From an uncultured Alphaproteobacteria bacterium (GTDB lineage: Bacteria; Pseudomonadota; Alphaproteobacteria; Rs-D84): a stretch of DNA of 64,000 nt. Positions within the stretch are counted from its first letter, which is position 1, and each line of letters opens with the position of its first letter. The stretch spans positions 380,132-444,131 of the forward strand of contig CATOOF010000001.1 of the NCBI GenBank assembly GCA_951801825.1, given 5' to 3'. Positions 1-64,000 of this stretch are shown here, in pieces. The translations under genes were made by a program, and so were the position numbers. A model generated the notes under the pieces. It made no database searches and was not told the DNA's origin. It worked only from the letters and a program-made list of their open reading frames with translations.

Positions 1-557
1 TCCAATTCGATAATAATTGTATACTCTTTTCGTGGCAGCTGTCCATCATTATTTGCACAGATATAGCTAAAATTTGCCGTCCATGTCAGGCCGTCGGCCT
101 TTCGCGGGACAACGCCCATTGGCGGGAACTCTACCGTGCACGACATGTCAATTGTTGCGCCTGAATACATCAGTGCATCCCACATGGCTGTTTTAACAAA
201 ATTGCTGAATACATCCTGGGTTGACCACATGCTGACCACGCCGTCGGCGCCATTGCCCCACTTGCGCTGCATCACATTGGGGTTTTTGACGATTTCATTG
301 CGTGCTTTTATATATTCTTTCACAAAAGACTGCAGATATAGGTCTACGTTCTTTTTTTCGTCTTTTACCGGCATGGAATACAGGCGTATTTCCATATCGG
401 GCTTTGCCTGGGTGGTTAAAAAGAAAACCTGGGGACGGTTCAGCGGAAACAGCTGCCACAGTGTCAGCCCCAGTGCCCCCAACACGACCAGCGCCGTTGC
501 GAATACAAACGTCATCAGCCTTGATATTAAAACAGGTGGCTCCACGCGGTCCGGCAC
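1..557 (-). CDS. Partial CDS; the start is inside the window (GTG 557, alternative ATG 515) and the C-terminal part runs off the window start. Hypothetical membrane-anchored protein with an N-terminal TM helix and a periplasmic domain.
   Basis: Open minus-strand frame across 3..557 with no stops. SD-like AAGGGAGAG 6 nt upstream of GTG. Hydrophobic MTFVFATALVVLGALGLTLW segment followed by a soluble domain. The plus-strand ORFs 136..579 and 302..592 are low-complexity antisense artefacts. Confidence 0.45.
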   Translation of the reverse strand, partial: MPDRVEPPVLISRLMTFVFATALVVLGALGLTLWQLFPLNRPQVFFLTTQAKPDMEIRLYSMPVKDEKKNVDLYLQSFVKEYIKARNEIVKNPNVMQRKWGNGADGVVSMWSTQDVFSNFVKTAMWDALMYSGATIDMSCTVEFPPMGVVPRKADGLTWTANFSYICANNDGQLPRKEYTIIIEL

Positions 558-713
558 TTTTATCTCTCCCTTCTTATAAATATGTGTGTTGATTGTAGAA
601 GAAAAACAGGGCGCCCTGCAAGCGAAAAAAGCGAAAAATCGCCATTTGCACGAATTTTTAATCCTGTTTTTTGCAATTTGTGTCCAATGTGTTGTTTTTG
701 TGTGCTTTTTTTC

Positions 714-742
714 TTGCGAAAAGGGTAATAAAATCTTATAAT
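714..742 (+). promoter_or_regulatory. Sigma70-like promoter (TTGCGA, 17 nt spacer, TATAAT) upstream of tRNA-Trp/secE.
   Basis: Hexamers at 714-719 and 737-742 with 17-nt spacing, A/T-rich upstream. Confidence 0.5.
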
Positions 743-823
743 ACTTTCCGCTTGATTTTCTGTGGTTGTGTGGTATTGTAGCCCAGACTATTGTAAGCAT
801 ATGCGGCACAACAGGTATGGCAC

Positions 824-897
824 AGGGGCATAGTTCAACGGTAGAATATCGGTCTCCAAAACCGCGGATGAGGGTTCGATTCCTTCTGCCCCTGCCA
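824..897 (+). tRNA. tRNA-Trp (anticodon CCA)
   Basis: Cloverleaf readable: acceptor AGGGGCA/TGCCCCT, anticodon loop CTCCAAA, T-arm GGTTCGATTCC, 3' CCA encoded. Canonical position before secE-nusG. Confidence 0.9.
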
Positions 898-973
898 GAT
901 AAAAGTCCCGGAAATCCGGGAAAATTTGTGGCGACGTTATGCAGGCATCAGGCGGATTAAGGCGGGTTTATTT

Positions 974-1153
974 ATGAAAAAAATACTGGAATATATTAAA
1001 TCGGTACGCAGCGAATGGTTCAAGATTGTATGGCCGTCGCGCGACAGTGTTGTTCGTGCAACAATTATGATTCTGGTCTTTTCCGGTCTGGCGGCATTAT
1101 TCTTTTTTGTTGTTGATTCTGCGCTGAATGCGCTGGTCGGCTGGATATTCTAA
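974..1153 (+). CDS. secE: Preprotein translocase subunit SecE (short single-TM form, 59 aa).
   Basis: Sits between tRNA-Trp and nusG. Basic N-terminus plus one TM helix. The ORF-track start 926 is an upstream extension; ATG 974 is the likely start. Confidence 0.8.
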   Translation: MKKILEYIKSVRSEWFKIVWPSRDSVVRATIMILVFSGLAALFFFVVDSALNALVGWIF

Positions 1154-1176
1154 AACAGGGCAGGGGGCGAAATACA

Positions 1177-1710
1177 ATGGATGGCAATATGCAGTGGTTT
1201 GTCGTAAATGTTCATACCGGGTGCGAGGATAAGGTCGCCCGTGGTTTGCGTGAACAGATTGATAAGCGTCGTTTGAATGCTCTGTTTGGTGAAATATTGG
1301 TTCCGACCCGCGAAGTGACAGAGGTTAAAGGCGGCAAACGCGTAAAGTCTGAAAGAAAATTCTTTCCGGGCTATATCGTTGTTCAGATGGTTATGAACAA
1401 CGAAACATTTTCGCTGGTAAAACTGATGCCTCAGGTTGTTATGTTCCTGGGCGCCAAGAACAAGCCGATTGCAGTAACAGAGGAAGAGGCGCGCCGTCTG
1501 CAAAAGCAGGTTGAAGAAGGCAGTGTTGTTGCCGACGATATTGAATACGATGTTGGCCAGGAGGTTCATGTTATTGACGGGCCGTTCGCGGGCTTTAACG
1601 GCATCGCGTCCGAGGTTGACAATGTAAAGCAGAAAATGACAGTGACAATTCTGGTGTTCGGTCGTGAAACCAGTGTCGAGCTGGAGTTTGAGCAGGTAGA
1701 AAAGGTTTAA
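1177..1710 (+). CDS. nusG: Transcription termination/antitermination factor NusG
   Basis: NGN and KOW domain sequence (WFVVNVHTGCEDKV; C-terminal KOW), operon position, SD AGGGGG upstream. Confidence 0.93.
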   Translation: MDGNMQWFVVNVHTGCEDKVARGLREQIDKRRLNALFGEILVPTREVTEVKGGKRVKSERKFFPGYIVVQMVMNNETFSLVKLMPQVVMFLGAKNKPIAVTEEEARRLQKQVEEGSVVADDIEYDVGQEVHVIDGPFAGFNGIASEVDNVKQKMTVTILVFGRETSVELEFEQVEKV

Positions 1711-1744
1711 TGTGTTATTATCCTGCAGGTAGAGAAGGTTTTGT

Positions 1745-1930
1745 ATGATTAAAAGAGATGCTGTTACCGGCCGAATAACTGTTCAGATGACGCATGATGA
1801 ATTTATGACAATGTATCGTCGCTGGCAAGAGAAACCTGAAACGAAGGCACTGTTTGCGAAAATAGCGGCTGAGCGCAAGGAACGGGTTCAAAGATGGGTT
1901 GCTGAAATAACGGCCCAGAAAACAAAATAA
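1745..1930 (+). CDS. Small hypothetical protein (61 aa, charged/helical) inserted between nusG and rplK.
   Basis: ORF with an SD-like GAGAAGG upstream. Unusual position, since nusG and rplK are normally adjacent. Confidence 0.4.
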   Translation: MIKRDAVTGRITVQMTHDEFMTMYRRWQEKPETKALFAKIAAERKERVQRWVAEITAQKTK

Positions 1931-1937
1931 AGTTTTT

Positions 1938-1968
1938 GGATTTTTGCGGAATAACCCGTTAAAAATCC
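1938..1968 (+). promoter_or_regulatory. Stable hairpin (GGATTTTT/AAAAATCC stem) in the rplK leader. Candidate L1-binding autoregulatory leader or partial terminator.
   Basis: 8-bp inverted repeat with a 15-nt loop directly upstream of rplK. Confidence 0.3.
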
Positions 1969-2023
1969 GGCGGTAGATGCGCCACATCGTACCGCGACAC
2001 TAACCAAAGAAATGGAGTGAAAA

Positions 2024-2455
2024 ATGGCAAAGAAAGAAGTTAAGGGATTGGTCAAACTGGTCGTCCCTGCAAAACAGGCAAATCCTGCGCCTCCGATTGG
2101 ACCGGCGTTGGGTGCGGCGGGTGTTAACATCGCCGAATTCTGCAAACAGTTTAACGACAGGACGTCTGACAAGGAACCGGGCATGCCGATTCCGTGCATA
2201 ATTACCGTCTATACCGACCGCAGCTTTGAATTCATCATGAAACTGCCTCCGGTGTCGTATTACATCAAAAAGGCGTTAAAGCTGAAAATCGGTTCCCACA
2301 AACCGGGCCGTGATTTCGTCGGAACAATTTCCCAGGCGCAAATCAAGGAAATCGCCGAGGCAAAAATGCCGGACTTGAATTGCTCTACCATTGAATCCGC
2401 AATGAACATCGTCGCGGGTCAGTGCCGTTCTATGGGCGTAAAGGTGGAGGAATAA
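2024..2455 (+). CDS. rplK: 50S ribosomal protein L11
   Basis: [30 protein letters not shown] is a signature L11 N-terminus. Confidence 0.95.
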
Positions 2456-2458
2456 GAT

Positions 2459-3133
2459 ATGAAAGCTACTAAAAGACAACAGACTTGGAGTGCACTGGAC
2501 CAGGATAAAATGTATCCGTTGGCCGATGCCATTGATGCATTGCGTGCGTTTACCTCCAAAAAGTTTGATGAAAGCTTGGAAATTGCTATCCGCTTGGGTA
2601 TTGATGTTACCAAGGCCGATCAGAACATCCGTGGTATGTTGAGCCTGCCCAACGGTACCGGTAAAACGGTTCGCGTTGCGGTATTTACAGTAAACAGCCA
2701 GGACGAGGCCAAAAAGGCTGGCGCCGATGTTGTTGGCGGCGAAGAGCTGATTGAAAAAGTTGCGGGCGGCGAAATTAACTTTGACCGTGTTATCGCAACA
2801 CCGGACATGATGCCGAAAATGTCGAAAATTGCGCGCGTTTTGGGTCCTAAGGGCCTGATGCCGAATCCGAAACTGGGTACGGTTACAAACAACGTTGCCG
2901 ACGCGGTAAAGGTTGCCAAGGCTGGTCAGATTGAATATCGTGCCGAAAAGAAGGGTATTATCCACGCTGGTATCGGCAAGATGTCTTTCCCGACAGAAAA
3001 GTTGGTTGAAAACGCGATGGCGCTGATAGAGCAGCTGAAGAAAGTCAAACCGGCATCATCTAAGGGCCAGTATATCTTGGGTATATCGATTGCGACAACC
3101 CAGGGTCCGGGCTTAAAGGTGGACGCAAAATAA
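2459..3133 (+). CDS. rplA: 50S ribosomal protein L1
   Basis: Sequence and operon position. SD GGAGGA upstream. Confidence 0.95.
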   Translation: MKATKRQQTWSALDQDKMYPLADAIDALRAFTSKKFDESLEIAIRLGIDVTKADQNIRGMLSLPNGTGKTVRVAVFTVNSQDEAKKAGADVVGGEELIEKVAGGEINFDRVIATPDMMPKMSKIARVLGPKGLMPNPKLGTVTNNVADAVKVAKAGQIEYRAEKKGIIHAGIGKMSFPTEKLVENAMALIEQLKKVKPASSKGQYILGISIATTQGPGLKVDAK

Positions 3134-3319
3134 TAAATGCGTGCCTGGGAATATTCCGGGCACGCAGAACAGATTTCTGTCCAAGACTGATGGCGCGGCA
3201 ACGCTTAAACCACCAGCCATCATAGACAAAGAAAAAATTCTTTGGGGCAGGAAAAAGCCCCATCCCGTGGTATCACGGATGGAAAGTTAAACAAAACGTA
3301 TGAAGTAAGGATAGAATAT
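3134..3319 (+). promoter_or_regulatory. rplJ (L10) leader region with hairpins. Candidate L10(L12)4 autoregulatory leader.
   Basis: Long untranslated region with GCGTGCC/GGCACGC and GGGGC/GCCCC stems upstream of rplJ. Confidence 0.4.
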
Positions 3320-3799
3320 ATGAAACGCGAAGAAAAATCAGATTTGATTTCAGCGTTGCAGTCGTCCTTGAAAGATGCAAACGGTATCTTCGTGGTTGAA
3401 AATCACGGTGTGACTGTAAAAGAAATGGAAGAGCTGCGCAACGAACTGCGTCCGCTGGTTTCCATGTTCAAGGTCGTAAAGAACCGTTTGATGAAATTGG
3501 CGTTGAAAGACACTGATTTCGAACCTGTATCCGCAATGATGCAGCGTCCGACCGCTGTTGCAATCGCAACAGATGCGTTGGCGGTGACCAAGGTTTTGGC
3601 AAAATTTGCCGAAAGCCATCCGAACCTGACAATTGTCGGCGGTAAAATGGATGCAGATGTTCTGGACACAGACGGCGTTATGCAATTATCCAAGCTTCCG
3701 TCCTTGTTGGAAATTCGCGGCACAATCGCACGTATCCTGGTCGAACCGGGTTCGCGCTTGGCACGTGTTTCCGCAGAGTATGGAAAGAAAGAACAATAA
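3320..3799 (+). CDS. rplJ: 50S ribosomal protein L10
   Basis: Sequence. ATG 3320 has an AAGGA SD; the ORF-track start 3242 is an upstream extension. Confidence 0.9.
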   Translation: MKREEKSDLISALQSSLKDANGIFVVENHGVTVKEMEELRNELRPLVSMFKVVKNRLMKLALKDTDFEPVSAMMQRPTAVAIATDALAVTKVLAKFAESHPNLTIVGGKMDADVLDTDGVMQLSKLPSLLEIRGTIARILVEPGSRLARVSAEYGKKEQ

Positions 3800-3846
3800 T
3801 AAAACACACAATGGCGACATTGTGATAATGATAATAGGAGCAAAAA

Positions 3847-4212
3847 ATGGCAGACATTCAGAAATTAGTTGAAGAATTGTCAAAATTGAGCGTTTTGGAA
3901 GCTGTTGAACTGTCCAAGGCGTTGGAAGAAGCGTGGGGCGTATCTGCTGCCGCCGCAGTTGCAGTTGCAGCTGGTCCGGCCGCGGCCGCCGCAGAAGAAA
4001 AGACGGAATTTGACGTTGTTCTGGCCGAAGTTGGTGCGAACAAACTGGCCGTCATCAAGGCTGTAAAAGATATCACAGGCCTGGGCCTGGGCGAAGCAAA
4101 AGCCCTGGTTGAAGGTGCGCCGAAGACCGTAAAAGAAGCGGTTGCCAAGGACGAAGCTGAAAAGCTGAAAGCGACCTTGGAAGGTGCCGGTGCCAAGGTT
4201 GAATTGAAATAA
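3847..4212 (+). CDS. rplL: 50S ribosomal protein L7/L12
   Basis: Ala-rich hinge followed by a conserved C-terminal domain (EKTEFDVVL...[19 protein letters not shown]). Confidence 0.95.
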
Positions 4213-4340
4213 TTCGCCCCGCACGGAACCCTTTCGGTTCTTTATAAAAAATCCGCGGTATCCGCGGTCCGCCGCCGCCCGCCTGGGGATGAAATTCCCA
4301 GGCGGGCCGAGCGGCGTAAAAAGCATAATAAATAGTTTGT
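4213..4340 (+). terminator. rplL-rpoB intergenic attenuator/processing hairpins.
   Basis: GAACC/GGTTC stem followed by TTTATAAAAAA; CCGCGG-TAT-CCGCGG; 8-bp CGCCTGGG/CCCAGGCG stem. Confidence 0.45.
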
Positions 4341-4373
4341 TTGCAAAACGCACAAAAAAAAGGACTAAAACCC

Positions 4374-7300
4374 ATGGCAGTTATCCAGAAAATTAGAAAA
4401 TCTTTTGGTAAAAGTTTTTTGCAAACTCCGCTTCCTGATTTGGTTGAAATTCAATACGATTCCTACAAAGATTTCCTGCAGGCGGATGTAGAGCCGCAGA
4501 ACCGTAAAAATATCGGTTTGCAGAATGTATTTTCTTCTATGTTCCCAATCAAGGACTATGCGGGTATTGCCGACCTTGAATTCGTAGAGTATACACTGGA
4601 CAAACCTGTCTATAACGTCAAAGAATGCATGCTGCGTAATATGACATATTCCAGCAAGCTGAAGTTGAAGCTGAGATTGATTTTATGGGATGTCGCCGAA
4701 GATGGCAAAAAAACGCTGCGCGACATCAAGGAACAAGAAATATTTATGGGCGAAGTCCCACTTATGACCGAACGCGGCAGCTTTATTGCCTCTGGTGTGG
4801 AACGTGTTATCGTTTCCCAGATGCATCGCGCCCAGGGTGTGGTTTTCGCAACAACAAAAGAGGCCAAGGTCGCGGGCAATCCGACGACTTATACCGCGCG
4901 TATTATCCCTGAACATGGTTCATGGATTGACTTTGAAGAGGCCAAGGGTGTAATTTATGTCCGTATTGACCGTCGCCGCAAGGTTCCTGCAACGGTTCTG
5001 TTGCGCTGTCTGCCGACGGCCGAAGACGAAAAGAAATGGACAGCCGACCCCCGCAAGGCCGGTATCCGCGGCATGACAGATACAGAAATTCTGTCTGCGT
5101 TTTATAAGCGCATCCCGTTGTCGTTTGATGGTGCGTTATGGACCGGCGACACAAATGTATTCGAAGGATTGGATAAATATCGTCTGAACTATGACTTGGT
5201 AAATCCCAAGGATAAAAAGATTTTGGCCGCCAAAGGCGATCGTCTGAATGCAAAGCGTTTGACCAAAATCATGACTGCATCCAAAAAGTTTGGCATTGAT
5301 ACAGAGGCATTGATTGGCGAATATCTGTTCGAACCGATTACGAATGCAGGCGAAGTGTTATTCCCGGCGGGTACTGAAATTACCGAAGAAGTTTTGGCTG
5401 ATTTGTCTAAGCTGGATATAAAGGAAATCTCGCTGATTGCAATTGACAATACCACGGTTTCCGCGCATATGCGCAATACCCTGATGGCGGATAAAACAAC
5501 AAACCGCGAAGAGGCGTTGATTGAAGTTTATAACATCATCCGCCCGGGCGAGCGTCCGACATTAGAGGCCGCGATAAATCTGTTTACGCGCCAGGGATTT
5601 GATCCTGCATATTATGATTTGTCAGCGGTTGGCCGCTTTAAAATGAACAAGCGCCTGAAAATAGAATCCGGCAAAAAACCGGAAGATGAGCGCCTGCTGA
5701 CCAAGGAAGACTTCTTGGCTGTGTTGAAAACATTGACCAATATTATTGACCGCAAGGATACGGTTGATGATATAGACAATCTGTCAAATCGTCGTGTCCG
5801 CACGGTTGGCGAACTGTTGGAACAGAATTTCCGTACAGGTATGGTCCGTATAGAACGCCTGGTCCGTGAACAGTTGTCCAGCCCGAATATTGCCAATATG
5901 CAACCCCAGGACGTAATCAACGTAAAACCGTTGATGTCGCTGGTTGCGGAATTCTTGGGAACATCACAGCTGTCTCAGTTTATGGATGCATACAATCCGC
6001 TGTCTGAATTAGAGCACAAGCGTCGTATTTCTGCATTGGGGCCTGGTGGGTTGAACCGTGAACGTGCCGGCATTGACGTCCGCGACGTTCATCCGACGCA
6101 TTATGGCCGTCTGTGTCCTATTCATACACCCGAAGGTGCGAATATTGGTTTGATTAATCACTTGTCCGCCTATGCGCGTGTAAATCCGTATGGCTTTATT
6201 GAAACGCCGTACTATGTTGTAGAAAACAGCAAGATTACAGATAAACTGGTATATCTGACCGCGGACGAGGAACTGGGGCACAAAATCGCCCAGGGTAACA
6301 CGCCCACCACGGCGGCCGGCGTTTTGTCCGAAGATATGGTAACAGCCCGTGTAGACGGCGAATTTACCATGGTTCCGAAAAACGAAGTTGACTTAATCGA
6401 CGTTGAACCGCGCCAGGTTGTGTCCATTGCGACCGGTCTGATCCCGTTCGTTGAAAACGACGACGCGAACCGTGCGCTGATGGGTTCAAACATGCAGCGC
6501 CAGGCCGTTCCGTTAATGCGTGTTCAGGCGCCGTTGGTCGGTACTGGTATCGAACGCGAAGTGGCGCGTGATTCCCGCACGGGTAAGGTTGCAAAACACA
6601 GCGGCGTTGTAGAATCTGTTGATGCGAACCGCATTGTGGTAAAATGTATGAACAGCCGCAATGTTGTAACTGGTGTTGATATCTATAATCTGGAAAAGTT
6701 TGAACGTTCCAACAGTGAAACAGTTATTCATCAAAAGCCGCTGGTAAAGGTTGGCGACCGCATTTCCGCGGGCGACATCATTGCCGACGGTTCGTCAATG
6801 AACTATGGTGAACTGGCACTGGGGCGCAATGTATTGGTTGCCTTTATGCCATGGCGCGGATATAACTACGAAGACTCTATCGTTATCTCTGAGCGTATTT
6901 CGCGCGATGACGTTTTCACATCTATCAAGATTGTTGAAAAGGAATTCAAGGTTCGCGATACCCAGTTGGGGCCGGAAAGCCTGACGCGTGACATCCCCAA
7001 CGTTGGTGAAGAAGCGCTGAAGAACTTGGATGAATCCGGTATTATCTATGTCGGTGCGCGCGTAAAACAGGGTGACATTTTGGTCGGTCGTGTATCGCCG
7101 AAATCTGAAACGTTGCTGACCCCGGAAGAAGCGTTGTTGCGTAACATCTTTGGTGAAAAAGCGCTGAATGTAAAAGACACTTCGCTAAAGGTTGGGCCCA
7201 ACGAAGAAGGTACGGTTATCGGTGTAAACGTCTTGACGCGTCATGGCGTTAAGAAAGACGAACGTACCCAGATGATTGAACTGCAAAAGATTGAACAAAT

Positions 7301-8510
7301 AAATAAAGACCGTGACGAGGAAATCGCCATCATTGAAAAGGGCTTTGCGGACCAGGTATTCCAGATTGCCGAAGGCCAGACGATTGAGGCCGGCACAGGC
7401 AGCCTGAAACCATTTATCGGCAAAAAGCTGACCGGCGAGGTCTTTGAAGGCATCAAGGCAGCAGACGTTAAAAAGCTGGTTGTAAAGAACAAAGAAGCCC
7501 AGGCAAAAATCGATGAATTGCGTGAACAGCATATCGTAAAGCTGAAATTGCTGAACGAACGTGCAGATTCCGAAGTAGCAAAGGCAACGGAAAGCAATTC
7601 GCTGGCGGCGGGTGTTCTGAAAGAGGTAAAGGTTTATATCGCCCACAAGATGAAGTTACAGCCCGGTGACAAAATGGCGGGACGTCATGGTAACAAGGGT
7701 ATTGTATCAAAGGTTGTGCCTGTCGAAGACATGCCGCACTTGGCTGATGGTACGCCGGTTGACCTGGTTTTGAATCCGTTGGGTGTGCCGTCTCGTATGA
7801 ACATTGGCCAGATTCTGGAAACCCACCTTGGTATGGCGGCGCGCACATTGGGCGCCCAAATAGGCGAGGTTCTAGAAGAGGTTAAGGCAAAGCGTGCCGT
7901 AACAGACGATTTGCGCAATGTCATGGGCAAAATCTATGGCAAGGAAACCGCAGAAAAACTGGACAAGATGACAGATACCGACGTCCGTGCAGAGGCCGCG
8001 TTGTTGCGTGATGGTGTTCCAATGGCGACACCGACATTTGACGGTGCGACGCCAGAGGATATTCGCCGTATGCTGAAACTGGCAAAACTGCCAGAAACGG
8101 GTCAGTTTGATTTGTATGACGGTATGACCGGTGAAAAGTTTGCACGCCCTGTTACGGTTGGCGTAATGTACATGCTGAAACTGCATCATTTCGTTGATGA
8201 AAAGATTCACGCACGTTCCATCGGTAACTATTCGCTTGTCACACAACAGCCGTTGTCCGGTAAGGCCCACATGGGCGGCCAGCGACTGGGTGAAATGGAG
8301 GTTTGGGCGCTTGAGGCGCATGGTGCCGCGCATCTGTTACGTGAAATGTTGACGGTAAAATCGGACGATATTGTTGGGCGTAACAAGATGTATGAATCCA
8401 TCATCTCGGGCAGCAATGATATCCAAACCGGCACACCAGAGGCCTTTAACGTGTTAGTTCGCGAATTAAAGGGTCTGGGCCTGGCGATGACACCAAAGAA
8501 AGTAGACTAA
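4374..8510 (+). CDS. rpoB: DNA-directed RNA polymerase subunit beta
   Basis: Unmistakable RpoB sequence. ATG 4374 is preferred (SD AAAAGGA); ORF-track 4341 is a TTG upstream extension. Confidence 0.97.
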   Translation: MAVIQKIRKSFGKSFLQTPLPDLVEIQYDSYKDFLQADVEPQNRKNIGLQNVFSSMFPIKDYAGIADLEFVEYTLDKPVYNVKECMLRNMTYSSKLKLKLRLILWDVAEDGKKTLRDIKEQEIFMGEVPLMTERGSFIASGVERVIVSQMHRAQGVVFATTKEAKVAGNPTTYTARIIPEHGSWIDFEEAKGVIYVRIDRRRKVPATVLLRCLPTAEDEKKWTADPRKAGIRGMTDTEILSAFYKRIPLSFDGALWTGDTNVFEGLDKYRLNYDLVNPKDKKILAAKGDRLNAKRLTKIMTASKKFGIDTEALIGEYLFEPITNAGEVLFPAGTEITEEVLADLSKLDIKEISLIAIDNTTVSAHMRNTLMADKTTNREEALIEVYNIIRPGERPTLEAAINLFTRQGFDPAYYDLSAVGRFKMNKRLKIESGKKPEDERLLTKEDFLAVLKTLTNIIDRKDTVDDIDNLSNRRVRTVGELLEQNFRTGMVRIERLVREQLSSPNIANMQPQDVINVKPLMSLVAEFLGTSQLSQFMDAYNPLSELEHKRRISALGPGGLNRERAGIDVRDVHPTHYGRLCPIHTPEGANIGLINHLSAYARVNPYGFIETPYYVVENSKITDKLVYLTADEELGHKIAQGNTPTTAAGVLSEDMVTARVDGEFTMVPKNEVDLIDVEPRQVVSIATGLIPFVENDDANRALMGSNMQRQAVPLMRVQAPLVGTGIEREVARDSRTGKVAKHSGVVESVDANRIVVKCMNSRNVVTGVDIYNLEKFERSNSETVIHQKPLVKVGDRISAGDIIADGSSMNYGELALGRNVLVAFMPWRGYNYEDSIVISERISRDDVFTSIKIVEKEFKVRDTQLGPESLTRDIPNVGEEALKNLDESGIIYVGARVKQGDILVGRVSPKSETLLTPEEALLRNIFGEKALNVKDTSLKVGPNEEGTVIGVNVLTRHGVKKDERTQMIELQKIEQINKDRDEEIAIIEKGFADQVFQIAEGQTIEAGTGSLKPFIGKKLTGEVFEGIKAADVKKLVVKNKEAQAKIDELREQHIVKLKLLNERADSEVAKATESNSLAAGVLKEVKVYIAHKMKLQPGDKMAGRHGNKGIVSKVVPVEDMPHLADGTPVDLVLNPLGVPSRMNIGQILETHLGMAARTLGAQIGEVLEEVKAKRAVTDDLRNVMGKIYGKETAEKLDKMTDTDVRAEAALLRDGVPMATPTFDGATPEDIRRMLKLAKLPETGQFDLYDGMTGEKFARPVTVGVMYMLKLHHFVDEKIHARSIGNYSLVTQQPLSGKAHMGGQRLGEMEVWALEAHGAAHLLREMLTVKSDDIVGRNKMYESIISGSNDIQTGTPEAFNVLVRELKGLGLAMTPKKVD

Positions 8511-8600
8511 AAACGGCGGCGGACCGCGTATGGGTGAAAAGTCCACCCAACGTGGTTCGCGCGACAGTACTGTGAAAGCGACTTGAAAGGAGCAAAATAT

Positions 8601-12710
<4,110 letters not shown>

Positions 12711-12721
12711 ATACGGTTGGC

Positions 12722-12760
12722 GGGCGCCTGTGTTAACTGGGCGCCCCACCGTAAATTTTC
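12722..12760 (+). terminator. Putative rpoC terminator hairpin (GGGCGCC/GGCGCCC).
   Basis: 7-bp GC stem 12 nt after the rpoC stop, followed by a weak T-run. Confidence 0.35.
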
Positions 12761-12819
12761 CTTGCAAATGCGGGGGAAATAAATAAAATATACAAAAGTT
12801 AAAAATAAAAGGATTTAAA

Positions 12820-12969
12820 ATGGCAACGCCAAAAAGTAAAACCAGCAAAGCACGTAGCGCTCAGCGTCGTTCACATGATGCCTTGTCCGTAATGCCGGCA
12901 AGCGTTTGCAAAACATGTGGTGAAAAAAAGCGTCCGCATCATGTTTGCGCGGCATGTGGTGCAAAATAA
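12820..12969 (+). CDS. rpmF: 50S ribosomal protein L32 (49 aa; below the ORF-track size cutoff).
   Basis: MATPKSKTSKARSAQRRSHDAL...CGEKKRPHHVCAACG is typical L32. Classic rpmF-plsX linkage. Confidence 0.9.
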   Translation: MATPKSKTSKARSAQRRSHDALSVMPASVCKTCGEKKRPHHVCAACGAK

Positions 12970-13038
12970 TATTAACAAAGGATATAAAGGCAGATTTGGG
13001 CGCGCCATGCACCCTTTCTGCTTTTTTTATGGTCGAAC

Positions 13039-14103
13039 ATGTCTTCTGAAAAGAAAATTATTGCGATTGATGCCATGGGCGGGGACAAGGGTCCGGCGGC
13101 TGTTTTTGGTGGCATGAATCAGTTTTTATATCAAAACGCCGATGCAAATGTTTTTTTTAGAGTATTTGGCGACGAGAAAAAGTTGCGTAAGCTGGCGGCA
13201 AAATATCCTCGCGTTGGGCGCAATTGTGAAATCATTCATGCCCCTAATGCCATTCGTGCCACCGACAAGGTGCGCGATGTAATCCGCCATGCCCAGGATA
13301 CGTCAATGTATATGGCAATAAAAGACGTTCGTGAGGGGAAAAGTAGCGCTGTAATCAGTGCCGGTAACACGGGTGTTTTGATGTCGTTGGCGAAACTGGC
13401 GCTGAAAACGATTGACGGTATTTCGCGTCCGGCGATTACGACCATGTTGCCCTCTGGTGGCGGGGACAGTCGTGTTGTAATGCTGGATTTGGGTGCCAAT
13501 ATTCAGTGTGATGCGATAAACCTGTTTGATTTTGCCGTTCTGGGCAGTGTGTATGCCGAAAAAATAGGCAATATGCCGCGCCCGAAACTGGGGGTATTAA
13601 ATATTGGTGAAGAAGACACCAAGGGTAATGAAACCCTGCGTCATTTGAATCAGGTGTTAAGTGCGCACAAAGACGTGTTGCCGTATGAATATGTTGGATT
13701 TGTAGAAGGTACCGATATCAGCGCCGGCGTTGTCCAGGTTGTTGTTACCGACGGTTTTACCGGCAATGTTGTTTTAAAAACGGTTGAGGGTACGGCCCGC
13801 CTGATAAAGCGCGTTCTGATGGATAACTTAAAAAAGTCATGGTTGGCAAAAATCGGTGCGTTTTTCCTGATTCATGTGTTTAAGCGTCTAAAGCACAAGA
13901 TAGACCCGCGTTCATATGCCGGGGCAATGTTCCTGGGGCTAAAGGGATTTGCCGTTAAAACGCACGGTAACAGTGATGCGTTGGCGTTTGCAAACTCTAT
14001 TCGTCATGCATGCGGCCTGATAGGTGCAAATTTAAATGACATAATAGCGGCGCGCGCCCAATCGGTTTCCCAAATCCGCGAGGAATTAAAAGTCGAAGAA
14101 TAA
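13039..14103 (+). CDS. plsX: Phosphate acyltransferase PlsX
   Basis: IAIDAMGGDKGP N-terminus and overall PlsX sequence. Confidence 0.93.
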   Translation: MSSEKKIIAIDAMGGDKGPAAVFGGMNQFLYQNADANVFFRVFGDEKKLRKLAAKYPRVGRNCEIIHAPNAIRATDKVRDVIRHAQDTSMYMAIKDVREGKSSAVISAGNTGVLMSLAKLALKTIDGISRPAITTMLPSGGGDSRVVMLDLGANIQCDAINLFDFAVLGSVYAEKIGNMPRPKLGVLNIGEEDTKGNETLRHLNQVLSAHKDVLPYEYVGFVEGTDISAGVVQVVVTDGFTGNVVLKTVEGTARLIKRVLMDNLKKSWLAKIGAFFLIHVFKRLKHKIDPRSYAGAMFLGLKGFAVKTHGNSDALAFANSIRHACGLIGANLNDIIAARAQSVSQIREELKVEE

Positions 14104-14108
14104 ATATA

Positions 14109-14135
14109 ATCCCGGTCCGCCGGGATTTTTATTTG
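14109..14135 (+). terminator. Intrinsic terminator after plsX (ATCCCGG/CCGGGAT plus T-run). Overlaps the -35 of the leader A promoter.
   Basis: 7-bp GC stem plus TTTTTATTT. Confidence 0.7.
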
Positions 14136-14320
14136 CAATCTGTATCATGTCTGGTATAATTCCCATTGCATCGGGTGATACCCGGTGTGAGGTGTAACAA
14201 CCTCCAATAGTTTTAAAACTCCACAACCGGTTGGAGGGCTGTGATATATCTAAATAAACAGCACTATACTATTGTAGTTGTTAACCTCCAACCGCCCTTC
14301 ATCACGGCGGATTTTTGTTT
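14133..14320 (+). promoter_or_regulatory. Leader family copy A. Promoter TTGCAA-16-TATAAT (14133-14160), ~150-nt structured leader with a CCAACCGGTTGG hairpin, alternative antiterminator (GGTTGGAGG vs CCTCCAACC) and an intrinsic terminator (14291-14320).
   Basis: Near-consensus promoter. CCGCC/GGCGG stem plus T-run immediately upstream of the SD GGAGG of the HTH gene. X1/Y/X2 complementary segments. Homologous to the element at 25176-25365 (reverse strand) and 38318-38504. Confidence 0.6.
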
Positions 14321-14341
14321 TTCAAAAATACGGAGGATAAA

Positions 14342-14560
14342 ATGAAAACAGAACAGGAATTCGCAATTGCCTTGAAAAAAGCGATGCGCTATGCTCGTAA
14401 ACACAAATGCCCCCAGTATATCGCGCGACATATGGGACTGTGCCCCGGGGTATATTTTGCCTATGAATCAGGCGCTATAAAATTATCTGCATACCAGCTG
14501 TATGTGTTTATTCATTTAACCGGCATGGGACCGGATTTTATCACGAGTATTTATAAATAA
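14342..14560 (+). CDS. Small XRE-family helix-turn-helix protein (72 aa)
   Basis: SD GGAGG 5 nt upstream. HTH-like EFAIALKKAMRYARKHKCPQYIARHMGLCPGVYFAYESG. Paralogous to 24931..25155. Confidence 0.65.
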   Translation: MKTEQEFAIALKKAMRYARKHKCPQYIARHMGLCPGVYFAYESGAIKLSAYQLYVFIHLTGMGPDFITSIYK

Positions 14561-14647
14561 AAACAGTCCGGCGGCAATTACTTGCCGCCGGCCGCTCCTC
14601 TCCTTCCGATTACTCGGAAACTGTTTTGCCCAGAACCGCTTTAACCT

Positions 14648-14980
14648 TTATGCGGCCATGGCGACGCCGCGTTCGGATGAACCTTCGACATCGATAATCT
14701 TTTTAGCCTCTGCGAATACCATTTCTTTTACGCGCAGCGCCAATGTTTTTGTGTCCAGTCCTTCGGCGGCAACATCGAAATTATCTGTGCGAATCTGCAA
14801 TGATACGTATGCACCCACCAGTGATGCGCGTGGCAGGTCTTCAATAGAGCGTGGGGCGTTGTTCATGCCAATCTGCAGTTCATCCGACAGCGATATAATC
14901 TGGCGTGCTTCGTTAACCCATACCGTTGTTGTCAGAACCTTGTTTAAGGCAATCATTATTTCTTTTATATTTTTTGCCAT
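14648..14980 (-). CDS. Hypothetical protein (110 aa)
   Basis: Strong SD AAAGGGGGGA upstream. Terminator hairpin CCGGCGGCAA/TTGCCGCCGG plus T-run downstream on the minus strand. The overlapping plus ORF 14658..15008 is rejected as S-rich low complexity. Confidence 0.55.
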   Translation of the reverse strand: MAKNIKEIMIALNKVLTTTVWVNEARQIISLSDELQIGMNNAPRSIEDLPRASLVGAYVSLQIRTDNFDVAAEGLDTKTLALRVKEMVFAEAKKIIDVEGSSERGVAMAA

Positions 14981-15356
14981 GGCGTATCCCCCCTTTCTTG
15001 GATTTTAGGCCGAAAACATAAACTTCTTGTGTATTTACACCAGTATTTACATTTTCTGAATCAAATTGTGTCTCTTTGTTTCGTTTTTTGGCAGAAATCC
15101 GCTTTTATACGGTTTTCTGGGCTTTTTTTATCTTTTTCTCTTGTCTATACACGAATCATAGAACAAAAACGAATCGCAGGTCAAGCGGAAAATATGTTGA
15201 TTAAAATTTTATTTAAAAAAACACTATGTTGTATCAATATGTCATGGTTTCCCATAAAATAATTATAATATGGCATTGACAACCATAAATGGCCGTGCTA
15301 CATTGTCCACGAAGAACGGAGATGCCGGGCAAGTTCGGAAAACATAAGAACATAAA

Positions 15357-15809
15357 ATGTCATTGTTTCTCTCATCTTATGAAAATCGTTTGGATACAAA
15401 GGGGCGAATTTCTGTCCCGGCATCTTTCCGGGCTTCGATTTCATCAGATAAATTTGCCGGTGTTGTGCTGTTTCGCTCTTTTACGCATAATTGCATAGAG
15501 GGGGTCACAATGGCCCGCATGGAACAGCTGGCGGTGGCGGCCGATAAAAAGGGTGTTTTTGATTCCGAACTGGATGATTTGTCTGCGATGCTGTTTGCGG
15601 ATGCGCGGCCATTGGCGTTTGATGTGGCGGGGCGAATTGTGATACCGGCTGATATGCTGGCGCATGCCGGAATATCCGACCGTGCTGTCTTTGTCGGTCG
15701 CGGCAACAGTTTTCAAATCTGGGAACCGGATGCGTTTCATATGGCTCAGCACAAATCGTTACAAAAACTGCGTTCCGCGCGGCCGGATTTAAAAGTATTG
15801 GATAATTAA
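15357..15809 (+). CDS. mraZ: Transcriptional regulator MraZ (orphan; not followed by rsmH or the dcw genes)
   Basis: FLSSYENRLDTKGRISVPASFR is a signature MraZ N-terminus. Two MraZ repeats. Confidence 0.85.
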   Translation: MSLFLSSYENRLDTKGRISVPASFRASISSDKFAGVVLFRSFTHNCIEGVTMARMEQLAVAADKKGVFDSELDDLSAMLFADARPLAFDVAGRIVIPADMLAHAGISDRAVFVGRGNSFQIWEPDAFHMAQHKSLQKLRSARPDLKVLDN

Positions 15810-15835
15810 AAATCCCGATGTTCCCGGGATTTATT

Positions 15836-17824
15836 TTACCACAGTTTTATTCTGTCTTCCGGTTTGATGTACATCGGGCATTCGGGCGTTATTTTAAATG
15901 CATCATACCATGCGCTGATATGGGGCAGTATTCCGTTAACGCGATTTACGCTAAGCGAGTGTTCGTCTGTTTTTGTCAGGCGCTGTGCCTCTTCGGGTCT
16001 GATGTTTTGGCGCCATGCGTCGGCATATGCGATAAAGAAACGCATGTCCGGGGTCAGGCCTGCGGCGTCGTCTGATGGCGTGCCAAATTTTTTATATGCA
16101 TCAAACGCGATTGTAACACCGCCATAGTCGGCCAGATTTTCGCCCAGTGTAAATTCGCCGTTTGCATTTATTCCCGGTGCCACTTTGATATTGTCAAAGA
16201 ATTTACGCAGAACCTCTGCACGCTTATCAAACGCTGTGGCGTCTTCGGCTGTCCACCAGTCGTTTAAATTTCCGTTCTTGTCAAATTTGCGGCCGGAATC
16301 GTCAAATCCGTGTGTCATTTCGTGGCCTATAATCGCACCGATTGCACCATAGTTGAACGCGTCATCCGCCGTCATATCGAAAAACGGGTACTGCAGTATT
16401 CCCGCCGGAAAACAAATTTCATTTGTTGATGGGTCATAGTATGCGTTAATCTCGTGTGCGTTCATGTACCATAGGTTAGGATCATTTTTCTTTTCTATTT
16501 TATCCAGCCAGAACTGGTCTTCAAATTCTGCCACGCGCACCATATTGTCCCACAGTGAAATGTCGGGGGATATTTCCAGTTTGCTGTAATCGCGCCATTT
16601 GTCTGGGTATCCTATTTTTGCACGGAATGTCCCCAGCTTTTCCAGCGCGCTTGTCTTGGTCTGGTCCGACATCCAGTCCAGGTCTTTTATGCGTCCGGCA
16701 TATGCCCGTTGCAGGTTTTGCACCAGTTTTTCCATGCGGGCCTTGGCCTCGGGCGGGAAATATTCTTTTACATATATGCGTCCAATTTCTTCGCCCAGCG
16801 TTCCGTCCAGCAGTGCGATTGCGCGTTTCCATTTTGGTTTGGGTTCCGGCTGGCCCGCGATTGTGCGATTGTGGAAATCAAATGTTATGTCATAAGATTT
16901 GTCGTCTAACAAGGTGTCCGACGCATCAATAATGCGTAATTTCAAATAGTCCTTTATCAGGTTGATGTCTGTATCGTTCATGATTTTTATGGATTCTGCG
17001 ATTGCGCTGGGCTGGGCGATGTTTATTTTTGTTGCCGCCGCTGCCCCGCGTGCCGCCAGATATTTGTCCCAGTCAAAATCCGGATACTTTTCTTTTATTT
17101 CCGCGATGCTCATTTTGTGATAGTTGGCATGCGGGTCGCGCAAAACTTCTTTTGTGTGGAATGCGCGTGCCATGCGCTCTTCCAGGTCGTACAATTTGTC
17201 TGCATCTATCTTTATGCCGAAATTGGCTGACTGGCTGGCTATGAATTGTTTGTATTTTTTGCGTATTTCTTGGGATTTTTCATCGTTGTCGAAATAATAA
17301 TCGCGCGCCAGTCCGATGCCGCCCTGAAAAATGTGATAGATGAAATGCTCGCTGTCTGTGTCGTCCAGTGCGACCGTGTCACTCCAGAACCCGCCGGAAA
17401 ATTTATGCGCGCGTCCCAGATATTCCGGCAAATCAGCCGCGGACTTTATTTGGTCGACCGCGTCCAAATACGATTGAACGGGCGCTGTTTTTTCACTGTT
17501 GCGGCGTTCGTCATCCATTACGATTTTATAAAGCGTTCCGATTTTTCCTGTGTCTGTTTCGGCAATTTTGCGCACCCGTTCCAGATTGGTATTATGAAGA
17601 ACCTCAAACACGCCATATCGCGAATAATCATTGGGTATTGGATTGGCCCGTCGCCAGCCCAATGTCGCGTAATCATAAAAGTTGTCGCCTGGTTTGACGG
17701 TTTGGTCCATGTTTTCTATTTTTATACCCATTGTCATTACTTTTTCCTCCGTATAATTGTGTGCAAAAAGCAGGGCGCCAATCACCCCCAGAATTCCCAA
17801 TATGTTCAGAATTTTGTTTCTCAT
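15836..17824 (-). CDS. M13 family zinc metallopeptidase (PepO/neprilysin-like), secreted
   Basis: HEMTHGFDD (HExxH), GENLADYGG and other M13 motifs. N-terminal signal/anchor. Confidence 0.88.
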   Translation of the reverse strand: MRNKILNILGILGVIGALLFAHNYTEEKVMTMGIKIENMDQTVKPGDNFYDYATLGWRRANPIPNDYSRYGVFEVLHNTNLERVRKIAETDTGKIGTLYKIVMDDERRNSEKTAPVQSYLDAVDQIKSAADLPEYLGRAHKFSGGFWSDTVALDDTDSEHFIYHIFQGGIGLARDYYFDNDEKSQEIRKKYKQFIASQSANFGIKIDADKLYDLEERMARAFHTKEVLRDPHANYHKMSIAEIKEKYPDFDWDKYLAARGAAAATKINIAQPSAIAESIKIMNDTDINLIKDYLKLRIIDASDTLLDDKSYDITFDFHNRTIAGQPEPKPKWKRAIALLDGTLGEEIGRIYVKEYFPPEAKARMEKLVQNLQRAYAGRIKDLDWMSDQTKTSALEKLGTFRAKIGYPDKWRDYSKLEISPDISLWDNMVRVAEFEDQFWLDKIEKKNDPNLWYMNAHEINAYYDPSTNEICFPAGILQYPFFDMTADDAFNYGAIGAIIGHEMTHGFDDSGRKFDKNGNLNDWWTAEDATAFDKRAEVLRKFFDNIKVAPGINANGEFTLGENLADYGGVTIAFDAYKKFGTPSDDAAGLTPDMRFFIAYADAWRQNIRPEEAQRLTKTDEHSLSVNRVNGILPHISAWYDAFKITPECPMYIKPEDRIKLW

Positions 17825-17827
17825 TTT

Positions 17828-18880
17828 TTATTTTATTAATTCTACCAGCATATGTTCTAATGTCAACACTCCATCAGGGGTTGCGCAAAGTCTTTTATCC
17901 TGTTCTTTTATTAAATCAGGATTTTGTGACACCCAGTCCCAGTTAATTATTTTTTCTGTGTCCGGGGTAATTTTAACACCGCGAACAGTTCGCATGCCGG
18001 TAATGATTTTTTCGGTCGCGCGTGCCTCTGGCGACAGTGGCGAAAACCGTGCGCCGGCCCCCATTTGCTCAAACCAGCCGTCTGTTGTATATATCCGCCC
18101 GGCAGCGCCGCGTCCGATGCCGATATAGGGCGCACCATCCCAAATGTTTAAATTGTGCCTGCATTCAAATCCGGGGGCGGCGTAATTTGATATTTCGTAC
18201 CGTGTCAAATTCAGTGTGTCGCCAATCGCCGTGTACATATCGGCCATTTCATTGTTAGATGGCATTTCCAGACCCATTTTTCCAAACGGCGTGTCTGGCT
18301 CAATTGTAAGTTCATACATAGAGCAATGCTGCAGCCCCAGTCTGTTTATGTCGCGGCACATTCCAATAACAGTATCCGCCGTATGTCCCGGCAGGCCGTA
18401 TATAAAATCGGCGCTAACCCGTATGCCGCGTTTTCCTGCCGCGTCCAACAGGCCCAGTGCGTCGTGCACGGTGTGTCGGCGCCCCATAAATTCTAACTCA
18501 GTATCGTTTAAAGATTGGACGCCGACGGACAGCCTGTTGACCCCGCTCTCGATAAATTCTGTCATACGTGCGGCATCCAGTGTTCCGGGATTTGATTCCA
18601 GTGTAACCTCGCAGTCTTTGGCGATACGAAAGCAGTGATTGATTTTATTCATTATCTGGGAAAATGTCGAGGTCGGCATCAGGGATGGTGTTCCGCCCCC
18701 GAAAAATATTGTAGGAATATCCGCCGGGCCCAGGATTGTCCCCCAGTATTCTAGTTCGCGGCAAATTTCATTGGCATATTTATCCCAATCGGGCCGCACG
18801 GCCATTGAATAAAAAGCGCAATACTTGCACTTGGATATGCAAAAAGGGACATGAATATAGATATTATGGCTGGCGGTCAT
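17828..18880 (-). CDS. hemW: Radical SAM heme chaperone HemW (HemN-like)
   Basis: YIHVPFCISKCKYCAFYS CxxxCxxC radical SAM motif and HemN-like body. Confidence 0.85.
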   Translation of the reverse strand: MTASHNIYIHVPFCISKCKYCAFYSMAVRPDWDKYANEICRELEYWGTILGPADIPTIFFGGGTPSLMPTSTFSQIMNKINHCFRIAKDCEVTLESNPGTLDAARMTEFIESGVNRLSVGVQSLNDTELEFMGRRHTVHDALGLLDAAGKRGIRVSADFIYGLPGHTADTVIGMCRDINRLGLQHCSMYELTIEPDTPFGKMGLEMPSNNEMADMYTAIGDTLNLTRYEISNYAAPGFECRHNLNIWDGAPYIGIGRGAAGRIYTTDGWFEQMGAGARFSPLSPEARATEKIITGMRTVRGVKITPDTEKIINWDWVSQNPDLIKEQDKRLCATPDGVLTLEHMLVELIK

Positions 18881-18950
18881 AATGGCATTGTAGCGCGCAA
18901 TGCACTTCTTGCAAGGTCTAAATTATTATGCTATAATACGGCCATAGCGT

Positions 18951-20495
18951 ATGGATAGGATGAAATCAAGATTTGGTGTATTTTTATCAGGAATGTTGTT
19001 GCCTTTTGCGGCCTGGGCCGCGAACGAGGGTGTCCCGTCTTACTATCAAAAATCTTCCGGACCAAACGCCAATCAAATAGGGTATAGCCAGTACAGCAAC
19101 CAGGGTTATTCCAAATATGTTGGCTCGTCGGGCCAAAAACAGGTTGTCGGTACGCGTTCAACGTCTTATCAGGTGCCGCGTGCAAATACCGCCGTGCCTA
19201 CAAATTATGGCGTAATGACGACAAATGGTGTGGCTATGCCGCCCGCGGCCGAGCATCGAACCAATATATATGCGGGCTATTCGCGTCGTTTCGCAGATTT
19301 TGAATTTAAAACAGGCGTTAATTCCATTCTTGAATGGGATGATATGGTCTTTAATGAAATAAACGTCGGGGCCCAGCATAATTTTTCTCTGCGCGATTTT
19401 GACATGTTTGTATACGGCCAGTATGCCTATGGCAGACAAGAGCATGGCGGTTTGTCAATGGACTATGACCTGGAACCGTATGATTCTGCCTATCCGTCAG
19501 AGGGTATTTTTACCATATCCATTGGTAACCAGTCCGGAACGTCAAATCATTTTAAGTTTGGTATTGGTGCACGCCATATATGGGATATCGGGGGCTGGAA
19601 ACTGTCGCCGTCAATCGGATACGAGATATTCAAGCATGACTTGAAAATGTCGGACCATTATTATCCGAACCCGGGCATTTATCTGCCATTGCTGACGACA
19701 AAGGGCGACTATGTATTTGGTGATGCGGCCGGAAATTACTATGCATTCCCGCAAGGGGTTGAGGCGCCGGACGACCTGTATCAGGTGTGTATGTCGCCTG
19801 AGGATATAAAACTGGTCGATACGTCGGTTGTTGCCCCCGGGACGGGTATAATTTTACCAGAAGGCGGCCTGCACATGACGGATTACAATTCGTCCATGGG
19901 TACGACGCCGTGGGGTGTTGGGCCGGGCGACTGTGTTGTTATTGGTGGCGATGGCCCGGTAATAGTAGAGGGCACAACGCATATATATAACACAACATGG
20001 AGTGGTTTTTTCGTCGGTCTTGAAATTGAAAAGCAAATGACGCTGGCGGACAAGTTACGTTTTTATGTTCAGTTTGGTCTGCCCAAATATTCGTCTGAGG
20101 GAACATGGCCCATGCGCACTGATTGGCAGCAGAACCCCAGTTTCTTGGACGAGGGCAGCAAGGGTGCCTATTCGTACGCAGCAGAGATGGAATACAACCT
20201 GCGCCTGTCGGACAGACTGCAGTTGGCGTTAAAGGTTGATACAAACCTGTTCCATGTGGGCAAGATTCCGGGCAAGCTTTATGTTGCAGAATATACGGAC
20301 GTATCTGTTGACGAAAACGGTAATCCAATATTTGTTAAGGAAATTATAACAGACCCGGCTACTGGTTCCCAGACGACTGTTTTGGTACCCCAGCTGGAAA
20401 CGATTCCTGCGCATACCGAACACATCAGCAATTCGCTGAAAGAGGCCACGTGGCAGTCGTTCGGCCTGCATCTGGGCGTTAAATACGCATTTTAG
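18951..20495 (+). CDS. Outer-membrane beta-barrel protein (hypothetical)
   Basis: Signal peptide MKSRFGVFLSGMLLPFAAWA. Alternating amphipathic strands. C-terminal ...LGVKYAF aromatic terminus. Confidence 0.6.
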   Translation: MDRMKSRFGVFLSGMLLPFAAWAANEGVPSYYQKSSGPNANQIGYSQYSNQGYSKYVGSSGQKQVVGTRSTSYQVPRANTAVPTNYGVMTTNGVAMPPAAEHRTNIYAGYSRRFADFEFKTGVNSILEWDDMVFNEINVGAQHNFSLRDFDMFVYGQYAYGRQEHGGLSMDYDLEPYDSAYPSEGIFTISIGNQSGTSNHFKFGIGARHIWDIGGWKLSPSIGYEIFKHDLKMSDHYYPNPGIYLPLLTTKGDYVFGDAAGNYYAFPQGVEAPDDLYQVCMSPEDIKLVDTSVVAPGTGIILPEGGLHMTDYNSSMGTTPWGVGPGDCVVIGGDGPVIVEGTTHIYNTTWSGFFVGLEIEKQMTLADKLRFYVQFGLPKYSSEGTWPMRTDWQQNPSFLDEGSKGAYSYAAEMEYNLRLSDRLQLALKVDTNLFHVGKIPGKLYVAEYTDVSVDENGNPIFVKEIITDPATGSQTTVLVPQLETIPAHTEHISNSLKEATWQSFGLHLGVKYAF

Positions 20496-20521
20496 TTAAC
20501 GTTATTAAAAGGGGATTTGAT

Positions 20522-21580
20522 ATGAAATCCAGGAATATATTGCGCGTGTGCGCCGTTGTTTTGACGTTGTGTTGTGTTATGCCGGCACGTGGTGACCGCG
20601 GTACGTTTGATATGGAGCGTTGGGATGAAATATTGGCCGATGTGCGCAGTCGTGCGGCGGCAAACAATATATCAAATGCCACGATAAAGGCGGCACTTAA
20701 AACCCCGGCTTTTATTCCGTCCATTGTCCACAGCGATAAAAATCAGTCAGAGTTTAAGCTGACCCTGGACCAGTATCTGGCCCGTACTGTAAATGCAAAG
20801 CGTATTGCCAACGGCCGTCGCATGCGCGGGGTGTATCCCACGATGCTGACGCGTGTGGAAAATAAATACGGTGTTCCGCCGCATGTTATTTTGGCGTTTT
20901 GGGGGCTGGAGTCAAATTATGGCGAGTACAAGGCCGCGCACCGTCTGACGGATGCATTTTTAACACTGATGTATGACGGTCGGCGCCAGACTTTTTTTGG
21001 AAATCAGTTGTTGGCGCTGATGAAGATTGCGGATGATAACAATCTGGATATAACTCAAATCAGGGGCAGCTGGGCCGGCGCAATGGGGCACTTTCAGTTT
21101 ATACCGACGACGCTGGCGTCATATGGGGTTGACGGCAACGGCGATGGCAGTATTGATATAATCGGCAGTGTTGGCGACGCAATGTTCAGTGCGGCAAACT
21201 ATCTGAACAAACTGGGGTGGAACCAGAATGAAAGAATTGTGCGTGCGGTTGTGGTTCCGGCTGGTTTTGATACGGATATGCTGCGCGGTGATGTGAAAAA
21301 GAATCTGGCCCAGTGGGCCGAAATGGGGGTCACACTGCCTGATGGCGGGCCACTGCCGGCGGTTGACATGATGGCCGGGTTGGTCGCGGATGTTGCCGCA
21401 ATAGAGGCGGCGCGTGCCGCTGGCAATGCGGCGGCTGATGCTGATATGGATACAGATGTTGCCCCGCAGCCTGTTATAAAGGCATACCTTACTTATCCTA
21501 ATTTCTATCGTATAAAGAAATGGAATAATTCCAACTGGTATGCGATTGCGATTGCGTCACTGGCGGACGAGTTAAAGTAA
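20522..21580 (+). CDS. mltB: Lytic murein transglycosylase (MltB/Slt35 family)
   Basis: FWGLESNYGEY..., GAMGHFQFIPTT motifs typical of MltB-family lytic transglycosylases. Signal peptide. Confidence 0.8.
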   Translation: MKSRNILRVCAVVLTLCCVMPARGDRGTFDMERWDEILADVRSRAAANNISNATIKAALKTPAFIPSIVHSDKNQSEFKLTLDQYLARTVNAKRIANGRRMRGVYPTMLTRVENKYGVPPHVILAFWGLESNYGEYKAAHRLTDAFLTLMYDGRRQTFFGNQLLALMKIADDNNLDITQIRGSWAGAMGHFQFIPTTLASYGVDGNGDGSIDIIGSVGDAMFSAANYLNKLGWNQNERIVRAVVVPAGFDTDMLRGDVKKNLAQWAEMGVTLPDGGPLPAVDMMAGLVADVAAIEAARAAGNAAADADMDTDVAPQPVIKAYLTYPNFYRIKKWNNSNWYAIAIASLADELK

Positions 21581-21669
21581 ATTCAGCATAAATCGTTAAA
21601 AATAATAATAATTGCTAATGGCGGGATTCTTTGATAATCTTCCCAATATAAATATATAAAGGATATATT

Positions 21670-22635
21670 ATGGCAATCAAGGTTCGCGATTATGAAGTTC
21701 GCATGGCCCGCAATCGGGAAGAGCGCAAACAGGTTCGTCAATTGCGATATGATGTTTTTGTAGAGGAAGAGGGCGCCGGTGCAACCGAGGAACAGCGCGC
21801 CCTGCGTGAAGAATATGATGCATACGACCGCCATGCGGATTATATGGTCGTTCTTCATGCTGGAAAAATAGTGGGCACATACCGCATCATCAGCCGCAAT
21901 GCGGCCGAAAAAATGGGTGGCTTTTACACGGAAAACGAATTTGATATATCCAAGATCAAAAAGGCCCGTGGCAATATTGCCGAAATGTCGCGTGCATGCG
22001 TTGCGCGTGAATATCGCGAAAATGCATTGGTAATGCGCATGCTGTGGGCGGGATTGGGCGAATATGTTGTACGGCATAAAATTGCTATTTTGTTTGGCGT
22101 TGCGTCATGGGTTGGAAAAAATCCGGTTGCATCTGCCCAGGCGATATCATATCTGTATTACAACCATTTGTCGCCGACCAATCTGCGGGCAAAGGTTTTG
22201 ACGGATAATTTCGCCGATGGCGTAAACCCAAAAATGTCTCGCATGAACATATTGCCAGAGGTTTTTGTCGACAAAGACATGGCCACGCATGAAATGACCC
22301 CGCTGGTAAAGGGATATCTGCGCCTGGGGGCGTCATTTGGGCGCGGGGTATTTATTGATGCGCCGTTTAATTCCTATGATGTGTTTGTAATGTTACAGAC
22401 CAAGAACATTGCACCGGCGTATCAAAAGCATTTCTTGGGGCGTGAAAACGCACTGGCCGGTTTGGATGCGGATGCATCGAACGGCACAATGCGCACCATC
22501 GGCAAGATTGTTTCTTTCCCGGTTACCGGCCCGTTAAAGGTAATGGGTGCATTTGTTGAATTCTTATTACGCGAGGATGCGGCCGATGCAGAATACCGTG
22601 ATGATTCCAAAGACCCGGCGGAGGACGAAGACTAA
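21670..22635 (+). CDS. olsB: Ornithine-acyl-ACP N-acyltransferase OlsB (GNAT-like, hemolysin-like acyltransferase family)
   Basis: N-terminal YEVRMARNREERKQVRQLRYDVFVEEEG...TYRI motif block. Directly followed by a PlsC-type acyltransferase (olsA arrangement). Confidence 0.7.
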   Translation: MAIKVRDYEVRMARNREERKQVRQLRYDVFVEEEGAGATEEQRALREEYDAYDRHADYMVVLHAGKIVGTYRIISRNAAEKMGGFYTENEFDISKIKKARGNIAEMSRACVAREYRENALVMRMLWAGLGEYVVRHKIAILFGVASWVGKNPVASAQAISYLYYNHLSPTNLRAKVLTDNFADGVNPKMSRMNILPEVFVDKDMATHEMTPLVKGYLRLGASFGRGVFIDAPFNSYDVFVMLQTKNIAPAYQKHFLGRENALAGLDADASNGTMRTIGKIVSFPVTGPLKVMGAFVEFLLREDAADAEYRDDSKDPAEDED

Positions 22636-22637
22636 TT

Positions 22638-23468
22638 ATGGCGCGCGTCCGCAGACAAAATATTTTTAATACGACCCTGGCGGTGATAAAGTTCACAGTA
22701 TTCTGGTTGTTGGTGTTTTTACAGATGCCGGTAATCATACTGTTGCCGCGCGGCCGGGCCAGTGTATGGTACATGCGCGTTTTTATGTGGTTTCTGTTGA
22801 AAACCGCCGGTATACGCGTACGTGTCCATGGGGGGCTGGTTTCACATCGGCCGCTACTGGTTATAACAAATCATATTTCAATATTTGAAATCGCAACGTT
22901 TCCTGTTGCATTCGGGGGCAGTTTTGTCGCCAAGAAAGAGTTGGAATCCTGGCCGGTCGTGGGCTGGGTTGCGAAAAAGTTTGGTGTTATATTTGTTGAC
23001 CGCCGGCCGTCACATGCACGCGATGCCCTGGCGGTGGTTCAAAAGACAGTCCAGACCGTATCCTATCCCATGTTTCTGTTCCCGGAGGGGACAACAACAA
23101 ACGGCGCATATGTAAAGGAATTTAAAAGCACATTGTTTAACTTTGTAGAAAATTCCAATGTTACCGTTCAGCCCATGGCGACCGTTTACCGTCATTTGGA
23201 CGGGGTGCCCATATCTGATGAAGACATGGCGACACATTATGCCTATTTTGACAATTCAAAACAGGATTGCGGCCCGCGTGCGCCGCGTGAACGCAGTGCT
23301 TTTTCTCAGCTGTTTCACGTAATGGTTATTGGTGGGTTTCGCGTTGATATTACCGTTCTGCCGCCGGCCGACCTGGCGGGCATGGACAGAAAACAGATAG
23401 CGGCCGCACTGCAGAAAACAGTGTCTGAAAAATACATGGAATTAAAAGATAAAGAGATAAAAAAATGA
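22638..23468 (+). CDS. olsA: Lyso-ornithine lipid O-acyltransferase OlsA (PlsC family)
   Basis: NHISIFE(x)...FPEGTTTNG acyltransferase motifs. 3 nt after olsB. Confidence 0.7.
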   Translation: MARVRRQNIFNTTLAVIKFTVFWLLVFLQMPVIILLPRGRASVWYMRVFMWFLLKTAGIRVRVHGGLVSHRPLLVITNHISIFEIATFPVAFGGSFVAKKELESWPVVGWVAKKFGVIFVDRRPSHARDALAVVQKTVQTVSYPMFLFPEGTTTNGAYVKEFKSTLFNFVENSNVTVQPMATVYRHLDGVPISDEDMATHYAYFDNSKQDCGPRAPRERSAFSQLFHVMVIGGFRVDITVLPPADLAGMDRKQIAAALQKTVSEKYMELKDKEIKK

Positions 23469-24901
23469 AGACAGCAATAACACCCACGCGTGCTGAAAAT
23501 TTCAGCGAATGGTATCAGAATCTGATAACAGCGGCCGACCTGGCGGAAAATGCGCCGGTTCGCGGCTGTATGACGATAAAGCCGTACGGCTGGGCGATAT
23601 GGGAACTGATGCGTGATGAAATGGACCGTCGTATAAAGGCCCAGGGCGTCCTGAATGCAAACTTCCCTCTGCTGATTCCAATCGATTTCTTTAACCGAGA
23701 GGCGGAACATGTCGCCGGATTTGCGAAAGAGGCGGCGGTTGTCACACATTACCGCTTGAAAATGATTGAGGGTTCCCTGGCGCCCGACCCGGAATCCAAA
23801 CTGACCGAGCCATATATAATCCGCCCGACATCCGAAACAATAATAGGCGAGGCGATGTCTCGCTGGGTTCAGTCATACCGTGACCTGCCGATGAAATTGA
23901 ACCAGTGGGTAAATGTAATGCGCTGGGAAATGCGTCCGCGCATGTTCCTGCGTACATCCGAATTTAACTGGCAAGAAGGCCACAACGTATTCGCCACGCA
24001 CGAAGAGGCGAACGCCGATGCACGTAAAATGCATAAGCTCTATGGCGACTATATGCGCGATGTTTTGGCGATTCCGGCAATCATGGGTGAAAAAACACCA
24101 GAAGAGCGTTTTGCCGGCGCCGACCATACATATACCACCGAACAGATAATGCAGGACGGCAAGGCGCTGCAGGCGGGCACATCCCACGACCTGGGCCAGC
24201 ATTTCTCAAAATCGTTCGGTATAAAATATTTGGGCACCGACGGCCAGTTGCACCATGCATGGACAACATCATGGGGTACGTCAACGCGTATGATGGGCGG
24301 TCTGTTTATGACGCACAGTGACGACGATGGTCTGGTCCTGCCGCCAATGGTCGCCCCGTACCAGGTTGTGATTATACCGTTGGTTCGCGACGGAAATGAT
24401 GACGCGCTAAATGCGTATGCGGAAAAAATCGGTGATGACCTGCGTGCGCATGGCATTCGCGTTCTGGTCGATACATCCGATATGCGCGGGCCGGATAAAA
24501 TGTGGAAATGGATTAAGCGCGGCGTGCCACTGCGTGTGGAAATCGGTGCGCGCGAAATGGCGGCGGACCAGATAACCGTCACACGTCGTGACCTGGGCAA
24601 GGCGTCAAAGCAGACAATGGCGGCGGCCGAATTTGCATCCGTCGCCGCGGAAATGCTGCACGTGATGCATAAAGACATGTATAACGCCGCCGCCGCGCGC
24701 AATGCAACGATGATAAAGAATGTTGAATCGCTGGACGCGCTGGCCGCGGCATTAGGGGCGGGTGAAATCGGGTTCTTCCGCTTAAAGTATGATTTGACAT
24801 TGGCGCCGGAATTCGATGCGATTATGGATACGTACAAGGTATCGCGTCGCTGTCTGGATGATGCGGACCCGACATACGTGTTTGTCGCAAAATCGTATTA
24901 A
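23465..24901 (+). CDS. proS: Prolyl-tRNA synthetase (archaeal/eukaryote-type class II, ~478 aa)
   Basis: RAENFSEWYQNLI N-terminus, class II motifs. Overlaps olsA by 4 nt. Confidence 0.9.
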   Translation: MKTAITPTRAENFSEWYQNLITAADLAENAPVRGCMTIKPYGWAIWELMRDEMDRRIKAQGVLNANFPLLIPIDFFNREAEHVAGFAKEAAVVTHYRLKMIEGSLAPDPESKLTEPYIIRPTSETIIGEAMSRWVQSYRDLPMKLNQWVNVMRWEMRPRMFLRTSEFNWQEGHNVFATHEEANADARKMHKLYGDYMRDVLAIPAIMGEKTPEERFAGADHTYTTEQIMQDGKALQAGTSHDLGQHFSKSFGIKYLGTDGQLHHAWTTSWGTSTRMMGGLFMTHSDDDGLVLPPMVAPYQVVIIPLVRDGNDDALNAYAEKIGDDLRAHGIRVLVDTSDMRGPDKMWKWIKRGVPLRVEIGAREMAADQITVTRRDLGKASKQTMAAAEFASVAAEMLHVMHKDMYNAAAARNATMIKNVESLDALAAALGAGEIGFFRLKYDLTLAPEFDAIMDTYKVSRRCLDDADPTYVFVAKSY

Positions 24902-24904
24902 ACA

Positions 24905-24933
24905 ATCCCCGCCAGCGCGGGGATTTTTTTTTA
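24905..24933. terminator. Bidirectional intrinsic terminator between proS and the convergent HTH gene.
   Basis: ATCCCCGC/GCGGGGAT stem flanked by T/A runs. Confidence 0.7.
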
Positions 24934-25155
24934 TTTCCAATCTTTTAACAGCTCAATATTACACATGTGTATCAGACGATATACCTGGTACGGTGTCGGG
25001 TGAATCTTGCCCTTTTCAATCTCGTAATACACCAACCCATGTATCCCCAGCATGCGTCCCGTGTAATAAGGGCTAAGGTTTGTCTTTTTCCGCATGCGCC
25101 GCATAATATGCCCCAGCGACCTGTAAAACTCTTGCTCTGATTGTAATTTTTTCAT
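24931..25155 (-). CDS. Small XRE-family helix-turn-helix protein (74 aa), paralogue of 14342..14560
   Basis: SD GGAGGATAAAC upstream on the minus strand, nearly identical to copy A. HTH segment LGHIMRRMRKKTNLSPYYTGRMLGIHGLVYYEIEKG. Confidence 0.65.
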   Translation of the reverse strand: MKKLQSEQEFYRSLGHIMRRMRKKTNLSPYYTGRMLGIHGLVYYEIEKGKIHPTPYQVYRLIHMCNIELLKDWK

Positions 25156-25175
25156 GTTTATCCTCCATATTGGTT

Positions 25176-25365
25176 TTATAAAAAACATACCGCCGTGATG
25201 AAGGGCGGTTGGAGGTTAGATACTATTCGTCATAGTCCTGCTTATTTAGGTATATCACAGGCCTCCAACCATGTTGGAGAATAATTTAACGAAGAGGTAT
25301 CTACACCTCACATTGGTAATCATCCAATGCGGTATGAATTATAACATAATAATTGCGCTTTGCAA
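25176..25365 (-). promoter_or_regulatory. Leader family copy B (reverse orientation): promoter TTGCAA-16-TATAAT on the minus strand (25338-25365), structured leader, terminator (25176-25208).
   Basis: Reverse complement aligns along its length with 14161-14320, including GTGAGGTGTA, CTCCAAC-ATG-GTTGGAGG, CCTCCAACCGCCCTTCATCACGGCGG. Confidence 0.6.
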
Positions 25366-25368
25366 ATT

Positions 25369-26751
25369 TTAATATCTGTCGTATATGACGGGTGTTTTAT
25401 TTATCGTATATATACGCCCGTCATTTTTGCGGTTGTAAAATATGTACATAACGTTTGAAATTGTATCCTTTATCCATGGGTTGGCGCTGCCTATGACCTG
25501 GCGCTGGGTGTTATGCGGGAACACTGTGTGAAATGTATTGTCAAACACGCGCGTATATGCGTCGTCAAACGTCGCGCTAAGTACCATGTTCATAATAATT
25601 ATTCCATCTGGCGCGATGCGTGATTTTATTCGCGACATAAATTCCGCCGTGATTAAGTTTTCCGGTATCTGATATGAATTGGAATATACGTCCAATATAA
25701 TCAAATCGTATTCTTGGGTTGTATGTTTCAAAAACTGGCTGGCGTCGCGAACAATAAACTTTTTATTTGGTGTCAAATCGCGTTTTAAAAATTCTTTTTC
25801 CGAAATATCTTTCAGCGTGCTTTCGATATCCACAAACGTATAATCGTTGAAATCGTCGTTCAGTCCGGCTGTAAATCCGCCCGCCCCCAGTACCAGTATT
25901 TTGCGCACCCGGTCCCGCGGCATGTTGTATATAAAGTTTGTATTGATATAGTTTATATATTCGGCCCCCATCTGCGAACTGGGATAATACACCGACATCG
26001 GCAGGCCGTTCATATATAAAACCTTTACCGTTTCGGCATCCATAACAGATATGGTTGAATTTGCGTTATTGACGATTATTCCGAAATATTTTTTCTGTAC
26101 CGCACTGCTGTTGATAATCACGGTGGCCGCCATTATCAATGTGGCGGCAATGGCGCCGCCCAGGCGCATGCGGCATATTATTGCGGCAAAAATCCCCATC
26201 CCCACAACAAGTGTTATCGTATGATTTACGCCGATAAACGGCATAAAGGCCAGTGTTGTTGCAATCGATGCGATTACCGACCCGATTGTATCCCATGCCA
26301 TAATATTTCCGGCATAGTTTGTATTGTATTTATGCAGCATTCGCGACAACAGTGTTGTGTTGTATCCGAACAAAAACGGCCCCGCCGATAAAAACAGGAA
26401 TGAAAATATAAATGTCTGGATAATGCCCGATGTGATGCCGATTTGATACATCCATTCAAAATATTTTGATACCAGCGGAAATGACCCGGCCAGGATTGCA
26501 AACACGGCAATAACAAGAAAACTTTTCCCCAGTCGTCTTCGCGCCCGCGCAGGGGTTATATTGCTGCGCGTGCCCATAAAATACCCCAGTGACATAAACC
26601 CCATAAAGCTGCCCATTATGATACTGGTAATTACGGCGGCGCTGCCTACGAAAAACGACAACTGGCGCATCACGACCAGTTCCAGTGACATGCTGACATA
26701 ACCGTTCAAAAATATTAAGAATACCAGCCACAGGTGCAGTTTTTTTGTCAC
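25369..26751 (-). CDS. Polytopic membrane protein fused to a spermidine/spermine synthase-like (PABS) domain
   Basis: N-terminal ~220 aa of TM helices. C-terminal VLGAGGFTAG...IDIES..ILDVY Rossmann-fold methyltransferase/PABS signature. Confidence 0.65.
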   Translation of the reverse strand: MTKKLHLWLVFLIFLNGYVSMSLELVVMRQLSFFVGSAAVITSIIMGSFMGFMSLGYFMGTRSNITPARARRRLGKSFLVIAVFAILAGSFPLVSKYFEWMYQIGITSGIIQTFIFSFLFLSAGPFLFGYNTTLLSRMLHKYNTNYAGNIMAWDTIGSVIASIATTLAFMPFIGVNHTITLVVGMGIFAAIICRMRLGGAIAATLIMAATVIINSSAVQKKYFGIIVNNANSTISVMDAETVKVLYMNGLPMSVYYPSSQMGAEYINYINTNFIYNMPRDRVRKILVLGAGGFTAGLNDDFNDYTFVDIESTLKDISEKEFLKRDLTPNKKFIVRDASQFLKHTTQEYDLIILDVYSNSYQIPENLITAEFMSRIKSRIAPDGIIIMNMVLSATFDDAYTRVFDNTFHTVFPHNTQRQVIGSANPWIKDTISNVMYIFYNRKNDGRIYTINKTPVIYDRY

Positions 26752-26814
26752 GATGAAATTCCTCCTTTGCGGTCAAAATGGTAAAGGAAAAATTGTTTTC
26801 AGGCAATGTAAATT

Positions 26815-27114
26815 TTAGTTCGCATTCATTAAGCGGACATCGCTGAATTCCGGATGTCTGTTAAACATTGCGGCGGCAAACGGGCACAGTGCGACAACTT
26901 TTCTTTTTTGGGTGCGTGCTATGTCGACCACGGCCGATACCAGCCCCAGTCCCACGTGTGCGCCGCGGTATGATTCTTCGACCTCTGTGTGATCTATTAT
27001 CATCTTGTCGCCGCCGGTGTGAACAAACGTGATTTCCCCAACGGTATGCCCGTCACAGTGGGCATAAAAACCCTGGCCGTCGTCAAATAAAATATATTTT
27101 ACATCGTATGCCAT
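26815..27114 (-). CDS. GNAT family N-acetyltransferase (small, ~99 aa)
   Basis: GxGLG-like HVGLGLV motif and size typical of single-domain GNAT. Confidence 0.55.
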   Translation of the reverse strand: MAYDVKYILFDDGQGFYAHCDGHTVGEITFVHTGGDKMIIDHTEVEESYRGAHVGLGLVSAVVDIARTQKRKVVALCPFAAAMFNRHPEFSDVRLMNAN

Positions 27115-27291
27115 TTTTGTCGCTCCACGATAAAACTATAGCATACCAATTTTGCCCGGCCATAGGGTTGTTATCCGACACAATGCTGGAAAACACTAAT
27201 CAGCATTAAATTGAATTTTTTATTATATAGCCCATGATTCGCGCAGACTTTATATTTGACTAACTATTATGAAATAGTTAAAATTTTTCTT

Positions 27292-27684
27292 ATGAAAAAG
27301 TTACTTATCTTTTTTTCACTATACATATTATTCACATCCCCAGTGCGTGCGGATCAATGTGAATGGGTATTTTGGGATGTGGCAGAAAAAGCGTACAAGT
27401 TATTGGAACATTCTAAGGATTATACCGAATTTTGTGCGCCATGCATGGACAAAGAGCCGATAACTCGGCAAATAAATACATTGGATATACAGCCGGTGCA
27501 TCAAAAAGATACTGATGAAAGACTGTATCAAATTTTGATAAACGGTAAATCAATTGATATCGCATACGTTTACATAAATGGTAAAAATTTGGGGATGCAG
27601 GCAAACTGCACCCCAATAAGTGGCGTTCCGGAATATATTGATGATTTTTTAACTGGTCGCTGGCAACCAGAAGAAACATTATAA
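27292..27684 (+). CDS. Secreted hypothetical protein (signal peptide, 4 Cys), AT-rich
   Basis: MKKLLIFFSLYILFTSPVRA signal peptide. Low GC; part of the tRNA-Thr-linked islet. Confidence 0.5.
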   Translation: MKKLLIFFSLYILFTSPVRADQCEWVFWDVAEKAYKLLEHSKDYTEFCAPCMDKEPITRQINTLDIQPVHQKDTDERLYQILINGKSIDIAYVYINGKNLGMQANCTPISGVPEYIDDFLTGRWQPEETL

Positions 27685-27697
27685 TATTTATATTGCA

Positions 27698-28222
27698 TCA
27701 ATATTTATTCGTGCGTTTTGTCCAGCCAATCTTGGCTGTTGGCCAGTTGGGGGTTTTCTTTAAATATTCAAAACGCTCAGCTTTTAAAGTTTCCATAAAA
27801 TCTGATACTTTATTTGCGGGGATAGAGTTTAAAGCATCTATCGTCTTGAGGCCAATTGCTCCGTCCACGGCAAGACTAGCATCACTAAAATCATTCAGCG
27901 CTCTTTGAACCACTTTTCCAGCTCCTCCCATAACATTCATATCGAATACAGCGTTTCGTACTCGATCATTTTCTATTTGTGGGATTTTTGTTTTGTCCCA
28001 ATACATATCCTTATAAATTTCTTTTACTTGCGGACGCTCTAAATCTATTACGTCTTTTGGTAAGTCTTTTTCAGGATGTTTTCTCGCATAATAATTCAGA
28101 GTACTTTGTTTTATTCCCATGTTTGTCGGTTCATCACTAACCTGATTTGTGCCGTCGGTATATTTTCCTTCTGGCTCTTTTAATTTATTATATGCTTCTT
28201 CAAATTTTTCATCTTTTATCAT
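27698..28222 (-). CDS. GH108-family lysozyme-like protein with a C-terminal PG_binding_3 domain
   Basis: EGKYTDGTNQVSDEPTNMGIKQSTL resembles the GH108 catalytic block. C-terminal VDGAIGLKTIDALNSIP...W motif. ATG 28222 has SD AAGGAAAC; the ORF-track start 28354 is an upstream extension. Confidence 0.55.
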   Translation of the reverse strand: MIKDEKFEEAYNKLKEPEGKYTDGTNQVSDEPTNMGIKQSTLNYYARKHPEKDLPKDVIDLERPQVKEIYKDMYWDKTKIPQIENDRVRNAVFDMNVMGGAGKVVQRALNDFSDASLAVDGAIGLKTIDALNSIPANKVSDFMETLKAERFEYLKKTPNWPTAKIGWTKRTNKY

Positions 28223-28425
28223 ATCTTTTGTTTCCTTCTTATCCTTCGATTTATATGGTTTGCTTTCGATTACAAGTGAAAAAGCCCCGCGGGTGCGGGG
28301 CAATAAAAAACGGCGATACCTATCGCCATTGTTCATAGGTATATTATACCACAATTTCTAATAAAAATCTATTAAATACCCCACATGCCAAAACAAAAAA
28401 ATCCGCGAAAATTCGCGGAAATCCT

Positions 28426-28500
28426 GGTGCCGGCTGTCGGACTTGAACCAACGACCCTCTGATTACAAATCAGATGCTCTACCAGCTGAGCTAAGCCGGC
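28426..28500 (-). tRNA. tRNA-Thr (anticodon TGT)
   Basis: Reverse complement GCCGGCTTAGCTCAGCTGGTAGAGC...anticodon loop TTTGTAA...GGTTCAAGTCC...CCA. Confidence 0.88.
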
Positions 28501-28595
28501 AACGAGCATTACTATACATTGTTATAAAAAAAATAGCAAGTGTAAAAATTCATAAATTACTTGCTTTTGATGTCCCGCGGGTAAATCATAGGCTT

Positions 28596-29846
28596 ATGAT
28601 TAAATTACCTGAACTTTTGGCGCCGGCCGGAACGCTGGACGCATTTAAAACGGCCATTTTATATGGCGCTGATGCAATATATGCGGGACTGCCCGGTTTT
28701 TCTATGCGCGCCCGTGCAAAAATTACCACCGAAGAGGTAAAGGCCGGAATCGAATTGGCACATGCCGCTGGGAAAAAGGTTTATTTGGCCTTTAACCTGT
28801 TTGCACATGATGCAGAATATGCAAATCTTTCGCGGGTCAGTGAAACAATACGCTATCTGCGGCCTGATGCGCTGATTGTTTCCGACCCCGGTATTGTAAT
28901 GTGGGTGCGTGAAAATCATCCCGATATTCCGATTCATATTTCAACCCAGGCAAATATATGTTCGGCGCGTTCTGTAAAATTTTGGCAGGCGGCCGGTGCC
29001 CGTTTATGTGTTCTTGCGCGTGAGGTATCGCACAGTGAATTCAAATCGATACGCGCGGCATGCCCTGATGTTGGGCTGGAAATATTCGTTCATGGTGCGA
29101 TGTGCATGTCGTATTCCGGGCGGTGCCTGTTGTCTAATTTCGTGACCGGGCGTCCGGCAAATCGTGGGGCGTGCGCCCAGCTGTGTCGTTGGAAATACGA
29201 CGTTATATTGCGCGAGCGCGAATCGGGCCTGGAAATGCCCCTGGAAGAAGATGAGCGCGGCGCATATATAATGAACTCAAAAGATTTGTGTTTGATGCCC
29301 CGCCTGGGCGAGGTTGTCGCCGCCCGGCCGGATTCTCTGAAGATAGAGGGGCGCAACCGCAGCGAGTATTATGTGGGCAGTGTAGTGCATGCATATCGCT
29401 GTGCGCTGGATGCATATGCCGCCGCCCCGGATAAATTTGACCCGGCGCCTTTTATGGCGGCGTTGAATGTTTTAGAAACACGTGGATATACGACGGCTTT
29501 CTTTGATGGGCCCGTTGGTGCCGACGCGCATGATTATAATACCACGCGATCTACGTCAGAATATCATGCCGCCGGGGTTATAACGGCCGTTAATTCTGAT
29601 AAGATTACATTGGAATTGCGAAATGAAATAAAGGCGGGCGATGAAATAACATTTATACTGCCCGGAACAATGGATAATGTATCTGTATTGCTAGAGCGGA
29701 TTATAAACGCGGCCAACGGCGCGGATGTTCCAAAAATGGCCGCGGGCCAGCGTAACAGCATAATTATTCCGCGCCAATGGTTGTGCGGTGCACCTGTGGA
29801 AAATTTCGCGGTAAACGTTCTGGCATATAAGAAAAAGAATAAATAA
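28596..29846 (+). CDS. Peptidase U32 family protein (YhbU/RlhA-like)
   Basis: MIKLPELLAPAGTLDAFKTAILYGADAIYAG N-terminus characteristic of the U32 family. The ORF-track start 28443 overlaps the tRNA and is rejected. Confidence 0.8.
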   Translation: MIKLPELLAPAGTLDAFKTAILYGADAIYAGLPGFSMRARAKITTEEVKAGIELAHAAGKKVYLAFNLFAHDAEYANLSRVSETIRYLRPDALIVSDPGIVMWVRENHPDIPIHISTQANICSARSVKFWQAAGARLCVLAREVSHSEFKSIRAACPDVGLEIFVHGAMCMSYSGRCLLSNFVTGRPANRGACAQLCRWKYDVILRERESGLEMPLEEDERGAYIMNSKDLCLMPRLGEVVAARPDSLKIEGRNRSEYYVGSVVHAYRCALDAYAAAPDKFDPAPFMAALNVLETRGYTTAFFDGPVGADAHDYNTTRSTSEYHAAGVITAVNSDKITLELRNEIKAGDEITFILPGTMDNVSVLLERIINAANGADVPKMAAGQRNSIIIPRQWLCGAPVENFAVNVLAYKKKNK

Positions 29847-29875
29847 ATCCCCGCAAAATGCGGGGGATTTTTTTA
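29847..29875. terminator. Bidirectional terminator between the U32 peptidase gene and cvpA
   Basis: ATCCCCGC/GCGGGGGAT stem plus T-run. Confidence 0.7.
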
Positions 29876-29886
29876 CAGTTGTTTTT

Positions 29887-30651
29887 TTACTCGCCTTCTT
29901 CCTGCTGCTCGGCCGCGCGTGCGGCGGTCTCTATTTGCAACAGTTGGTTTTCCAATGCGGTGCGTTCTGATGACTTATATCCCGTTTCTGTCGGGGTGTC
30001 CGGCGCCGGGACCGGTGCCGGTGCTTTTTTATCAGACACGGTTACTGTTTCTGTTGTGGGTTTTGGTTTGTCGGACACGGCCGGATTGATAAGATTGTTG
30101 TATATCTCAATCGCTTCTCGTGTGCCGGCCAGGTCGCGCTGTAACAGCTTGTTTTCGCCACCAGGCAAGAACCACTTGTTTAACTTTATTGCGGTTAACT
30201 GCATTATTGGTCGCGTGCGTGCCTGGGCAATCCATCGCGGCAGTTCGGGTGCGTCCGAATAGTACCACAATGCCGCCCAATAGACCACGCCCATAACGAC
30301 AATTCCGCGTACAATTCCGAATATAACCCCCAACGTGTGGTCCGTGACATTCATCATGCTTTCCTGGATTTTATCGCGCAGTTTTTGGTTAAAGAAACCC
30401 ACCACCAATAAAATCACAAAGAATACGATGAAATACGACGACACCAGCGTCCCAACCGTTGATTCGGCCAGTCCGAACCATTTCTGCAACAGCCCATCCA
30501 GCATGGGCGAAACGAAACGAGCGGTCACTGCGGCGACAACCCATGACAAGGTTGCCACCGTTTCATATATTCCACCGCGAATTGTTGCCCACACTGTGGA
30601 CGCCAATATAACGCCGATATATATGTAATCAAGACTTGTTAAATCAAACAT
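29887..30651 (-). CDS. cvpA: CvpA family membrane protein with a Pro/Thr-rich C-terminal extension
   Basis: Four-TM CvpA-like N-terminal region. Confidence 0.65.
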   Translation of the reverse strand: MFDLTSLDYIYIGVILASTVWATIRGGIYETVATLSWVVAAVTARFVSPMLDGLLQKWFGLAESTVGTLVSSYFIVFFVILLVVGFFNQKLRDKIQESMMNVTDHTLGVIFGIVRGIVVMGVVYWAALWYYSDAPELPRWIAQARTRPIMQLTAIKLNKWFLPGGENKLLQRDLAGTREAIEIYNNLINPAVSDKPKPTTETVTVSDKKAPAPVPAPDTPTETGYKSSERTALENQLLQIETAARAAEQQEEGE

Positions 30652-30688
30652 GTGCGTTTCGCCTTATTTTACGTGCCGGATATCTGGC

Positions 30689-31255
30689 TTAGTTACGCTT
30701 TCCTTTTTTCAACAGGACAAACCCCAGTCCCGCAACCAGTGCCACCAACAGGCCCCAGAACCAGATTGTGGAATTGCCTTCTGTTTTGTTTGACTGCGCC
30801 GCCGCGGCATCATACTCGGAAATTGCGTTTGCACGCTCCGCATTGGCGGCCTTAAAACCCTCGGCATCCTTTTCCATTTCAGCCTTGTTTTCTGCCGCTG
30901 TTTTCTTTTCAGCATCGGACATATCCGCTTCTACCGCGGTGCGCAAATCGTCCTGCATAAAGTCGGCATAACCCTGAAAGCATTTTTCGCCGACAACCAA
31001 AACAGGCACGCCACCGGATTCGTATTCACATTTTGTCAGTGTTTCCTGAAACATTGGCAGGTTTTTTTCATCCATTACATTGACTTCTGTAACCTTGATT
31101 GTCGGATATTCGTAAACCAGTGCACTGCTGATGAAATCGCGGGCATGGTGACAATGCGGGCATGTTGGCGAATAATAAACGGTAATATCCGCGGCGGATG
31201 CCGAACCAATAAACGCCAGCCCCATCATGGCCGATATAACAGATGTTTTTTTCAT
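30689..31255 (-). CDS. Periplasmic thioredoxin/glutaredoxin-fold protein (CPHC active site) with a C-terminal membrane anchor
   Basis: Signal peptide, YYSPTCPHCHHARDF motif, C-terminal hydrophobic helix plus KKGKRN. Confidence 0.6.
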   Translation of the reverse strand: MKKTSVISAMMGLAFIGSASAADITVYYSPTCPHCHHARDFISSALVYEYPTIKVTEVNVMDEKNLPMFQETLTKCEYESGGVPVLVVGEKCFQGYADFMQDDLRTAVEADMSDAEKKTAAENKAEMEKDAEGFKAANAERANAISEYDAAAAQSNKTEGNSTIWFWGLLVALVAGLGFVLLKKGKRN

Positions 31256-31401
31256 GTTTTCTCCTTTTTGACATGTAGATTATAAAAATACGTCAGTTGC
31301 GGTGCAAGACCTTTTTAATGTAAATATCGCAAAAAATTCCTGTTGTATTTTATGCCTATGATACGCACAATGTACATTGATATAATAACGGAGGCTTTAT
31401 A

Positions 31402-31986
31402 ATGTTTACTTTATCTCAGTTCCCTCTGCCGTATGCGTCTGATGCGCTGGCGCCATACATCAGCAGTGACACCATATTTTATCATCATGGCAAGCATGTT
31501 GGCACATACATTAAAAATCTGAACGATTTGATTGCAGGTACGGCGTATGCGGATATGCCGTTGGTAGATATCATAAAAACATCTATTAACCGCGACCCAA
31601 AGGTGTTTAATAACGCCGCCCAGGTTTACAATCATGATTTCTTTTTTCATTGTCTGCGCCCGGCAAAGGAAGAGATGCAGATGCCCGCGGAACTGGCGGC
31701 GGCATTTGGCGGTGCCGATGCATTGAAAGAGCAGTTTCGTACCGCGGCTCTGTCTGTTTTTGGCAGTGGCTGGACATGGATTGTTCGTGATGGCGATGCA
31801 TATAAAATAATTACCACTGCAAACGCCGATACGCCGATTGCACATGGTTTGACGCCGGTATTTACCCTGGATGTGTGGGAACATGCATATTATCTGGATT
31901 ACCAGAATCGTCGTGCGGACTTTATAGATGCGGTTCTTGATAACTTGGTTAATTGGGAATTTGTAGCAGAAAATATGAAAAAATAA
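31402..31986 (+). CDS. sodB: Fe/Mn superoxide dismutase
   Basis: HHGKHH-like, DVWEHAYYLDYQNRR signature. Confidence 0.93.
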   Translation: MFTLSQFPLPYASDALAPYISSDTIFYHHGKHVGTYIKNLNDLIAGTAYADMPLVDIIKTSINRDPKVFNNAAQVYNHDFFFHCLRPAKEEMQMPAELAAAFGGADALKEQFRTAALSVFGSGWTWIVRDGDAYKIITTANADTPIAHGLTPVFTLDVWEHAYYLDYQNRRADFIDAVLDNLVNWEFVAENMKK

Positions 31987-32052
31987 AAAACGGGGGCGAT
32001 ACCCCGTTTTTTTTGATATAATATCTTGGGTAAATAATATGGAGCGGAAAGA

Positions 32053-32988
32053 ATGAAGATAGCTATTATCGGAATAGGTGCAGTTGGTGCGGCGGTTGCA
32101 ACAGCGGTTGCTGGTACGGGTTTGGCGCGTGAAATGGTTTTGTTTGACAGAGACGGCCTGCGCGCACGTGCCGCGGCCGAAGATTTAGGGCATGCGTCTG
32201 CTTTTTCCTATGATGTAAAGATAACGGCTGTTAATAATTATCGCGGCATTCGGGGCAGTGACATAGTAATAATTGCCGCCGGTGCAAATCAAAAGCCGGG
32301 CGAGACACGGACCGACTTGCTGGAAAAGAATGTTGCGGTTGTATCGGACATAATTCCGCGTGTAATGGCCAATACGGATACAAAGCGTGTAAAAATAATT
32401 GTTGTTACAAATCCGCTGGATGTGATGGTTATGCTGACCCAGAAACTGTCAAAACTGCCGGCGGGGCGTGTGATTGGAACGGGTACTATGCTGGACACGG
32501 CGCGTCTGCGCACTATATTGGGGCGTGCGCTGGGGGTGTCGACCAGGGCGGTTCATGCATACGTTCTGGGCGAGCACGGCGACAGCAGTGTCGTTGCATG
32601 GAACGCGGCCAGCGTTGGTGGCCTGCCGCTGGATGATTTTTGCCGCCAGACTAAAAATTCTCTGACCGCGGCATCGCGCCAGACGATTGAATATCGGGTT
32701 CACAATGCGGCGTATGAAATTATTCGTGGTCGTGGCGCCACATGGGATGGAATTGGCGCGGCGGTTGCCGATTTGGTTCGATGCATTGCAAACGACGAAC
32801 GCCGTATCCTTACCGTCAGTATGGTCGAAGGCACGGGCCGTGCGGCATTGGCGATGTCGTTGCCCCGCATTGTTGGCGACGCCGGTGTTGTCGCCAGCCT
32901 GCGTCCGCGGCTTTCCGTTTCGGAATCTGCCGGCCTGCGTAAATCAGGCAAGATAATTCGTGCAAATTTTGATGCGATTGGGAAATAA
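32053..32988 (+). CDS. ldh: L-lactate dehydrogenase
   Basis: GANQKPGETR (Gln at the substrate-specificity position) and LGEHGDS motifs of L-LDH. Confidence 0.75.
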   Translation: MKIAIIGIGAVGAAVATAVAGTGLAREMVLFDRDGLRARAAAEDLGHASAFSYDVKITAVNNYRGIRGSDIVIIAAGANQKPGETRTDLLEKNVAVVSDIIPRVMANTDTKRVKIIVVTNPLDVMVMLTQKLSKLPAGRVIGTGTMLDTARLRTILGRALGVSTRAVHAYVLGEHGDSSVVAWNAASVGGLPLDDFCRQTKNSLTAASRQTIEYRVHNAAYEIIRGRGATWDGIGAAVADLVRCIANDERRILTVSMVEGTGRAALAMSLPRIVGDAGVVASLRPRLSVSESAGLRKSGKIIRANFDAIGK

Positions 32989-32991
32989 AAA

Positions 32992-33017
32992 ACGCGCCCA
33001 TGTGGCGCGTTTTTTTA
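32992..33017. terminator. Bidirectional terminator between ldh and a convergent gene
   Basis: CGCGCC/GGCGCG stem flanked by A and T runs. Confidence 0.65.
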
Positions 33018-33018
33018 A

Positions 33019-33552
33019 TTATGATATTTGCTTGATATGCTTTTGTGCGGCCATATACAGTAATATTTTTTGCCGCATCTGATGCGGTTCGATGTCTTTG
33101 GCCGCATGTGCGTTTGTTTTGTCTTTTTGTTTATAGCGCTCAATCTGTGTGTTTATGATACGCATTGCGTCGCCTATTTGTTTGGCGCGTGCCGAGTTCC
33201 ATTCGTGTCGCTGTTCAGGATTGCAATCCAGTTTTTTGTCCTTGTTTGCATTTGTCATTATAATCTGGGACCATTTTGCGTTATGTGCGGCAAAAATCTG
33301 ATTTAAATACATTGCCGCCGGGTTTGATTTATCCTTGGCACCAATCATTGACTTTATCTGTTGCAGTGCCTTGAACCAGGCCGCGCCCAGATTTTGTTCG
33401 CCCTGTGCCCAATTTGCCCCGGATAATCCAAAGAACAGATTAAAATAAGCATCGGAAAGTTGTTTTTTGTCTGCCTTTTCTAACTGTTTTTCTGGCGTGC
33501 CGGCGTTTTTCCCCATTAAGATTGCCATGTTTTCCTGTATTTCCGGATTCAT
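33019..33552 (-). CDS. Hypothetical protein (177 aa)
   Basis: Clean ORF, convergent with ldh and sharing its terminator. Confidence 0.45.
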   Translation of the reverse strand: MNPEIQENMAILMGKNAGTPEKQLEKADKKQLSDAYFNLFFGLSGANWAQGEQNLGAAWFKALQQIKSMIGAKDKSNPAAMYLNQIFAAHNAKWSQIIMTNANKDKKLDCNPEQRHEWNSARAKQIGDAMRIINTQIERYKQKDKTNAHAAKDIEPHQMRQKILLYMAAQKHIKQIS

Positions 33553-33782
33553 TTTGCCACCTCTTTATTCTTTCTTTTTATATGTAGGCCGCGGCATAGG
33601 ACTTTTCAAGTATCATGTCAAGATAATCTTTTTTTTGACATTATTCCTATTGAGTGCCACCCTATATGTGTTCGTGTCATAAAAACGTGTCTGTTGCCAA
33701 GAATGGGCGGGCATGGATGCGGACCCCGGTCTTGCCAATAATGGGGGCTGTGGACTTCATCAAAGAACAAGGAGTTATACTG

Positions 33783-34952
33783 ATGAAAAAATCTATTAAG
33801 CTGGCGATGGTAACGACAATGTTGGCGGCGCCGGCAATGGCGGACACTGTTCCGATGCCATATAACACATTGAATTCAAACATGGAAAACCCGCTGTATA
33901 TGCCGGGCAAGCGTGTTTTTTATTCTAAACTGTCAAATGGCCTGATGTTAAAGGTTGCAGACGATTCCCAGGCGCACAAGGACAAGCACCACGACGGCGC
34001 GGTAGAGTTCCCGATTATCCGTATCCAGGAAGAAATGGGTTATGGTATTACCGATCGTTTGGCGGCACATTTCTCGGTTCAGTACACACACGACGACGAT
34101 ATTCAGCGTACCGGTCTGTCTGCGGGTCGCTTGGGGCTGACATATCGCTTGCTGAACCTGTATAACGGTTTTGTATGGGATATTTATGGTGATTTGCACT
34201 TGGGCGGCTTGGGTGAAATGCGCGGCCAGTATAATATCTCTGGCGACGCCGAAGTGGCTCAGAATACAATGGCACAGCAGATGCCTGCGATTATGGCTGA
34301 CAAATTAACACCAGAAAAGGCCGCAGAGAATGCATTAGGTGCGGCTTTGCTGAATGCGCATGGTGTAATCGATTATGATAACTATTCCAATGGTATGTGG
34401 GGTTTCCATGTCGGTACCAAGGTGGGTAAGGTTTGGGATAAATTAACAACATCCGCATTTGTTGAAGTATTGCGTACATTTGGTGACGATAACAGCCGTA
34501 TTCGCATTGCGGGCAGCAACACACCGATTTTGCCGGGCTATTCGACTGCGCTGGTTTTGGCACTTAAGGGGGCGCCATCTGAAATTGCCGCAGAATTCAA
34601 ATCCACGACAGAGGTTAATGCCGGCTTGAACGCGTTCTATCAGTGGACGTCGAAATGGTCGACCGGTGCATGGTTCCGCTATGAACATCATGCCGACCAG
34701 GGCATAGAAAAAATCACAACCAAGGTTGCGCCTGATTTGGAACCGGTAAAAAAGGCGTTGGAAAACAAGCTGTCGGATATGAACGACGGATTTGATGATT
34801 ATATCATCGGTTTGTCCCTTGCGCATCAGTTCACAGAACATGCCCAGGTTGCATTGTATGGCGAATACACGTTTGACACGGCGCACGAACGTTCCCAGAA
34901 CGGTACGGATGCCAAGGTTGAGGCCGGTGTTCGCGTGAACTTTAAGTTCTAA
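33783..34952 (+). CDS. Outer-membrane beta-barrel (porin-like) protein
   Basis: SD AAGGAG, signal peptide MKKSIKLAMVTTMLAAPAMA, C-terminal ...GVRVNFKF. Paralogous to 35071..36177. Confidence 0.65.
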   Translation: MKKSIKLAMVTTMLAAPAMADTVPMPYNTLNSNMENPLYMPGKRVFYSKLSNGLMLKVADDSQAHKDKHHDGAVEFPIIRIQEEMGYGITDRLAAHFSVQYTHDDDIQRTGLSAGRLGLTYRLLNLYNGFVWDIYGDLHLGGLGEMRGQYNISGDAEVAQNTMAQQMPAIMADKLTPEKAAENALGAALLNAHGVIDYDNYSNGMWGFHVGTKVGKVWDKLTTSAFVEVLRTFGDDNSRIRIAGSNTPILPGYSTALVLALKGAPSEIAAEFKSTTEVNAGLNAFYQWTSKWSTGAWFRYEHHADQGIEKITTKVAPDLEPVKKALENKLSDMNDGFDDYIIGLSLAHQFTEHAQVALYGEYTFDTAHERSQNGTDAKVEAGVRVNFKF

Positions 34953-35070
34953 AAAGAAAAAATATAAACAAATATTGGACAAGTAAAAGCCCCCGCCCGG
35001 GGGCTTTTTTAATGTTTTGCGCTCAGACTTTTTTATGTTATAATGTACCTGAAAGGACTAGAGAAATATT

Positions 35071-36177
35071 ATGAAAAAATTCGGCTTCGGCGCCGCTTTG
35101 TTCGGCTTTTTATTAGGTGGGCATGGTGCGGCCATGGCGGCATACCCCGCACACCAGGCGTACCAGGCGACAAATGCCCAGGGCCAGATGGTATATCTGC
35201 CCGGGAATTCTGTCACTGTTTCAAATGGGGCGGTTATGGGGAAAAATTCTGTTGTCATTCCCAACAGTGGCAATGCCGCACCCACAACACGTATAACAGG
35301 TGCGTTGCCGCGCGTCGGCACCGCGGCCAGCAGTGCAGGGCGCCAATATTACCAGCCCGCTGATTATGATCGTCTGGCCGATAGTGGGTTGTATATCGGT
35401 GTTTCTGTTGCTTACTCCGCATCAATTATGGGCAATATTCATGCAGACTATACCGGCGAACAAAATGCATTTTTCGTTCCTGGTGCATTTAAAGATGCAG
35501 ATTTTGACTCTGATACGGTTATTCCGTTACAGCTGTCGGTTGGTGCGGCCATTAATAACGATATCCGAATAGATTTTTCGTATCTGCGTTATTCCGGCCT
35601 GGAATATCCGGGGCGTGTGGAATCATCCAATGGTGCCGGTGGCTATGTTGAAACAACAGTTGACGGTGGCGCGATAACCTCAAATGCAACAATGTTAAAC
35701 CTATATTATAACATTGATACGTTTACCGGATATATTGCCGGCGGAATGTTGCGGCCATATATCGGTGCGGGTGTTGGTATTTCGTTGAACACGATTGCGG
35801 ACTATGTCGTATATGACAATACTTTTTATTCTGAAAAAGAGCCTGCATATGCGGCGGCCGGTGAATTAACCGGTATTTCGGATATTTACGCATATCATAA
35901 CGGCGGAACCGAGGAACAGTTTGCGTTCATGCTGGAAGGCGGTGTCACAACAGAATTGGATAATGGGCTGAAACTGGACTTTTTTGCGCGCTATGCCAAC
36001 CTGGGCAAGGTAAAGACATCGGGCAGTATCATCGTATCCCAGACAGAATGGCTGGGGGATGGTGCCGGCGGCGAGGTTGTGGCCCCATATGACAGTGTTT
36101 TCCATTATACGAACTGGTATGAAAGCGGACGTATCAGCATGGTTGATGTTGGCGCACGCGTTCGACTGCAGTTCTAA
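35071..36177 (+). CDS. Outer-membrane beta-barrel (porin-like) protein, paralogue of the preceding gene
   Basis: Signal peptide, C-terminal ...GARVRLQF. Confidence 0.65.
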   Translation: MKKFGFGAALFGFLLGGHGAAMAAYPAHQAYQATNAQGQMVYLPGNSVTVSNGAVMGKNSVVIPNSGNAAPTTRITGALPRVGTAASSAGRQYYQPADYDRLADSGLYIGVSVAYSASIMGNIHADYTGEQNAFFVPGAFKDADFDSDTVIPLQLSVGAAINNDIRIDFSYLRYSGLEYPGRVESSNGAGGYVETTVDGGAITSNATMLNLYYNIDTFTGYIAGGMLRPYIGAGVGISLNTIADYVVYDNTFYSEKEPAYAAAGELTGISDIYAYHNGGTEEQFAFMLEGGVTTELDNGLKLDFFARYANLGKVKTSGSIIVSQTEWLGDGAGGEVVAPYDSVFHYTNWYESGRISMVDVGARVRLQF

Positions 36178-36246
36178 AAAGCTATTTCAGGCGTGCCGAA
36201 CATTGATGTTTCGGCGCGCTTAGTAAATACAACCGGGCGAGAGAGA

Positions 36247-38007
36247 ATGAGACCTAAATCCATAATTTCATATTATTCATTATTGGCCGGATTGCTGGCT
36301 GTTTCGCCGGCGGCGGCCGGTGTTCGCGTTGGCAATTTATCGCGCAGTTATGCGGATTCTTATAATCAGGTAAACGGCCTCAGGATGGGGACGGTCGGTG
36401 GTGCGCATGCTGTGGACGGCCGGAATCAAAACAATTCAGCTCCAGTGACGGGGCCTGTTGTTAATGGGGCGGGTGTTACGTCTGCGATTGATAATACGGG
36501 GGCAACCGTGTCATTGCCAATTCGTGTGGCAAATGCCGATTTGGCAAAGCGTATTGGTCTGGGTGAAACTGTTGGTCGTGTAAACATGGGAACCTTGGAA
36601 TCGTGCAGTCGGATTTACCCTGATGGCGATTTTGCATGGGATACCCCGACCGGCGGTGTTGGTGCGGGCGGTGCCCAGACATGCGTCGCCGTGGTTGAAA
36701 TGCGGGCTGTTAATGCCGATGGTCGCGGCACGGACGAAGTTCTGGCGCGTGTTAATCTGGCCGCGGGCGACAGTATAAAGTGTAATATATCCGAATTTCC
36801 GGAATACAGTTATCTCGATGCCGCGACCAAGATAGAGTTCCCCGCCGACCGAGAGCCCACGATGGACGACGTAATTGCCCAGATGAATAAAGAACAGAAA
36901 CAAAATGCGGGCTTAAAAATTGCGGCCGGTGCGATAATAGGTGGCATTGGCGGAAATATGGCCGGCAAGCCAGAGCGTGGTTCCGACAGTCTGCTGGGGA
37001 CCGGCAAGGGCAAGATGCAGGGTGCGGCCATTGGGGCGTTGTCTGGGGCGGCGATAATGGCGGGTAATTCATATGCCGGCAAGGTTGGCGGTGATGTCAT
37101 ATTGTCTACGGGGGTAAATGCGGCCGCCGGCGGCGTTATGGGTAACATCATGGCATCGGGCAACAGTGTTTTGCGTGTCGAAGAATGTGATGTAAACGGC
37201 GTAAAGCAGAGTTGTTTGTGGGGTTCTGTTATCAAAACCAAGGATTGGAGCCTTAACGATGCAGATGGCAACCCAGACAAGACCGCGTATTACAACATCT
37301 CTTCGCGTGAGGTTTATGAGTGCGATGTTAATGGCAAACAGTGTAAACCAAAGAGTCTTGCAAACATTGTTCTGGCTGGAAATATAAAGGTTTCATCCAC
37401 CGGGCTGTCTGCAAAAGATACCGCCAAGATAAAAAGTAATTCCGAAAACTTGTTTGGTATAGCAAGATCTGCAGACGATCCGACGGCCGGCATGGTTGCC
37501 ACGCCCTATAACGAGGCCATGCACAGTAATACTGGCATGCTGGTAAAGATAGAGTCTGCATCCGAAGAAGAGGGCATGCCCATTCGTGCCATAATTCCGG
37601 GTGTAAATAACAAGACATTTGGACTTAAAGCCGAAGACTGGGCCGGTATGAACAAGGCTGGCCTCCAGGTGTGGGGGCGTGACTATAACGGTGATGCATA
37701 CGCCTTGGACAAGAATGAATACACTATTGATAATTTTCGCCCGTTGACAATTGATGCAGAAGATGGCGGCATAATTGATATCAGCAACAAGGCGCGCATG
37801 AAGAGCACATTGACCGGTGCCGGTATCGGCGGTGCCATGGGTGGATTTGTCGGATACCAGGGTGCCCAGAGTGATATTGACCAGCGCTGGGTCAGCGAGG
37901 TTCGCAACTATAATGACTCGCTTGGGCGGGTGTATTGCATAACCGGGCGTCGTTATATGGGGCGCTATAATGACATGGTAATTATTCCGTCAATGTCAGA
38001 ACAGTAA
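36247..38007 (+). CDS. Large secreted Gly-rich protein with glycine-zipper-like segments (hypothetical surface/toxin-like protein)
   Basis: ATG 36247 with signal peptide MRPKSIISYYSLLAGLLAVSPAAAG. GxxxG repeats (AGAIIGGIGGNMAG...GAAIGALSGAAIMAG). Confidence 0.55.
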   Translation: MRPKSIISYYSLLAGLLAVSPAAAGVRVGNLSRSYADSYNQVNGLRMGTVGGAHAVDGRNQNNSAPVTGPVVNGAGVTSAIDNTGATVSLPIRVANADLAKRIGLGETVGRVNMGTLESCSRIYPDGDFAWDTPTGGVGAGGAQTCVAVVEMRAVNADGRGTDEVLARVNLAAGDSIKCNISEFPEYSYLDAATKIEFPADREPTMDDVIAQMNKEQKQNAGLKIAAGAIIGGIGGNMAGKPERGSDSLLGTGKGKMQGAAIGALSGAAIMAGNSYAGKVGGDVILSTGVNAAAGGVMGNIMASGNSVLRVEECDVNGVKQSCLWGSVIKTKDWSLNDADGNPDKTAYYNISSREVYECDVNGKQCKPKSLANIVLAGNIKVSSTGLSAKDTAKIKSNSENLFGIARSADDPTAGMVATPYNEAMHSNTGMLVKIESASEEEGMPIRAIIPGVNNKTFGLKAEDWAGMNKAGLQVWGRDYNGDAYALDKNEYTIDNFRPLTIDAEDGGIIDISNKARMKSTLTGAGIGGAMGGFVGYQGAQSDIDQRWVSEVRNYNDSLGRVYCITGRRYMGRYNDMVIIPSMSEQ

Positions 38008-38015
38008 AATGCATT

Positions 38016-38042
38016 GCCCCCGCAACGGCGGGGGATTTTTTT
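38016..38042 (+). terminator. Intrinsic terminator after 36247..38007
   Basis: CCCCCGC/GCGGGGG stem plus T7. Confidence 0.75.
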
Positions 38043-38094
38043 ATAGCATTTAACGCACAAATAGGATATGGTGCCACTTGTAATAGGGAACCTA

Positions 38095-38265
38095 TTATGC
38101 GAGATTAGTACTCTCGCCCAACAACCGCCTGCGCAGGCGTAAAATGCCAATCCCATCCCGGGGGTTGGATGCGGTGAATATATGGAATAAGCCGTAAGCA
38201 TGTTGTTGTGCGAAGTACTAACTTCAGCCCCCGCCCTGTATTACATGGCGGCTTTTATATTTTCG
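38095..38265 (+). promoter_or_regulatory. Degenerate leader-family-like unit (C1) ending in a CCGCC/GGCGG terminator (38231-38265)
   Basis: Contains CCCAACAACC, GGGGGTTGGATG and CCCCCGCCCTGTATTACATGGCGG plus T-run, resembling the X/Y/terminator layout of copies A and B. Confidence 0.3.
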
Positions 38266-38282
38266 TAAAATATTATGGCAAT

Positions 38283-38504
38283 GCCATAATCTCGAATATA
38301 TAATTTGGTGTGGCGCGTAATGGAAAAAACTGTTACCAGCGCGAGGCGTAGAAAACCTCAAGTACACGATCGCCTGTTGTGTTACGGGCGTTAAACTTCC
38401 AACCCGTGGTTGGAGGCGGGTCTTATATATTGAAAGGACCCGGGCAATTCATAGTGTATTGTTTTTCTACCCTCCAACCACCAATGTTTTCAGGTGGTTT
38501 TTTG
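38283..38504 (+). promoter_or_regulatory. Leader family copy C2: 17-bp palindrome TTATGGCA-A-TGCCATAA overlapping the -35, -10 TATAAT (38309-38314), structured leader with TCCAACC-CGT-GGTTGGAGG hairpin, CCTCCAACC, terminator AACCACC/GGTGGTT plus T-run (38476-38504)
   Basis: Homology to copy A in the segments AAACTTCCAACCCGTGGTTGGAGGCGGGTCTTATATATTG and CCTCCAACC-terminator. Followed by SD GGGGGAGAG and an ATG. Confidence 0.5.
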
Positions 38505-38530
38505 TTAAAGCCTAACAGGGGGAGAGACCG

Positions 38531-38809
38531 ATGAAAAAGAAAGCCGCTGAAAATGCGTTTGCGCCCGATTCCAACGAATTGAAAAGAGAAAGTGGGGTAA
38601 ATATACCGGAATCAGAATTTCCGGCGCCATTGATTTATAAACTATCAGAATTTTATCGACGCTGGCCGGATTATCCGACGGGCATTGTTGAAATAGCCAT
38701 CCTCGCGCGTATTTTGCATACTGAAATGGACAAGTTTTTACATCGGCCGCATAAACAGGTAACGCAAATATATTTCGACTGTGATGCCGCCGACAAACAT
38801 TTGGTATAA
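38531..38809 (+). CDS. Hypothetical protein (92 aa) downstream of leader copy C2
   Basis: SD GGGGGAGAG, terminated by the bidirectional terminator. Confidence 0.5.
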   Translation: MKKKAAENAFAPDSNELKRESGVNIPESEFPAPLIYKLSEFYRRWPDYPTGIVEIAILARILHTEMDKFLHRPHKQVTQIYFDCDAADKHLV

Positions 38810-38812
38810 AAA

Positions 38813-38841
38813 ATCCCCCGCTGTTGCGGGGGGATTTTTTT
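38813..38841. terminator. Bidirectional terminator shared with the convergent ferredoxin gene
   Basis: CCCCCGC/GCGGGGG stem flanked by A/T runs. Confidence 0.7.
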
Positions 38842-39022
38842 ACTTCGCATCCGGTGCGATTGCCGCCACCGGGCAAATTGCTGCACATGTGCCGCATGAT
38901 ATGCATTTTGCTGGGTCGATAACACATTTGCCATCAGGGCCGACAGATATTGCCATAACCGGGCATGCCCCCATGCACGTATGGCATGCGATACATTTTG
39001 CCGGATCAATTTTATATGCCAT
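38840..39022 (-). CDS. 2x[4Fe-4S] ferredoxin (60 aa)
   Basis: Two CxxCxxCxxxCP motifs (CIACHTCMGACP, CISCGTCAAICP). Confidence 0.88.
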   Translation of the reverse strand: MAYKIDPAKCIACHTCMGACPVMAISVGPDGKCVIDPAKCISCGTCAAICPVAAIAPDAK

Positions 39023-39034
39023 TTTGTATACTCC

Positions 39035-39751
39035 TTAATTACGATTCATCAGGCTTAACAAATATTGGAACATTGCCACAAACGATATATACATATGCAG
39101 TGCCCCCAGCACAGCCAGCTGGTTGCGCTGTTTTTCGTCTTGTGTAACCGCATATGCGCGTTTCAGCGTCTGCATGTCCAGCGCCGTAAACAGCGCAAAC
39201 ACCAATACACCGATTAAGCATACGATTGTTGCAAATGTACTGCCCAGGGGCCATATAAACGATGCAACACCGACCAGAATCAGGCCGATCATGCCCATTT
39301 GTAAGAATATGCCCATAAAGGATAAATCTTTTACCGTTTTATATCCGAACAATGCCATTGCACCGAACATCAGCGCCGCAATAATGAATGCATACAGTAT
39401 CGACAGCGGATTAATCGCCAGTGCACCCCAAATCAGCGGTGTCATGCCAAATCCCATTAATACGGCATACAGCGCCAACAGCCCCGCCGCCGTTCCAGGT
39501 TTCAGCGAGAATGCACGCACCTGGGCCCATATTGACAGTGCCAATGCGCCGAATATAACGATGTAGAACAGTGCCGACATTCCGCCTTCATTTACCAACA
39601 GGCGAATTCCACCACCATATATCGTAAACCAGGACACCAATGCCGACAGCCCCACCGCCCCAAACATCAGTGCAAAGATTCTTTTAAAATACAGCTCTAT
39701 CCCGCCGCCATTTTGTGCGGAAAGAAGTTTTTTGGTATTTTTTTCCACCAT
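39035..39751 (-). CDS. Bax inhibitor-1/YccA family membrane protein
   Basis: Seven TM helices, conserved C-terminal region (...QDEKQRNQLAVLGALHMYISFVAMFQ). Confidence 0.75.
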   Translation of the reverse strand: MVEKNTKKLLSAQNGGGIELYFKRIFALMFGAVGLSALVSWFTIYGGGIRLLVNEGGMSALFYIVIFGALALSIWAQVRAFSLKPGTAAGLLALYAVLMGFGMTPLIWGALAINPLSILYAFIIAALMFGAMALFGYKTVKDLSFMGIFLQMGMIGLILVGVASFIWPLGSTFATIVCLIGVLVFALFTALDMQTLKRAYAVTQDEKQRNQLAVLGALHMYISFVAMFQYLLSLMNRN

Positions 39752-39824
39752 TTATTTTCTCCTTGTTATTTGGATTATATATAATATAATTTGCGCAGAA
39801 ATTCAAGAATAAAAGGAAAATATA

Positions 39825-40076
39825 ATGAACATTGCACCTGTCAGAACAATAAAAGTGACAGACACATTGGGCCATCCAGCTCCAGATGAGATAATGTCAA
39901 TGGAAAGTCATAAACGGCGCAAGAATGTATTGACTGCATTGGATGCAATACTGGTTCAGCGTAATCGGGAATTACAGGAAGAACTGGTAAAACCAAATCC
40001 GGATAAGGAATATATTGCAAGACGTATTGCTATAATAAATAATATTAAAAATACCCTTCGGGCGGCTCAACGATAA
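39825..40076 (+). CDS. Small hypothetical protein (83 aa)
   Basis: ORF with SD-like AAAGGAAAA upstream. Confidence 0.4.
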   Translation: MNIAPVRTIKVTDTLGHPAPDEIMSMESHKRRKNVLTALDAILVQRNRELQEELVKPNPDKEYIARRIAIINNIKNTLRAAQR

Positions 40077-40086
40077 AATATTTTTT

Positions 40087-40911
40087 ATGGCAATCACTAT
40101 AAATCCAATTTCTCCGGTTGCATTTTCCATATTTGGACTGGATATCAGATGGTATGCGCTGGCGTATATCGCTGGGTTTATAATTGGCTATTTTCTTTTC
40201 AAATATCTGGCATCCCGCCGCAATAGCGGTGTTTGTATATCCAAAAAGCAAATGGATGACCTGCTTACCTATGTTATATTGGGTGTTATTCTGGGCGGCC
40301 GTCTGGGGTATGTGCTGTTTTATAATCTGCCGTTTTTCCTGGCACATCCGTTGGAAATATTTGCCGTATGGCACGGCGGGATGAGTTTTCATGGCGGCCT
40401 GATTGGTGTAATTGCCGCCACATTTCTGGCCGGGCGGAAAATGAAAATTAATCCGTGGCGCATGTTGGATTTAATGGCGGTTGTCGGGCCTATTGGATTG
40501 TTCTTTGGCCGTATTGCGAATTTTATAAATATGGAGGTTATGGGCCGTCCCACGTCGAACCCCTGGGGGGTTGTGTTTGCTGGTACTGGCGATGTAATCC
40601 CGCGTCACCCAAGCCCCTTGTACGAGGCCGCAACCGAGGGTGCGCTGCTGTTTATTATAATGCTGTGCCTGTATTGTTTTACCGGTCTGCGTCGTCGTCC
40701 GGGGGCGCTGGCGGGAATGTTGGGTATGTTGTATGCAGTATTTAGAATCTTTTGCGAACAGTTTCGCGCCCCCGATGTTCAGATTGGTTTCTTGACCAGC
40801 TGGGGGCTAACCATGGGTCAGTTGCTGTCGGCGGCAATGTTTGCGGCCGGTGCGGTAATTTTTTCTATTTCGCTAAAGCGCAAACAAGTAGGGACGGATT
40901 GTAGTAAATGA
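40087..40911 (+). CDS. lgt: Prolipoprotein diacylglyceryl transferase
   Basis: Lgt signature region ...RHPSPLYEA... and TM topology. Confidence 0.9.
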   Translation: MAITINPISPVAFSIFGLDIRWYALAYIAGFIIGYFLFKYLASRRNSGVCISKKQMDDLLTYVILGVILGGRLGYVLFYNLPFFLAHPLEIFAVWHGGMSFHGGLIGVIAATFLAGRKMKINPWRMLDLMAVVGPIGLFFGRIANFINMEVMGRPTSNPWGVVFAGTGDVIPRHPSPLYEAATEGALLFIIMLCLYCFTGLRRRPGALAGMLGMLYAVFRIFCEQFRAPDVQIGFLTSWGLTMGQLLSAAMFAAGAVIFSISLKRKQVGTDCSK

Positions 40912-40967
40912 AAAATTACAATTGCGTTTTAAAAAAAATAGGATAAAATATTTTGGTATAAAGTTTC

Positions 40968-41057
40968 GGATGGTTGGCAGAGCGGTCGAATGCGGCGGTC
41001 TTGAAAACCGTTGAGGGTGCAAGCCCTCCGGGGGTTCGAATCCCTCACCATCCGCCA
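40968..41057 (+). tRNA. tRNA-Ser (anticodon TGA), long variable arm
   Basis: GGATGGTTGGCAGAGCGGTCGAATGC...CTTGAAAA...long extra arm...GGTTCGAATCCCTCACCATCCGCCA. Followed by a terminator hairpin at 41086-41115. Confidence 0.9.
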
Positions 41058-41184
41058 GGAATCAGTTATATTTTGAATATGTAAACATATCACGCGCAGG
41101 GCCCCGGAAAATTGGGGCGTTTTATTTATAACTCATCCATGGTATATCGTGAATTTTTAGAAAACGGCAAATAAAAAACACTTT

Positions 41185-41470
41185 CTATACATTGGCCTTT
41201 TTCGCCCTGGCAGTAGGTTTCGGGATTATATTTGATGCTTTGGTGCAATGGCAAAGATTTTCACCACACTGCACGGCATCAAATAATTCCTGGGGTATGA
41301 TTGGGGCATGTTCGCCACGGGCGGTGGTGCCGGTAACCTTGCACTCAACATAACCCAGATATATCTTACTGCGTAGCATTCTGTGCAATGCCATTTTCTT
41401 GATTGGATTCCCGCCAATAACGCGACCGCCGTGCGTCGCCCATTTCTTGGCATAAATCCCGATGGTGGGC
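41185..41470 (-). pseudogene. Remnant of a large serine recombinase (recombinase domain only; no resolvase catalytic domain, frame disrupted)
   Basis: Translation ...KKMALHRMLRSKIYLGYVECKVTGTTARGEHAPIIPQELFDAVQ matches the Recombinase-domain block (NPxYxG ... HEPIIsxELFexVQ) of large serine recombinases. Sits immediately next to the tRNA-Ser 3' end. Confidence 0.5.
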
Positions 41471-41653
41471 AGGTGTGGGAGAAAATAGAATGTGCAGAGT
41501 TAGAACCTGAGCCGGAACAATTGGATTTGTTTAAATAACACTTCCTTTCTCATAACGGTAGCTCCCGCTTTATTAGCTGTAACGCTTGTTAGGATTTTCC
41601 GGTGTAATAAATTCTATTGAAGTCCCGTAGTGTTTCTTTAGCAATATAACGCG

Positions 41654-42406
41654 TCAAATATAATGTATCGTGTATATAAGCTGTGTTGGCTGTTTGACGG
41701 ACAGTATTCCTGATAGGAGAGGTTGGCGTGAAACAGACTTCATAATATTTTTTAGTAATTCTTCTTTGCCAAAAAAATTTTTAAGGGGGAATATTTGCTC
41801 ATTATTTTTTATAGCTAAGATATCTAAGTGTATCTCTGTCTCATTATCATCGCATTTTTTTAAGGTCAGTATAGTTGCATTTGTATTCAGAGTTAGGTAA
41901 TAATCAGACTTTGTTCCTAAATCCTTATTGGCAGCACAGCTCATACATACTGCAAGTAAAGCAATGATAATATTTGAATTCAACTGCATTATATTATTAG
42001 AGTCTATGCTGATAATTTGTAATGACGGATCACTAGTGCCCCCTATAATGTTGAAATTGCTAGGAATTGATTTTCCATGATGGATGTGACATCGAAATAT
42101 ATGATACACAATTTCAGCCAAATCTGGCCCAAAGCATCCACCTACAACACGTCCTTTTTCATCCGTTATTTTTATACCTGGATAAAATTTCCAAGCCTCA
42201 CATTCTGGTAATCCCATAAAAGGTTCCATAATCCAGTAATAATTGCGTAGTAAATTTATATAGTCGTATCTTGAAATATAATCTTTGTTATACCAGTTTC
42301 TAGCAGTTCCTTCTATTGCCAATGTTGCAAAGTTAAATGCGGCTGTGAAATCTTGGGTGTTATAGGCATCAAGTGAGCGTTCTATGTTTCGAATTAATTC
42401 GGTCAT
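41654..42406 (-). CDS. Hypothetical protein (250 aa), AT-rich island cargo
   Basis: Clean ORF in a ~33% GC region. No recognisable motif. Confidence 0.45.
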   Translation of the reverse strand: MTELIRNIERSLDAYNTQDFTAAFNFATLAIEGTARNWYNKDYISRYDYINLLRNYYWIMEPFMGLPECEAWKFYPGIKITDEKGRVVGGCFGPDLAEIVYHIFRCHIHHGKSIPSNFNIIGGTSDPSLQIISIDSNNIMQLNSNIIIALLAVCMSCAANKDLGTKSDYYLTLNTNATILTLKKCDDNETEIHLDILAIKNNEQIFPLKNFFGKEELLKNIMKSVSRQPLLSGILSVKQPTQLIYTIHYI

Positions 42407-42529
42407 TTATTTATTCTTTTAGCTATGTATATAGGGATATTTTTGATAGGTTACAAGGTATATTCTTTTACAAGAAATCTACGACAAATGATATCGTAAG
42501 GATGTAATTTGTAAAAAGAACAGTAGGTG

Positions 42530-42955
42530 TTACAAATTTACAATCTCAATATCCGGGAACTGGGTGGCGATATATTCAGCGGCGAGTCTGCGGTGACATT
42601 GTAAAGCGCTCTTCTCGGTGCAGAGTAAGCATATTCGGTCAAGGTCGGGCGGGGCGAGCCCATCGGTCGGATGGCGTGTGGTCAGCAATTCATGGTACAT
42701 ACGCTCATAATCAGGCCAGGTAATGCGGCCGTCTTTGTAGCCGGCAAGGATTTCGGTGCTTGGGGCGAATTCTGTATGGTATTCATATCGGTCGCCCAGT
42801 GCGGCGGCCAAATTTGTGCCGCTATAAAACGGAACAAAACGACTGGTGCGCCACAGCCGAATATCCCAAACGCAACTTGCTTGGGTCGCGTTCAGGATAT
42901 CCATAAAATCGTCGGGCTTTTTGCCACTGAAGCCAATCGTAAAAATCTTTGCCAT
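42530..42955 (-). CDS. DUF488 (YeaO-like) family protein
   Basis: MAKIFTIGFSGKKPDDF...DIRLWRTSR N-terminal block typical of DUF488. Confidence 0.55.
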   Translation of the reverse strand: MAKIFTIGFSGKKPDDFMDILNATQASCVWDIRLWRTSRFVPFYSGTNLAAALGDRYEYHTEFAPSTEILAGYKDGRITWPDYERMYHELLTTRHPTDGLAPPDLDRICLLCTEKSALQCHRRLAAEYIATQFPDIEIVNL

Positions 42956-42956
42956 A

Positions 42957-43259
42957 TCAGTACAAAAATAGCCCGTTTAGCATCAAATAGCAATGATTTT
43001 CCTGCATCAGGAACTTTCGTGCCAATCCTATGCGGCAATGAGCGTACTGACTGTTGGAAATAGCATTGTTCAGACTTTTGATGTCTTTATCTTTTTCAAA
43101 TATATCACGTAAGTACTTGCAACTGACCTTTAATTCATAGGTTTGTTTGGAATAGTCCGTAATACGGGCACGCAATTTACCGTCTTCTGTAAAGAATTCA
43201 ATATTGTGTGCCGGAATCAATATGGCACCTAACGAAGGACATTTGGTTTTCTGTGGCAC
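42957..43259 (-). CDS. Hypothetical protein (100 aa), translationally coupled upstream partner of DUF488
   Basis: Stop codon 1 nt before the DUF488 start. AT-rich. Confidence 0.35.
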   Translation of the reverse strand: MPQKTKCPSLGAILIPAHNIEFFTEDGKLRARITDYSKQTYELKVSCKYLRDIFEKDKDIKSLNNAISNSQYAHCRIGLARKFLMQENHCYLMLNGLFLY

Positions 43260-43418
43260 ATAGGCATTTTCTTTGACGTGGTGATGGAATATGCCTTGTG
43301 TGTCTTTTTCCTCTTATGTTTGTGCAATGAATGCTTACAAACCGAGTCGAGTCAAGATATTAAGTATTGCTTGTAGTTATATAGTTGTTTGCTATGATTA
43401 GACAAATGGGAGAAATTA

Positions 43419-44408
43419 ATGCCAACAACTCGACATACTTTTGTTTGTCCAATATATAATATTGATGTAGATAATGATGTTTTGGGTGTTGATTATAATG
43501 GTTATATAATTATTTCTGCATCTGAATTTCACGAAAATTATGTGTCTCAATTATATTGTGATAATATGGGATTATTGGATGATATAAAATTACCGCAGCT
43601 TGGTTCAATAGTTGACCGGCCCACGGCTCGGTATATTATAATTTCTTATATAGATTTAGAAGATGGCTATAACCAAGATGTTATATCAGCTAATAACAAA
43701 AAGATAGATGAATTCTTTTGTGGCTTTTGCTTCGTAATAATGGCATTGAGATGGTTAGCCCCTGGAAATATACAGGTAAATAATGCTTATGTTTTATCAA
43801 GCAGAAGTGCAAGAAGAAGAGATTTTGGGATTTCTACACCATTGTATGGGCTAAGTAATATGTATACTGAAGGAACCACTCTTTTGTTCCTTAATAATTA
43901 TAGAATAACAGATGTTCTTTTAAATAGAGCGATTGAGCTCGGACAGAAAATAATAGATAATTATAGTGCCATCGAATATCCAGCGGTATATTTTAATCAG
44001 TATTACCAAACATATCATTTGCAAGATAAATTAATAAAGTTAATGACTTTGCTTGAAACTAGTTTAATGGGAGATAGTCCGATTGAAAAGCAATACGCAT
44101 TAATTTGTCGTGGATGTTATTTTTTGAATAAAAATATCGGGTTAACCTTAAAATGTGCATATTCAATCAGAAGTGAATATTTACATTCTGGTGATATTAA
44201 GCAGAAAACAGGTAAAAAAATTCAACAAATTGTGAATAAGCAAAATGAATGGGAAGCTTTATTTGTTTTTATAACGGAGTATCTCGAATTTATTTCTAGA
44301 GAAGTTTTAAATAAGTTATTTTTAGAAATTCTGGCTACAGGACATAAAATAGACCAAATAGATCGCGATTTAGATGAGCAAATTTATGCCAAATTAAGTA
44401 GCTCCTAG
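43419..44408 (+). CDS. Hypothetical protein with a possible HEPN-type Rx4H motif (Abi-like)
   Basis: C-terminal segment CAYSIRSEYLHSG fits the Rx4-6H HEPN signature. AT-rich. Assignment tentative. Confidence 0.35.
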   Translation: MPTTRHTFVCPIYNIDVDNDVLGVDYNGYIIISASEFHENYVSQLYCDNMGLLDDIKLPQLGSIVDRPTARYIIISYIDLEDGYNQDVISANNKKIDEFFCGFCFVIMALRWLAPGNIQVNNAYVLSSRSARRRDFGISTPLYGLSNMYTEGTTLLFLNNYRITDVLLNRAIELGQKIIDNYSAIEYPAVYFNQYYQTYHLQDKLIKLMTLLETSLMGDSPIEKQYALICRGCYFLNKNIGLTLKCAYSIRSEYLHSGDIKQKTGKKIQQIVNKQNEWEALFVFITEYLEFISREVLNKLFLEILATGHKIDQIDRDLDEQIYAKLSSS

Positions 44409-44582
44409 TTTTGGGTATTTAATCAGTTGATTTAAGTAATTCTTTATGCGAAACTGAAATTGAACTTATTGGGAATTGGGTTCGGGATTTGCCCAGAGAC
44501 GGCGGAACATTCGCTTGTTAACACCAACTCCCCGACCGCCATTATCCCATGGCGGTTAAATATTATCTATGGGAAGTAAATA

Positions 44583-45485
44583 ATGTCACATGAAATTCTG
44601 TTGAAAGATATTTTGGATGGGATAAAGGTAGATTCGTCTGCAAATCGTCGGCGCAAGCTGCGTTTCAATACTTCATGGATTGATCAGGATACAAAGATAT
44701 TCAGAGATTTCCGGTCAATGTATATGGATAATGACGAATGTTTTGTGCCATGGACTTTGTCTACTCGGTCGAATAAGCAAAAAAGACTTAGTGACATTGA
44801 CACGGTTTTTCAGTTTATTGAAATAGAACCGCATAAATGGTTGTTTGTAGGCGCATATGAAATAATTGACTTGAATTTGTCTGCGTTTGACAAAGTTATT
44901 GGTAAACCATTTGATTATGCAAATGCAAAAAGATTGGCCGAATTTGATAAGTTATCTGACAGATTAGTGGTGGAACACACTAATACACCAAAGAAATTTT
45001 TTTATACTGATCCTAATATAATTGACAATGTAAAGGTTTATACTATTTTGCCGCGACCGTATCGCGGTTCTGCAGAAGAGTTTCCAGGATATGAAAATGT
45101 ATGTAAAGATTATAAATCATTGTCGCATTGTATAAAAGACTCTGCGTGGCATGATGCCCTATGCAATGTATATGGTGTATATGTTTTGACTGATACAAAA
45201 ACTGGGAAATTATATATCGGGTCTGCAACGGGGGCGGATGGAATATATGGCCGGTGGCAAACTTATCTGAAAAGGGGATATGATGATTCTGATAAAGACT
45301 ATCCGAATAAAAAATTGAAAGAGTTGGTAAAAAAAGAAGGTATTAAATATATCCAGGATAATTTTCAATACAGCATATTAGAAATTTTCCCAAAGACAGA
45401 TATTGGATGCAATAAAGCGTTAGAACGCGAAAGTTATTGGAAAAATGTATTCAAAACGCGTATGTTTGGATATAATGATAACTAG
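44583..45485 (+). CDS. GIY-YIG nuclease domain protein with an uncharacterised ~190-aa N-terminal domain
   Basis: C-terminal GVYVLTDTKTGKLYIGSATGADGIYGRW...ALERESYW...FGYN reproduces the GIY, YIG, Arg, Glu and Asn positions. Confidence 0.65.
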   Translation: MSHEILLKDILDGIKVDSSANRRRKLRFNTSWIDQDTKIFRDFRSMYMDNDECFVPWTLSTRSNKQKRLSDIDTVFQFIEIEPHKWLFVGAYEIIDLNLSAFDKVIGKPFDYANAKRLAEFDKLSDRLVVEHTNTPKKFFYTDPNIIDNVKVYTILPRPYRGSAEEFPGYENVCKDYKSLSHCIKDSAWHDALCNVYGVYVLTDTKTGKLYIGSATGADGIYGRWQTYLKRGYDDSDKDYPNKKLKELVKKEGIKYIQDNFQYSILEIFPKTDIGCNKALERESYWKNVFKTRMFGYNDN

Positions 45486-45569
45486 GAATATCTAATGCTG
45501 TCAAAAGAGAAATGGGCTTTAGAATAGGCAGAATACAAAGACGTTAGTTGTAACTTTGGATATACCATA

Positions 45570-45956
45570 TTGCATAAGACGGGTAATACAGAATACTTGT
45601 CGGGCGCGTTTCGCAGTGCATTTGCAGAATGGACGACATTTAAAGATATAGAAAGCATGGCGTCTTTTATCGCGCTGTTATTATCTAGCCGGGTATTGAT
45701 TGAAGTTGATGTTTTATCAGCAGAGATATTTCCAGAACTGGAGCAATCTAAAATATTACAGTTTGCGCCGGGAATGTTAGATACATCAACCTTTCAATAT
45801 ATGGCTTTTAATGATGCAATGGCTGTGCCGGAAGTTCGTGATATAGAGGCAGGCGTTGGCCCATGTTTATCTATTTTTACCGCTTTGCCAGAATTGCGCG
45901 AAATCCAAGATTTGGATAAGCGAATATTTATATATGTTGATTTTAGACGCGTTTAG
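45570..45956 (+). CDS. Hypothetical protein (128 aa). GC higher than its neighbours.
   Basis: Clean ORF, convergent with the ParB-like gene. Confidence 0.4.
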   Translation: MHKTGNTEYLSGAFRSAFAEWTTFKDIESMASFIALLLSSRVLIEVDVLSAEIFPELEQSKILQFAPGMLDTSTFQYMAFNDAMAVPEVRDIEAGVGPCLSIFTALPELREIQDLDKRIFIYVDFRRV

Positions 45957-45979
45957 GATTGGTTGTGCCGGCCAAGCCG

Positions 45980-46471
45980 TCAGATGTCGCCCCGGTGGCA
46001 CTGCTGGTCTTCGTCAGTCAGCGCGGGAATGGCATCCGCTTTCGGATCACTTGCTCCATCACCGTCCAGAATTAGGTCAATCTCGGCGGTCTCAAAACCG
46101 GAGATTTCCAGATTGAAATCCAGGTCCAGGTTGCTCAATTCACTGAATTCCAGATTCAACAATTCGATACTCCATTTGCCGAGTTCCGTAAGTTTGTTGT
46201 CCGCGATGCGGTACGCGCGTTTTTGTGCATCCGTCAGATGCGACAGAATAATTGCCGGCACTTCGATCATGCCGGCATCCTTGGCCGCCGCCACGCGCCC
46301 ATGCCCGGTGATGATTTCCAGATTCTCGTCCAGCAAGACCGGATTGATAAACCCGAACTCGCGGATGGATTCGCGTATTTTTGCGACTTGGACTTTGGTA
46401 TGCAGCTTCGGGTTGTTTTTGTACGCCCGAATGTCAGTTATTTTTATGTTTTGGATTTGTAAGTTGGTCAT
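45980..46471 (-). CDS. ParB-like nuclease domain protein (ParB/Srx N-terminal domain only)
   Basis: IREFGFINPVLLDENLEIITGHGRVAAAKDAG contains the ParB GxxR box. ATG 46471 has a GGAG SD; ORF-track 46582 is an upstream extension. ~50% GC inside an AT-rich island. Confidence 0.6.
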   Translation of the reverse strand: MTNLQIQNIKITDIRAYKNNPKLHTKVQVAKIRESIREFGFINPVLLDENLEIITGHGRVAAAKDAGMIEVPAIILSHLTDAQKRAYRIADNKLTELGKWSIELLNLEFSELSNLDLDFNLEISGFETAEIDLILDGDGASDPKADAIPALTDEDQQCHRGDI

Positions 46472-46687
46472 TAGACACTCCGTATAAGTTTTGTTAATCA
46501 TCACTATAAATTTTTTATAGGGGGGTATATATATGGAAAAGTGAAAGTTTACTTGAGTGTTCGCGCCACGAAACCTATACACTTTCCCTCTTATAAGGCG
46601 ATCTGAAAGTTTATGTTTTGATATATGGCTAAAAATAATGTGTTATACTTGAAAAAATGGCTGGTGTGATATATATAGAAATATACT

Positions 46688-48265
46688 ATGAGAATTAATA
46701 AGTCGGCGGGTTTAAACGAGTCAGAGCATCGTCTTGTAAAACTAGGCGAGAAGGTTTTTATGGGATTATGGAGTTATCCTAATCCCAAAATAAAAACCTC
46801 ATCAGGAACCCCGGAATTATGTGATTTGTTAGTTGTTTGTGGTAATAATGTACTAGTTTTCTCAGATAAAGATATCAAATTCAATGAGGATAAAGACTTA
46901 TTAGTGGCTTGGCGCAGATGGGAGCGGAAAGCTATATTAAAATCGATAAATCAGTTAAGACATGCCGAAAATATTATAAAAGATCATCCAGAAAAAATAT
47001 TATTGAATGATACAGATCCTTTTCCTTTGTCATTTCCTGCAAAGAGGGATTTAAAAATACGTTTAATATGTGTGGCAAATGGGGTAGCGGAAGCGTGTAA
47101 AAGATATTTTGGTAAAGGCTGTACAGGAAGTTTAAAATTTTCTAACTTAAACGGTTATACTCAGGTGTCAGATAAGGACTTGTCTAAGTTACCTGTTAAG
47201 GAAAGAGAAGAGTATAAAGAGAGTACGATATTCACTATAGCTGATTATGATTCATTAAAAACCTTTGTACATGTTTTTGATGATTATTCTTTCCCGTTTG
47301 TTTTACAGGAATTAGATACATTGACGGATTTCGTTAAATATTTGGAAGAAAAGGAGCGTTTTATAAGATCTGGGGTTGCGGTATGTTATACTGGCGAAGA
47401 GGATTTATTATACAATTATTTAAAAGAGTTTGATGAAGAACGCAATTGTCATACATTTGTAAATCCAAAAGAAACTAATGCAAATGTATTTATGTTTATG
47501 GAAGAGGATTGGAATTCATTTAAACAGTCCCAACAATATATTGCTCGTATAAAAGCTAACCAAAAAAGCTATTTCTGGGATCAGCTTGTTCAACATAATG
47601 CCCAATGTACATTGGCCGGTATTACTAAAATTTTTGCTACTGCGTCAGCAGACTGTGATATTGCTTTTCGGTATATGGCGCTAGAGGATCGATTGTCGCG
47701 CAGAGCATTTTCCGATAGAATGATAGCTGCAATCAGCAATTTCCCCGATAATTATACGCCAGACAATCACTATATGAGTGCATTTTTCTCTTTTGTGAAT
47801 GATGGATTATTGTACATATTTTTACAAATTCCCAAGGAAAACAACAGTTCTCATGGTGATTACTTAAAAGCTAGACGTGATAAAATGCAAATTTACGCCA
47901 ACTGTGCCAAAGCTAGATGTGAAATAGAGGGTAAGTTTGTAGACAAGGTTATATGTATTGCAACTGAGCCGATGAGAATTGTGAAAAATGTTGATATAGA
48001 CATAATGCTAATGGATATTAAAGAATGGAATACAGAACTACAGAACCATTGGGAATCGGCACGTCGAAACTTAAACATATTTAGAAAATCATTTAAAGAT
48101 CTGCAGCATGCAAAAGAAAAAGAATGGCCTGAGTCTCCGATTTTTGTGCAAAAACGAACTAAAAAGATAGGTCAAAATGATAAATGTCCATGTGGTAGTG
48201 GATTAAAATACAAGAAGTGCTGCGGAAGTGTTTTGAAACCCAAAAAACAAATACCTTACATATAA
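46688..48265 (+). CDS. NERD-like nuclease-related domain protein with a C-terminal SEC-C metal-binding motif
   Basis: N-terminus GEKVFMGLWS...ELCDLLVVCGNNVLVFSDKDIKF matches the NERD pattern (E...ExDhvvv...vfvxExK). The terminal CPCGSGLKYKKCCG is a SEC-C motif. Confidence 0.5.
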   Translation: MRINKSAGLNESEHRLVKLGEKVFMGLWSYPNPKIKTSSGTPELCDLLVVCGNNVLVFSDKDIKFNEDKDLLVAWRRWERKAILKSINQLRHAENIIKDHPEKILLNDTDPFPLSFPAKRDLKIRLICVANGVAEACKRYFGKGCTGSLKFSNLNGYTQVSDKDLSKLPVKEREEYKESTIFTIADYDSLKTFVHVFDDYSFPFVLQELDTLTDFVKYLEEKERFIRSGVAVCYTGEEDLLYNYLKEFDEERNCHTFVNPKETNANVFMFMEEDWNSFKQSQQYIARIKANQKSYFWDQLVQHNAQCTLAGITKIFATASADCDIAFRYMALEDRLSRRAFSDRMIAAISNFPDNYTPDNHYMSAFFSFVNDGLLYIFLQIPKENNSSHGDYLKARRDKMQIYANCAKARCEIEGKFVDKVICIATEPMRIVKNVDIDIMLMDIKEWNTELQNHWESARRNLNIFRKSFKDLQHAKEKEWPESPIFVQKRTKKIGQNDKCPCGSGLKYKKCCGSVLKPKKQIPYI

Positions 48266-48277
48266 ATAGGATGTAAG

Positions 48278-48454
48278 ATGCCGGTTTTTAATAGAAATGG
48301 AGAAGTGATAGGTGTAATTACAGAAACGCCAGATCCAGAAGGTGATTATGATAAATTTGGTTACGGGGTAGCAATTCCTATGGAATATATAGAACAGCTA
48401 GAAAATGAATATGATAGAAAAATAACTTTTATGGATGATATTAATTGTGTGTAA
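48278..48454 (+). pseudogene. Trypsin-fold protease C-terminal fragment, in frame with and separated by a single TAA from the preceding gene
   Basis: IGCKMPVFNRNGEVIGVIT...GYGVAIP parallels the GNSGGPLVNLNGEVIGINT...GIGFAIP block of HtrA/S1 proteases with Ser replaced by Cys. There is no upstream His/Asp region, so it is likely a remnant. Confidence 0.35.
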
Positions 48455-48487
48455 TTAAAATTATCTTTATAACTAATCGTTATTATA

Positions 48488-49873
48488 TTAATAAAATCCA
48501 AATTTTAATTTCCTATTCTCTATTTCTGATTGTAGCATATCAAAATTGAAATCAGAACGATTTATATTTTTATAAAATTTTAGTAAATGATAATGAAAAG
48601 AATTGTGAAATGTCTTTTTTATCATACTATCTAACAAAGTAATATAGTAATCTTCTCTGTTAAGCTCTTTCATTATTTTATATACATTAGATAGTCTAAA
48701 ATCCGGAGAATCTGCAAGAATAGTTTCATCTAGTATAGATGTAATAGTTGGTTCTAATAGTTCATTTTCAAGAAAGTTTATTCCTTTTTTCACTAATAGT
48801 GTAATTATTCGTTTTATCACTCTATCAGATCTAAATGCATATTTTTTCATTTTGTAGTCAAAGAACTCTCTAACAGCAGAATTAAAATTTTCTTTTGTGG
48901 TATCGTCGGATAAGCAACTAATAATATCAAAAGCTTGGTAAATTCTATATTCTGATGCTTTCATAATATGAACTTTACCAACATTTATATTAAGTCCAAT
49001 CTTATATAAAATTTTGGATGCTTCAAAGATATGTTTTTCTGCGGTATACTTATCGTTGCTAAATATTGCCATATCATCAGCAAAACGTATATAAGAAGAA
49101 CCGGAAGCTTGTGTTAAGTTAAATATGCGTTTGTCAAATTCTCTCAGATAAAAATTTGCAAGCTGTCTGGAACAATCGCCGACTTCGTCTTGCGGTATGC
49201 CGGTATGTCGACTAAAATATCCGTCAAAAGGTTTGTTCCAGTAATGTAAAAAGTACATTAGTAAATCAAGTTCATTGCTAAGAGTATTGGGTATTTTATG
49301 GCGCAGGCGTTTTTCTAATAAATCAACTTTTATATTGTCATAGAAGTTAGCTATATCAAATATTGCTACATAAAAATCCTCTCCGAATTTTGATTGATAA
49401 TCTAAAAATACGGAATATGCTTTTCTGGTATATTCATTCCATTCGTTCAACCATGCTCGAATATCTATTGCTGCAGCTGGAAAGTATTGGATTGTATCCA
49501 ACATAAGAAGGTCTTCAAAATTTTCTATTTCTTTAATTGGATTGCTAAATCTCCAGCCGCCAAATGTTCCTTGTGTCCTATCTTTTATGTCGCATATGTA
49601 ATCTTGGAGTTTGTTTAAACAGTAAAAATATGCACAATAGTCTGTAAATTCAAACGTTGGTACTATTCTGGCGACATTACCACCTTTGTTAAATATTATA
49701 TAGTCTCTTGGAATTGTCGGTTGATATGTATTGTTTGAGATGTCGTTATACAAATTAGATAAACCGGTTTGTATATCAATAAGAGGAAACTCTATTAGGG
49801 ATTGTTTTTTTACATGTTTTGCAAAAGGTAACATTGAAGCGATAAACTCAGACTTAGTTTCATGAATTTGCAT
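48488..49873 (-). CDS. Reverse transcriptase of the Abi/retron/DRT-like (non-intron, non-LTR) type, 461 aa
   Basis: RT motifs 1-2 (IFNKGGNVARIVP), A (VAIFDIANFYDNI), B' (GIPQDEVGDCSRQLANFYL), C (YIRFADDMAIFS), D (KIGLNINVGKVHI). ~140-aa alpha-helical C-terminal extension. No maturase or endonuclease domains. Confidence 0.75.
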   Translation of the reverse strand: MQIHETKSEFIASMLPFAKHVKKQSLIEFPLIDIQTGLSNLYNDISNNTYQPTIPRDYIIFNKGGNVARIVPTFEFTDYCAYFYCLNKLQDYICDIKDRTQGTFGGWRFSNPIKEIENFEDLLMLDTIQYFPAAAIDIRAWLNEWNEYTRKAYSVFLDYQSKFGEDFYVAIFDIANFYDNIKVDLLEKRLRHKIPNTLSNELDLLMYFLHYWNKPFDGYFSRHTGIPQDEVGDCSRQLANFYLREFDKRIFNLTQASGSSYIRFADDMAIFSNDKYTAEKHIFEASKILYKIGLNINVGKVHIMKASEYRIYQAFDIISCLSDDTTKENFNSAVREFFDYKMKKYAFRSDRVIKRIITLLVKKGINFLENELLEPTITSILDETILADSPDFRLSNVYKIMKELNREDYYITLLDSMIKKTFHNSFHYHLLKFYKNINRSDFNFDMLQSEIENRKLKFGFY

Positions 49874-50199
49874 AAATTTCCTCTTTTCTGGAATTATAAT
49901 AGGAAAGTGTTTGGTGGTCCAGAATATAGTTATACCTTGAGAGGTATATCAAAAACTTATGAAGCTGATATGTGTTGCCATAATTATGCCGGGTGTTGCG
50001 CCAATAATCATCAATAGTACCTAAATTTTCCCAGATAATACAAAATATTGCTAATTTGTGAGCCGAGATTAGCGATAAGTTTTTATGTTCGTATTCGAAA
50101 AAGTGAATAAAATCGCGTAGTTTTTCGGTTTGTATTCAAAATAATTTGATGGTTTTGCAATGATTTTTAGGTTGTCGCCAAATAATGGCAATCTATACC

Positions 50200-50390
50200 T
50201 TGGCGGGGGTGGGGCGGGGATGTTCCCTGATGTGGGCGGGTGAAATCCCTGTTCCTAATATAAAAATTCCCTGTTATTTTTGTGGGAAATTTTGTGAAAG
50301 TCCCGGAAATCGGGTGCAACGGGTGAAAACGGGGGCGCCGAGATGCCGAAAGTTCCCTGTTAATCCCTGTATTTTGTTGTATGGCGTTTG
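50200..50390 (+). repeat. Locally GC-rich array of five TCCCTGT(T) direct repeats (starts 50224, 50246, 50268, 50354, 50364; spacings 22, 22, 86, 10 nt) interleaved with three GGGTGAAA motifs
   Basis: Read directly from the sequence. The overlapping ORFs 50185..50439 (+) and 50167..50532 (-) are judged non-coding. Confidence 0.6.
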
Positions 50391-50450
50391 CCGTAGAATA
50401 TTGGTGCGCCGTCAGGAATATATTATTGAAATTGCTTAATCTTTTTACAA

Positions 50451-50485
50451 AACATCCGATGTCTGTCGGATGTTCTTTTATAGGT
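50451..50485. terminator. Bidirectional intrinsic terminator (AACATCCGA/TCGGATGTT 9-bp stem, 6-nt loop, T/A runs either side)
   Basis: Perfect inverted repeat followed by CTTTTATA on the plus strand and preceded by TTTTTACAAA. Confidence 0.65.
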
Positions 50486-50557
50486 TTTAAGGGCCAAATT
50501 CGACTTTTGTGGGGGTAAAAATAAACAGGCAACAGTTGTTATAAAAATGAAAACATT

Positions 50558-51067
50558 GTGTTTACGCCCAACACCCCAGCTGAAAAAGCAACATTTGAAA
50601 AGCCGGTTAATACAATGCCTGGTTACTATGCGGTATTTGATGACAAGCAATTTACATTGTATGTGGATGATAAACCGGTAATATCATGGGATGCTGTATC
50701 TGGTCGTTCCGGTTACCAAAGCCCAGAATGTCAAGACCAAAAATCCACAGGGCCAATCCCAGAAGGGACGTATGTTGCAAGACAGGAAAAACTACAGTTT
50801 ATGTCTGCTACAGATTGGCTTATTGGCTGGACGACTAAAGTTACTGATAGGGGTGTTTGGCCCGGGTCTTCAATGTCTTGGGGAAGCTCGCGTGTCTGGT
50901 TAGAACCATCAAAAGAAACAAATACGTTTGGTCGAGGTGGTTTCAGTATTCATGGTGGCGAGGAGCCCGGTTCTGCTGGTTGCATTGATCTAACAAGTGA
51001 AATGCCAGGGTTTGCAGATTGGTTCAAAAAGAATGGAAAAGATTTAATTATTAAAGTAGAGTATTAA
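50558..51067 (+). CDS. DUF2778/Tlde1-like L,D-transpeptidase-fold protein (candidate peptidoglycan-targeting toxin)
   Basis: GRGGFSIHGGEEPGSAGCIDL has the His...Ser-x-Gly-Cys catalytic arrangement of YkuD/Tlde1 domains. Start uncertain (GTG 50558 or ATG 50615). Confidence 0.6.
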   Translation: MFTPNTPAEKATFEKPVNTMPGYYAVFDDKQFTLYVDDKPVISWDAVSGRSGYQSPECQDQKSTGPIPEGTYVARQEKLQFMSATDWLIGWTTKVTDRGVWPGSSMSWGSSRVWLEPSKETNTFGRGGFSIHGGEEPGSAGCIDLTSEMPGFADWFKKNGKDLIIKVEY

Positions 51068-51082
51068 AAACAAAGGCATAAA

Positions 51083-51409
51083 ATGAAAAAAATATTAAAC
51101 ATAACAAGTTATGTCGCGACAATATGTTTGTTTTGTGCCCTGTATATTTTTTTATTTGATTTGGTTTGTATCGGCAAAATTTCAAAATTTAATCATATTT
51201 GGGCAAATGCTTGTCAGTTTGATATTGAAGGCGCATATCTAACCTGTATGACAAATTATGATGTTTCGTGCATTGTGTTGTTGTTGCTCATATTATCTTT
51301 TATGTTATTGCGGCTAATAAGAGTATATAACAAACGTGTCCTGCTCGTTCCGATTTGTGGTTTTTTATTGTTTGTGTTGTCTGTTATAACATGTTGGGGG
51401 CTTGTCTAA
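51083..51409 (+). CDS. Small multi-TM membrane protein, candidate cognate immunity protein
   Basis: Three hydrophobic helices, 15 nt downstream of the Tlde1-like gene. Confidence 0.45.
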   Translation: MKKILNITSYVATICLFCALYIFLFDLVCIGKISKFNHIWANACQFDIEGAYLTCMTNYDVSCIVLLLLILSFMLLRLIRVYNKRVLLVPICGFLLFVLSVITCWGLV

Positions 51410-51515
51410 AACGTTCCTTCTTTGCTCGTTAGATATGGTACGGTTAACTGTTTCTGGATTCGTATATGCCAGGTCTAGGTGGCGGTAAAACTGGCGTGGT
51501 AGTGATTGACGAATG

Positions 51516-52502
51516 TTATGAGTTCTTTATCGCATATTCGGCATATTTTGGACATTCAAAAAAATACTTGGCAAATTCAGCGTCAATCTCACTAAGCCGT
51601 CGTATTGTACCGTCGCTGTCGATAAAAGGTGGATCAACACGCCGCATCTTTTGCGACAGGATAATACCATCTTGGTCGTCTATGGTTGTGCGCCATGCGT
51701 CCGGTGCTTTATACATTGGTGAAAAATCAACCCCGGCCAAATGCATTTTGCGTATAACCTGCATATCGTTTAGCTCAAGGAATTCTTCGCGTGTTAAAAT
51801 TTTCCGCTCTATGGCATTGCGACAAATCCGGGCCAGCATTTCTTCGTAAAACGTAGCGCCATAGCTTGAATAAATCTCTTCGTCGGTCTGATTAAACACG
51901 CGTGCGAACATTTTTGCTGATTTTGCATCCTGTAATACAAATCCATCTGGTGTTGCGACGATTGCCCGGCTTAGTGCTACTTCGTCACAGTCCAACAGCT
52001 TGCCGTGATGGTGCATGTGTGGAATTGCACGCAGACAATAATCAAGTCTGTCCGCGCACAGGTCCGGCAAATCACGTTCTTTTAATATAAATTTTGAGTC
52101 GTCTAATATTTCATCAAGACAAAAGCCGGCACGGGTAATAATTTCCGCCAGCTCAGAGTTTTTTACAAATTTATCGTGAATGTCATCCTGGTATTCCTGT
52201 GTTCTGGATGAGGTTTCGCCGCCGAACAAGCGGTCCGATAAATGCGAGAACGCCGTATGTGACACGTCGTGTATCAGGCCTGCAATTTGTTCCGCCATAG
52301 ATGCGCCATGAATTCGCAACAACATAAACACGCCAATTGAATGATGATATCGGGATACGGGAATGGAGTAAAAAGGCCGACATGGTACCCATGGCCCCAT
52401 GTTTATTCCCTGCAGGCGCTGAAACGTTGGCGCGGCGATAATTTCTTGAAAAACCGGCTCTTCTACATTCAGTACGCCGTAAATTCTATCGCAACAAATC
52501 AT
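51516..52502 (-). CDS. HD-domain metal-dependent phosphohydrolase
   Basis: H...HD...D motif set (YHHSIGV, HDVSHTAFSH, DRLDY). Confidence 0.7.
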   Translation of the reverse strand: MICCDRIYGVLNVEEPVFQEIIAAPTFQRLQGINMGPWVPCRPFYSIPVSRYHHSIGVFMLLRIHGASMAEQIAGLIHDVSHTAFSHLSDRLFGGETSSRTQEYQDDIHDKFVKNSELAEIITRAGFCLDEILDDSKFILKERDLPDLCADRLDYCLRAIPHMHHHGKLLDCDEVALSRAIVATPDGFVLQDAKSAKMFARVFNQTDEEIYSSYGATFYEEMLARICRNAIERKILTREEFLELNDMQVIRKMHLAGVDFSPMYKAPDAWRTTIDDQDGIILSQKMRRVDPPFIDSDGTIRRLSEIDAEFAKYFFECPKYAEYAIKNS

Positions 52503-52619
52503 GGTGTCTAATATAGCGTAAAGTTATATATTTTTCAAGTTTTTAAATGTATTTGTTCCTGATGATTTTATTTGCCAAATAGTCCAAAATTACACCAACC
52601 AACCAAAGGAGTTTTTAAT

Positions 52620-53147
52620 ATGATGCTGAGATTAAAAATATATTCAACCGTTTTTATTTTGTATGAAATATTGGCGGTATGGCTGTTGCACTGTCCGCGC
52701 ACATGTACCGCGATGTTCGGCAACACCTTCTGCAGCGACAGTGTATTTAAATACTTTATCGCGCTGTTTGCGATTCCGGCGATTGTGGGGCTGATTGTTA
52801 TGTGGATTATGCATATCATACATGCGGTCCGTCGCCGTCACTCGTTCTTTTATCGCGCCCAAGAAGCGGTCGAAGATGTTGCCACATCCATTAAAAAGAC
52901 GTTAAAAGAATCCGTATCCAGCAAGGATATTGAAAAGTATATTGTTGCAGCATTGGCGGCCGGCGTGAAGAAGTATTCTGATAAAAATCCGGAACTTAAA
53001 AAGACGTTTGGCAATATCATTGGTGCGATAACGGGTCGTCCGGCGGAATACGCGATTGATGATGACGAAGATGATTACGAAGAAGATGCAAAACCGTCAC
53101 CGCGTCGCGCAAAGGGTAAAAACAACTCTTCTCGCCGCAGTCGCTAA
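52620..53147 (+). CDS. Membrane protein with two TM helices and an acidic/basic low-complexity tail (hypothetical)
   Basis: ATG 52620 with SD AAAGGAG. ORF-track 52572 is an upstream extension. Confidence 0.5.
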   Translation: MMLRLKIYSTVFILYEILAVWLLHCPRTCTAMFGNTFCSDSVFKYFIALFAIPAIVGLIVMWIMHIIHAVRRRHSFFYRAQEAVEDVATSIKKTLKESVSSKDIEKYIVAALAAGVKKYSDKNPELKKTFGNIIGAITGRPAEYAIDDDEDDYEEDAKPSPRRAKGKNNSSRRSR

Positions 53148-53201
53148 GCGGACCGTCCATAATTAGATTAGGCAAAAAAATCGCCCCATTCGGGGCGTTT
53201 T

Positions 53202-53588
53202 TTATAGGGTTTTAATTTTGGCGTTATCTAACTGCGTTCTTAGCAGTTTGCATTTCTTGTCGCATGCATCCATCAGGTGGGTTATATAAAACGTCACAAC
53301 AAACATAGCAGGATAAACAAACAGGCCGGCTCTTGTATGTACTTCGGGGGAAATAATGTCAGATGCGATTATTGATGCAAGTGCCACCAGCTCCGCAATC
53401 AATGCGGCGTTTAATTTAACGGATGTTCTGTATAGGGATTTTAGTGTTTTTCTTATTTCCTGCAGCTTTTTTGCAACGTCTTCCTTGCCAAGGGCTTGCT
53501 CTATAGATATCAGAAGGTCGATATCAAGAATGGTTTTGTCAAACAGACGTTTTTGCTGCAGTGGTGTAGTAAGGTTTTCTAGTTTCAT
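53202..53588 (-). CDS. Hypothetical protein (128 aa)
   Basis: Clean ORF. Bidirectional terminator at 53175-53203 shared with the upstream gene. Confidence 0.4.
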   Translation of the reverse strand: MKLENLTTPLQQKRLFDKTILDIDLLISIEQALGKEDVAKKLQEIRKTLKSLYRTSVKLNAALIAELVALASIIASDIISPEVHTRAGLFVYPAMFVVTFYITHLMDACDKKCKLLRTQLDNAKIKTL

Positions 53589-53700
53589 AATGCGTGATTA
53601 TATTGACATGTTTTGCTATTGTCAAGTCCTATAGTATTTGTTATTGCAAAATACTGGAAAGGGTATAATATTACGCATGTAAATATTTAGGGGTAAGAAA

Positions 53701-55062
53701 ATGCCAGCAAAAACAATCAATGATATTGTCGCATTATGCAAGCGGCGCGGTTTTATATTCACGGGTTCCGAAATATACGGCGGTCTTGGCGGGGCCTATG
53801 ATTACGGTCCGTATGGGGTCGAGTTGATGCGCAATATACGCGATGCCTGGTGGAATGCGATGATATACTCGCGCAATGATGTCGAAGGATTGGATGCGGC
53901 ACAAATCAGCAATCGTCTGATGTGGAAATATTCCGGGCACGAGGGCGGATTTTCTGATCCCTTGGTTGAATGTAAAAAGTGTGGTGCACGCATGCGCCAG
54001 GATAAAATGGCTGACCCCACAAAATGCGACAACTGTGGCAGTGCTGATATCACGGAACCGCGCGCATATCAGCTGATGATGGGGCTGTCCATCGGTGCGA
54101 TGGCCGACGGGGCTGTAAATGCGTATCTGCGTCCGGAAACGGCGACAACGACATATGTTAATTTTAAAAATGTTTTGGATGCCCGCCCGCATAAGTTGCC
54201 GTTTGGTATCGCCCAGATTGGTAAAGCGTTTCGTAACGAAATATCGCCGCGTGGTTTTGTTTTCCGCATGCGTGAATTCGAACAGGCCGAGATGCAGTAC
54301 TTCGTTCGTCCTGATACGGACGAGAAATATTTTGAAATGTGGAAGGCCGCACGTATGGCGTGGTGGACGGATGCCCTGGGAATCCCTGCGGAAAAGTTGC
54401 GTTTTACACCGCACGAAAAATTGGCACACTATGCCAAGGCCGCATGTGACATCGAATATGAATTCCCCGATGGCTTTGATGAGGTAGAGGGTGTTCACAA
54501 CCGCCAAGACTTTGATTTAGGCAGTCACACCAAGGCACAGTCGGAATTTAAAATAAACGCCAACGTGATGGAGAACAAGGACAGCACGGTAAAACTGTCG
54601 TACAGCGACCCCCAGACGGGCGAGAACTTTATCCCGTATGTAATTGAAACGGCGATGGGTGTTAACCGCGCAATGCTGGCGGTAATGCACAACGCATATA
54701 CCGAAGAAGAGCTACCGGACGGTAAATCGCGACTGGTGTTGAAATTGCGTCCGAAATTGGCCCCAGTTAAGGCGGCGGTTATTCCGCTGGCGCGTAATGT
54801 GCCGGAATTGTTGGATATTGCCACAAATATTGAAAACGATTTGCGGCGCTTGGCCATTGGCCGCATAGAGTTGGAAAATTCCGGAAATATTGGTAAAAAT
54901 TATCGTCGTCATGATGAAATCGGTACGCCGGTCTGCATCACGGTTGACCACCAGACATTAGAAGATTCTACGGTGACACTGCGTCTGCGTGACACCATGG
55001 AACAGCGTCGCATCAATATCGCGGACGTTCCGGCCGCCGTTCTGGAAATAATAAACGGATAA
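53701..55062 (+). CDS. glyQS: Glycyl-tRNA synthetase, dimeric alpha2 type
   Basis: GFIFTGSEIYGGLGGAYDYGPYGVELMRNI and class II motifs. Terminator at 55066-55098. Confidence 0.9.
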   Translation: MPAKTINDIVALCKRRGFIFTGSEIYGGLGGAYDYGPYGVELMRNIRDAWWNAMIYSRNDVEGLDAAQISNRLMWKYSGHEGGFSDPLVECKKCGARMRQDKMADPTKCDNCGSADITEPRAYQLMMGLSIGAMADGAVNAYLRPETATTTYVNFKNVLDARPHKLPFGIAQIGKAFRNEISPRGFVFRMREFEQAEMQYFVRPDTDEKYFEMWKAARMAWWTDALGIPAEKLRFTPHEKLAHYAKAACDIEYEFPDGFDEVEGVHNRQDFDLGSHTKAQSEFKINANVMENKDSTVKLSYSDPQTGENFIPYVIETAMGVNRAMLAVMHNAYTEEELPDGKSRLVLKLRPKLAPVKAAVIPLARNVPELLDIATNIENDLRRLAIGRIELENSGNIGKNYRRHDEIGTPVCITVDHQTLEDSTVTLRLRDTMEQRRINIADVPAAVLEIING

Positions 55063-55414
55063 TAAAAAATCCCCGCCGTTTGGCGGGGGGATTTTTTTGC
55101 TTCTGTTTATGTGTTGCACAGGGGCGCGGTATTTTTCCCTTCGTTTGCTTTTTTTAGGACGCCGGCCCTAACTCTTTTATTGTAGTTGGCTTCGGTTTTA
55201 TTTGTTTATTGCATGCGGTTGTTTTAGGGGGAGGATAGTTCTTTATTCTTGCAAATGTTTCATTGGATTGCGGGCTTGTGTCTTTATAGGAAAACTTCCG
55301 TGAAAATTTTAGTTGAATTTTATATGTGTTTCAATCACAATAAGAAACGAGTCCTTGGATTTTGATTGGTGTAAAGGAAAATCGAAAATATAGAAATTTA
55401 AAGGAGAGGGAAAA

Positions 55415-55660
55415 ATGACACATGCAGATATGTGGAATGCAATAGACAGTTTCGCCAGCAGTCGTGGTATGACCTGTTCTTGTATGGCGCGACGCAGCGG
55501 ACTTGATTCAACAACATTGAATCGCAGCAAGCGTTGGACACGCGACGGTAAACCGCGATGGCCATCAATGCAAAGTGTGGCAAAGGTTCTAGATTCAAAT
55601 AATGCGTACATGATAGATTTTGCGCGTTTTTGTCCAATGCCTGACGACAAAGAAAAATAA
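55415..55660 (+). CDS. Small XRE/phage-repressor-like HTH protein (81 aa)
   Basis: Strong SD AAAGGAGAGGG. SSRGMTCSCMARRSGLDSTTLNR HTH segment. Confidence 0.55.
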   Translation: MTHADMWNAIDSFASSRGMTCSCMARRSGLDSTTLNRSKRWTRDGKPRWPSMQSVAKVLDSNNAYMIDFARFCPMPDDKEK

Positions 55661-55680
55661 AATGTGTGTGGCTCAAAAAA

Positions 55681-55705
55681 ATACGGGGATACCCCGTATT
55701 TTTTT
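55681..55705. terminator. Bidirectional terminator between the HTH gene and nrdG
   Basis: ATACGGGG/CCCCGTAT stem plus T7. Confidence 0.75.
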
Positions 55706-56405
55706 ATTCGCGCCAAATAACAGATTCAAACATGGTGTTTATTTTGTCTCGCAAAACATTGTCGTTGAAAAACTGTTCCCGCATGTCGGCTGTTGTTTTG
55801 TCTTTTTCATCGTCAAAATGTGGAATGTATTTTTGTATTGCAATATTTTTCACACCGCGTGCCGCTAACATATCTGTAATTTCTGATAGGTCGGATTTTG
55901 TCATAAAACGCGGATCGCATGTCATGCGCACCTCTAACTCGTGACCCGTCGCCAGCCATATGTCCAGCGATTGTATCATTCTGTCGTATGCGATGTCATT
56001 CCCGGCCAGTTTTTTATACTTTTCGCGGGTTGCCTTGAAATCCAGTCCCACCCAGTCTACGGTTTGTGCCGCCTGGCGTAACTGTTCGGGATAAAAACCG
56101 TTTGTATGCAGCCCGATTGAAAACCCAAGTGCCTTTACACGCCGCATAAAGGCCAGTGTTGCTTCGCCCTGCATCAGGGCCTCGCCGCCGGAAAACACAA
56201 CTGCCTCCAGTTTACCAACGCGGTTTTCCAGCATTGCGAATACTTTTTCTGGGTCGTATTCGCCGTCCCCCACATCCAGTAAATGGCGGTTGGAACAATA
56301 CGCACACCGCAACGGACATCCCCTCAGAAACAGCACCGCGGCAATTTTCCCCGGATAGTCGATTGTGGTAAACGGAACCAATCCGCCAATCTGGACATCT
56401 GGCAT
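55704..56405 (-). CDS. nrdG: Anaerobic ribonucleoside-triphosphate reductase activating protein (radical SAM)
   Basis: GCPLRCAYCSN CxxxCxxC motif. Directly downstream of nrdD. Confidence 0.85.
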   Translation of the reverse strand: MPDVQIGGLVPFTTIDYPGKIAAVLFLRGCPLRCAYCSNRHLLDVGDGEYDPEKVFAMLENRVGKLEAVVFSGGEALMQGEATLAFMRRVKALGFSIGLHTNGFYPEQLRQAAQTVDWVGLDFKATREKYKKLAGNDIAYDRMIQSLDIWLATGHELEVRMTCDPRFMTKSDLSEITDMLAARGVKNIAIQKYIPHFDDEKDKTTADMREQFFNDNVLRDKINTMFESVIWRE

Positions 56406-56410
56406 TTTGT

Positions 56411-56599
56411 TTATGCCGCCTTTTTCATCAGTTCTTCATGGCGTGCGCCGGTGGTCAAACAGTTTGATTCTTTAAATGTCTTTCTTTCGCAGAATTCTGA
56501 AAATTTGCCAATGTTAAAGTTTGATACGGCTCTTATAAAACCCATAGAGCGTGAAAATCGTTCACACGGTGTTCTCTGTAATGTATCTACTCCTGCCAT
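56411..56599 (-). CDS. Stand-alone glycyl-radical domain protein corresponding to the NrdD C-terminus (62 aa)
   Basis: SRSMGFIRAVSNFNIGKFSEFCERK parallels the NrdD C-terminal SRVVGYLRPVSNWNAGKQEEFKDRK block. Own SD AAGGAGGAG. Same frame as nrdD, 12 codons after its TAA. Confidence 0.7.
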   Translation of the reverse strand: MAGVDTLQRTPCERFSRSMGFIRAVSNFNIGKFSEFCERKTFKESNCLTTGARHEELMKKAA

Positions 56600-56635
56600 G
56601 ATTGTCTCCTCCTTGTTTATTGGCTTTCTGTTTGT

Positions 56636-58693
56636 TTATTGGTCATTCGATGCCCGGGCCGCGGCGGCAATTTCGGCGTCGCATTTCGGACAGAATTCAT
56701 AGTTCCCGGCCAGATATCCGTGTTTCGGGCATATCGAGAATGTCGGGGTCAGTGTCATATACGGAATCCGATAGTTTTCAAATATCGTACGTACAATCTT
56801 TTGCGCGGCATCGCCACTGGATACGGGTTCGCCCATATACAGGTGCAACATCGTCCCGCCCGTATATTTACGCTGCAGCTCTTCCTGGTGTTCCAGTGCG
56901 ACGAACGGGTCGTCAGTAAAGTTTACCGGTAACTGGGTCGAATTTGTATAATACGGTGCATCCTTTGTTCCGGCGGTAATGATATCCGGGAAGTTTTTGA
57001 CGTCCGTTTTTGCAAACCGGTAAGAGCATCCCTCGGCCGGTGTTGCCTCCAGATTATAAAGATTTCCGGTCTGTTCCTGGAAACTGGCCAGGTTTTCGCG
57101 GATAAAGTCCATAACGTCCAGTACCAATTTCTTGCCGAATACGGATGCGATATTTTCCGCCCCGTCTGTAAAGTTCAATACCATTTCATTCGCGCCATTA
57201 ACACCAATGGTCGAGAAATGATGATTCCAGTCGCCCAGGTAGCGGCGCGTGAACGGATACAATCCGCGTTCCATATTTTTGCTGATAATCGTACGTTTGA
57301 TTTCCAAACAGTCGCGCCCCAAATCCAGCAAACGTTTCAGTTCGCAGAACAGGCCTTCGCGGTCGCCCTTGTGTGTATAACCCAGGCGGGCCAGATTGAT
57401 TGTTACCACGCCAATCGAGCCTGTTTTTTCCGCCGACCCGAACAGTCCGCCGCCGCGCTTTAGCAATTCGCGTACGTCCAGACGCAGCCGACAGCACATA
57501 GAACGCACGTCCGTCGGATTCAAATCAGAGTTCAAGAAATTCTGGAAATTCGGAATACCGTATTTTGCCGCCAATTCAAACAGTGGTTTTACGTTTGGAT
57601 GATTCCACGGGAAATCAGGCGTGATGTTGTATGTCGGAATCGGGAATGTAAAGGGCCGACCCATGGCGTCACCCTCGGTCATGACCTCAATAAACGCCTT
57701 GTTTATCATATCCATTTCCGCCTGCAGGTCGCCATATGTGAAATCGACCATTTTTTTGCCGACAAATGGACGCTGTTCGCGTAAATCTTTTGGACAGGTC
57801 CAGTCAAATGTAAAGTTGATAAACGGTGTCTGCGTCCCCCACCGGCACGGTACCGCACAGTTAAAGACCAATGTCTGCATTGCGTTTTTAACATCTGCAT
57901 ATGACATATTGTCGATTCTGACATATGGTGCCAGATAAGTGTCCACGGACGAGAATGCCTGGGCGCCTGCAAATTCGTTCTGCAACGTTCCCAAAAAGTT
58001 TACCATATGCGAAATTGCCGTCGCCATATGCTTGGCCGGCTCGCACTGCAGGTATCCTGGAACACCGTTAAATCCTTCGTAGAGCAGTTCACGCAGTGAC
58101 CATCCCGCACAGTATCCCGTCAGCCACCCCAGGTCGTGAATATGAATCGCGGCCGTCTTGTGTGCCTCTGCCACGGCGCGCGGAAACAGATTCAGCCAAT
58201 ATTCTGCCGTCACGCGTTCAGATGTACGCAGAATCAGGCCGCCGATTGAATATCCGATATTGGCATTTTCCTTTATTCGCCAGTTGGAACCGCCAACATA
58301 TCCTTCAATAATATCAACGGCGTCAACCGTTGAATTACGAATCTCGCTACGTTTTTGGCGATATATTATATATGCCTGGGCTGTTTTATATGCATGCGCA
58401 TCCATCAGGGACTGAATTACAGTGTCCTGAATTACCTCAACCGTTGGGGTTTTCCCGGCAAACAGTGCATCGAGTCTGTTCAGTGCATTTTGTGTAATTT
58501 TTACAATTTCTTCATCTGATATTTCATCAGTTGTTGCCACTGCCTTTTTTATTGCGTCAAAAATTTTGCGCGAATCAAACGGTACTGTTTCGCCGCTACG
58601 TTTTTGTACCGCCACCAATTTTGTGGCAAGTGTTGGAATAACTTGAATTTTGGTTTCTGAACAAGACATTTTTAACCCCTGTTTTTTTGTCAA
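56636..58693 (-). CDS. nrdD: Anaerobic ribonucleoside-triphosphate reductase large subunit, lacking the C-terminal glycyl-radical motif
   Basis: N-terminal ATP-cone, class III RNR body, C-terminal Zn-ribbon CPKHG...CPKC, then TAA. Confidence 0.88.
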   Translation of the reverse strand: MTKKQGLKMSCSETKIQVIPTLATKLVAVQKRSGETVPFDSRKIFDAIKKAVATTDEISDEEIVKITQNALNRLDALFAGKTPTVEVIQDTVIQSLMDAHAYKTAQAYIIYRQKRSEIRNSTVDAVDIIEGYVGGSNWRIKENANIGYSIGGLILRTSERVTAEYWLNLFPRAVAEAHKTAAIHIHDLGWLTGYCAGWSLRELLYEGFNGVPGYLQCEPAKHMATAISHMVNFLGTLQNEFAGAQAFSSVDTYLAPYVRIDNMSYADVKNAMQTLVFNCAVPCRWGTQTPFINFTFDWTCPKDLREQRPFVGKKMVDFTYGDLQAEMDMINKAFIEVMTEGDAMGRPFTFPIPTYNITPDFPWNHPNVKPLFELAAKYGIPNFQNFLNSDLNPTDVRSMCCRLRLDVRELLKRGGGLFGSAEKTGSIGVVTINLARLGYTHKGDREGLFCELKRLLDLGRDCLEIKRTIISKNMERGLYPFTRRYLGDWNHHFSTIGVNGANEMVLNFTDGAENIASVFGKKLVLDVMDFIRENLASFQEQTGNLYNLEATPAEGCSYRFAKTDVKNFPDIITAGTKDAPYYTNSTQLPVNFTDDPFVALEHQEELQRKYTGGTMLHLYMGEPVSSGDAAQKIVRTIFENYRIPYMTLTPTFSICPKHGYLAGNYEFCPKCDAEIAAAARASNDQ

Positions 58694-58976
58694 AATACAA
58701 TATGTAGTGGTCTGTTCTTTGATTTGTTGTCAATATATAGTTAATGGATTTTTTGCGCAATAAATAAAAATGAAAAATTTTTTTATTTTTTGCTTTACTT
58801 TTAAAAAGGCCGCAGTTCTGCCGTGTTCAAAATATAATGTTTTACATATGTAAAACACAAAAGATTATTTTGTGTCAAAAAATCCTAAAAAACGAATTGG
58901 GAACAGAATCGGTTTTAATATAAAAACACAAAATATAGATAAAAAACTGCGAATCAGAACATATATATTGACAAAA

Positions 58977-59005
58977 ATAGGGGCGGATATGATATCGCCG
59001 CCCCT
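58977..59005 (-). terminator. Intrinsic terminator for the small minus-strand gene 59031..59213
   Basis: GGGGCGG/CCGCCCC stem followed on the minus strand by TATTTTTGT. Confidence 0.55.
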
Positions 59006-59030
59006 AAAATTTTACATAGAATCGTAATTG

Positions 59031-59213
59031 TTATTTAGTTTTTACCTTTGTATTGGTAATTTTTTCATAATATTCTTTATTTTTCGAATCACATGACTTA
59101 AACCCGGCGCCCAATCCCATCATAAGCACAGAGTATAAACAGACAATCAGCAAGGTTTTTCCACCCAGATAAACATTTATGGTTTGATTTTTTCTTTTTT
59201 TAGACATTTTCAT
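59031..59213 (-). CDS. Small membrane protein (60 aa)
   Basis: One TM helix. Has its own terminator. Confidence 0.4.
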   Translation of the reverse strand: MKMSKKRKNQTINVYLGGKTLLIVCLYSVLMMGLGAGFKSCDSKNKEYYEKITNTKVKTK

Positions 59214-59366
59214 TCTTATTCAGGTATATAATTTTAGTATGCGCCATAATTGTTGTCAATATTTAAAATAGGTTGTTTTTCCTCTTTTGGGCAGACATAA
59301 TATTCATATGTCTGGGTAGTGGTTATCCGGACTTTATAATTAATAACATAAAAGAGCATAATTATT

Positions 59367-60953
59367 ATGGTTAAAAACATATATGAAATGCTGCATGAGG
59401 TTTGTATCCAGAATAAAGACCGTATCTTCTTTGTCAGAGAAAACGAAACCTATGCGGAATTGTTAAAAAAAGTGAAACAGCGTGCGGTGCTGTTGGCGAA
59501 ACGATTTGGTATTAAAAAGGGTGATACTGTCGCGATTTTATCCGGCAACACGCCAGAGTTTATCAAGTCTTATTTTGCCATCACGTCCCAGGGCGCGCGC
59601 GTTTTGATGTTGGATACGGGTCTTTCCCCGGCCGAGCATTTGAACATGATGCGGCGCACGAATTGTAAACTGGTTCTGGCGCAAAAGTCTCATTTTGTTG
59701 AAGGTGGTCCGGAAATGTTTGATATCGAGACACCCGATACCACCGACGAGAAAGAATTTGTCGCGGCCGATGTTGCACGCGGTGATTTGGCGATGCTGTC
59801 GTTTACATCGGGTTCCACCGGTAATCCAAAGGTTGTTGGATTGACGCATAACAACGTTTTATCCCTGGGAGAGGGCGCCTTGTTCTATAAGCCTGTGATT
59901 CATCCCGGATATACGTTCTATGGTTTTTTGCCGCTGTATCACATATACGGTGTCGTGATAAATATCATTGCGCCGTTGGTTCTGCAGGGTAAATTATTGT
60001 TACAGCCCGTATTGAACCCGCGTGAGTTTATTGCGGATTTTAAGAAATATCATCCAGAGGTTATCCCCGCTGTTCCCAGAATATGGGAGGCGTTTTATAA
60101 AAAAATTGTATCTGCGGCAAAGGAAAAGCATGTATATACCCTGATGCGGGTTGTTATGGCAACCCAGGGCTTTTTGCGTGCGATTGGTGCGGGCTCGCTG
60201 GTGGACAAGGTTACAAAACCAATTCATGAACAGTTTGGTGGTAATACAAAAGTGATGGTTTCTGCCGGGGCCACGCTAAAACCTACAATCCGCCGATTTT
60301 TTGAAAAGTTGGGTTTTGTTGTTGGCGACTGTTATGGTTTGACCGAGTGCACGGGGCCGGGGAACTTTAATTTCGCATTTCGCCTGCCCAACGGCAAGAT
60401 GTATTATGCGGGGCCGCTGCCGGGTAACGAGTTAAAGATTCACAATCCGGATAAAAACGGTATTGGTGAAATATGGCTGCGCGGCAATATGGTAATGCCG
60501 GGCTATATTGATAATGATGCCGCCAACGCCGCCGCATTCGAAGACGGATGGTTTAAAACCGGCGATTTGGGCATGCTGGACAAAAAGGGGCGTCTGGTTG
60601 TAAAAGGGCGCCAGAAACAGGTTATTGTTTTGGACAGTGGTAAAAATGTTTACCCGGACGAGCTAGAAGATTTGTATCTTCAAAATGAAGAGATTCTGGG
60701 TGCCGCGGTATTTGAATACGTTATAAACGGAAAAACAGTTCCATATGCGGTGTTTCAGGTGGCGCCTGGCACGACTGTTTCGCGCGTTGCAATGCTGTTA
60801 AAGGCATCGAATCTAAAAATTGCCCCGTATAAATGGGTTAAACATTTTGCAATTACAGAAGAAGAGCTGCCCCAGACATCTGCAAAAAAGATAAAGCATT
60901 TTGCTGTAAAGGAAATGCTGGATGCTGGTCTGTTTAATCGTGTAGACGCATAG
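59367..60953 (+). CDS. AMP-dependent synthetase/ligase (long-chain fatty-acid-CoA ligase-like)
   Basis: SFTSGSTGNPKVVGLTHNN AMP-binding motif and C-terminal ligase domain. Confidence 0.88.
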   Translation: MVKNIYEMLHEVCIQNKDRIFFVRENETYAELLKKVKQRAVLLAKRFGIKKGDTVAILSGNTPEFIKSYFAITSQGARVLMLDTGLSPAEHLNMMRRTNCKLVLAQKSHFVEGGPEMFDIETPDTTDEKEFVAADVARGDLAMLSFTSGSTGNPKVVGLTHNNVLSLGEGALFYKPVIHPGYTFYGFLPLYHIYGVVINIIAPLVLQGKLLLQPVLNPREFIADFKKYHPEVIPAVPRIWEAFYKKIVSAAKEKHVYTLMRVVMATQGFLRAIGAGSLVDKVTKPIHEQFGGNTKVMVSAGATLKPTIRRFFEKLGFVVGDCYGLTECTGPGNFNFAFRLPNGKMYYAGPLPGNELKIHNPDKNGIGEIWLRGNMVMPGYIDNDAANAAAFEDGWFKTGDLGMLDKKGRLVVKGRQKQVIVLDSGKNVYPDELEDLYLQNEEILGAAVFEYVINGKTVPYAVFQVAPGTTVSRVAMLLKASNLKIAPYKWVKHFAITEEELPQTSAKKIKHFAVKEMLDAGLFNRVDA

Positions 60954-61046
60954 GACCTGTTGATCTATGCGGGGCATTTTGTCCCGCATAGATAGTTGAA
61001 AAAATTGTTTCTGGTACTATAATAAAAAGAAAGGGGTTCGCGTTAA

Positions 61047-61976
61047 ATGGCAAAATCCGACGTAACATCTTTTATCAAAGCAACATTGAAATACCGCGCA
61101 GGCAAATGTTATGTGGGGCGATTTTCCGGGGCCTTGTTGCATGATTTGCGGACCAAGATTGTTGAAACAGAAATTTCCGGCCAGGGATACTTTTTAAATC
61201 CAGGTGTTATTCATTTGGAATCATTGATTGCCGCATTTAGTCGTGAAATGTCATATAATCCACTGCGCTTTCATTTAGGCGACGACGGTCGATATCCGAT
61301 AAATACGCCGCAATATAATGTGGCCGTAACAATAAACTCCCTGTTGAAAGATTTTCAGACTCTGTGGCCGAATGGAATAGTGAACAGATTTATTGTGGTT
61401 GATTTAACAGATATAAAATATATGTTTCTGTTAAGACTGCGCGACTGCTTTAAACGCATTGCTAATATAAACATGCAGGATTTTAAAATCGCACGGTATA
61501 GGGATGAAATGATAACGTATTTCGCGGGCGCGCCTGAAATAGCGATGCCGGCTGATTTGCGCAACGAGATGAAGGAAATGTCCGTCTTGTCGGCACAAAG
61601 GCGCCATGGAAACAGGATGATTTTGGACTTGCAACGCCGTATAAGCTCATTGGAAAATCTGATAAAAATACACCAGACGCATGACAGGGGCTTTTCTATG
61701 GAACTGGTGGCAGAGCGCGATAGCCTAAAGGCTCAGCTGGATGTGCTGGTGGCGGCCGGTCTGAAAAAGCGTGCACTTTCAGCGCGACCGGTTAAGCGTC
61801 CTGTAAATGCACCGGCTAATCCTTCTAATTTGGATTTTTATGATGAGGACACCACTAACGATGCCTACGAGCGGGAGGCGGAATTATTAAGCACGCTGAC
61901 GCAGGAGCATAGCATGGGAAAAACACCGGATGTCTTTATCGATTACATCGCCAGCCACGGTATTCATAGACGCTAG
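61047..61976 (+). CDS. Hypothetical protein (309 aa)
   Basis: Clean ORF, no recognisable motif. Confidence 0.45.
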   Translation: MAKSDVTSFIKATLKYRAGKCYVGRFSGALLHDLRTKIVETEISGQGYFLNPGVIHLESLIAAFSREMSYNPLRFHLGDDGRYPINTPQYNVAVTINSLLKDFQTLWPNGIVNRFIVVDLTDIKYMFLLRLRDCFKRIANINMQDFKIARYRDEMITYFAGAPEIAMPADLRNEMKEMSVLSAQRRHGNRMILDLQRRISSLENLIKIHQTHDRGFSMELVAERDSLKAQLDVLVAAGLKKRALSARPVKRPVNAPANPSNLDFYDEDTTNDAYEREAELLSTLTQEHSMGKTPDVFIDYIASHGIHRR

Positions 61977-61981
61977 GCTGC

Positions 61982-63226
61982 TTATTTGCATATCGCAATA
62001 TATGGCGGTAATGATTTTTCCGTATCTATTGTTCTGTCGCCGCAATCCATACAGTTGAATTTTCTGTTTTGTGAATGCGCGGCGTCGATCGGAACCGACT
62101 TATTGGAAATCGCTGGGACATTTTCTGCATATTGTTTGCTGGGGAAGCCAAAATAAAACCCGCGTGATGTGCCGCTGCATTCCGTGGTTGTGCCCGGGTA
62201 ACATTTTCCGTCGCCAATCCGTGTCGGGTCCGGAATGCATACAGATTCGCATGTGTCAGGGTCTGTTACCATCTGTTCGCAATCGGTACACGAAGACGTC
62301 TGGGGCACGCGCAATGTTGCGCCGGGCTTTCCATATATGGCGCCGCCGGTAATATGTCCGCATTTTTTGACATCCTCGCTTTGTGTCGGATCTGTTACAC
62401 ATTCCCATTCCAGGGTATTATAGTTTAACCGGGCCACCATGTCCGGCGGACAGTTTTTTTCTGGGAAGGGATTTATGCATTCCCATACGCTGTCGACCAG
62501 AACGGCTGTCTGCTGGCTGGCGCACAGTGGGCGGCGGGATTCGTCGGCCACGCATTCCAACAAATCGGAATCCCAAATCATATCACCGCCGCAATCTGTT
62601 TTCGTGTTGTATCCGATGCACTGCCATCGGCCGAATCTGTATACCTTAACCGTCCCGGCGGGACAGTTTACATTTGCCGCCGTTGCGGCCGCGAACTTGG
62701 TTTCTGCATCCGGTATCTCATACTGGGTCATATATACCAACTGGCCGTCTTGTAATTCCATGTCCGATATAATTCCGGCGGGCACGGCGCGTTTTGTTGC
62801 GGTTCCGCCCGCGACAATCAGTTTGTTTTGAAATATGCCAAATGTCCCGGCATCTGCGAAATGCTGTTCCAGGATTTCCATCATGTTATTGTAGTTTTCA
62901 GGATCAATCGGCGCCGTCGCGGTTACTATAAAGCTGTATGCGGGTTTTTTGTTTCGTATAATTTCACATTTGGTAACCGTCAGATTTGTATTAAGGCAGA
63001 TGAATTTGCTTTCAATTTTGTTTTGCGCGACGCATATGTCTTCAAATTTCGTGTCGTGTATTGTTGCGTTATGTGCGGCGGCGGCGCATTCGGCAATACT
63101 GCGCAAATCAGCACGCTCAATTGCATATTGGGTTTCCTGTTCTGTCATTCGTTGCGATGGCGCCCCCAGCATGTATGCACCCGCCATGAAAATTGCAATC
63201 AAAATCATGACAAAAATATTCATCAT
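61982..63226 (-). CDS. Secreted/anchored Cys-rich hypothetical protein (414 aa)
   Basis: N-terminal hydrophobic segment, many paired Cys. Confidence 0.5.
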   Translation of the reverse strand: MMNIFVMILIAIFMAGAYMLGAPSQRMTEQETQYAIERADLRSIAECAAAAHNATIHDTKFEDICVAQNKIESKFICLNTNLTVTKCEIIRNKKPAYSFIVTATAPIDPENYNNMMEILEQHFADAGTFGIFQNKLIVAGGTATKRAVPAGIISDMELQDGQLVYMTQYEIPDAETKFAAATAANVNCPAGTVKVYRFGRWQCIGYNTKTDCGGDMIWDSDLLECVADESRRPLCASQQTAVLVDSVWECINPFPEKNCPPDMVARLNYNTLEWECVTDPTQSEDVKKCGHITGGAIYGKPGATLRVPQTSSCTDCEQMVTDPDTCESVCIPDPTRIGDGKCYPGTTTECSGTSRGFYFGFPSKQYAENVPAISNKSVPIDAAHSQNRKFNCMDCGDRTIDTEKSLPPYIAICK

Positions 63227-63298
63227 TCCCCCTTGCGATTTATGAAAAGTCTAGCTAATATAAGAATAAACTGCAACTTTAAAAAATATGGTTGTTCT

Positions 63299-63769
63299 AT
63301 GAAGAAATGCCTTTTGTTTTTTTTGCTGGCCGGATGCGGATTCCAGCCGATGTTTGCAAACCGTGATACAGATATTTATGTTTCGCCCATATCTGGCATA
63401 AACGGTATTGATCTGCGCAACAGCCTTAATGCAAAATTTGGTGGCGCACATGACTTGAATGCCGAATATACGCTGAATGTTACGCTGTATGACCCCGTAA
63501 CGCAGTACAAGGCGTTGGAGCATACCGGCGACGCCACCTGGCAGCAGGTATCGGTAACGGCATCTTTTGAATTAATGCGCGGCGATGAAAAGATTGCATC
63601 CGGTCGCGAGGTTGCGGCGGAATCATATACTTTTGTAAGATACCTGGTGGCGGCGAATGCATCTTATAACAATGCGGTGCGTAACATCATAAATGTATTG
63701 GCCGACAAGATTAGTGTTCGTGTAATAACATCTACCGCCGATTATGCAGAAAATCAGGCCCGGCAATAA
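63299..63769 (+). CDS. lptE: LPS-assembly lipoprotein LptE
   Basis: Lipobox LLAGCGF. LptE-like body. Stop overlaps the holA start (TAATG). ORF-track 62828 is an upstream extension. Confidence 0.7.
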   Translation: MKKCLLFFLLAGCGFQPMFANRDTDIYVSPISGINGIDLRNSLNAKFGGAHDLNAEYTLNVTLYDPVTQYKALEHTGDATWQQVSVTASFELMRGDEKIASGREVAAESYTFVRYLVAANASYNNAVRNIINVLADKISVRVITSTADYAENQARQ

Positions 63770-64000
63770 TGAAATGGAAAGAAGCAGATTTTAACAACGG
63801 TATTTCCTCGGTTCGCGGGGTTCTGATATATGGTCCCGACGCGGGCCAGGTTGACGAATTCTGTGATGCCGCGGTGGCCAAACTGGAAATAGAAAAAGAC
63901 AATCTGTTTGCGCTGGATTCGGACGAGTTGCGTGAAAAGCAGGATGCGCTGTTCGCAGAAAGCTGCAGTCCATCCATGTTCGGTGGCCGTAAAATGGTTA
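63769..64000 (+). CDS. holA: DNA polymerase III delta subunit, N-terminal part (partial, continues beyond the window)
   Basis: GVLIYGPDAGQVDEF N-terminal motif. Conserved lptE-holA linkage. Confidence 0.75.
   Translation, partial: MKWKEADFNNGISSVRGVLIYGPDAGQVDEFCDAAVAKLEIEKDNLFALDSDELREKQDALFAESCSPSMFGGRKMV

Follow-up and report, generated by a model that had tools for sequence, protein, structure and literature searches.

Does a Tlde1-like open reading frame, followed by a small membrane-protein gene at the point where a low-GC island ends, encode a working toxin with its immunity protein, and does the pair belong to the island at all? We addressed this question in a window of 64,000 nucleotides (the whole stretch of DNA that was analysed) from an uncultured member of the Alphaproteobacteria. 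The initial annotation had read the two genes as a toxin/immunity pair placed at the end of the island, with an L,D-transpeptidase-fold toxin and a three-helix partner. Both reading frames were recovered as it had described them, and the features of the pair are as follows:

50558..51067, plus strand: Tlde1-domain ORF, 169 aa from GTG or 150 aa from ATG 50615; 5'-truncated, mosaic and without a signal peptide
50615..50617, plus strand: candidate new start codon ATG, where a Lys of the linker has become Met (VNTMPG, against VNTKPG in relatives)
50939..50992, plus strand: active-site motif GFSIHGGEEPGSAGCIDL, residues 128-145
50951-50953, plus strand: catalytic His132, within GFSIHGGEEPGSAGCIDL
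50981-50983, plus strand: catalytic Cys142, within GFSIHGGEEPGSAGCIDL
51083..51409, plus strand: 108-aa membrane protein (start codon ATG), predicted to form three helices and to serve as the cognate immunity protein

A Tlde1-type domain and its membrane-protein neighbour

The proposed Tlde1/L,D-transpeptidase fold held up in both sequence and structure comparisons, well beyond what a motif arising by chance would give. The 169-aa protein scored 40.3 bits against the Pfam model Tlde1_dom (PF10908/DUF2778; cut-off, 30.1), higher than its score against YkuD (29.7 bits; cut-off, 23.4), and its best sequence match in the PDB was Tlde1a (7uma/7uo8). Nearly all of the 330 homologues found carried PF10908 as well. 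The AF2 model of the protein reached a pLDDT of 88.4, and the top three Foldseek matches to this model were all Tlde1a structures from Salmonella, with E-values of 6e-7 to 3e-6 and a TM-score of ~0.6. The arrangement of catalytic His and Cys that had been read in GFSIHGGEEPGSAGCIDL is present too: His132, Ser139 and Cys142 align with H121, S128 and C131 of Tlde1a—residues whose roles, together with that of H129, have been described (PMC9638812)—and the three are invariant in 28 sequences. Throughout the clade of the window toxin, Ala (Ala140 here) stands where Tlde1a has H129, the second His of the (S/T)HGC motif, within a conserved GSAGCID segment. Judged from the alignment, this replacement points to altered substrate handling rather than to exclusion from the Pfam family.

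The 15-nt gap separating the two genes was confirmed, with the TAA stop of the toxin ORF at 51065-51067 and the next ATG at 51083. Three hydrophobic helices were recognized in the 108-aa protein by hydropathy and by AF2 (pLDDT 81.9; helices 2-28, 34-41 and 51-104), and on direct reading its C-terminal end is a hydrophobic segment (..VITCWGLV) that lacks a charged tail. Conservation within the family is concentrated in the predicted periplasmic loop (residues ~31-60), which contains an invariant ISKFNHIW-type motif and the invariant residues Cys44 and Cys55. HHalign related the 108-aa family to a 113-aa partner family (99.4%) and found no relation to the 117-aa 'G.E.MGW' family (0.4%), which means that more than one superfamily is represented among the partners. 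NCBIfam and PADLOC searches returned no match for either the toxin or the 108-aa protein.

The known pair of the same fold, and the best PDB match by sequence and structure, is Tlde1a/Tldi1a of Salmonella Typhimurium SPI-6 (DUF2778/PF10908), named Tae5/Tai5 in a preprint. In both systems the catalytic residues correspond, the domain spans ~150-170 aa without a signal peptide, and a small envelope-located partner gene adjoins the toxin gene; one DUF2778 family is also known with TM-containing immunity proteins (preprint). However, the two toxins share a sequence identity of only ~23-24%, and the Salmonella pair is T6SS-associated with its partner gene upstream, whereas no T6SS context is seen here and the partner lies downstream. 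In addition, the Tldi1 immunity protein consists of a DUF2195 domain with a Sec signal peptide, while the 108-aa partner has three TM helices instead of a cleavable Sec signal peptide and matched no Pfam or NCBIfam family, DUF2195 included.

A truncated mosaic gene at a conserved tRNA-Ser locus

The surroundings of the pair, from the conserved tRNA gene on its left to the crossover within the toxin gene, comprise the following features:

40968..41057, plus strand: tRNA-Ser(TGA), the conserved left anchor
41058..50545, no strand: low-GC (28-41%) defence-type island DNA, ~9.5 kb, between the tRNA-Ser and the truncated toxin gene
50192..50419 (from 50077 at its widest), no strand: non-coding but conserved element that contains five TCCCTG boxes and lies where the island DNA has its right end
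50451..50474, plus strand: terminator-like hairpin from a consensus scan only, a 10-bp stem followed by a T-rich tail, ~85 nt 5' of the GTG
50545..50565, plus strand: truncation junction, where homology to full-length MuF-Tlde1 genes starts (at ~codon 207-210 of the 375-codon L019 gene)
50873..50998, plus strand: mosaic crossover zone, in which the L017-like 3' part starts (50873) and the L019-like 5' part ends (50998); it includes the motif WLEPSKETNT(F/Y)GR

Four related genomes have a full-length toxin gene directly behind this tRNA-Ser. Here, island DNA intervenes—carrying an Rv1289-like gene, DUF488, UzuA, a ParB_N-like gene, a SEC-C protein and an RT of class UG13b—and this island is absent from the syntenic locus L017. 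The pair is therefore the resident flank of the island and not part of its cargo, and its placement as an end-of-island item gives way to that of a conserved chromosomal locus following tRNA-Ser in relatives. Att-like direct repeats bounding the island were looked for and not found, and an Rfam scan of 40-56 kb matched the tRNA alone. The TCCCTG-box element was considered as an RNA partner of the UG13b RT and rejected, because copies occur in L022 and L077 (82-83% identical) and, partially, in L030, none of them beside an RT gene.

The view of the toxin as intact did not survive comparison with its full-length relatives. The front 55-60% of the gene is missing from the window copy, including the N-terminal MuF-like/PG-binding module, and the remaining part is a 5'-truncated mosaic: by blastn and protein alignment, it shares 89.6% nucleotide identity with L019/L020 over 50565-50998, and the L017-like part (50873-51415, covering the toxin tail plus the partner gene) shows 84% nucleotide identity. 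With the front of the gene gone, what remains is probably a leftover "orphan" cassette.

The start codon had been flagged as ambiguous (GTG 50558 versus ATG 50615), and the comparison with relatives bears this out. The reading frame is open from 50525, after a stop codon at 50522-50524. In nucleotide and protein alignments, the GTG corresponds to a Val codon inside the full-length relatives (..T-I-V..), and no Shine-Dalgarno-like sequence was seen ahead of it on direct reading. The ATG, on the other hand, is a derived codon: across the 46 relatives sharing the linker, this position is occupied by K in 37, N in 6, E in 2 and Met in a single case. A consensus scan found no plus-strand promoter match upstream of the toxin ORF, promoter and terminator scans of this kind being weak evidence. 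Divergence of the toxin from its relatives is mostly synonymous, with a dN/dS of 0.17 in the N-terminal part and 0.05 in the tail—values that may predate the truncation. The identical toxin allele was present on at least 20 contigs from different samples, indicating that it is stably maintained. This mostly synonymous divergence, the stable maintenance, the recurrence of standalone Tlde1 domains in other loci and the single-domain form of Salmonella Tlde1a count against an orphan status for the gene, as do two features of the ORF itself: the truncated ORF is intact, with the whole Tlde1 domain and its catalytic residues kept, and the Met codon peculiar to this allele lies directly before the domain, where it could start a standalone protein.

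Modular relatives, matched partners and genomic context

The full-length relatives, ~330-460 aa in size, join an N-terminal MuF-like and/or peptidoglycan-binding module to the C-terminal Tlde1 domain. The same N-terminal module is also fused to Phage_lysozyme or GH108 domains, in genes paired with small lipoprotein-like or signal-peptide proteins. Its MuF-like core reads W.W.S..C..C...HPNCRC; the HPNC[RK]C motif was found in 32 of the 58 full-length relatives, and in no ORF of the 64-kb window in any frame. Against PF04233 (Phage_Mu_F; cut-off, 29.6), L014 scored 31.9 bits over model positions 57-111 only, i.e., the C-terminal half, and the lysozyme fusion of L017 scored 26.2 bits, below the cut-off. 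A pattern-limited scan of IMG/VR contigs gave no match to the N-terminal module. The toxin family is widespread in small-genome gut Alphaproteobacteria, and the genomes of the host clade are strongly reduced (~0.7-1.6 Mb).

The membrane protein behaves as a conserved partner across these relatives, consistent with the immunity role first suggested for it. Every examined 108-aa homologue sits after a Tlde1-domain gene, the Tlde1 ORF being immediately upstream in all loci retrieved through such homologues. Among 125 Tlde1-motif ORFs, 115 had a downstream ORF, and the partner contained at least two TM segments in 105. Toxin tail type followed partner family with an ARI of 0.64 and an AMI of 0.73 (permutation maximum, 0.11), values that are inflated by linkage and shared ancestry; when the cap and tail regions were each compared with partner family, both gave an ARI of 0.36-0.59 that varied with the clustering threshold. 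Tail-only orphan fragments of 33-90 aa are arrayed in related loci, each with its own membrane partner, and orphan fragments elsewhere begin at the conserved WLEPSKETNT(F/Y)GR motif. Tlde1 ORFs that are nearly complete and stand alone, with no MuF ORF upstream, were found in nine other loci (five distinct sequences). At the level of sequence comparison, gene order, the co-variation of tail and partner and the arrays of tail fragments support a toxin/immunity pair, in which the 108-aa membrane protein probably neutralises the toxin.

The lack of T6SS, Rhs or VgrG context remarked on from the start was confirmed for the island and the flanks of the window, and a survey of related loci gave the same picture. 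T6SS, VgrG, PAAR, Hcp and Rhs were all absent from the 25 most frequent families among 148 non-redundant neighbour ORFs of 58 related loci, the neighbours being housekeeping genes. Nothing in the genomic context marks the toxin family as T6SS cargo. Phage packaging genes (portal/terminase) were not found around the toxin locus; among the matches listed, a terminase was matched by one of the 148 neighbour ORFs, and a re-scan of 10 candidate ORFs for that single match did not recover it.

In carrying variable C-terminal toxin domains on a common N-terminal module, followed by a small ORF, the relatives resemble the MuF polymorphic toxins of temperate phages (PMC5576092, PMC3482391). Most MuF toxins described so far are nucleases, ADP-ribosyltransferases, RelA-like enzymes or peptidases of Firmicutes prophages, and 87% of the muf genes found on the chromosomes of bacteria have a portal or terminase gene next to them (Jamet et al. 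2017, PMC5576092). Here, in contrast, every toxin domain is predicted to degrade peptidoglycan, the hosts are Alphaproteobacteria and the neighbours are housekeeping genes; furthermore, the relatives match only the C-terminal half of the Pfam model, and the window gene has no MuF part. Fusion to MuF-like/PG-binding modules has not been reported for DUF2778 (preprint), and we found no mention of a MuF-Tlde1 architecture in the literature on MuF toxins and polymorphic toxins, where Tox-LD-peptidase is listed with T2SS, T6SS and TcdB/TcaC trafficking and not with MuF (Zhang et al. 2012, PMC3482391).

The structure of the window copy itself invites a further comparison, with toxin modules that have become separated from their delivery regions. 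In orphan CdiA-CT/CdiI and Rhs-CT/RhsI modules, a C-terminal toxin piece has no delivery region and is followed by its cognate immunity gene; the breakpoints lie at a conserved motif, and mosaic alleles are formed. The window copy likewise lacks a delivery region, has homology that starts at a junction, keeps its partner gene and is a mosaic allele. It differs in that the unit swapped here can shrink to the final ~50 residues of the catalytic domain, which places the polymorphism inside the domain. Another difference concerns position: most short orphan fragments in other loci follow a full-length toxin gene, whereas no such gene is present within the 64 kb around the window orphan.

A probable orphan cassette weighed against other readings

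We favour, with a probability of roughly two in three, the interpretation of this locus as an orphan cassette from a polymorphic toxin system directed at peptidoglycan, in which a truncated and probably undeliverable Tlde1 toxin stands next to a retained immunity gene. The toxin domain has the Tlde1-type L,D-transpeptidase fold and, by homology with Salmonella Tlde1a, would act in the periplasm—the only compartment in which Tlde1 is toxic according to the literature—on the stem peptides of peptidoglycan, with a predicted L,D-carboxypeptidase and/or D-amino-acid exchange activity that involves Cys142 and His132. The 108-aa inner-membrane protein would provide cognate immunity, its ~30-residue loop with two invariant Cys residues being predicted to face the periplasm and to bind and block the toxin there. 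Export or delivery presumably depends on the N-terminal MuF-like and/or PG-binding module seen in full-length relatives; the window copy, a recombinant of two toxin alleles, has lost this module at the junction with the island DNA. In view of this loss and of the recombinant structure, the window toxin is most likely not deliverable, and possibly not expressed. The cell may retain immunity against neighbours with a matching toxin tail, and the toxin sequence may also serve as a reservoir for recombination.

The intact ORF and active site, the low dN/dS, the recurrence of standalone Tlde1 domains in other MAGs and the K-to-M change that creates, in this allele only, an ATG before the domain would all fit a functional standalone Tlde1 effector with its immunity protein—150 aa from ATG 50615, exported against competitors as T6SS cargo, in vesicles or by lysis. 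The characterised Tlde1a is itself a single-domain cargo effector of ~170 aa. We nevertheless regard this possibility as unlikely, since the closest relatives all have the N-terminal module that is demonstrably lost here, and the ORF comes without a signal peptide, clear RBS or promoter and behind a terminator-like hairpin. T6SS, VgrG, PAAR and Rhs are missing from the window and from the commonest families near the 58 loci, and the host clade has genomes of only ~0.7-1.6 Mb. That the enzyme could be a housekeeping L,D-transpeptidase or carboxypeptidase remodelling the cell's own peptidoglycan, next to an unrelated membrane protein, is highly improbable, despite the YkuD family match and the Ldt-like fold. 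The homologues turned out to be neither housekeeping L,D-transpeptidases nor signal-peptide proteins, and their partner gene is kept; the protein has no signal peptide or membrane anchor, its Tlde1_dom score exceeds that for YkuD, a conserved partner varies in step with the toxin, arrays of orphan fragments and mosaic alleles occur, and the locus has a low GC content and a variable position in the genome.

Somewhat less far-fetched, though still improbable, is a derivation from phage lysis or entry machinery, with the Tlde1 enzyme as an endolysin or virion cell-wall enzyme and the membrane protein as a holin, or as a superinfection-exclusion factor acting against the enzyme as it enters. Full-length relatives match Phage_Mu_F, and the fusion would exist because the Tlde1 domain is a virion-associated cell-wall enzyme; GH108 and Phage_lysozyme, seen in the sister enzymes, are typical phage endolysin families, the partners are small and have several TM segments, one locus has an integrase and an Imm_superinfect gene in its vicinity, and Tlde1-domain genes are known from some viral contigs and a single Burkholderia phage. 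A holin/endolysin cassette, a candidate raised by the GH108 and lysozyme neighbours, was rejected on the basis of partner types, orphan arrays and context. The partners of the lysozyme/GH108 fusions are small lipoprotein-like or signal-peptide proteins instead of holins, the 108-aa protein does not end in the charged tail that holins usually have, and a lysis cassette would have no use for tail-only orphan fragments and their matched partners. Likewise, the neighbours are housekeeping genes (a terminase in 1 of 148 neighbour ORFs, among the matches listed), and the N-terminal module had no match on IMG/VR contigs within the limits of the pattern used. The superinfection-exclusion variant retains some plausibility.

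More speculatively, and with considerable doubt on our part, the MuF-like module might mark an undescribed route by which genome-reduced gut Alphaproteobacteria (Rs-D84/Enterousia) deliver polymorphic toxins that degrade peptidoglycan—phage-independent, or via a capsid encoded elsewhere in the genome—with toxins diversifying by exchange of the last ~50 catalytic-domain residues together with the matched membrane immunity gene; the window copy, with its new ATG, could then be a re-activated standalone effector.

Under the preferred interpretation of an orphan cassette with a retained immunity gene, the window gene should be annotated as a truncated orphan toxin module with an immunity gene, and not as a T6SS effector or defence-island cargo. 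Enterobacteria are known to use Tlde1 as T6SS cargo, and Firmicutes prophages to carry MuF toxins as nuclease-type payloads; here both occur together in an uncultured lineage from the gut whose genomes are very small, along with sister toxins bearing lysozyme or GH108 domains and putative membrane-embedded immunity proteins of no described family. If the family is confirmed, cell-wall-targeting competition systems would be kept, and actively reshuffled, even in genomes of ~1 Mb, and the matched toxin tails and immunity proteins would offer a natural set for studying specificity encoded inside a catalytic domain.

Toxin domain and membrane partner

Re-examination of the pair confirmed two ORFs at the positions reported in the initial annotation:

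50558-51067, plus strand: Tlde1-domain ORF, 169 aa counted from GTG
51083-51409, plus strand: partner ORF, 108 aa, beginning 15 nt past the toxin TAA

The toxin reading frame is open from 50525 and admits both GTG 50558 and ATG 50615, so the start codon is indeed ambiguous. Its product matched the Pfam models Tlde1_dom (40.3 bits; cut-off 30.1) and YkuD (29.7 bits; cut-off 23.4), and a sequence search of the PDB returned entries of Salmonella Tlde1a, a T6SS effector with an L,D-transpeptidase fold, as its sole matches. When an AlphaFold2 model based on 28 homologues (pLDDT 88.4, pTM 0.84) was compared with the PDB using Foldseek, the top three hits were Tlde1a structures (E 6e-7 to 3e-6, TM ~0.6), followed by YkuD and mycobacterial Ldt enzymes. 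His132, Ser139 and Cys142 occupy the positions of Tlde1a H121, S128 and C131—residues with described roles (PMC9638812)—and are invariant across the alignment, whereas Tlde1a H129 corresponds to Ala140, an alanine found throughout the clade of the window toxin ("GSAGCID"). Read directly from the sequence, the N-terminus is hydrophilic, with no signal peptide.

No family was assigned to the 108-aa partner by Pfam, NCBIfam or PADLOC. It contains three hydrophobic helices, modeled by AF2 at residues 2-28, 34-41 and 51-104 (pLDDT 81.9), and its homologues form 27 clusters, each of ~108 aa and 56-93% identical to the window protein; in all loci retrieved via the homologues P0125, P0142 and P0134, a Tlde1-domain ORF lies directly upstream. 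Partner proteins divide into several sequence families with a common architecture of 105-133 aa: TM1, a ~30-residue loop usually carrying two Cys, TM2, a short basic turn and TM3. The invariant residues of the 108-aa family (D26, I33, K35, F36, H38, I39, W40, C44, C55, M56 and D60) concentrate right after TM1 and in the loop; TM2 is variable. Given the N-terminal MKK and the RVYNKR linking TM2 and TM3, the positive-inside rule would place the loop in the periplasm. HHalign detected homology of the 108-aa family to a 113-aa family (99.4%) and none to a 117-aa "G.E.MGW" family (0.4%). A second, unrelated three-helix partner lineage is marked by the loop motif C..W G.E.M G W.W and has no Pfam family (loci L008, L009, L025-L029, L073, L078-L082, L088-L089 and others); similar motifs were seen by eye in partners from distant taxa. 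This lineage may constitute a family of immunity proteins against Tlde1-type toxins that has yet to be described.

To what extent the two genes are linked was assessed in 106 loci (80 taken from a collection of species-representative genomes, 14 of viral origin, the rest obtained via exact protein look-up), which contain 125 ORFs with the motif GS[AQ]GC[IV]D. A downstream partner—an ORF of 60 aa or more with its start between -40 and +150 nt relative to the toxin stop codon—is present for 115 of the 125, with at least two TM segments in 105 of these 115; ORFs outside the pattern lie at contig ends or represent decayed fragments or distant relatives (Cupriavidus, Archangium, rhizobial proviruses). 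Toxin tail type, defined by the two residues after HGG and the ~25 residues after GSAGCID, was strongly associated with partner family across 90 non-redundant pairs (ARI 0.64, AMI 0.73), the highest ARI in 5,000 permutations being 0.11. Because linked genes are co-inherited, this association is support for toxin/immunity pairing, not proof. Moreover, downstream of a longer Tlde1 gene, numerous loci encode fragments of 33-90 aa that consist of the tail alone. Each fragment is accompanied by its own membrane partner, and nearly all of them begin at one conserved motif, (L)EPSKETNTYGR. Conserved adjacency, co-variation and these orphan arrays together support the initial reading of the window genes as a putative toxin/immunity pair.

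A textbook array was found in L008 (8001-10495; the L032 locus). In it, a Tlde1 protein of 265 aa is followed by a 117-aa partner, then by an orphan tail of 66 aa with a 118-aa partner, and last by a GH108 protein that is near-identical, over its initial ~60 residues (PG_binding_1-like), to the N-terminus of the 265-aa protein.

The window copy at the island junction

The pair had been placed at the end of the adjacent defence-type island; comparison with related loci led us to reject its reading as island cargo. In L017, L019, L046 and L060, a full-length toxin gene with its partner comes next after the tRNA-Ser gene (89-100% identical), at a distance of no more than ~150-300 nt. Apart from this, gene order in L017 agrees with that of the window from LGT to glyQS, the HD-domain gene included. 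In the window, ~9.5 kb of low-GC DNA (41058-50545; 28-41% vs roughly 48% elsewhere) separates the tRNA-Ser from the truncated toxin gene:

Features between tRNA-Ser and the toxin gene
41654-42406, minus strand: Rv1289-like gene
42530-42955, minus strand: DUF488 gene
43419-44408: 329-aa ORF, function unassigned
44583-45485: UzuA homologue with GIY-YIG domain (PADLOC 1.5e-48)
~45980-46471, minus strand: ParB_N-like gene
46688-48454: 525-aa SEC-C-motif protein, then a 58-aa ORF
48488-49873, minus strand: UG13b-class reverse transcriptase (PADLOC 6e-112)
50192-50419 (weaker similarity from 50077): non-coding element of ~230 nt with five TCCCTG boxes, right island end
50451-50474: terminator-like hairpin

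This arrangement indicates that the pair is resident flank, the toxin having lost its 5' end at the junction with the island. On the far side, a 328-aa HD-domain protein (51516-52502, minus strand; Pfam score at threshold) is encoded convergently with the partner gene, and its conservation in the syntenic L017 assigns it to the chromosomal flank, not to the cassette. Neither an integrase nor flanking direct repeats were found at the island. Among relatives, island modules occur in changed order (L022), and DUF488 directly follows the toxin/immunity pair in L019, L020 and L060. The TCCCTG-box element has counterparts of 82-83% identity in L022 and L077 and a partial match in L030, and shows neither linkage to RT genes nor an Rfam match. 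In L022, its copy and a homologue of window 41054-41216, where the island has its left end, are ~600 nt apart—an order expected where a mobile element is joined end to end, as a circle or in tandem, and one that suggests iteron or arm-type sites at its end.

The nearest full-length relative of the 5' part of the toxin is the 375-aa MuF-Tlde1 protein of L019/L020. Nucleotide identity to L019 is 89.6% across 50565-50998; the match begins at L019 codon ~210, where the window ATT GTG (50555-50560) pairs with an internal ..T-I-V.., and no similarity extends 5' of ~50545, so that ~55-60% of the ancestral gene, with all of the MuF-like module, is missing. No HPNC[RK]C ORF occurs within the 64-kb window. 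Across 50873-51415, covering the tail and partner gene, the best match shifts to L017, L011, L055 and others, with identities of 81-85% in the closest loci and ~73% in L014 and L060; as the best match changes, the window gene is a recombinant, with its crossover within the conserved WLEPSKETN...GSAGCID core.

The main rival reading holds that the 150-aa domain is expressed from a new ATG and is still in use. ATG 50615 owes its existence to a K-to-M change in VNTKPG, a linker conserved in other respects; in a set of 46 relatives that have it, 37 carry K at this position, six N and two E, with M only in the window. The dN/dS values of 0.17 (5' part vs L019) and 0.05 (tail vs L017) for the toxin, and of 0.30-0.40 (vs L011/L017) and 0.11 (vs L014) for the partner, reflect divergence that may predate or postdate the truncation. 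By direct reading, AAAGG stands ahead of the partner ATG and no Shine-Dalgarno-like sequence precedes GTG 50558; the latter, together with the hairpin at 50451-50474 and the lack of any plus-strand sigma-70-type promoter match in 49800-51600, hints weakly at low or no expression of the toxin part. The window copy is 5'-truncated and mosaic, probably an orphan, and devoid of the module that its relatives use.

Family architecture and delivery

Full-length relatives span ~330-460 aa. Among 58 ORFs of at least 250 aa, 32 carry the MuF core W.W.S..C..C...HPNC[RK]C and nine a PG_binding_1-like segment; the L014 protein matches Phage_Mu_F at 31.9 bits (cut-off 29.6), over model positions 57-111 only. 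The ~190-aa N-terminal module is also fused to Phage_lysozyme or GH108 in sister proteins, whose partners are small lipoprotein-like or signal-peptide proteins, not membrane partners. A second cell-wall-enzyme pair lies in the window itself:

27256-27684, plus strand: 142-aa signal-peptide protein, convergent with the GH108 ORF
27698-28354, minus strand: GH108 + PG_binding_3-like ORF (Pfam 2.9e-12)
28279-28388, minus strand: conserved non-coding element of ~100-110 nt
28425-28500, minus strand: tRNA-Thr, adjoining the GH108 pair (27256-28354)

The GH108 ORF, whose true start is likely near Met45, has no MuF or PG_binding_1 N-terminus, and its homologues in L008 and L009 are each likewise accompanied by a small opposite-strand ORF; this pair probably represents a further toxin/immunity cassette whose enzyme is short at the N-terminus. 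The non-coding element preceding the gene also occurs, at 74-80% identity, immediately 5' of genes for MuF-type toxins in a number of genomes (L017 4830-4940 and 7716-7826; also L022, L046, L055 and L060) and is absent 5' of the truncated Tlde1 gene. Its possible roles include those of a common leader, a promoter or a site of recombination.

As for delivery, the absence of T6SS, Rhs and VgrG context noted initially was borne out: none of these genes, nor PAAR, occurs in the island or its flanks. The 58 full-length loci lie in very diverse contexts, mainly among housekeeping genes (439 neighbour ORFs in 290 clusters). Among 148 non-redundant neighbours, the top cluster was a PG_binding_1-GH108 protein (14 loci), with three integrases and one terminase large subunit match; portal or capsid families were absent from the PHROG matches listed, and T6SS families from the 25 most frequent Pfam families, single occurrences being possible. 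A pattern-limited scan of IMG/VR viral contigs gave no hit for the N-terminal module. Proteins with a Tlde1 domain, 205-236 aa long, are encoded on provirus contigs at the IMG/VR loci L100-L106 and L110, with a C-terminal extension of ~60-90 aa and no obvious membrane partner, an architecture different from that of the gut-alphaproteobacterial family.

Jamet et al. reported that 87% of muf genes on bacterial chromosomes adjoin portal or terminase genes, with toxin-bearing ones mostly in Firmicutes prophages (PMC5576092); the gut Tlde1 family, in contrast, lies amid mainly housekeeping genes. Capsid loading of full-length toxins via the MuF-like module would be a guess from homology, one that finds no backing in the genomic context. 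Zhang et al. listed Tox-LD-peptidase with T2SS, T6SS and TcdB/TcaC trafficking, not with MuF (PMC3482391), and the original DUF2778 study described mostly single-domain proteins, some Rhs fusions and one family with TM-containing immunity proteins.

Taken together, the tail/partner association, orphan tails, MuF-type relatives and shared N-terminal module describe a putative polymorphic toxin family in which all payloads are predicted to degrade peptidoglycan and each is matched by an envelope-located immunity protein. This combination of a MuF-like module with Tlde1, lysozyme or GH108 domains, matched partners of membrane or lipoprotein type and intradomain tail swapping, undescribed in the literature searched, occurs in genome-reduced gut Alphaproteobacteria—Rs-D84/"Candidatus Enterousia" and relatives, with genomes of ~0.7-1.6 Mb.

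Follow-up and report, generated by a model that had tools for sequence, protein, structure and literature searches.

A class III ribonucleotide reductase operon in which the glycyl-radical block of NrdD is encoded as a separate 62-residue ORF

Introduction

In glycyl radical enzymes the activase is believed to gain access to the glycine only after a large 'flip-out' of the C-terminal radical domain, and how this happens is a long-standing question. The stretch of DNA analysed here (the window: 64,000 nucleotides from an uncultured Alphaproteobacteria bacterium, assembly GCA_951801825.1, contig CATOOF010000001.1, positions 380,132 to 444,131) raises the question of whether such a domain can be a protein of its own. 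Its nrdD gene, for a class III (anaerobic) ribonucleotide reductase (RNR), stops directly after the zinc ribbon, and the radical block lies 12 codons further on in the same frame, as a separate ORF of 62 codons. A sequence-only reading of the locus, whose statements about the sequence itself all hold, took this as a two-piece enzyme and not as a sequencing error or stop codon read-through. Is nrdD truly divided here, does each piece keep what the enzyme needs, and is the division older than this one genome?

Results

Organization of the locus

The three genes of the operon follow one another on the minus strand in the order nrdD(large)-nrdD(small)-nrdG (Table 1). The large ORF terminates as ...FCPKCDAEIAAAARASNDQ-TAA, 14 residues beyond the zinc ribbon. 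The small ORF starts at an ATG (56597-56599) that lies six bases past the Shine-Dalgarno (SD) sequence AAGGAGGAG and in the same frame as nrdD. The start originally given for nrdD, position 58693, has to be corrected: it is a TTG, and on identical contigs the gene callers choose the ATG at 58667-58669, which yields a protein of 677 residues.

The product of the third gene matches the NrdG2 model TIGR02495 with 178.5 bits (cut-off 131) as well as PF04055 and PF13353, and the expectation that a class III RNR has its cognate radical-SAM activase, NrdG, encoded near nrdD is thereby fulfilled. Upstream of nrdD lie two palindromes, TAACTATATATTGACA and CCACTACATATTGTAT, and the same pair, at identical spacing, is also found upstream of nrdD in related loci. 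Their attribution to NrdR relies on what we take to be the published box consensus; as far as sequence alone can tell, they are probably the operator of the nrdD operon.

Table 1. Features of the split nrdD operon, in positions of the window
Feature	Position	Strand	Remarks
nrdD large (catalytic) subunit, 677 aa	56636..58669	-	includes the TAA stop at 56636-56638; ATP-cone, NrdD barrel and zinc ribbon, without glycyl-radical block
ATP-cone (allosteric activity domain), residues 21-109 of large subunit	58343..58609	-	PF03477, 75 bits
Finger-loop motif M391-C392-C393-R394, double-cysteine 'MCCR' type	57488..57499	-	read from sequence; expected thiyl radical site
Zinc ribbon C647-x2-H650 ... C660-x2-C663	56681..56731	-	read from sequence; final conserved element of large subunit
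Intercistronic spacer, 36 nt	56600..56635	-	contains the Shine-Dalgarno sequence AAGGAGGAG at 56606-56614
Small subunit, 62 aa, stand-alone NrdD-type glycyl-radical domain	56411..56599	-	candidate radical glycine G20, codon 56540-56542
nrdG, radical-SAM activase, 233 aa	55704..56405	-	begins 5 nt past the small-ORF stop
Two NrdR-box-like palindromes, TAACTATATATTGACA and CCACTACATATTGTAT	58695..58743	-	33 bp apart, just upstream of nrdD; read from sequence

The large subunit retains the catalytic motifs of NrdD

The large ORF is matched over almost its whole length by NF006126 (positions 4-656 of 684; 1016 bits, cut-off 548) and by PF13597 (NRDD, positions 1-534 of 562, E = 2.4e-167), and it also exceeds the cut-off of TIGR02487 (458 bits against 326); its ATP-cone is recognized by Pfam with an E value of 6e-21. 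The AlphaFold2 (AF2) model has a pLDDT of 87.8, and when it was used as a Foldseek query all of the 36 best PDB matches were class III RNRs. Alignments to 8p23 and 4coi stop at the zinc ribbon.

Every column that is invariant among 40 NrdDs (alignment A5) is kept in the large subunit, including C393 of the finger loop and C187, the conserved beta-A cysteine, and the two cysteine features expected of an NrdD are both present. In the finger loop, C393, R394 and L395 are invariant and M391 and C392 near-invariant in both A5 and alignment A3, the latter of which took in the two window proteins fused with a Q in place of the stop. In the zinc ribbon, A5 shows C647 and C660 to be invariant and C663 near-invariant. 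Finger loops fall into MGCR and MCCR classes (PMC9669993), and the double-cysteine loop seen here is shared with T. maritima NrdD. What the large chain does not have is a glycyl block (RxxG[YF]...) on the same polypeptide; the block is found on the next ORF, so the system as a whole has it. With its catalytic motifs intact and a confidently predicted NrdD fold, the large subunit looks functional, and there are no activity data.

The small ORF resembles the C-terminus of NrdD

The small ORF (MAGVDTLQRTPCERFSRSMGFIRAVSNFNIGKFSEFCERKTFKESNCLTTGARHEELMKKAA) matches the very end of the same profiles, at positions 531-562 of 562 in PF13597 (E = 0.0027) and 650-683 of 684 in NF006126, and together the two ORFs span the full-length catalytic chain. 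Taken one by one, the matches to curated NrdD profiles are weak (E values of 0.003-0.04, 12-17 bits), and the assignment of the small ORF therefore rests on its position, its motif and its context. Even at E values up to 1, PF13597 is the sole Pfam family found on it, not PF01228, and its NCBIfam matches are to NrdD models only. The core of the protein, TPCERFSRSMGFIRAVSNFNIGKFSEFCERKTFK, can be aligned by eye with the ...PCEVYSRVVGYLRPVSQWNEGKQQEFKDRKEFK-type C-terminus of fused relatives (P0144, for example); in MAFFT rows against fused NrdD C-termini, the first part of this core is gapped.

A profile built from six diverse stand-alone glycyl ORFs, the window ORF among them (profile A4), has its best PDB match at residues 615-643 of T. 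maritima NrdD, around G621, and places the small-ORF glycine opposite RIVG621Y. A profile of the Enterousia small ORFs only (A1) found no match in the PDB at E values up to 10. The AF2 prediction for the small protein alone has a pLDDT of 56.7, too low to be informative.

We collected 178 stand-alone homologues of 57-93 aa. Absence of the radical glycine position would have refuted the two-piece proposal; the glycine is kept in every homologue. The residue after it, a Phe in place of Tyr that had been remarked on as unusual, is real and is not unusual, since relatives carry F, Y or W; on these alignments it is a lineage preference only. The small protein ends in a conserved 20-residue C-terminal tail (...NCLTTGARHEELMKKAA).

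The split is conserved in Enterousia and its relatives

The identical 62-aa ORF, in the arrangement nrdD(677)-62-nrdG(233), is present on at least 21 independent contigs drawn from NCBI, JGI, ENA and Logan. The same arrangement occurs, between other flanking genes and on one contig of 958 kb, in a species whose small protein is 79% identical. Relatives of the small ORF are encoded by 246 GTDB species genomes, and the loci of the best 80 of these, all species representatives of Candidatus Enterousia and related Alphaproteobacteria, were included in a set of 88 readable loci. It had been stated beforehand that the division would be refuted if related genomes had a sense codon at 56636-56638; none was seen, and nrdD stops in all 88 loci, at TAA in 86 and at TAG in two. 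An nrdG gene occupies the equivalent position in 86 of the 88, and in about 80 of those 86 it begins 2-15 nt downstream.

The small ORF itself has accumulated no insertions or deletions over 54 codons in the 88 loci. Its dN/dS is 0.07 (0.10 for pairs with dS below 1, and 0.11 for the extra tail), and the ORF is thus under strong purifying selection. When profile A2 was run against a set of 5.8 billion proteins, there were 7966 matches, and the 120 that were listed are all of the Enterousia type.

Gly-less NrdDs and stand-alone glycyl ORFs in other lineages and in phages

Far from being the oddity of a single genome that it had seemed to be, the window locus is one member of a large split-NrdD family. 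Of the 150 closest cluster representatives of NrdD, about half are without the glycyl block. A glycyl ORF of 45-67 aa was found within 2 kb of five of seven sampled Gly-less NrdDs, and for two sampled ones (P0227 and P0243) the contigs are too short to reveal a partner ORF. In other lineages the glycyl ORF stands apart from the Gly-less nrdD: in one locus (L089) it is placed after nrdG, and in another (L097) it lies 1.2 kb downstream; because other genes lie between the two ORFs in both, their products must assemble in trans.

Among viral sequences, at least 395 relatives are present in IMG/VR. Most phage relatives of the small ORF are orphans: 69 of 80 viral loci have neither nrdD nor nrdG within 4 kb. 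A tblastn search of cultured phage genomes with one non-Enterousia small ORF gave no match, and the cultured phages that do have related NrdDs (phiCTP1 and an Oceanotoga phage) carry ordinary fused ones. By these gene comparisons, conservation of a split NrdD extends to hundreds of gut bacteria and phage contigs.

One chain or two

Could the small protein be a spare part in the style of GrcA/YfiD, repairing an oxygen-cleaved full-length NrdD encoded elsewhere, while the adjacent Gly-less nrdD is something else or inactive? Trans-acting stand-alone glycyl proteins are known for pyruvate formate-lyase (PFL; PMC8683613), and the many orphan relatives in phages make such a role possible in the wider family. 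A spare of this kind presupposes a parent with its own glycyl domain, however, and the neighbouring nrdD lacks the block in 88 of 88 loci, yet it is intact and keeps all its catalytic motifs. The three genes are also tightly coupled, no long ORF containing the glycyl motif was found in any locus among the best 80 genome matches, and the genomes concerned are reduced, with sizes below about 1 Mb (PMC12306168). At roughly 0.9 Mb they could still, formally, contain a full-length nrdD at a second site, and we leave the spare-part explanation a slender chance. Because the large subunit has no glycyl domain, the small protein would be an obligate partner rather than a spare.

A second possibility is that recoding, by stop read-through, frameshifting or bypassing, yields a single fused NrdD and that the separate ORF is only apparent. 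The window genome taken alone is compatible with this, as its two ORFs share a frame and a single TAA separates them, and low-level read-through is not excluded there. Recoding would call for a fixed frame relation and a conserved signal, and neither is found. The offset between the two ORFs is 0 in 34 loci, +1 in 29 and +2 in 25, so that the shared frame, which had been put forward as a feature of the locus, is to judge from this spread a coincidence of a single genome. The spacer varies between 21 and 53 nt, with the SD as its only conserved part; within one species (L005-L008) an A-run changes it by 2-3 nt, to 30, 32 or 33 nt, and neither ORF is affected, the small protein remaining unchanged. 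The SD and ATG already noted ahead of the small ORF in the window recur in 86 of the 88 loci, with a GGAG/GAGG core at the canonical distance of 5-9 nt from the ATG. Rfam searches and promoter/terminator scans of the locus revealed no RNA structure, Rfam family or terminator-like site in the spacer region, and the genes that intervene between the two ORFs in L089 and L097 are equally hard to reconcile with a fused product. We regard recoding as very improbable.

The two products might instead be joined after translation by split-intein trans-splicing. Split inteins are known in RNR genes, as 'fractured genes' cited in PMC3653736, and inteins abound among the relatives of this NrdD, many representatives of which reach 1000-1880 aa and have 2-5 matched stretches and Intein_splicing matches. 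There is no room here for intein halves, however, with only 14 residues after the zinc ribbon and about nine variable residues before the small core, and no intein family matches either window protein; this explanation merits practically no credence.

An assembly or sequencing error, or a recent pseudogene, has nothing in its favour except the prior expectation of a single-chain NrdD, and is refuted by the agreement of independent assemblies from four sources, by small-ORF relatives in 246 GTDB species genomes with the stop in all of the best 80 read (and in 88/88 loci overall), and by the purifying selection on the small ORF. The comparative data on stops, selection and SD sequences in the 88 loci thus support the reading with which we began, of two polypeptides.

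Comparison with known systems

With canonical NrdD/NrdG systems (E. coli, phage T4, T. maritima and P. copri; PDB 1h79, 4coi and 8p23) the window system shares fold, profiles and ATP-cone, the C-x2-H...C-x2-C zinc ribbon, the RxxG[YF]-x-R-P-V-x3-N-x-G-K glycyl block and the adjacent nrdG. It differs from them in that the large chain stops 14 residues past the zinc ribbon, a second polypeptide of 62 aa, for which there is a separate SD and ATG, carries the glycyl block, and this small chain bears the conserved 20-residue C-terminal extension.

Small stand-alone glycyl-radical domains are likewise found in GrcA/YfiD of E. coli and Y06I of phage T4, which are cofactors for PFL, and the 62-aa ORF resembles them in being presumably activated by the activase of the parent enzyme and presumably acting in trans on a large subunit without a functional glycyl domain. 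The earlier comparison to a GrcA/YfiD-like cofactor is apt as analogy only: the homology of the 62-aa protein is to the NrdD C-terminus (PF13597), whereas GrcA is defined by homology to the PFL C-terminus, the Gly_radical domain PF01228, which the small ORF lacks. Whereas GrcA (14 kDa) is a backup for full-length PFL after oxygen cleavage, the large subunit of the window never has a glycyl domain, and its small partner, of about 7 kDa, is obligatory. According to a June 2026 review, formate lyases alone are known to have spare-part proteins (PMC13450708).

Two adjacent ORFs that span a full catalytic chain, with non-covalent assembly of the products, also occur in the split class II RNR NrdJa/NrdJb (Pseudomonas aeruginosa; Thermus phage phiYS40) and in NrdA of Aeromonas phage Aeh1, and here too the likeness is analogy and not family membership, as neither the RNR class nor the break point is the same. 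An IscU-like domain and a zinc finger are part of NrdJb, and in the 'genes-in-pieces' nrdA of Aeh1 the barrel is split by a homing-endonuclease gene. Unlike either, the break in the window isolates the radical-carrying element itself. Split domains have been treated as distinctive of class II (PMC9669993). The closest analogues of the window system are GrcA/YfiD and split NrdJa/b, and it is a member of neither family.

Phage nrdD genes (T4, Aeromonas phage phiAS4 and the Jug phages) have also been annotated in several pieces. These fragments are attributed to group I introns, inteins or homing endonucleases, or are unexplained, whereas the nrdD of the window has no such element, and between its pieces there is just a short spacer that includes a ribosome-binding site. 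The Jug phages have a terminal nrdD fragment of 91 aa, with no evidence of RNA splicing (PMC12880540), and this fragment may be the same phenomenon as the split in the window.

Discussion

We conclude that the locus very probably encodes an obligate two-polypeptide class III RNR in one operon, for which there is no biochemical or expression evidence. Physical association of the two chains, activation of the small subunit by NrdG, formation of a glycyl radical, ribonucleotide reduction and any selective advantage are all inferred. From the workings of glycyl radical enzymes and of GrcA/YfiD, the following mechanism can be proposed. With an SD and an ATG of its own, the small subunit would be translated separately, and NrdG, with SAM, would abstract a hydrogen from Gly20; a free small subunit would not have to flip out of the barrel. 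The radical-bearing peptide would then dock non-covalently in the barrel of the large subunit, beside the zinc ribbon, and the radical would pass from Gly20 to form a thiyl radical on the finger-loop cysteine. Oxygen cleaves the polypeptide chain at a glycyl radical, so only the 62-residue peptide would need replacing, a built-in spare part.

A further idea, which we hold only tentatively and think rather unlikely, is that the small protein carries the radical as a subunit that can be exchanged freely, the class III counterpart of class I beta, whose docking the ATP-cone may gate. The peptide could then be a shared 'currency', and orphan phage peptides could insert themselves into host large subunits, or repair them, and so take over the supply of dNTPs. 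If true, PFL would no longer be the only glycyl radical enzyme with a spare-part or hijack system.

A gene of its own for the glycyl domain of NrdD is not described in the literature that we searched; most subscription journals were not covered, and an earlier description is not excluded. Reviews have raised the possibility of trans-acting glycyl domains beyond PFL and found none (PMC8683613; PMC13450708). For annotation, the finding concerns hundreds of genomes in which the small ORF is a 'hypothetical protein' and a 'truncated' NrdD could be mistaken for a pseudogene. With the radical domain as a separate 7-kDa protein, activation, docking and radical transfer become separable and directly testable. 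The split NrdD may be the only RNR in the reduced-genome gut bacteria concerned; its radical block would be the first glycyl-radical domain to act in trans outside pyruvate formate-lyase.

Organization of the nrdD locus

The locus consists of three closely spaced minus-strand genes, nrdD, a 62-aa ORF and nrdG, whose positions are collected in the table below. The nrdD product ends in ...TPTFSICPKHGYLAGNYEFCPKCDAEIAAAARASNDQ, 14 residues past its C-x2-H...C-x2-C zinc ribbon. The sequence-only reading had described this stop and, behind it, a separate glycyl-radical ORF with its own Shine-Dalgarno (SD) sequence and ATG, and its statements about the sequence of the locus all hold. Its start for nrdD, at 58693, is in-frame but is a TTG that adds eight codons, and gene callers on identical contigs chose the ATG. 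Terminator-like sites and Rfam families were sought between the three genes and none was found.

Upstream of nrdD there are two 16-bp palindromes that resemble NrdR boxes. Related Enterousia loci have the pair ahead of their nrdD genes as well, with identical spacing, and in many of them a third element, ATATATTGC, lies farther upstream; NrdR was not among the ten window ORFs of 150-194 aa that were scanned. Convergent to nrdG is an 81-aa ORF with no Pfam match on record, which gene callers placed at the equivalent position on each of the four contigs compared from the same species.

Features of the window discussed in the text
Feature	Position	Strand	Details
Palindrome pair	58695-58743	minus	TAACTATATATTGACA and CCACTACATATTGTAT, 33 bp apart, upstream of nrdD
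nrdD	ATG 58667-58669 to TAA 56636-56638	minus	677 aa
Intercistronic spacer		minus	36 nt after the nrdD stop, ACAAACAGAAAGCCAATAAACAAGGAGGAGACAATC, includes AAGGAGGAG
Small ORF	ATG 56597-56599, end 56411	minus	62 aa
nrdG	55704-56405	minus	starts five bases past the small ORF stop
81-aa ORF	55415-55660	plus	convergent to nrdG
Fe/Mn superoxide dismutase	31402-31986	plus	
Glutaredoxin-domain protein	30689-31255	minus	

The two ORFs together cover a full-length NrdD

The large ORF matches Pfam NRDD over profile positions 1-534 of 562 (E 2.4e-167) and NCBIfam NF006126 over positions 4-656 of 684 (score 1016 bits; the cut-off is 548), with an ATP-cone at residues 21-109. It retains all of the invariant columns of 40 aligned NrdDs, C187 and C393 among them, and its finger loop, MCCR, belongs to the double-cysteine class (PMC9669993). 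An AF2 model has a pLDDT of 87.8, with low confidence only for the finger loop (~residues 390-411) and the last nine residues, and the best 36 Foldseek matches in the PDB are all class III ribonucleotide reductases (RNRs). By these measures, the large subunit looks functional. The nrdG product is a NrdG2-type activase, scoring 178.5 bits with TIGR02495 (cut-off 131).

The small ORF matches NrdD models at their very C-terminus and nowhere else: positions 531-562 of PF13597 (E 0.0027), 550-580 of TIGR02487 and 650-683 of NF006126. These are individually weak, and the large and small ORFs tile the full-length profile almost exactly. Aligned by eye, the core of the small protein, TPCERFSRSMGFIRAVSNFNIGKFSEFCERKTFK, matches fused C-termini such as QPCEVYSRVVGYLRPVSQWNEGKQQEFKDRKEFK of the homologue P0144, with 18 of 34 positions identical by hand count; MAFFT aligned the small ORF and its fused relatives only from the glycine onwards. 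When a profile of six diverse stand-alone glycyl ORFs, including the one studied here, was compared with the PDB, the best match was T. maritima NrdD residues 615-643 (EYMRIVG621YLVPVSAFNK; E 0.017), and the next NrdD match was P. copri NrdD residues 712-737. Because this profile aligns around G621 and the small ORF aligns with fused C-termini, Gly20 is, on sequence grounds, the counterpart of the radical glycine.

Conservation of the split

At least 21 contigs, drawn from NCBI, JGI, ENA and Logan, code for the identical 62-aa protein, and its gene always lies between a 677-aa nrdD and a 233-aa nrdG. A homologue with 79% identity (P0014) has another genomic neighbourhood, adjoining a DNA ligase gene, with the three-gene order kept; among its contigs is one of 958 kb, the name of which follows the hifiasm circular-contig pattern, and from this name alone we infer a long-read origin. 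A scan of GTDB with one genome per species found relatives of the small protein in 246 genomes, and the best 80 are metagenome-assembled genomes, nearly all labelled Alphaproteobacteria or Candidatus Enterousia; the labels of the few others are different or generic. This is the order Rs-D84, gut bacteria whose genomes are smaller than ~1 Mb (PMC12306168).

In 88 related loci with a readable nrdD, the gene invariably ends in a stop codon (TAA in 86, TAG in two), which confirms the split as originally observed. The small ORF always starts with ATG after a spacer of 21-53 nt, a GGAG or GAGG core lies 5-9 nt upstream of that ATG in 86 of the 88, and nrdG begins 2-15 nt past the small-ORF stop in ~80 of 86. 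Frame offsets of 0, +1 and +2 occur in 34, 29 and 25 loci, respectively. Within one species (loci L005-L008), an A-run just before position 4001 results in spacers of 30, 32 or 33 nt, and the frame relation shifts accordingly while both proteins are unchanged. From RTxCE to its stop, the small ORF spans 54 codons that are free of indels in every locus; dN/dS is 0.07 overall and 0.10 for pairs with dS <1, with values of 0.06 in the canonical part and 0.11 in the 20-residue tail.

The contigs, the locus survey and the dN/dS values exclude three other accounts of the nrdD stop. Read-through or frameshifting as a general mechanism is incompatible with the distribution of offsets, the variable spacer and the SD core, and the in-frame relation of the two ORFs in the window is a coincidence. 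A pseudogene is ruled out by conservation and dN/dS, and a sequencing error by contigs from multiple sources, the stops of the 88 loci, and dN/dS. The conserved stop, the small ORF's own SD core and ATG, and the low dN/dS support the earlier interpretation of a genuine two-piece enzyme, and we regard a two-polypeptide class III RNR as highly probable.

Split NrdDs beyond this lineage

With the large subunit as query, 1.84 billion cluster representatives were searched exhaustively with HMMER, and the best 150 clusters (42-65% identity) were sorted by C-terminus with a regex classifier. About half end just past the zinc ribbon without a glycyl block: 56 clusters end 3-45 residues past the ribbon without an RxxG[YFW] block (a row that counts the window itself and includes one or two misfiled fused sequences, e.g. 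P0234), 16 with a variant ribbon (CP[YF]xH...) likewise lack it, and six stop at the ribbon itself, possibly at a contig end. Canonical fused C-termini (...CPxCGxxxEVYSRVVGY...) were found in 59, and 14 were fragments or unclear.

For five of seven representatives lacking the block, a glycyl-block ORF of 45-67 aa lies within 2 kb; the other two contigs were too short. A 67-aa ORF overlaps the nrdD stop by 4 nt and is followed by nrdG (P0123, locus L091), and a 63-aa ORF overlaps the nrdD end (P0135, L092). In a cellular context (ftsZ, nrdR), the order is nrdD, 45-aa ORF, nrdG (P0143, L094 and L095); in a phage-like one, it is nrdD, DUF7487, nrdG, 61-aa ORF (P0131, L089). Finally, for a variant ribbon (P0151, L097), a 60-aa ORF lies 1.2 kb downstream, with three other genes between.

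In a rough neighbour-joining tree, the window falls within a clade of ~26 clusters without the block that encloses two fused clusters and has further fused clusters as sisters; other groups without the block lie elsewhere. This suggests several fissions or re-fusions, for the counting of which the tree is too crude, and split NrdD is a widespread architecture, possibly of several origins.

Many of the 150 representatives (P0121-P0270) contain one to four inteins, and this subfamily is unusually intein-rich, with lengths of up to 1879 aa, 2-5 matched stretches, and Intein_splicing and LAGLIDADG matches. A split intein at the present locus is rejected for lack of space (14 + ~9 residues) and the absence of intein family matches.

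Many large subunits without the block end in CxC or CxxC clusters (at loci L024, L025, L041, L057, L077, L078 and L088, and in P0122, P0127, P0131, P0134, P0175, P0187 and P0254). Cys12 and Cys37 are conserved in the small subunits, and the large-subunit tail in the window has no cysteine. The Cys-rich tails and Cys12/Cys37 might provide a further metal-binding site or act as a redox-active pair.

Viral relatives of the small protein

An IMG/VR scan found relatives of the small protein on at least 395 viral contigs. Among the best 80 (L100-L179), 79 carry stand-alone ORFs; an nrdD 3' end lies within 4 kb in only 11, and neither nrdD nor nrdG does in 69. Neighbours, read by eye from the sequences, include terminase-like, portal-like and HNH-like proteins and, at some loci, a pair of large radical-SAM proteins bearing a CxxxCxxC motif. 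The viral peptides could serve phages as spare parts or act to hijack the class III RNR of the host.

At L106 (1743-4183; also L109 and L111), a 61-aa glycyl ORF directly follows radical-SAM proteins of 336 and 432 aa that carry the CxxxCxxC motif and cysteine-rich C-termini and are not NrdG-like; whether this pair is an alternative activase or modifies peptides is not clear, its role being unknown.

Two small ORFs from outside Enterousia (L089 6838-7020 and L091 3551-3751) match positions 117-155 of 179 of phrog_4132, labelled as of unknown function, and because of these matches the family probably includes NrdD-type glycyl domains.

Relation to known systems and a possible mechanism

Counting both ORFs together, the system has every defining feature of a class III RNR, but it fails the single-chain criterion of NrdD. 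Like GrcA/YfiD, the small protein is a stand-alone glycyl domain; however, it has no PF01228 match and is not a member of that family, and its large partner never has a glycyl domain of its own. Parallels exist in the split NrdJa/b of class II and in the 'genes in pieces' of Aeh1 nrdA; class and break point differ. A June 2026 review names formate lyases as the sole glycyl radical enzyme class with known spare-part proteins (PMC13450708), and a 2022 analysis of RNR extensions regarded split domains as a distinguishing mark of class II (PMC9669993). In Jug phages, a terminal 91-aa nrdD fragment without evidence of splicing was reported in 2026 and left uninterpreted (PMC12880540). In the full-text literature searched, which covers few subscription journals, we came across no account of an NrdD glycyl domain with a gene of its own; this is absence of evidence only.

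The conserved tail of the small protein (...NxLTxGxRHxELMKKAA) is missing from most fused NrdDs. The large subunits of several other split lineages terminate in a heptad-like acidic or charged helix of 20-35 residues (P0135, KDEKLHEIDKKIEKLQKELEVEDEQE; also P0138, P0201, P0208, P0219, P0225, P0243 and P0246), and the partner ORF in L092 (6380-6520) opens with a similar helix, NKNKEELKKELNDLRALRQEIL. This suggests to us that a coiled-coil tether joins the two pieces in those lineages.

In glycyl radical enzymes, the activase takes the pro-S hydrogen from the conserved glycine with the glycyl domain outside the barrel, the radical is afterwards kept buried beside the finger-loop cysteine, and oxygen cuts the chain at the radical. 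In the case of PFL, PFL-AE can activate the 14-kDa GrcA/YfiD and T4 Y06I, and these proteins are able to return activity to cleaved PFL in trans (PMC8683613). We propose, by analogy with the PFL system, that NrdG acts on the free 62-aa protein and that the activated form docks into the large subunit next to the zinc ribbon, where it would produce a thiyl radical on C392 or C393; the binding energy of the tail may substitute for the covalent link. Activation, docking, association and activity are all inferred, and the mechanism is undemonstrated.

Elsewhere in the window are genes for an Fe/Mn superoxide dismutase and a glutaredoxin-domain protein. These hint that this anaerobe is regularly exposed to oxygen, which bears on the idea of a replaceable glycyl subunit. 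The split is a real, conserved and widespread variant of a well-known enzyme, apparently undescribed until now, and its possible advantages include cheap replacement of the small subunit after oxygen damage and easier activation.
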